NCBI GenBank assembly: GCA_043753995.1
Contig: JAYUVP010000011.1
Coordinates: 1 to 14,417, forward strand
Source of the DNA: Fibrobacterota bacterium
GTDB lineage: Bacteria; Fibrobacterota; Fibrobacteria; UBA11236
Reading direction: 5' to 3'
Length of the DNA: 14,417 bases
The first letter of the stretch is position 1; each line of letters begins with the position of its first letter. The notes beneath the pieces are model-generated. The model did no database searches, was not told where the DNA came from, and saw nothing but the letters and a program-made list of their open reading frames with translations. Made by a program: the position numbers and the translations under genes. This document shows, piece after piece, positions 1-14,417 of this stretch.

Positions 1-1021
1 ATAAGGTGCCCATGCCTGAGACCGTGACCGACTCCGCCAAGAATTGCGCCAGAATGGAGGAATCGCTGGCGCCTAAGGCCTTGCGCACACCAATCTCCCG
101 TAACCGGCTGGATACGGTGGCGAGCATGAGATTTAAAATGCCCACTCCACCGACGCCCAAGGCCATCAGGGCAATGGCCCAGCCCAACATGGAAAGCGCC
201 TCCGAGGCCTTGGCATTTTCCGCAATTTGTTCCTCAGCGGTGAGAATGGAAAAGTCGCGCACACCTCGGTGACTTTTTAACAGATAGGCGCGCATTTCAC
301 GCACTGCCGCGTCGGGTTCCATCTTGCTGCGCAGGCGCACCTTGATTGATTTTAATTTGCCTTGATCGCCCGCGAAGTGATGCAAATAAGCAGTATAGGG
401 ATAGTAAGCCACTCGCCTTCGCCAATCCAAGCGGCTGATGGAAGTGATTAGCCCAACCACGCGCCATTTCACCTTGCCGTATTCCAAAGTTTGGCCCAAG
501 GCCGCATAGCTTTCACCGAAAAGGTCGGCGGCCAATTTATCGCCTAAAACGCAAATCTCTTCGCCGCGATCCCAGGCCGGTGACAGGCGCGTTACGGGCT
601 CATGCCAATAGCCCACAGGAACATTATTCTGTTCGAAATAGAGCCAATTGATGGCCATGGCATGCCCGCTTTTCGGACCCTTGGGGCCACGCAGGGAATT
701 TTCCTTGTGCCAGCCCTCCGGCAAGAGTGCGTCGCAGCATTCGGCCCGACGCACAAAAGCCTGCATTTCCTCATAGCGCAATCCTTCGCTGCGCGAGAAA
801 GCGGCTTCTTCCTCGGGAGTCGCGGGGTCTACGGATTCCACCGTCAGCATGGACACGCCGCCCATGCGATTCATTTGCTTTTGCGATTCCTCTTTGGCGC
901 CACCGGTGAGGCTATTGAGCAATAAAACCGTGGCAATGCCGAGGCATATGGAAAGGAGGCTCAAGACACTCCTCCGCAAATTGGATCCGATTTCTCGCAA
1001 TCCCAGGCGCAAGCCTATCAT
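1..1021 (-). CDS. MacB/FtsX-family ABC transporter permease (partial, C-terminus runs off the left edge; alternative GTG start at 1054)
   Basis: Not in the ORF track; translated by hand. Open frame from ATG 1021 (MIGLRLGLREIGSNLRRSVLSLLSICLGIATVLLLNSL...) to the window edge with no stop. Contains MacB-type motifs GVGGVGILNLMLATVSSRLREIGVRKALGAS and ILAQFLAES. GGCGGAG precedes the ATG; an in-frame GTG at 1054 overlaps the ATPase stop (GTGA). Confidence 0.93.
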   Translation of the reverse strand, partial: MIGLRLGLREIGSNLRRSVLSLLSICLGIATVLLLNSLTGGAKEESQKQMNRMGGVSMLTVESVDPATPEEEAAFSRSEGLRYEEMQAFVRRAECCDALLPEGWHKENSLRGPKGPKSGHAMAINWLYFEQNNVPVGYWHEPVTRLSPAWDRGEEICVLGDKLAADLFGESYAALGQTLEYGKVKWRVVGLITSISRLDWRRRVAYYPYTAYLHHFAGDQGKLKSIKVRLRSKMEPDAAVREMRAYLLKSHRGVRDFSILTAEEQIAENAKASEALSMLGWAIALMALGVGGVGILNLMLATVSSRLREIGVRKALGASDSSILAQFLAESVTVSGMGTL

Positions 1022-1050
1022 GGCTCCGCCCGCATTTTCGCCTTGGCCTT

Positions 1051-1740
1051 TCACTTCTCAGCGGCTCCCAGAAGTCGACCGTCCCGCAGTATACGCAAGG
1101 AGCCCGCGGCATGGGCCACGTCCGCTTCATGGGTGATGAGGATGATGCTATGGCCTTCGGCATTCAAGGCGGAAAAAAGTTTCAAAATCTCCTGGGTGGT
1201 ATCCGAATCCAAATTGCCGGTGGGCTCGTCAGCCAGAATGAAGTCTGGCTTTTTCACCAAGGCACGGGCAATGGCGGCTCGCTGCTTTTGGCCACCGGAA
1301 ACTTCATGGGGTTTGTGCTTACGCCGCTCCCAAATGCCGAGGCGCTCAAGCATGGCCTGGACCAAGCGCTTTCTTTCACCGCTGGGTATGCCGGAATAAA
1401 TGAGAGGCAATTCAACATTTTGGGCCAAATTGAGTCGCGGCAAGAGATTGAAATTCTGAAATACAAATCCGATAGAGCGATTGCGAAGCCGCGCCAGGGC
1501 CGTGGCATTCGCCTCATGGACGGCCTGGCCATTCAACCAATATTGTCCAGAAGTCGGAGCATCGAGGCAACCGAGTATATGCAATAAAGTCGACTTGCCG
1601 GATCCCGAAGGGCCCATGATGGCGAGATAGGCCCCGCGCTCCACTTCGAGATCAATATCACGCAATACCGGAATTTCTTCCTTGCCCAGGCGATAGGCCT
1701 TGCAGACCTTTTGCAATCGAAGCAAGCTCATGCCAGCCAC
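1051..1740 (-). CDS. ABC transporter ATP-binding protein, MacB/LolD type (start GTG 1740 or ATG 1731)
   Basis: Walker A GPSGSGKST, Q-loop IGFVFQNFNLL, signature VSGGQKQRAAIARAL, Walker B ILADEPTGNLD, H-loop ITHE. Confidence 0.96.
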   Translation of the reverse strand: MAGMSLLRLQKVCKAYRLGKEEIPVLRDIDLEVERGAYLAIMGPSGSGKSTLLHILGCLDAPTSGQYWLNGQAVHEANATALARLRNRSIGFVFQNFNLLPRLNLAQNVELPLIYSGIPSGERKRLVQAMLERLGIWERRKHKPHEVSGGQKQRAAIARALVKKPDFILADEPTGNLDSDTTQEILKLFSALNAEGHSIILITHEADVAHAAGSLRILRDGRLLGAAEK

Positions 1741-1742
1741 AC

Positions 1743-2873
1743 TTATTTCGACCCACCATGAGGCGGCTTGCCGCCCGGACTCGCCATTTCATCGTCCATC
1801 AAGACCACTTCGCCTTCCTTGAGGCCAGCGGTGATTTCGATACGATTGAAATTATTAGCGCCCAAGGTCACGCTTCGTTTTTCCTTCCCATCCTTTCCAC
1901 TGGGCAAATACACGAAGGCACCTTCGCCCGCGCCGGTATGCACGCATTCATAAGGAAGGGACAAAACTTGCTTCACGTCGAACAGAGTGAATTCCACCGT
2001 GACCGTGGCGCCGGGAGGCAAAACTTTTTGAGCCTCCGCGTCGATGGTGTCGAGGGTGACGCGCACGTCGAATTGCCTCACATTGCGATCTTTGTTTTCC
2101 TTGGCCATGCGGCCGATATAATCCACCTGCCCTGGAAAACGAGCGCCCGGCTTGGCTTCGGTGGTGACATTCGCCTTTTGACCCAAGGACAAATGCGGAT
2201 AATCGAGCTCGGAAATCTTGACGGTCACCCGCCGTTTGGAAAGATCGGCCACGGTACCCAGGCTGGTACCTCCACCGAAAGAGGCCGTGCCCGCCACGAT
2301 GACTTCACCGGATTTCACTTCCAGTCCGATCAAATAACCCGTAAGCGGTGCCAGCACCGCCGTCTTGGACAATTGTATTTCGGTTTCGCGCAGGGCTAGG
2401 CTGTCTTGCCGCACTTGAATATGCGTTAGTTGTGCTTGCCACAGTTGATCTTGAATTTTCTGCGGGGAAATGCCTTCGACGGCGCGCAAACTTTCCGCCA
2501 TGGCGGCATTGCGCTGGGCTTGCGCATTTAAAATACGACTGCGCGCCAGGGATAATTGATCGCGTACACGGCGATTGAGCAATTGCTCCGGATCAATTTC
2601 AACTAACGTATCCCCTTTGCGAACTAAGTCTCCCTCCTCCACGCGCAAGCGCTTGATTTGGCCGGACACTTCGCTTTTAAGGCTTACTTCCTCAACGGCT
2701 TCTAGCACTCCGCTCAAGGTCAAGGCATCCTTTATATCTTGCCTTTCCACCTTGGCCGTGCGGCGCGTCGGCAGCTCGGATTTGGAGTTGCATGCCACCA
2801 GGGACAAGCTCATGACGGATGCGGCTAAAGCCATAACACCAAGTCGAAAAATCTTTTTTTGCTGTTGTATCAA
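1743..2873 (-). CDS. MacA/HlyD-family periplasmic adaptor (membrane fusion protein), probable lipoprotein
   Basis: Lipoyl-like halves (SEVSGQIKRLRVEEGDLVRKGDTLVEID; APLTGYLIGLEVKSGEVI), a coiled-coil hairpin and C-terminal GLKEGEVV. Start reassigned to TTG 2873: GGAAGGAG lies 7 nt upstream and TTGA overlaps the TolC stop. This gives a signal peptide ending in lipobox LVAC. Confidence 0.9.
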   Translation of the reverse strand: MIQQQKKIFRLGVMALAASVMSLSLVACNSKSELPTRRTAKVERQDIKDALTLSGVLEAVEEVSLKSEVSGQIKRLRVEEGDLVRKGDTLVEIDPEQLLNRRVRDQLSLARSRILNAQAQRNAAMAESLRAVEGISPQKIQDQLWQAQLTHIQVRQDSLALRETEIQLSKTAVLAPLTGYLIGLEVKSGEVIVAGTASFGGGTSLGTVADLSKRRVTVKISELDYPHLSLGQKANVTTEAKPGARFPGQVDYIGRMAKENKDRNVRQFDVRVTLDTIDAEAQKVLPPGATVTVEFTLFDVKQVLSLPYECVHTGAGEGAFVYLPSGKDGKEKRSVTLGANNFNRIEITAGLKEGEVVLMDDEMASPGGKPPHGGSK

Positions 2874-4435
2874 GGATGAACTCCTTCCAAAATCACGCCG
2901 CTGCCCACCAAGGCGCGACCATTCCATTTTTCAATTTCCGCATTCAAAAGGCGCAGGGCGACATAGGCCGAGGTTACATCCTGTTCGGCTTGCAAACGAT
3001 CGCGCGCTGATAATTGCAATTCGGTGAAATCAATATCTCCCAAGGCATGCCGTCTTTCTGCGATGCGGCTGCGCTTCTGCTCGAGCCCGACCTTCTCCTT
3101 TGCCATGCGAAAACGCTCGCCCTGGGTCGCATAGGCATCAATAAGGCGAGCCACGGTCGTGCGCAGTAGCGCCAGGGTTTGGGTGGAATCCAGTTTTTGT
3201 GCTTCAGCTTGCAAAAGTGTTTTTTGCAAATCACGGCTTGCCGACAAAGTGGGCAAGGTCCAAGCGAAGGTTGCCCCCAATCGCGCATCGGATCGACCGC
3301 CGATGGGCTTGCGCCAACTAGCCTGCAAATCCAGTTGTGGCTTTTCGGCATCGCGGGCGCGCTGGGCTTGCAATTCGAATCTCTGCTGCAAATGAGCCAA
3401 GCGCAACCAAGTTGGATGGCGCGAGCTCAGGGTCTTTTCCTCAATCGGCACGGGGGGTGGAGGCTCCGATTCCAAACTATCGATGAAAAGCAAGCCCAAG
3501 CCGGCCAAAACAGAATCGGCATGCCCCGCCACTTCAATATCCGACTGGCGCGGCGAGTCCCCCAGGAGCAAAATCAATTCGGCGACTTTACGGCGATAGG
3601 ACAGCCGACCTTCGAGTAAGCTTTGCCTCGCTCCCAAGGCTTGAATGCGATAACGCAAATATTCGTCTTCCGCCAAATCGCCAAGCCTATGCCTTGCTTC
3701 GGCGGTGCGAAGCGATAATTCCCAATAGGCCGAATCCGCCAGCAAGGATTGCATTTGCCTGACTTGAAGCATCATATTCCAATATTCAGTGCGGGCTTGG
3801 AAACTGGTGGCCAACAATTGGGCGCGCAATTCTGATTCGGCCAAGGCTTCTTCATTTCTAGCCATGGCTATGCTGGCTTGAACCTCTGAATGAGATCCGA
3901 AACCTCGCAATAAAGGCTGCCGCATATTCAGTGCGACAGATTGAGTGTCTCGCCAGGCGCCGCCTTCCGGGCGATGCGCACCTCCTTCTACCTGGGCGCC
4001 GATTTCGCCTCCTGTGGGCAAGGCTTGCTTTAGGCCAAGCGATGCTTGTGAAGCATAGCGGTCTTGGCCCGAACCTAGGTTGACATTGGTGTTACCCACG
4101 TTGAGCGTGGCGGGTCCTTTCGCATAAGGAGCGGTTTCCGCCGACGCCTCCAAAGTCCACATGGGCAGAAAAGCCTTTTCCGCCATTCGGGTATCCACAT
4201 TCGCGGCTCGTCGAATCAATCTTTGTCGCGCCAAGTCGCGATTGCTTTGCAATACTTTGCGTACCCAGTCGCGTTCTTCGGTAGGCCAAGCGGGAATTCC
4301 GGACGAATCACCTGGCGCCTGGGCTTCAGCGCCCGACCGACCTTCGACATGGGAAGCTTGGGCCAGAGGAATTTCGCCGACTAAACCCAGCCAGCCGCCG
4401 AACAAACAAAGGCTTATCGATTTACAAACGCCCAT
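2870..4435 (-). CDS. TolC-family outer membrane efflux channel
   Basis: Signal-peptide-like N-terminus and two OEP-like repeats (VLQSNRDL...FLPMWTLEAS; LKQALPTGG; LNMRQPLLRGFG; KPQLDLQAS; RHALGDIDFTEL). Lies directly upstream of the adaptor, ATPase and permease genes. Confidence 0.88.
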   Translation of the reverse strand: MGVCKSISLCLFGGWLGLVGEIPLAQASHVEGRSGAEAQAPGDSSGIPAWPTEERDWVRKVLQSNRDLARQRLIRRAANVDTRMAEKAFLPMWTLEASAETAPYAKGPATLNVGNTNVNLGSGQDRYASQASLGLKQALPTGGEIGAQVEGGAHRPEGGAWRDTQSVALNMRQPLLRGFGSHSEVQASIAMARNEEALAESELRAQLLATSFQARTEYWNMMLQVRQMQSLLADSAYWELSLRTAEARHRLGDLAEDEYLRYRIQALGARQSLLEGRLSYRRKVAELILLLGDSPRQSDIEVAGHADSVLAGLGLLFIDSLESEPPPPVPIEEKTLSSRHPTWLRLAHLQQRFELQAQRARDAEKPQLDLQASWRKPIGGRSDARLGATFAWTLPTLSASRDLQKTLLQAEAQKLDSTQTLALLRTTVARLIDAYATQGERFRMAKEKVGLEQKRSRIAERRHALGDIDFTELQLSARDRLQAEQDVTSAYVALRLLNAEIEKWNGRALVGSGVILEGVHP

Positions 4436-5144
4436 AATACCCCCGCCAATAGCGGCTCATGACGCCTAAGGCACGCAGGCCATAGCGCCAAGGATTGAGG
4501 TGGGAAACTTCTTCGGCATAACGCGTGGGTATGGCCATCTCCCCTACGCTCAATCCCTTGGCTCGGGCGGTGGCGATAGCCTCTAGGTCGAAATCGAAAT
4601 ACCCGCTGAGCTTGGTAAAGGGAATTTTTGCCAAGGCCTGCGGGCCATAAATCAAAAAGCCGCTGTGATAATCGGTCATGCGCAATCCGAAACAAAGGTT
4701 TTCCATGAAGGTGAGAATGCGGCCAGCGACATACTTATACAAAGGCATGCCCCCTTGCAAAGCCGTGTCAGCCAAATGCCTTGATCCTTGAAGCAAATCC
4801 CAAGGATGCTTTTGCATTAAAGCGATGCCATCGGCAATGGCCTCAGGCGGATATTGGCCATCGGCATGTAGACAAACGGCAAATTCGCAACCCGCCTCTC
4901 GGCAATGTTCAATGCCTCGCAAAACAGTCGCGCCATAGCCCTGGTTTTTTTGTGAGCGAAGGCATAGGAATTGTGCATGCCGGACTTTCCAAGCTTCAGC
5001 GACAGTATGGGTACCATCGCGGCTACCGTCATCGAGGACAACCACGGTACGGCATTGATTCCAAACAGAATCAGGAATGCGCGCCAACAAATCAGGCAAG
5101 GTCTTCGCCGCCTGATAGGCCGGGATGAAAATCCCCCACTTCAT
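4422..5144 (-). CDS. Family 2 glycosyltransferase (DPM1/polyprenol-phosphate glycosyltransferase-like)
   Basis: IFIPAYQAA, VLDDGSRDGT, NQGYGATV, CLHADGQYPP (HAD variant of DxD), LLQGSR, TDYHSGF, FDLE and IPTRY motifs. ATGA overlap with the upstream gene. Confidence 0.93.
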   Translation of the reverse strand: MKWGIFIPAYQAAKTLPDLLARIPDSVWNQCRTVVVLDDGSRDGTHTVAEAWKVRHAQFLCLRSQKNQGYGATVLRGIEHCREAGCEFAVCLHADGQYPPEAIADGIALMQKHPWDLLQGSRHLADTALQGGMPLYKYVAGRILTFMENLCFGLRMTDYHSGFLIYGPQALAKIPFTKLSGYFDFDLEAIATARAKGLSVGEMAIPTRYAEEVSHLNPWRYGLRALGVMSRYWRGYYGRL

Positions 5145-6061
5145 GGCTTATCCCAACCCGCCGCCAAGCGCAGGCTTTGTTCCGTGGGCAGAAAACCGCG
5201 CGGTTGAAAATCAAAGTCGCCTTGCAAATCGCTGATATCCGGTGCGGCGTCTTGCAATAAGCCCAGCATGCCCTGTCGCCCCACCGAACCCCCGGGACGA
5301 AAATGATCGGCCCAATCGGCAGCCGACAAAGCCAAGCCACGTGGCAAGGACAAGCAAATCCGGCGCAGCCGCAAACCCTTGGCAATGGCCGTGGTCATGC
5401 TCCGCAAGCTGAGGCATTGGCCACCCGCCAAAGCATAGGTCTTGCCAAAGCTTTGGGATTGCATCGGTAATTGGGCAAGCAAGGACCCAGCATCCTCGGC
5501 ATGCAGGGGACGCTTCAAGGCCTTACCCCCTTCCGGCAAGGCAAACAGGGGGTAACGCGCAACATACTGGACCAAGGCGGCGAATTCCAGGGCTCCACCC
5601 TGGTCGTCATAAATCAAGGTGGGCCGAATCACGGTCCAATGGGGCAATTTTGACGCTTGCAAGGCGGCCTCTGCGTCAAGCTTGGAAATGGCATAGGGAC
5701 TCAATGCGCTATAGGTCACCGAAATGGAGGAAATGAAAACAAAATGTTGCACGCCCGCCATTTCACTGGCAGCAATCAAATTGCGAGTGCCTTGCGCATT
5801 GATCCTTTCAAACTCGGCGGGATCACGACTCTGCAAAATCCCCGCCAAGTGCATCACAGCCGAAACGCCTCGACAAGCGGGTATTAGACTTTGAGCGTCG
5901 CGAATATCACCCACCAGGCATTCAAAATTGGGTGACGATAAATCGGGCTGGGCTTCCGTCGCCAAGCGCAATGCGCGCACATGAAAACCGCTATCCAATA
6001 GCTTTTTCAATAAGGGCCTTCCCAACCGACCCAAACCGCCCGTGATCAAAATGCTTGGCAT
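5141..6061 (-). CDS. NAD-dependent epimerase/dehydratase (extended/atypical SDR)
   Basis: N-terminal ILITGGLGRLG Rossmann motif, GDIRD, VMHLAG, INAQGTRNL, FISS, catalytic YAISK (YxxxK), IRPTLIY. ATG 6061 preferred over TTG 6067. Confidence 0.92.
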   Translation of the reverse strand: MPSILITGGLGRLGRPLLKKLLDSGFHVRALRLATEAQPDLSSPNFECLVGDIRDAQSLIPACRGVSAVMHLAGILQSRDPAEFERINAQGTRNLIAASEMAGVQHFVFISSISVTYSALSPYAISKLDAEAALQASKLPHWTVIRPTLIYDDQGGALEFAALVQYVARYPLFALPEGGKALKRPLHAEDAGSLLAQLPMQSQSFGKTYALAGGQCLSLRSMTTAIAKGLRLRRICLSLPRGLALSAADWADHFRPGGSVGRQGMLGLLQDAAPDISDLQGDFDFQPRGFLPTEQSLRLAAGWDKP

Positions 6062-6107
6062 GCCCAAAGAGATATCCGCTAAAATAGGGAAACTACAAAA
6101 GCCCCTT

Positions 6108-6116
6108 TGTTACAAT
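6108..6116 (+). promoter_or_regulatory. Putative extended -10 promoter (TGtTACAAT) for the acylase gene
   Basis: TG-n-TACAAT in the 65-bp divergent intergenic gap, 10 nt before ATG 6127; no Shine-Dalgarno sequence. Confidence 0.55.
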
Positions 6117-6126
6117 TGCCGCCAGC

Positions 6127-8607
6127 ATGCGCGTCTTTCTTTGGCTTTGCCAGATTGTTCTGGCAGTGGGACTTCTTGTAGGCTTCGGAGCGAAATGGGG
6201 CTCCCTGCCTCGCCTGGCCCCTTTCTTATCTCCCTTCGAGGGCTTTTGGCGCAATGCGGAAGCCGACCCGGTGCGCCCCAAGGCCACGCTATCCCTTGTC
6301 GGGCTGGATCATGCGGTGAATGTGGTTCGCGACAAGCGGCATGTTCCGCACCTTTTTGCGTCTTCGGAAAAAGACCTGTATGTGGCTCAGGGCTTTGTCA
6401 CGGCCAGCGATCGCCTTTGGGAAATGGACGTGGTCACGCGAGAGGCGGGTGGCCGCCTGGCCGAAGTGATGGGAACCGCCCTCCTTGAGCATGACAAGAT
6501 GCGCCGCCGCTATGGCTTATTAGAGGCCGCCAAGGCCATGGAGGGTGGCTTTCTTAAGCATGAAGGCACTCGTCGCGCCGTACAAGCCTATACCGATGGC
6601 GTCAATGCGTACTTAGCTCAGCTCAAACCACGTGACTGGCCACTGGAATTCAAGTTGCTCGATTATGCTCCTGAACCCTGGACCCCACTTAAGACGGCCT
6701 TGCTCATCGCCAGCATGCAATGGACGCTGAGCGCGAGCGAACACGATCAGCCCTTGACCGCGACCTTTGGAAAATATGGCGCGCTTTTCTTTCGCAAGTT
6801 CTTCCCGTCCCATGATTTGGAAGTGCCCACCATTATTCCCCCCGGCACCCCCTGGGGATTCGCTTCGACCCCACCCCAGCCGGATTCTGCGCGTAGCGAC
6901 TCCCTGGCGCCGCCCGTCCTGCCTGCGGAGCTGGACTCCACGCCATCCCGCGCCGATAGTGGTTTGCGTGAAAAGGCACGCTTGCCTGCGAATTATCATG
7001 GCAGCAATAATTTTATTCTCAGCGGGTCGCGCACGCGCTCGGGTAAACCCTTGTTGGCCAATGATCCGCATCTCGATTTGGGCTTGCCTTCGACTTGGTA
7101 TGAAATGCAATTGCGGTCACCGGGCCTCAATGTCTATGGCGTTTCCCTGCCGGGTGTGCCGGGGATTGTCACTGGCTTTAATGACAGTTTGGCCTGGGGC
7201 CTTACCAATGGTGCCGATGATGTCTTCGATTGGTATCGCGTAAAATTCCGCGACTCGACCTTGCACGAATACTTTCATAACGGGCGCTGGGTCGACACGC
7301 GCCAACGCATCGACACCTTTACCGTGCGCGGGGGCGTCCCGATTTTTGACACCGTAACCCTCACCCATCATGGCCCCATCGTCTGGCGTGAACCCGAGGC
7401 CTCCAAAGGACGCAATGCTCCTTTATTGCATGCCCTGCGCTGGCTTGCTCATGACACCAGCGATGAAGTCGGAGCGCTATTGCGCTTGCAAGGATGCGGC
7501 ACCGTGAATTGCTTTCAAGAGGCGATCACCGGTTTTGCCTGTCCTTCCCAGAACTTTGCCGTCGCCAGCATCACGGGTGACATTGCCTTATTTCACATGG
7601 GTCGCTTCCCTTGGAAATGGCCGGGACAAGGTCGACTCATCCTGGATGGATCCGATGCGCGTCACGATTGGCAAGGTTGGGTGCCTTGGGAGAGAATTCC
7701 CAAATCGATGAATCCCAGCCAGGGATTTCTTTTCTCTGCCAATCAAGAGCCGGTCGATTCAACCTATCCCTATCATTTGGGTAATAGCTATACCAACCCC
7801 GATCGCGCCGTGCAATTGGGCGAAAGACTCGCCACCCTCCATAATGCTGATTTCGACTCTGCTTTTTCGGTGCTGCAAGACGACAAAGGACAGCATGCCA
7901 TGCGCATTCTTCCCCTCATGCTGGGACTGCTGGATTCGCTATCCTTAAAATCACCCGAAGACACCCTGGTCGATCTTTTGCGGCACTGGGACTATCACTA
8001 TCGCCCGGAAGGCTTTGCGCCCACCGTTTTCGAGGCCTGGTGGCAATCGCTTTATCGAGCTATTTGGAGCGATGATTTCGGGGAAGATAGCGAGCATTAT
8101 AATTGGCCAAATCTCAAAGTCACCCGGCGACTCATGCAGGAAGAGTCCGCCTCGCCATGGTTTGACGATGTCCGTACACCTCAAACTGAAAGCTTACGTG
8201 ATTTAACCCATGCCACCCTTCGCAGCGCCATTGCCCAACTACGTAGCGATCTCGGACCGTCGGTAAGGCAATGGGCTTGGTCGCGTCGTCGTCCCGTGAC
8301 TATTAAACATTTATTGCGCCTACCCTCGCTCGGTTGGGACAGCCTCATTGTCGGCGGCTGCACTGATTGCATTCAAGCCCAAAGAAGTGGACATGGGCCG
8401 TCCTGGCGAATGGCGGTTAGCCTAACCGATCCCCCGCAAGCTTATGGCATATTCCCCGGCGGCGTTAGCGGAAATCCAGGTTCGCGTCATTACGATGATT
8501 TTGTGAATGATTGGGCCCTGGGTAAGCATTATGCCTTAACCCGCTACTTGAGATTGCCCGATACCGAAGACACCAGCGTCTTTCATCAGACCTTGGAGCC
8601 GCAATGA
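6127..8607 (+). CDS. Penicillin acylase family protein (peptidase S45, Ntn hydrolase), exported or membrane-anchored
   Basis: N-terminal hydrophobic anchor; alpha-subunit motifs VVRDKRHVPHLFA and AQGFVTASDRLWEMD; Pro-rich spacer; beta-subunit nucleophile G/SNNF (Ser293, nt 7003-7005); LLANDPHL; WGLTN; SANQ; PGGVSGNPGSRHYDD. Confidence 0.95.
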   Translation: MRVFLWLCQIVLAVGLLVGFGAKWGSLPRLAPFLSPFEGFWRNAEADPVRPKATLSLVGLDHAVNVVRDKRHVPHLFASSEKDLYVAQGFVTASDRLWEMDVVTREAGGRLAEVMGTALLEHDKMRRRYGLLEAAKAMEGGFLKHEGTRRAVQAYTDGVNAYLAQLKPRDWPLEFKLLDYAPEPWTPLKTALLIASMQWTLSASEHDQPLTATFGKYGALFFRKFFPSHDLEVPTIIPPGTPWGFASTPPQPDSARSDSLAPPVLPAELDSTPSRADSGLREKARLPANYHGSNNFILSGSRTRSGKPLLANDPHLDLGLPSTWYEMQLRSPGLNVYGVSLPGVPGIVTGFNDSLAWGLTNGADDVFDWYRVKFRDSTLHEYFHNGRWVDTRQRIDTFTVRGGVPIFDTVTLTHHGPIVWREPEASKGRNAPLLHALRWLAHDTSDEVGALLRLQGCGTVNCFQEAITGFACPSQNFAVASITGDIALFHMGRFPWKWPGQGRLILDGSDARHDWQGWVPWERIPKSMNPSQGFLFSANQEPVDSTYPYHLGNSYTNPDRAVQLGERLATLHNADFDSAFSVLQDDKGQHAMRILPLMLGLLDSLSLKSPEDTLVDLLRHWDYHYRPEGFAPTVFEAWWQSLYRAIWSDDFGEDSEHYNWPNLKVTRRLMQEESASPWFDDVRTPQTESLRDLTHATLRSAIAQLRSDLGPSVRQWAWSRRRPVTIKHLLRLPSLGWDSLIVGGCTDCIQAQRSGHGPSWRMAVSLTDPPQAYGIFPGGVSGNPGSRHYDDFVNDWALGKHYALTRYLRLPDTEDTSVFHQTLEPQ

Positions 8608-8951
8608 TTTTCGTTTTCACCTTGCTGCTCACCTGGATAGGTGCTTGGTTTTTTCCTTGGTGGTGGGGTGCCATTGCGGCCAGTCTTGTGGCGTTCTGGA
8701 GACTTCGACGTTTGTGGTGGCTATTGCCCCAAGCCTTTGTTGCGGGAGGTGTAGCTTGGCTATTGCCTGCTTTGCAAATGGACTTGGCAAATGCATCCCT
8801 ATTGTCCAGCCGCCTCGCCCATCTCTTTCACCTTCCCGGGCCCCAAGGCATGCTGCTCGCCACTGCGATGGCTGGCGGCATCATCGCCGCCCTCGGCGCT
8901 ATCGCCGGCCAACGCATGCGAAAAACCATGCAAGCCTTGCGTGAAGATTAA
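8604..8951 (+). CDS. Small integral membrane protein (3-4 TM), unknown function
   Basis: Very hydrophobic 115 aa with FPWWW motif; ATGA overlap with the acylase stop indicates translational coupling. Confidence 0.85.
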   Translation: MIFVFTLLLTWIGAWFFPWWWGAIAASLVAFWRLRRLWWLLPQAFVAGGVAWLLPALQMDLANASLLSSRLAHLFHLPGPQGMLLATAMAGGIIAALGAIAGQRMRKTMQALRED

Positions 8952-8960
8952 GCCGGAGCC

Positions 8961-9887
8961 CTAAGCCGCGGCTTTGACTTTTTTCATTCGGCTTTCGCGA
9001 CTCAAAATCCAACCGCCCACCAAGGTCAAAGCTAAACCGGCAGCATTGAGCCAGGTGAGTGGCTCCTGCAAGGTGAAGTGTCCCAAGAAAAGTGTGAATA
9101 CCGGGCCGACCATGCCGAGTACCGCGGTGCGCTCAGGGCCTAAGGCTCGTAATGCCGTCCCTAATAGCAAGGTCGGCACAACCGTGCCCAAGATCGCCAC
9201 CACCACGGCATAACCATGAACAGGCACGGATGCAAGCCATTCGCCGGAGGGCACGAGCCAAACTGCCTGGGCGAGGACCATCACCGTGCACACCATCATC
9301 CCACCAATGAAAAGCCTTTCCGGGCCAAGACGCTGGATGTGCTTGCCGCTATAAATCAGGAAAAGCGCATAGGTCACGGCACTGCCGAATATGAGCAAAA
9401 CGCCTTTCCAAGCTTGCCCCATCGGTGAAACCCGAGCCTCTTCACCAAAGGCCATGACCAACCCGCCATAGCCTAGCAGCATGGCAAATATCAGAGGACG
9501 GCTCAGAGTACGCCGGAAAAACAGCCAACCGAAGATCACGACCAAGGAGGGATGGGTATAAAGGATGAGCCTTTCCATTCCCGCCGAGACATAAAGCAAT
9601 CCGGCAATATCCATGACTCCCGATAAATAATATCCGACCAATCCCAAAATCAGAATGATGAACCAATCACGAGCGGCCAATTCCGGTAAGCCCTGTTCGC
9701 GCGCTTGACGAAGGGCGCGAAACCACAGGAAAAGGAAAATCGGAAATGCATAGGCCATTCGCAAAGCCATAAAAAGCCAAATCGAGGCACCGTGCATAAA
9801 GGCGAGCTTCATCAGCACGCCCTTGCCCGAAAACAAAATGGCCGAGGCCATAGCTGCCGCTATACCCATTGACGAGGAGACTCGCAT
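8961..9887 (-). CDS. EamA/DMT-family transporter (about 10 TM, two EamA repeats); start uncertain (9902, 9887 or 9869)
   Basis: SAILFSGKGVLMKLAF, LRMAYAFP, GLLYVSAGMERLILYTHPSLVV and LGMVGPVFTLFLGHFTLQEPLT are EamA-repeat motifs. GAAAGG precedes ATG 9887. The ORF-track start at 9950 lies in the terminator U-tract. Confidence 0.92.
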   Translation of the reverse strand: MRVSSSMGIAAAMASAILFSGKGVLMKLAFMHGASIWLFMALRMAYAFPIFLFLWFRALRQAREQGLPELAARDWFIILILGLVGYYLSGVMDIAGLLYVSAGMERLILYTHPSLVVIFGWLFFRRTLSRPLIFAMLLGYGGLVMAFGEEARVSPMGQAWKGVLLIFGSAVTYALFLIYSGKHIQRLGPERLFIGGMMVCTVMVLAQAVWLVPSGEWLASVPVHGYAVVVAILGTVVPTLLLGTALRALGPERTAVLGMVGPVFTLFLGHFTLQEPLTWLNAAGLALTLVGGWILSRESRMKKVKAAA

Positions 9888-9948
9888 GATGCCTTTCCGC
9901 ATGCTAACGCTTGTGGCCGAGACTTCGGTCTCTTCTGACGCGGACCTC

Positions 9949-9989
9949 AAAACAAAGAGGCCCGCTTCAGGGAGAAGCGGGCCTCTTTG
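9949..9989 (-). terminator. Rho-independent terminator (attenuator 3:4 hairpin) upstream of the EamA gene
   Basis: Perfect 16-bp inverted repeat (9953-9968 with 9974-9989, 5-nt loop). On the minus strand it ends CUUUGUUUUG. Confidence 0.9.
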
Positions 9990-10014
9990 CCACGAACCGT
10001 TTAGGATGTCGTGA

Positions 10015-10095
10015 TCAAGACCCGCATGGAAAAGCCACGACTTTACGCGCCCAAATAATTAGGTAGGTAGGAGTTGTCGTGACGATGCGGATCAT
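10015..10095 (-). CDS. Putative attenuator leader peptide, 26 aa MIRIVTTTPTYLIIWARKVVAFPCGS (31 aa if started at ATG 10110)
   Basis: Hand-translated sORF below the track cutoff. 12 of 26 residues are Ile, Thr, Val or Leu, clustered as IRIVTTTPT, LII and VV. The stop is about 25 nt before the terminator stem. Confidence 0.75.
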   Translation of the reverse strand: MIRIVTTTPTYLIIWARKVVAFPCGS

Positions 10096-10186
10096 TTTTG
10101 AAATAGACATCTCGGGTTCGTCTTTGGCAACCCACCCGTTTTTACCCGTCTTTTCGGATTGGGAATGCGAATAATTCGATATGGCT

Positions 10187-10195
10187 TGATACTTT
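10187..10195 (+). promoter_or_regulatory. Putative extended -10 promoter (TGaTACTTT)
   Basis: TG-n-TAnnnT followed by 7 nt and then ATG 10203; no Shine-Dalgarno sequence. Confidence 0.45.
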
Positions 10196-10202
10196 ATGAC
10201 CT

Positions 10203-11087
10203 ATGCCGCGAAAAACACAACCCGGGCTATCCTTTTCTTTAGCGGTTCTTCTGGGCTTGTCACCCATCTGCTTGATGCATTGCGAAATGCCCGGTGGCGA
10301 TCCTGCGTCTTCGGTACTTTCCATTCTCAATAAAAGGCCCGCCAGTTTTCACGAACGATTGGTGGCATTAGATGCTTTGATTCGCCGATACCAAGGCTTA
10401 GAACCCCGTTCGGAATTCGTGGAAAGCTTGACAGTACAAGAGGGCTTGCTCAAAAATCGTCTACTGAGTATTTCCGATCCCGAGGCGAAATTAACCGCCC
10501 TGAAATCTTTTGTCTTCGACTCCTTGAAGTTACAGCCTGTCTCCGGACCGACCAGCCTCGATCTTTCCCTGCCTAGTCGCGTTCTAGAAGATCGCAAAGG
10601 TTCCTGTGTTGGCTTGACCTTGCTTTTTTTAGCCTATGCCGAGGCCGTGAATTTGCCGCTACGTCCGGTGTTTTTGCCAAGCCATATCACACTTTCACTC
10701 GACATCCAGGGGAAAACTCGCTATCTGGAAACCTTGAAGCCGACTCTTGAAAGAGATTCTGCTTTTTATGCCCAAACCTTTCTCCTTGCAAAGCGGCCAT
10801 GGTATGCTGCCTTATCCTCGAAGCCGCCAGAGGCGGCCTTACTGGCCCTAATCTTCAATTTCGCCAATACTCAGCATGATCAGGGCCAAGAGGATTGGGC
10901 CCAAGACCTCTATCGGCTAATCAATCAGTCGTTGCCGCAATTCCCAGAAGCCGCTGGCAATTTAGGTCTCTTACTTCATCACAAGAAACTCCCGGACCAG
11001 GCCAAACCCTGGTTGGATACGGCTTTGGCCGGAGACACCTTGGGTGGCCAAAAAGCTCTTTCCATACTTCGTTCAAGTTCGCATTGA
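10203..11087 (+). CDS. SirB1/transglutaminase-like (Transglut_core2-type) protein with C-terminal TPR-like helices; possible exported protein or lipoprotein
   Basis: LPSRVLEDRKGSCVGLTLLFLAYAEAVNLPLRPVFLPSHITL...YLET matches the SirB1-like core. TPR-like PQFPEAAGNLGLLLHHKKLPDQAKPWLDTAL. Hydrophobic N-terminus ending LMHC. Confidence 0.8.
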   Translation: MPRKTQPGLSFSLAVLLGLSPICLMHCEMPGGDPASSVLSILNKRPASFHERLVALDALIRRYQGLEPRSEFVESLTVQEGLLKNRLLSISDPEAKLTALKSFVFDSLKLQPVSGPTSLDLSLPSRVLEDRKGSCVGLTLLFLAYAEAVNLPLRPVFLPSHITLSLDIQGKTRYLETLKPTLERDSAFYAQTFLLAKRPWYAALSSKPPEAALLALIFNFANTQHDQGQEDWAQDLYRLINQSLPQFPEAAGNLGLLLHHKKLPDQAKPWLDTALAGDTLGGQKALSILRSSSH

Positions 11088-11112
11088 ACGCTTGGGTTGC
11101 CGCGTGTAGATT
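11084..11112 (+). promoter_or_regulatory. Putative sigma70-type promoter TTGAAC-N17-TAGATT
   Basis: -35 at 11084-11089, 17-nt spacer, -10 at 11107-11112, 8 nt before the TTG at 11121. Confidence 0.5.
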
Positions 11113-11120
11113 AGTCTTCC

Positions 11121-12428
11121 TTGAAATCTTCACTTCGAATTCATTTATGCGGCAGCAATCGCGATCTCGCGAGCGAGCGCCATGCCCTATTGGCCTGGCT
11201 GGAAGATTGCAGGCTGCGGACGCCCCATTTCAGCTATTTCGGAGCGCGCACCCTTCCTAGCCTGGAAAGCGCCTTACAAGACATCGCCGCCAGTGATGTC
11301 ATTATTCTGGTGGTGGGCCATCTCTATGGCATAGTGTCTCCCGGCCAAAATCGCGCCCAGGAAGAAAGGGAATACGAAGAAGCGACTCGCCTCGGAAAAA
11401 CCATTCTGGTCTATTTACGCGATGAAGAATCAGGTCGAGTTCCCGGCTCAGTCGAACGGGACGCCGTTAAAATCCCCTTATTGCAAAATTTTCGGCGAAG
11501 ACTCTCGGAACAACATAAAGCCAAAACTTTTCGCGATCAGACGCAGCTGACCCAGATTTTGGAGAGCGATATCCTCAGCATTTTGAGCGAAAGAGGATTG
11601 CAGCGCAAACAAATCGACAAGCCTTTATTGCGCACTCGAGCTACCACACCCGAAACAGATAAAGGCAATCAAGGTGATGGATCTTTAGGCGGCTCTTCGA
11701 ATGACTCTGGAACGCGGACCTTGCCCCTTCTACAAAAGGCCCTATCCACGCCATTTTCTCCATCGGGTCCACCTCGAAACAAAAATTGGCGTGGCACCGC
11801 CCTCCTTGCCATCCTAATTGCCCCGCTTTTGGCTCTAGGTTTATGGAAGGGAAATTGGCTGCAGCACCTCTCCAGCCCAAAAACGAATTTGGCGCCGCTC
11901 AGCCCTATTGCCATTGATAGTACCGCCAAGGACACACTTTCAGAATTAGGGGACACCCTGGCATTATCTGATTCGATGTCAGTGAATGCTGCGCCACCCC
12001 CCGTTGAATCTAGGCCCGACCCATTGGCCACCCTATTAACCAAGGCTAAAGAGGGAGACACGACGGCATTATTGCAGGTGGGAACCATGTATGATTCCGG
12101 ACTGACCTTGCCTCAAGATGATTCTCTTGCCACCTCGCATTATCGCCGTGCGGCTTCTAATGGAATGGCCGAAGCCCAGTATCGCCTGGCCTTGAGGCAT
12201 TTAGCCGGGAAAGGTGCCAAGCGAAGTAAAGCCCAGGCTATGTTCTGGCTACAATCAGCCGCCACAAAAGGTCATGCCGTCGCGCAAAGCCATATGGGAC
12301 GCATTTATTTCAAGGGCCAAGGCTATCCGCGCGATGAAGCTTTAGGCCTCAAATGGCTTCTGAAGGCAGCAGATCAAAAAGACCCTGAAGCTGAGAGAAT
12401 ATTGGCTGAAATCAAGGGGCAGCCTTAA
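11121..12428 (+). CDS. DUF4062 (TIR-like) domain + single TM + Sel1-like repeat protein
   Basis: The N-terminus RIHLCGSNRDLASERHAL...IAASDVIILVVGHLYG...EEREYEEATRLGKTILVY fits DUF4062. TM GTALLAILIAPLLALGLW at about 11793-11846. Three Sel1 repeats (ALLQVGTMYDSG...AASNG; AQYRLALRHLAGKG...AATKG; AQSHMGRIYFKGQG...KAADQK). Confidence 0.85.
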   Translation: MKSSLRIHLCGSNRDLASERHALLAWLEDCRLRTPHFSYFGARTLPSLESALQDIAASDVIILVVGHLYGIVSPGQNRAQEEREYEEATRLGKTILVYLRDEESGRVPGSVERDAVKIPLLQNFRRRLSEQHKAKTFRDQTQLTQILESDILSILSERGLQRKQIDKPLLRTRATTPETDKGNQGDGSLGGSSNDSGTRTLPLLQKALSTPFSPSGPPRNKNWRGTALLAILIAPLLALGLWKGNWLQHLSSPKTNLAPLSPIAIDSTAKDTLSELGDTLALSDSMSVNAAPPPVESRPDPLATLLTKAKEGDTTALLQVGTMYDSGLTLPQDDSLATSHYRRAASNGMAEAQYRLALRHLAGKGAKRSKAQAMFWLQSAATKGHAVAQSHMGRIYFKGQGYPRDEALGLKWLLKAADQKDPEAERILAEIKGQP

Positions 12429-12454
12429 GGGCTAAGGGCTAAAGTACCGAGAAT

Positions 12455-13135
12455 TTATTTTGAACGGCGAATGAGAAGCGCCTCGCCTCGGGAAATACGA
12501 AGGTCGGAGAGGCTCCGTAAGGCTGCATCCAAAGCCAAGGTATCGGAAACCATGCGTCTTGGATCTAATCGATTGTCGCGATTGAAAGAAGAAACCGGTA
12601 CATCCTTTCCATTCATTTTGGCTTGTATCAAGGTGATTTGAATCCGGCCTTTTTCAAAGCCTGCTGTCGCCCTCATTTCGGAATTCAACCATCCTTTGGG
12701 ATGAAACAAACGAATTAGCCAAGCAACCGGCCCACCTAATTGGATAGCAGGCAAAACATTGCTGAGGGCCAAAACCGAGTCTTCGATTTTTAGACGATAG
12801 GTTTCGCCATTTTTTCCCATCACCTCTGTACAGCGAAGCAAGTGATTCATTTCTAATTCGCTTAACTTCAAGGTATCGGCAGCCATGCCTGAATCCTGTG
12901 AAATGTCTGCGACAAAACCACTTACTTTGGACAAAACTTTCGCTTGCTCCACCTTGGATACTGGAATGGAATCAAGGACGGCCGGACTTTCAGACACCAA
13001 ACTTTTCAATTGTCGGTATTGGAAAATCATCAAAATTGACCCTATGGCCACTAGGGCAATGGGCAAACCTAAGGCGAAGGCCAGGAAAGATTTTCTGACA
13101 AAGGGAGGGTTTTCAGGAGCTGGATGAGAATTCAT
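12455..13135 (-). CDS. Hypothetical protein with N-terminal membrane anchor
   Basis: Open frame with TM SFLAFALGLPIALVAIGSILMIF. Start moved to ATG 13135 because the track's extension crosses a terminator and overlaps the subunit IV gene. Confidence 0.75.
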   Translation of the reverse strand: MNSHPAPENPPFVRKSFLAFALGLPIALVAIGSILMIFQYRQLKSLVSESPAVLDSIPVSKVEQAKVLSKVSGFVADISQDSGMAADTLKLSELEMNHLLRCTEVMGKNGETYRLKIEDSVLALSNVLPAIQLGGPVAWLIRLFHPKGWLNSEMRATAGFEKGRIQITLIQAKMNGKDVPVSSFNRDNRLDPRRMVSDTLALDAALRSLSDLRISRGEALLIRRSK

Positions 13136-13142
13136 ATTGGGC

Positions 13143-13178
13143 AAAAAATAAGCCCTGCCGAGAGACTCGACCGGGCTT
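13143..13178 (-). terminator. Rho-independent terminator of the cytochrome c oxidase operon
   Basis: Minus strand AAGCCC-G-GUCGAG-ucu-CUCGGC-A-GGGCUU followed by AUUUUUUG, about 20 nt after the subunit IV stop. Confidence 0.8.
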
Positions 13179-13199
13179 GAATTCTTTCTGTTGCAAAGT

Positions 13200-13676
13200 T
13201 TAGTGGCTTTTGGTTTCCGTCGAGGCTTCAGCAGGGGCACCAGCCTTATGAGCTGCGGCCTTGGCATTTTCCTTCATCACGGGCGATTCCCAATTAATGT
13301 CCTGGGTAAAAGACTTTTCAATCTCTCCGCGAAAGGCATGATCCGCCCAGGTGAAGGTGACGAAAATCGCCAGGAAGGGGAAATTGGCTAAGAAAACAAC
13401 CACATTGATGAGCTTTTTCTCGAAGGCCAGACCCATAAGAACGAGGGCCGTCAAAACACCCATGCAAAGGGCAATACCGAGTATCACCGCGGTGCGGACG
13501 GTTTGCATATCGAATAGGTGAGCCATGGCACAAAGAAAATTGTTTGTGTCCTTGCACTGGGACCAAGCAATCACTTCAATTTGGGAAAAGCCAATCATCA
13601 AGGCAGCCAAAAACATGAGGCCAATATAGGTGGCTATTAAGGAACGAAAGCTATAGGTATGGCCAGGTTGTTGCAT
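13200..13676 (-). CDS. Cytochrome c oxidase subunit IV family protein (divergent, 158 aa)
   Basis: Three TM helices (YIGLMFLAALMIGF; AVILGIALCMGVLTALVLMGL, matching the LxIAxxKxxLVxxxFMHL pattern; VVFLANFPFLAIFVTFTWAD). Directly after subunit III; GGGGTG RBS before ATG 13676. Confidence 0.75.
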   Translation of the reverse strand: MQQPGHTYSFRSLIATYIGLMFLAALMIGFSQIEVIAWSQCKDTNNFLCAMAHLFDMQTVRTAVILGIALCMGVLTALVLMGLAFEKKLINVVVFLANFPFLAIFVTFTWADHAFRGEIEKSFTQDINWESPVMKENAKAAAHKAGAPAEASTETKSH

Positions 13677-13681
13677 TGTAT

Positions 13682-14344
13682 TCACCCCACCAAATAAAGC
13701 ATGGGAAAGAGGAAAACCCATACCAAGTCTACCAAGGCCCAATAAAGCCCAGCCATTTCCACCGGCGTAAACCAGCTGCGAGTGAATTTCTCACGCGTGG
13801 AAATCCAAAGGCACCAAATCATCAAACCCATCCCGACCAGGACGTGGATAGCATGCAGGCCAGTCATGATGAAATAAAGTCCGAAAAAGACATGGGTATG
13901 CGGATCCGTAAAGCCTTCTCCGTGGAAATAGGAGCCCGGTAAGGTGCCGTGATGGATTTTGGCTTGATACTCAATGGTTTTCACCACTAAAAATCCGCAA
14001 GCTAAAACTAGGCTCAGAATTAAATTCGCGCGAACCTTACCCTGATTGCTTTGCTGCGCATAATACGCGGCCAAGGCCATGGTCAAACCACTGGTGAGCA
14101 AGAAGAAGGTATTTACCGTGCCAAGACGCCAATCGAGATGGCTGGAACCTTCATGGTAGGCACCAGGCCAACGCGTCATAAAAATGATGAGCCCGACAAA
14201 AAGTGCGCCGAACATCATGATTTCAGAAGCCAAGAACAGCCACATACCAGTCTTGTGCGAGTCGAACTCCTGGTCTAAATCATCAAAGTGATGAGCGACC
14301 TCATGGGTTTTAAGGCCGGACGAGGCCGAGGCTAAATTGGCCAT
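13682..14344 (-). CDS. coxC: Cytochrome c oxidase subunit III (short 5-TM form)
   Basis: GMWLFLASEIMMFGALF, NTFFLLTSG, FFGLYFIMTGLHAIHVLVG, GLYWALVDLVWVFLFPMLYL. Confidence 0.96.
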   Translation of the reverse strand: MANLASASSGLKTHEVAHHFDDLDQEFDSHKTGMWLFLASEIMMFGALFVGLIIFMTRWPGAYHEGSSHLDWRLGTVNTFFLLTSGLTMALAAYYAQQSNQGKVRANLILSLVLACGFLVVKTIEYQAKIHHGTLPGSYFHGEGFTDPHTHVFFGLYFIMTGLHAIHVLVGMGLMIWCLWISTREKFTRSWFTPVEMAGLYWALVDLVWVFLFPMLYLVG

Positions 14345-14417
14345 TAGGCTTTCTCCGTGGGGTATTCGTAGGGACCATGAGTAACAATAGGTGTTTCCGT
14401 AAAATTGAATAGCACGG
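14344..14417 (-). CDS. coxA: C-terminal end of cytochrome c oxidase subunit I (partial)
   Basis: Hand translation VLFNFTETPIVTHGPYEYPTEKA* matches the NF...P.V..GPYEY tail of subunit I. TAATG overlap with the subunit III start. Confidence 0.85.
   Translation of the reverse strand, partial: VLFNFTETPIVTHGPYEYPTEKA

Follow-up and report, generated by a model that had tools for sequence, protein, structure and literature searches.

To our knowledge, almost all known leader-peptide attenuation concerns biosynthetic operons and depends on runs of codons. The thr, ilv, leu, trp, his, and phe leaders of Escherichia coli consist of a short ORF, hairpins 1:2, 2:3, and 3:4, and an intrinsic terminator, with the leader stop codon adjoining the antiterminator strand. 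The E. coli tnaC-tnaAB operon, which includes a Trp permease gene, has a leader peptide in which a single Trp, about a dozen codons before the stop, is critical; its termination is Rho dependent, the signal is free Trp, and further conserved residues are needed. Bacillus subtilis has a gene, ycbK, whose product is presumably an EamA-type protein. This gene is reported to be under TRAP control and is still given as uncharacterized; rtpA-ycbK and trpP are membrane-protein genes of the Trp regulon, tied to Trp or tRNA-Trp status (PMC10327191, PMC13170310). The locus described here may be comparable in this respect, but in B. subtilis the TRAP protein and a T-box RNA, rather than a leader peptide, exert the control.

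We analyzed a 14,417-nt stretch of DNA from a Fibrobacterota bacterium (contig JAYUVP010000011.1), hereafter referred to as the window. Its minus strand carries a leader with the elements of the E. coli amino acid leaders, including, in this copy, Ile/Val/Thr codons on region 1. The E. coli leaders control biosynthetic operons, whereas this one precedes a gene for a DMT permease of the EamA family. In place of a codon run, the leaders of this EamA family have one conserved Trp codon; most relatives also differ from the E. coli leaders in having a leaderless ORF, and many in having no clear region 1. Compared with tnaC, the terminator here is intrinsic, and the further tnaC residues are not conserved. 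Attenuators preceding cimA, ilvB, leuA, and ilvD in Fibrobacterota were found by the same covariance model. Their terminator and antiterminator sequences are the same as those of the EamA leaders, and their ORFs likewise end on the antiterminator strand, but their codon runs are for Ile, Val/Ile/Leu, or Leu, and the genes behind them are biosynthetic. Neither a leader-peptide attenuator ahead of an EamA gene nor any attenuation in Fibrobacterota was described in the full texts searched, subscription journals lying outside that search.

The attenuator and the gene behind it

The features of the locus are listed below in the order of transcription of the minus strand.

10130 to 10102, minus strand: possible weak promoter, uncertain, read from the sequence (TTGCCA at 10130–10125, a 17-nt spacer, and TCTATT at 10107–10102)
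10110 to 10015, minus strand: leader ORF of 31 codons, from ATG 10110 to TGA 10017–10015, from the ORF reading of the window
10093 to 10076, minus strand: region 1 (anti-antiterminator strand), covering codons 7 to 12 (I R I V T T), from MFE folds
10053 to 10051, minus strand: single Trp codon UGG, 36 nt ahead of the stop, the sole invariant codon of the family
10041 to 10019, minus strand: region 2, in the 2:3 helix; its 3′ part (10025–10017) overlaps the leader stop codon
10014 to 9990, minus strand: small predicted hairpin directly after the leader stop, inside the antiterminator helix
9990 to 9949, minus strand: predicted intrinsic terminator with a 17-bp stem (9990–9974/9968–9952) followed by a U-tract to 9949
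9898 to 8961, minus strand: EamA/DMT permease gene with its Shine-Dalgarno sequence, start ATG 9887 and stop 8961, based on Pfam PF00892 and orthologue alignments
8604 to 8951, plus strand: convergent 115-aa ORF that bounds the transcription unit; no family match

An attenuator had been proposed at this position from the window alone, and its parts were confirmed: the ORF, three competing hairpins, and a strong terminator. The 191-nt leader folded with an MFE of −80.2 kcal/mol, compared with −49.7 ± 4.3 kcal/mol for 200 shuffled sequences (z = −7.1), none of which equaled it. Three mutually exclusive minus-strand helices were predicted, namely 1:2 (10093–10019; −26.1 kcal/mol), the 2:3 antiterminator (10027–9976; −24.0 kcal/mol), and the 3:4 terminator (9991–9951; −34.1 kcal/mol). 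The antiterminator strand at 10025–10017, which the leader stop codon overlaps, pairs with 9985–9977 in the 5′ arm of the terminator. The Rfam Thr_leader model (RF00506) scored 32.6 bits (E = 0.0075), short of its gathering threshold of 55, and this subthreshold alignment was carried by the terminator part.

The start of the transcript is less clear. The candidate −10 element TCTATT has no A at position 2, where one is usual, and lies 6 nt ahead of a second in-frame ATG at 10095, from which the leader ORF would have 26 codons. Its layout matches that of the relatives, where TTGACN, 16 to 18 nt, NANNNT, 6 to 9 nt, and ATG follow one another in 24 of 29 leaders; the leader ORF is leaderless in most of these relatives. 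A consensus scan for sigma-70-like promoters over 8800–10400 returned 0 sites and did not flag the candidate. A separate EamA promoter between terminator and gene had been named in the original prediction as something that would refute it. The scan found none there, but having missed the leader's own promoter too, it is a weak negative.

The EamA gene has a Shine-Dalgarno sequence, GGAAAGG, at 9898–9892, ahead of the likely start ATG 9887. This ATG lies 61 nt past the U-tract, in agreement with the distance of about 60 nt first reported; an alternative ATG at 9902 lies 46 nt past it. The protein (frame 8961–9950) matched Pfam PF00892 in two stretches with 88.9 bits (cutoff, 28.2; E = 4.6e−25). 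For the NCBIfam equivalog TIGR00950 (carboxylate/amino acid/amine transporter) it scored 69.8 bits, below the curated cutoff of 230.2. A PDB search with the single EamA sequence gave nothing relevant, and with the orthologue profile the best solved structure was YddG (5i20; E = 0.0018). YddG exports aromatic amino acids and shares the DMT fold family with EamA, a likeness at the superfamily level from which no substrate can be inferred. The stop of the convergent ORF is 9 nt from that of EamA (8961), so EamA is the sole gene that the attenuator can control, as originally proposed. Across relatives, no conserved neighbors were found downstream of EamA; an upstream ORF conserved in one genus had no Pfam match.

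Conservation of the leader-EamA unit

The leader and terminator preceded EamA in all 32 orthologues with readable upstream DNA. These comprised 29 unique leader-EamA units together with L011, L027, and G179. They span several genera and families; all belong to a clade of uncultured Fibrobacterota at the rank of an order or to one family that is sister to it. Synteny in related genomes had been set beforehand as a possible refutation of the wiring to EamA, and it turned out in favor of that wiring. None of 11 EamA orthologues from Bacteroidota or Leptospiraceae had a strong terminator upstream. In most relatives, 5 to 58 nt separate the terminator from the gene, which leaves no space for a separate EamA promoter.

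Base pairing was conserved as well. In the antiterminator pairing test on 27 leaders, 84.4% of cells were paired, compared with 33 to 56% when the partner strand was slid; three pairs showed double changes, and the observed values were reached by 5 to 7 of 500 shuffles. The terminator consensus structure had 11 pairs across 27 sequences, and the relatives' equivalent of the hairpin at the stop codon was 65% paired (26 to 44% when slid). In L011 and L027, where the terminator stem has a divergent sequence, a matching change is present in the strand that closes the leader ORF, a case of covariation. Region 1, on which the 1:2 helix depends, is clear in the window, but many relatives have no clear region 1, and the free RNA of most already folds the antiterminator.

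On this comparative sequence evidence, the attenuator is real, dedicated to EamA, and inherited with it, and its wiring to EamA is ancestral in the clade. One option in the original prediction was that the attenuator is what remained when an ilv/thr gene was lost, in which case its place ahead of EamA would be incidental. Attenuators of the same design do control cimA, ilvB, leuA, and ilvD in the phylum, but we reject this reading as extremely improbable: it is contradicted by synteny, since 32/32 orthologues, from several genera and families, have the leader-EamA unit with a short terminator-gene gap, and the EamA leaders form a separate group defined by the Trp codon.

Candidate signals for the leader

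For the signal sensed, the one invariant Trp codon is the best candidate. An in-frame Trp codon was present in 32/32 leaders, 33 to 51 nt (11 to 17 codons) ahead of the stop, whereas its distance from the start codon varied from 51 to 138 nt. Trp-anchored alignment revealed no second invariant residue, and the flanking codons were variable. The choice of ORF for the 29 units required a Trp; without this requirement, the same ORFs were picked except at L013 and L039, two loci identical to each other, for which taking the longest ORF led to an overlapping frame. Leaders of the same design ahead of cimA, ilvB, leuA, ilvD, an argD-like gene, and gltB had a Trp at the equivalent place in 0 of 27 cases. 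When folding was restricted to RNA 3′ of the ribosome, a stall at Trp allowed the antiterminator in 29/29 leaders, and a ribosome at the stop left three or fewer antiterminator pairs in 28/29. The Trp codon lay 2 to 9 codons (mode, 6) upstream of the last permissive stall codon.

We tentatively favor, at somewhat below even probability, a ribosome-mediated attenuator of EamA that is switched on by a stall before the last ~6 codons and whose conserved input is the supply of charged tRNA-Trp. Transcription would begin at the leader ORF or slightly upstream. A ribosome that reaches the leader stop would mask the antiterminator strand at 10025–10017, letting the terminator at 9990–9949 fold and ending the transcript ahead of EamA. 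If the ribosome is held earlier, the antiterminator strand would pair with 9985–9977, and RNA polymerase would continue into EamA. The family-wide site of hold-up would be the invariant Trp codon at 10053–10051; in this genome, with six Ile/Val/Thr codons on region 1, a shortage of these amino acids should also induce. EamA would thus be made when Trp, and here possibly also Ile/Val/Thr, limits translation. The best fit would be a putative uptake or relief transporter, with Trp, an aromatic precursor, or an antagonist as its substrate.

Behind this reading stand an ORF, three alternative helices that are conserved and covary, an attachment to EamA alone, and a constrained Trp-to-stop distance. 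For a permease under Trp control there is a precedent in B. subtilis ycbK (PMC10327191, PMC13170310). Several observations speak against Trp-tRNA as the input. A single sensor codon is atypical; the phylum's other attenuators of this design have runs of 4 to 10 codons. In a stricter fold, in which RNA both 5′ and 3′ of the ribosome could pair, a Trp stall in the window gave no antiterminator, and about 9 of 29 leaders, by our reading of the profiles, had fewer than five antiterminator pairs at Trp. The promoter of the window's own copy is not convincing. EamA is not Trp-poor (orthologue mean of 1.57% Trp; long ORFs in this genome, 1.64%; window protein, 2.9%), neither trpE nor trpBA in this genome was seen to have a Trp leader, and there is no link to Trp auxotrophy since trpB was present in 41/41 relatives.

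The original prediction named Ile/Val/Thr as the signal. This part is supported for the window's copy, with I-R-I-V-T-T-T exactly on region 1, but not for the family, in which no other genome has the run. That the switch of this genome is a classical attenuator for Ile/Val/Thr starvation, with the Trp codon playing no sensing role here, is unlikely but is the alternative we take most seriously. A stall on codons 7 to 13 (I R I V T T T) would mask region 1 and free the antiterminator, and region 1 (10093–10076) is made of precisely these codons. The masked-ribosome fold gave the antiterminator only with A-site codons 1 to 13, 15, and 16, and not at Trp, at the stop, or in free RNA. In one stretch of seven codons, six are for Ile, Val, or Thr, and the window leader, at 39% I+T+V, was the highest of the 29 unique leaders (11 to 29% in the others; median, 19%). 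The same genome also has an Ile-run leader ahead of citramalate synthase. Against this, the run is missing from the other 28 unique leaders, and the Trp codon, kept here as far from the stop as in the rest of the family, is left unexplained. Moreover, I-R-I is one of the three frames of a strand obliged to complement the antiterminator, and this part of region 1 is largely set by that complementarity. No closer same-genus relative in which to check the run was found among the 39 genomes of the order or in a metagenome scan, which gave three loci, each with a match of only 42 residues at 38% identity; the closest orthologue of the window EamA has 40 to 42% identity. The leader sequences do not support Ile/Thr/Val as the signal of the family. 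Should EamA be the importer or the toxicity valve originally suggested, Trp would be a likelier amino acid for it than Ile/Val/Thr.

The constrained place of the Trp relative to the stop, with its free distance from the start, would also fit a nascent-peptide arrest sensor, a reading that we regard as improbable. With the ribosome at the leader end, the Trp would sit in the exit tunnel, 10 to 16 residues from the peptidyl-transferase center, and would modulate pausing or release and so the time for which the antiterminator is covered; a small ligand, for example free Trp or a compound that targets the ribosome, might or might not take part. The spacing resembles that of TnaC, SecM, and VemP. 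In the same genomes, another leader family, unrelated to this one but likewise with a single invariant Trp, lies ahead of a methyltransferase-like gene. The product of that gene had no Pfam match even at E = 1, weak methyltransferase leads in Atlas, and one PDB match to a putative methyltransferase (E = 5.6e−5). The second leader is reminiscent of the drug-inducible methyltransferase and efflux leaders reported elsewhere (PMC6851288). The EamA leaders, however, have no second conserved residue, their C-terminal residue is not conserved, their stops are mixed (TGA, TAG, and TAA), and the spacing varies by six codons. Of the traits of a TnaC-type arrest peptide (extra conserved residues, fixed spacing, and a specific stop), the leaders thus show the Trp only. 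A stall over the antiterminator would also turn the gene off, and a separate on-signal would still be required.

A generic translation-rate sensor would read no specific amino acid; any slowing of the leader ribosome, by starvation or by stalling antibiotics, would induce a DMT efflux pump. The membership of EamA in the drug/metabolite transporter superfamily is consistent with this, as is the folding of most relatives, which form the antiterminator in free RNA and at nearly every stall position up to 6 to 10 codons before the stop. The invariant Trp codon and its fixed place would be unexplained, and we consider such a sensor very unlikely.

Implications for the DMT permease subfamily and the phylum

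An uncultured Fibrobacterota clade ties an attenuation switch to a DMT/EamA permease, with one Trp codon as its sole conserved sensing feature. If tRNA-Trp is the input, this would point an uncharacterized DMT subfamily to a substrate that can be tested, either Trp or an aromatic or indole compound, would mean that a single rare codon can act as a sensor, and would add a third route by which a permease is placed under tryptophan control, after TRAP/T-box and TnaC. There is an outside chance that the Trp is instead the anchor of a new nascent-peptide sensor, in which the terminating ribosome would read free tryptophan or a ribosome-directed natural product; together with the second Trp leader, this would amount to a small "Trp-leader regulon" of Fibrobacterota, comprising a DMT permease and a modifying enzyme. 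One terminator/antiterminator design is reused across the phylum, ahead of cimA, ilvB, leuA, ilvD, and other genes, and offers a small natural collection in which the re-targeting of attenuators can be studied.

Leader and hairpins preceding the EamA gene

The original prediction described an attenuator followed by an EamA transporter gene that meets a convergent gene. This layout was correct in every particular, from the leader ORF and its hairpins to the probable EamA start 61 nt past the terminator U-tract and the convergent ORF, whose stop is separated from that of EamA (8961) by 9 nt. The elements are as follows:

10110 to 10017-10015, minus strand: leader ORF of 31 codons, from ATG to TGA
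10093-10019, minus strand: region 1:region 2 helix, -26.1 kcal/mol
10027-9976, minus strand: antiterminator helix, region 2 with the terminator 5' arm, a small hairpin inside, -24.0 kcal/mol
9991-9951, U-tract to 9949, minus strand: terminator, -34.1 kcal/mol
9887 (probable start ATG) to 8961 (stop), minus strand: EamA/DMT permease gene (PF00892, E 4.6e-25)

A GGAAAGG Shine-Dalgarno sequence lies upstream of the ATG at 9887. The 191-nt leader folds at -80.2 kcal/mol, versus -49.7 +/- 4.3 kcal/mol for shuffled sequences (z -7.1). Three helices are possible in the leader RNA, each excluding the others, and one antiterminator strand (10025-10017) overlaps the leader stop codon. A search of the leader against Rfam returned only a sub-threshold Thr_leader match, which rested on the terminator.

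A penicillin-amidase family gene (6127-8607, plus strand) runs 4 nt into the beginning of the convergent ORF (8604-8951, plus strand), which encodes 115 aa and is without a family match. Divergent from the leader are a transglutaminase-like gene (10203-11087, plus strand) and a DUF4062 and Sel1-repeat gene (11121-12428, plus strand), a neighborhood not common to the EamA loci of relatives.

Conservation of the leader-EamA unit

The EamA protein was searched in 41 related genomes, 32 of which had a match, and the DNA upstream of each orthologue was read. A second sample came from a species-genome collection, in which the relatives were uncultured Fibrobacterota. Rule-based extraction followed by removal of duplicates gave 29 unique leader-EamA units; two loci missed by the rule (L011 and L027) and an additional genome of the order were resolved with automated scripts. 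The leader of genome G021 is identical to that of locus L039, and no count depends on G021.

All 32 EamA orthologues with readable upstream DNA had in front of them a short ORF that stops shortly ahead of a strong terminator, a count that leaves out two loci at contig edges and two distant homologues of another family (21-27% identity). No such terminator was present upstream of any of the 11 Bacteroidota and Leptospiraceae orthologues. The gap from terminator to gene was 5-58 nt in most units, and no gene was conserved downstream of EamA across relatives. The synteny check thus favors wiring of the leader to EamA, and together these observations indicate that the unit is an old, self-contained module. 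At loci L020 and L026 an MFS transporter gene follows EamA at -4 and +2 nt, respectively, and may lie on one transcript with it behind the attenuator.

In an alignment of 27 leaders, the antiterminator was paired in 84% of cells, versus 33-56% when the partner columns were slid, and three pairs had changes on both sides. L011 and L027 are more telling, since the other leader sequences are highly conserved: in both, the terminator stem differs in sequence and the strand that closes the leader ORF carries matching changes. A small hairpin holding the leader stop codon had moderate support (65% paired versus 26-44% slid). We consider it very probable that the window element works as a ribosome-mediated attenuator and is dedicated to EamA.

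In 24 of the 29 units (e.g., L045 and L034), the leader ATG follows the end of a near-consensus promoter at a distance of 6-9 nt; with a -10 element this close, these ORFs are probably translated from leaderless transcripts. No promoter of this kind was present before ATG 10110 in the window. Before the in-frame ATG at 10095 there is a weak promoter look-alike with the right geometry; its -10 hexamer is missing the key A, which makes it an uncertain candidate.

The invariant Trp codon and the signal sensed

EamA leader peptides have diverged almost beyond alignment. The one feature common to all of them (32/32) is a single in-frame Trp codon, placed 33-51 nt ahead of the stop and anywhere from 51 to 138 nt from the start codon. 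The nucleotides flanking it vary, so it is the codon that is conserved and not an RNA motif. None of 27 same-design leaders before other genes had a Trp at that place. The extraction rule accepted only ORFs containing a Trp; earlier extractions without this requirement gave the same ORFs except at two identical loci, where selecting the longest ORF led to an overlapping frame.

Kinetic attenuation models usually assume that only RNA 3' of the ribosome pairs. Folded in this way, a ribosome stalled at the Trp codon permits the antiterminator in 29/29 leaders, and one at the stop codon leaves at most three antiterminator pairs in 28/29; the Trp codon precedes the last permissive position by 2-9 codons (mode 6). 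Under a harsher fold, which lets RNA on either side of the ribosome pair, a stall at Trp does not give the antiterminator in the window leader or in about eight others. Three tests of Trp starvation were unsupportive and lower the odds of a Trp-based reading: EamA proteins are not Trp-poor, trpB is present in all 41 relatives, and the window's own genome has no Trp leader at trpE or at the trpBA-tyrA-aroA cluster. Our leading reading, held tentatively and at somewhat less than even odds, is that the signal conserved in the family is the supply of Trp-tRNA, sensed at the lone Trp codon, and that the window copy responds to Ile/Val/Thr in addition.

Sensing of Ile/Val/Thr, as originally predicted, has support in the window copy and none as the signal of the family. 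The window leader is an outlier, with 39% Ile+Thr+Val versus 11% to 29% in the others and six of seven in a row. These codons fall exactly on region 1, and the harsher fold gives the antiterminator only with the ribosome on codons 1-13, 15, or 16; on this modeling, a lack of any of these amino acids would be expected to switch the window copy on. That these residues alone are sensed in the window's genome is nevertheless unlikely: the run is not conserved, its I-R-I part is one reading frame of a strand forced to complement the antiterminator, and the Trp codon, exactly 12 codons before the window leader's stop, is left unexplained. No closer relative that could show upkeep of the run was found in the genome collections examined.

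A Trp-anchored arrest peptide is a little less likely again. A nascent-peptide or drug-sensing reading is kept open by a second leader family, unrelated to the EamA leaders, with one invariant Trp followed by Arg, 28-32 codons before the stop. It occurs in the window's own genome and in three genomes of another genus (loci L102, L103, and L107):

C353:17946-18069, plus strand: second Trp leader in the window's own genome; the gene after it is L067:1633-2358

Pfam gave no match for the conserved gene behind it (about 240-300 aa), which weakly resembles a putative methyltransferase (PDB 9ri2, E 5.6e-5). The two leader families hint at a small regulon. A generic sensor of translation rate is slightly less probable than an arrest peptide. 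A relic of a lost gene, also proposed originally, is rejected on the 32/32 leader-EamA synteny and has a negligible chance of being correct.

The same attenuator design before other genes

No description of a leader-peptide attenuator of the EamA kind was found in the openly accessible full texts searched. Bacillus subtilis ycbK and trpP offer the closest precedent for tryptophan control of a permease (PMC10327191, PMC13170310).

When 151 Fibrobacterota genomes were searched with a covariance model of the EamA leaders, 122 gave matches, many of them covering the terminator only. Full-length matches before non-EamA genes were classical attenuators. Leaders with Ile runs precede citramalate synthase in eight relatives and the window's own genome, and leaders with Val/Ile/Leu runs precede the acetolactate synthase large subunit at 11 loci. 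Same-design leaders also precede isopropylmalate synthase, ilvD, two argD-family transaminases, and glutamate synthase. At loci L084-L101, which belong to other Fibrobacterota classes, several genes share a single terminator/antiterminator design, the leader ORF ending on a G-rich strand that copies the terminator 3' arm. Two leaders with codon runs lie in the window's own genome:

C294:16740-16914, plus strand: Ile-run leader ORF of 20 codons with an L-I-I-R-I-I stretch and a same-design terminator, before a citramalate synthase gene (TIGR00977, 637 bits)
C43:17502-17560, minus strand: Leu-run leader ORF of 18 codons and its terminator, 112 nt before a 530-aa gene

The C294 leader represents a classical Ile attenuator for isoleucine synthesis by the citramalate route. 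The N-terminus of the putative C43 product looks like isopropylmalate synthase. Starvation sensors in these other attenuators of the phylum are runs of 4-10 codons, whereas the EamA leaders have no such run. The classical attenuators before these biosynthetic genes show that leader-peptide attenuation is common in Fibrobacterota.

Follow-up and report, generated by a model that had tools for sequence, protein, structure and literature searches.

The enterobacterial attenuators (trpL, thrL, ilvL/ivbL, leuL, hisL and pheL) combine a leader ORF with alternative 1:2, 2:3 and 3:4 pairings and an intrinsic terminator. Classical attenuators carry two to seven regulatory codons, and a single one would be unusual. 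TnaC has a single critical Trp, and its motif also includes an Asp at W+4 and a terminal Pro at W+12. TnaC stalls the ribosome at its stop codon and blocks Rho, and the genes of the tna operon include a transporter. Resistance and efflux genes are often controlled by leader peptides. YcbK of Bacillus subtilis is an EamA-type efflux protein. The gene ycbK is described as transporter-like, with its substrate not known, and as controlled by TRAP and on when tryptophan is scarce (PMC13170310), a precedent for the expression of such a gene under Trp shortage. Leaderless polycysteine short ORFs of mycobacteria are presented as Cys-rich attenuators that sense cysteine (10.1101/834739).

In the present study we describe a leader upstream of an EamA transporter gene in a Fibrobacterota bacterium (GCA_043753995.1). 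The stretch of DNA analysed, here called the window, is the 14,417 nt of JAYUVP010000011.1:1-14417. From the sequence, we consider it probable that the EamA gene is under a transcription attenuator of the ribosome-mediated (leader-peptide) type, acting on an mRNA predicted to be leaderless. As an attenuator, this mechanism is well supported by anatomy and comparison. Like the enterobacterial attenuators, the leader appears to comprise a short ORF (sORF), three exclusive pairings and an intrinsic terminator, with predicted read-through when a ribosome stalls early. Unlike them, it has a predicted leaderless start and no Shine-Dalgarno sequence, the anti-antiterminator arm begins at the start codon, a single long hairpin takes in the whole sORF, the target is a DMT/EamA transporter instead of a biosynthetic operon, and one invariant Trp codon takes the place of a conserved run of regulatory codons. 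With TnaC it shares a short peptide, a single Trp and a position upstream of a transporter gene; it differs in its intrinsic terminator and in that a stall at the stop codon would favour termination. Whereas a Trp-binding protein blocks the ribosome-binding site of ycbK, as far as the source describes it (PMC13170310), a leader peptide would act here. The mycobacterial sORFs, as portrayed in the source, open a leaderless mRNA with a short ORF that regulates downstream genes (10.1101/834739), an arrangement also predicted for the EamA leader, but they belong to another phylum, and the EamA leader lacks a Cys run and has a clear intrinsic terminator with an antiterminator.

Nothing like this leader turned up in full-text literature searches on attenuation before EamA genes, on leader peptides in Fibrobacter or on leader peptides with a single Trp codon. 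The leader offers a regulatory element that can be tested in a little-known phylum of mostly uncultured lineages. Such sORFs go unreported by annotation pipelines and have no Rfam model.

Results

The EamA gene and its neighbourhood

The regulated gene, on the minus strand at 8961..9887, encodes an EamA/DMT-family transporter of 308 amino acids (PF00892, E 4.6e-25; alternative ATG at 9902). For its subfamily, NCBIfam offered no more than the generic 2A78 model, at a score below cut-off. Comparison with PDB sequences found no relative, and the Atlas gave only generic DMT clusters. The EamA gene is probably monocistronic, because the next gene is convergent. Since the upstream neighbour is divergent, the hairpin described below lies in the 5' leader of this probably monocistronic gene.

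The convergent side holds an ORF of 115 amino acids without a family, located after a penicillin-amidase family gene (6127-8607, plus strand; PF01804, E 3.7e-193). The divergent neighbour at 10203-11087 (plus strand) encodes a transglutaminase-like protein (PF13369/PF01841; its SirB1-like match is weak), and beyond it, at 11121-12428 (plus strand), lies the gene of a DUF4062 and Sel1-repeat protein. No link to the leader was seen for either divergent neighbour.

Leader ORF and promoter in the window

The leader sORF occupies 10095..10015 of the minus strand, with an ATG at 10095, 26 codons and a TGA at 10017..10015; it is assigned from strand reading and from a stop placement that is conserved in the family. 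Its peptide, MIRIVTTTPTYLIIWARKVVAFPCGS, contains four Ile, four Thr, three Val and one Leu, the Leu on a CTA codon (10062..10060). Re-reading of the strand therefore bore out the sORF and residue composition given in an earlier, sequence-only reading of this DNA. Codons 2-10 (I R I V T T T P T; 10066..10092, minus strand) are rich in Ile, Val and Thr in this genome only and overlap segment 1, the 5' arm of the long hairpin. The Trp codon UGG (10051..10053, minus strand) is located in the 3' arm of the apical hairpin and is the sole codon invariant in the family.

The best promoter match, chosen by the spacing rule of the relatives, consists of a -35-like TTGCCA (10125..10130, minus strand) and a -10-like TCTATT (10102..10107, minus strand) that ends 6 nt 5' of the ATG. 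This arrangement (TTGCCA-17 nt-TCTATT-6 nt-ATG) obeys the rule. The -10 element is a weak match (4/6) without the usual A at position 2, and a consensus scan of the window called no minus-strand promoter at the leader. From this promoter geometry, the mRNA is predicted to be leaderless or near-leaderless, with a start at or next to the AUG. An in-frame ATG at 10110 was rejected as the start, because no promoter-like hexamers lie at a fitting distance from it, while the ATG at 10095 matches the promoter spacing of the family.

RNA pairings and terminator

Segment 1 (10076..10093, minus strand) starts at the G of the ATG and forms the 5' arm of the anti-antiterminator. Its partner, segment 2 (10017..10041, minus strand), overlaps the last codons of the sORF and the first base of the stop codon. 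The outer part of this 1:2 hairpin pairs GAUCCGCAU (10093..10085) with AUGCGGGUC (10027..10019) over 9 bp, and the inner part pairs GUCACGAC (10083..10076) with GUCGUGGC (10041..10034) over 8 bp. In the 2:3 antiterminator, GCGGGUCUU of segment 2 (10025..10017) pairs over 9 bp with GAGGCCCGC (9985..9977), which is part of the terminator 5' arm. The intrinsic terminator (9949..9990, minus strand) has a U-rich tail and a 17-bp stem, the 3:4 pairing, formed by 9990..9974 and 9968..9952 around the loop UCCCU; the run UUUGUUUU is partly within the stem. RNAfold gave -34.1 kcal/mol for the terminator hairpin alone, and the duplex of segment 2 with the terminator arm has -17.4 kcal/mol. A small hairpin, UCACGA...UCGUGG (9990..10014, minus strand), lies between the stop codon and the terminator and is enclosed by the antiterminator.

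Folding of the 176 nt from 10115 to 9940 with RNAfold gave -76.9 kcal/mol, against -46.4 +/- 4.3 kcal/mol for 200 dinucleotide shuffles (z -7.1; 0/200 as good). The minimum-energy structure contains the 1:2 hairpin of 9+8 bp and a terminator of 17-18 bp. Pairing between the first 30 nt and the last 30 nt of the sORF had a z of -4.6, again with none of 200 shuffles as good. When the transcript was cut before the terminator 3' arm, GCGGGUCUU paired with GAGGCCCGC, the proposed 2:3 antiterminator. All three pairings claimed in the sequence-only reading, including the capture of terminator sequence by the antiterminator, were thus recovered on the minus-strand leader; the terminator itself stands, with a stem of 17 bp where 16 bp had been given and with an interrupted U-tract. 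A simple terminator scan did not list the leader hairpin, because just four T follow the stem within the 8 nt that the scan inspects.

The likeness to thrL and ilvL that had been proposed holds as an analogy of layout and not as membership of a family, since the Rfam model RF00506 (Thr_leader) scored 32.6 bits on the minus strand, below its gathering score of 55. The same model scored 28.9 bits on the plus strand, so the match is driven by the GC-rich terminator hairpin and not by homology. No Rfam family matches the window or 13 related loci.

The leader in related genomes

A nucleotide search of 60 related genomes with the leader gave only chance-level or terminator-like matches. The EamA sequence of the window had no match among genome contigs and three short, distant matches among metagenome contigs, none of them close. 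A six-frame protein search detected EamA homologues of 33-42% identity in 35 of the 60 relatives, which are uncultured Fibrobacterota. We took 29 relatives' loci and left out two (L033 and L051) at contig ends with too little upstream sequence, so that 27 loci with at least 200 nt upstream were assessable. Leader statistics cover 26 relatives and the window, 27 leaders in total. One of the 26 (L045) is from a genome flagged unpublished (G021), and no count depends on it.

Promoter, sORF and terminator precede the EamA homologue in 26/27 assessable loci of the relatives; the element is conserved. The remaining locus, L049 of the f4 family, has no such leader, and neither does a Cytophagales homologue (L066). 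In these 26 loci the terminators are GC-rich, are located 23-260 nt (mostly 25-82 nt) before the gene, and have a short ORF ahead of them. The family layout is TTGACA, 16-18 nt, a TATAAT-like element, an ATG 6-9 nt past the -10 and a sORF of 26-60 codons; from the distance between -10 and ATG, the mRNAs are predicted to be leaderless. When the ATG was picked with nothing but the promoter score as guide (TTGACA, 16-18 nt, TATAAT-like, ATG 4-9 nt later), the same sORF came out in 25/27 leaders, the window included. The first in-frame stop falls 17-34 nt ahead of the terminator in all 27 leaders, as against 1/27 and 9/27 for the other two frames.

The GAGCGGG-like last 10-20 nt of each sORF can pair with the terminator 5' arm at -10.8 to -24.9 kcal/mol. 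Compared with 200 shuffles per locus, these antiterminator duplexes have a mean z of -2.3 and are among the best 5% in 18/27. In the family alignment, 84.4% of the antiterminator cells pair in register, against 28-56% when the strands are slid. The terminator pairs in 98.7% of cells and has compensatory changes at six pairs, which are the compensatory base changes that the sequence-only reading had suggested looking for. Terminator arm and sORF end have also changed together in L042, where the leader's own pair has -14.4 kcal/mol and mismatched combinations have -5.7 to -10.4 kcal/mol.

Before the terminator is synthesized, most leaders fold into one long hairpin between the nucleotides after the AUG and the end of the sORF, and the Trp codon is in the apical stem of this hairpin in most of them. 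The 1:2 pairing is weaker and more variable in the family than in the window (mean z -1.3 vs -4.6), and the position of segment 1 varies. Leaders differ in length by whole codons. Within genus g3, the nucleotides of the apical stem-loop are conserved, third codon positions included; between genera, little sequence is conserved beyond the UGG, segment 2 and the terminator. The loci come from kindred genomes, and 15 of the 30 leaders considered in the next section belong to g3, so counts and p-values overstate independence.

Leaders of g3 (e.g. L050 and L035) also have a conserved small hairpin between sORF stop and terminator, CUGAUUCGA ... UCCGGAUCA, with the stop codon in its 5' arm; the window carries a different hairpin there (10014..9990). 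The g3 hairpin might be a pause or spacing element.

Composition of the leader peptides

A Trp is found 10-17 residues before the stop in 30/30 leaders from nine genera and two families. These 30 are the 27 leaders above and three (L074, L091 and L097) detected with a covariance model built on the EamA leaders; two more matches of the model were unresolved by the promoter rule, one of which (L100) is the same locus as L060. Most leaders have a single Trp codon, and extra Trp is not enriched (6 among roughly 1000 residues). Compared with the proteome, five residues are enriched about 2-2.6x between positions -5 and +7 around the Trp, namely Ala (21%), Val (13%), Ile (11%), Lys (11%) and His (6%); D, E, P, G, S, N, F and Y are depleted there. 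Family-wide, Ile is enriched 2.3x and Val 2.1x around the Trp, and II, VIV or VVLVRII adjoins it in several leaders; an Ile/Val input is accordingly possible. Thr is not enriched (0.90x pooled, 0.65x near Trp).

In the window, 11 of the 25 residues after the initiator Met are Ile, Thr or Val (p 0.001), among them eight of the nine in codons 2-10. One relative is also significantly rich in these residues (p 0.02) and the other 25/27 leaders are not, so the conserved Ile/Thr/Val codons expected upstream of orthologous EamA genes by the sequence-only reading were not found. The N-terminal I/V/T run of the window is conserved in none of the relatives compared, all of which lie at some distance (EamA identity 33-42%), and part of its I-R-I-V-T-T stretch may be dictated by complementarity to segment 2.

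Three g3 leaders of 32 codons differ by 1-4 synonymous and 11-14 non-synonymous changes per pair, spread evenly over codon positions. Frame, ends and a small core are kept and the whole peptide is not, as expected of a leader peptide and not of a functional small protein.

Ribosome position and proposed mechanism

Leaders were folded as cut transcripts with a masked ribosome. In about 15 of the 27, the terminator arm was captured by segment 2 until the A site was 1-5 codons past the Trp, and in the same leaders the antiterminator was lost once the last 8-12 codons were covered. In the cut transcript of the window, the antiterminator formed with the A site at codon 4, codon 7, the Trp or V19, and was lost at the stop. 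The Trp codon is thus close to the 3' limit of the region where a ribosome, if stalled, still leaves segment 2 free. In several leaders this model sequestered the terminator arm even without a ribosome, a case that equilibrium folding cannot resolve. In equilibrium folds of the full leaders, the terminator won over the antiterminator at almost all ribosome positions in each of the 27, so any regulation must be kinetic (co-transcriptional), as in the classical attenuators.

We propose that transcription starts at or next to the AUG of the 26-codon leader ORF, giving a leaderless mRNA. With no ribosome on the leader, segment 1 would zip up with segment 2, the terminator would form and transcription would stop some 60 nt short of the transporter gene. 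Termination would also follow when a ribosome has reached the last codons, since segment 2 is then covered. If a ribosome were instead held at any point between codon 2 and roughly the fourth codon after the Trp, it would keep segment 1 or the hairpin body apart and leave segment 2 free; this segment could then pair with the terminator 5' arm and let RNA polymerase read through. The switch would therefore report slow translation of the leader. We infer the translation of the sORF, its leaderless start, the kinetics and the identity of the sensed amino acid from these features.

The cue would most likely be a shortage of charged tRNA. Charged tRNA-Trp is the candidate for what is sensed across the family, because the single invariant UGG lies just upstream of where the ribosome begins to cover segment 2. 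The Ile and Val codons around the Trp, and the Ile/Val/Thr run in this genome, are possible further inputs. What the sequence-only reading had said of structure stands (a leader sORF, three exclusive pairings and read-through on early hold-up); its amino-acid specificity does not extend to the family.

Alternative explanations

Points against the proposed attenuator include the nature of its target, a transporter and not a biosynthetic gene, the unusually low number of one regulatory codon, the biased flanks of the Trp, of which a pure codon sensor has no need, the weak -10 hexamer of the window, and trpE and trpBA of the same genome, at which no such leader was found. An attenuator specific for Ile, Thr and Val, as in thrL and ilvL, with stalling on the I-R-I-V-T-T-T-P-T codons of segment 1 as its signal, was the original proposal, and we now regard it as unlikely. 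It accounts well for the window, where the run is dense and where a modelled ribosome on codons 2-10 frees segment 2, and it is in keeping with the dense Ile and Leu runs in same-layout attenuators of the same genome (see below) and with the Ile- and Val-rich flanks of the Trp. The effect on segment 2 claimed for stalling at these codons is therefore seen in the model, but the specificity is not general: 25/27 leaders show no such enrichment, Thr is unenriched, no relative keeps the N-terminal run, which complementarity to segment 2 would partly force, and the target is neither an ilv nor a thr gene. It is similarly improbable, in our estimate, that the peptide itself is the sensor, its Trp and A/I/V/K-rich flanks stalling in the exit tunnel to cause antitermination. 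A small molecule would then act as the trigger, be it the substrate that the transporter carries or an antibiotic or other translation inhibitor that targets the ribosome, with the stall a few codons past the Trp; we give this trigger the same low weight. An arrest peptide would explain why an invariant Trp, a single codon in most leaders, has a compositional bias around it, and EamA is a member of the drug/metabolite transporter superfamily, in keeping with the resistance and efflux genes that leader peptides often control. The distance from Trp to stop varies between 10 and 17 residues, however, and no other position is conserved across genera, which argues against arrest at the stop codon with a fixed, TnaC-like geometry. 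Outside its core the peptide changes freely, a ribosome halted at the stop codon would mask segment 2 and so promote termination, and the TnaC motif is missing: the residue at +4 of the Trp is mostly A, V or I in place of Asp, and the last residue varies where TnaC has Pro. If true, arrest would make the leader a Fibrobacterota counterpart of the TnaC and erm leaders, coupled to an intrinsic terminator.

A ligand-binding, riboswitch-like RNA or a protein-bound leader, with an incidental ORF, appears very unlikely. The long conserved hairpin, the apical nucleotides kept in g3 even at third codon positions, and a terminator/antiterminator pair that could serve as an expression platform would all suit it. 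It leaves unexplained an ATG at a fixed distance from the -10 in 25/27 leaders, a frame open over 26-60 codons with its stop always on segment 2, and length changes in whole codons, and it fits poorly with the scant conservation between genera beyond the UGG, segment 2 and the terminator, and with the lack of an Rfam match. That there is no regulator at all, only an ordinary terminator or a small RNA beside a chance sORF, is hardly credible. Simple scans flagged neither promoter nor terminator, which counts in its favour, but no minus-strand gene ends upstream of the hairpin, the upstream neighbour being divergent, and the layout recurs before the same gene family in nine genera with an antiterminator that co-varies with the terminator. 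We retain a ribosome-mediated attenuator as the preferred reading, with charged tRNA as its most likely cue. The invariant single Trp suggests two alternatives, that one codon can serve as a starvation sensor or that the peptide itself is the sensor; whichever signal is sensed would be a direct clue to the substrate of this anonymous EamA transporter family.

Leaders of the same layout elsewhere

The covariance model built on the EamA leaders also detected two leaders before biosynthetic genes in the genome of the window. One (L125; C294:16829-16915, plus strand) has a 20-codon sORF with an LIIRII run and precedes a citramalate synthase gene (TIGR00977, 677.8 bits vs a cut-off of 450); from this context it is a probable Ile attenuator. 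The other (L126; C43:17499-17595, minus strand) has an 18-codon sORF ending L-G-L-L-L-S-L-L-G, with six Leu in the last nine codons, before LeuA2, a 2-isopropylmalate synthase (NF042434, 588 bits vs 500), and is probably a Leu attenuator. Both resemble the EamA leaders in the type of promoter-to-ATG spacing, the GAGCGGG-like segment 2 and the GCCCGCUCC-type terminator. They differ in having dense cognate-codon runs (LIIRII; LGLLLSLL) 1-11 codons before the stop and no Trp, and in preceding biosynthetic genes in place of a transporter. The lineage thus appears to use amino-acid attenuators with dense runs of cognate codons, where the EamA leaders have a single Trp instead.

Same-layout sORFs with IIRI-type runs are also found in relatives (L111, L112, L115, L116 and L120). 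A citramalate synthase frame directly follows in L111, L112, L115 and L120, as it does in L108, for which no sORF was resolved. No leader or terminator was found at trpE and trpBA of the window's own genome; trpB is present in 60/61 genomes.

The occurrence of Ile-, Leu- and Trp/Met/Cys-type leaders alongside those of EamA genes suggests wide use of leader-peptide attenuation on predicted leaderless mRNAs. The last of these types is a second leader family in relatives (L102-L107, L109, L110 and L113), to which a leader of the window's genome (L124; C353:17982-18070, plus strand) may also belong. At least L102-L107 and L109 lie upstream of a protein of about 265 amino acids without a Pfam or NCBIfam family. 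The sORFs of this second family have 43-49 codons and encode a Trp, then a Cys- and Met-rich core and the end SG(L/S)L.
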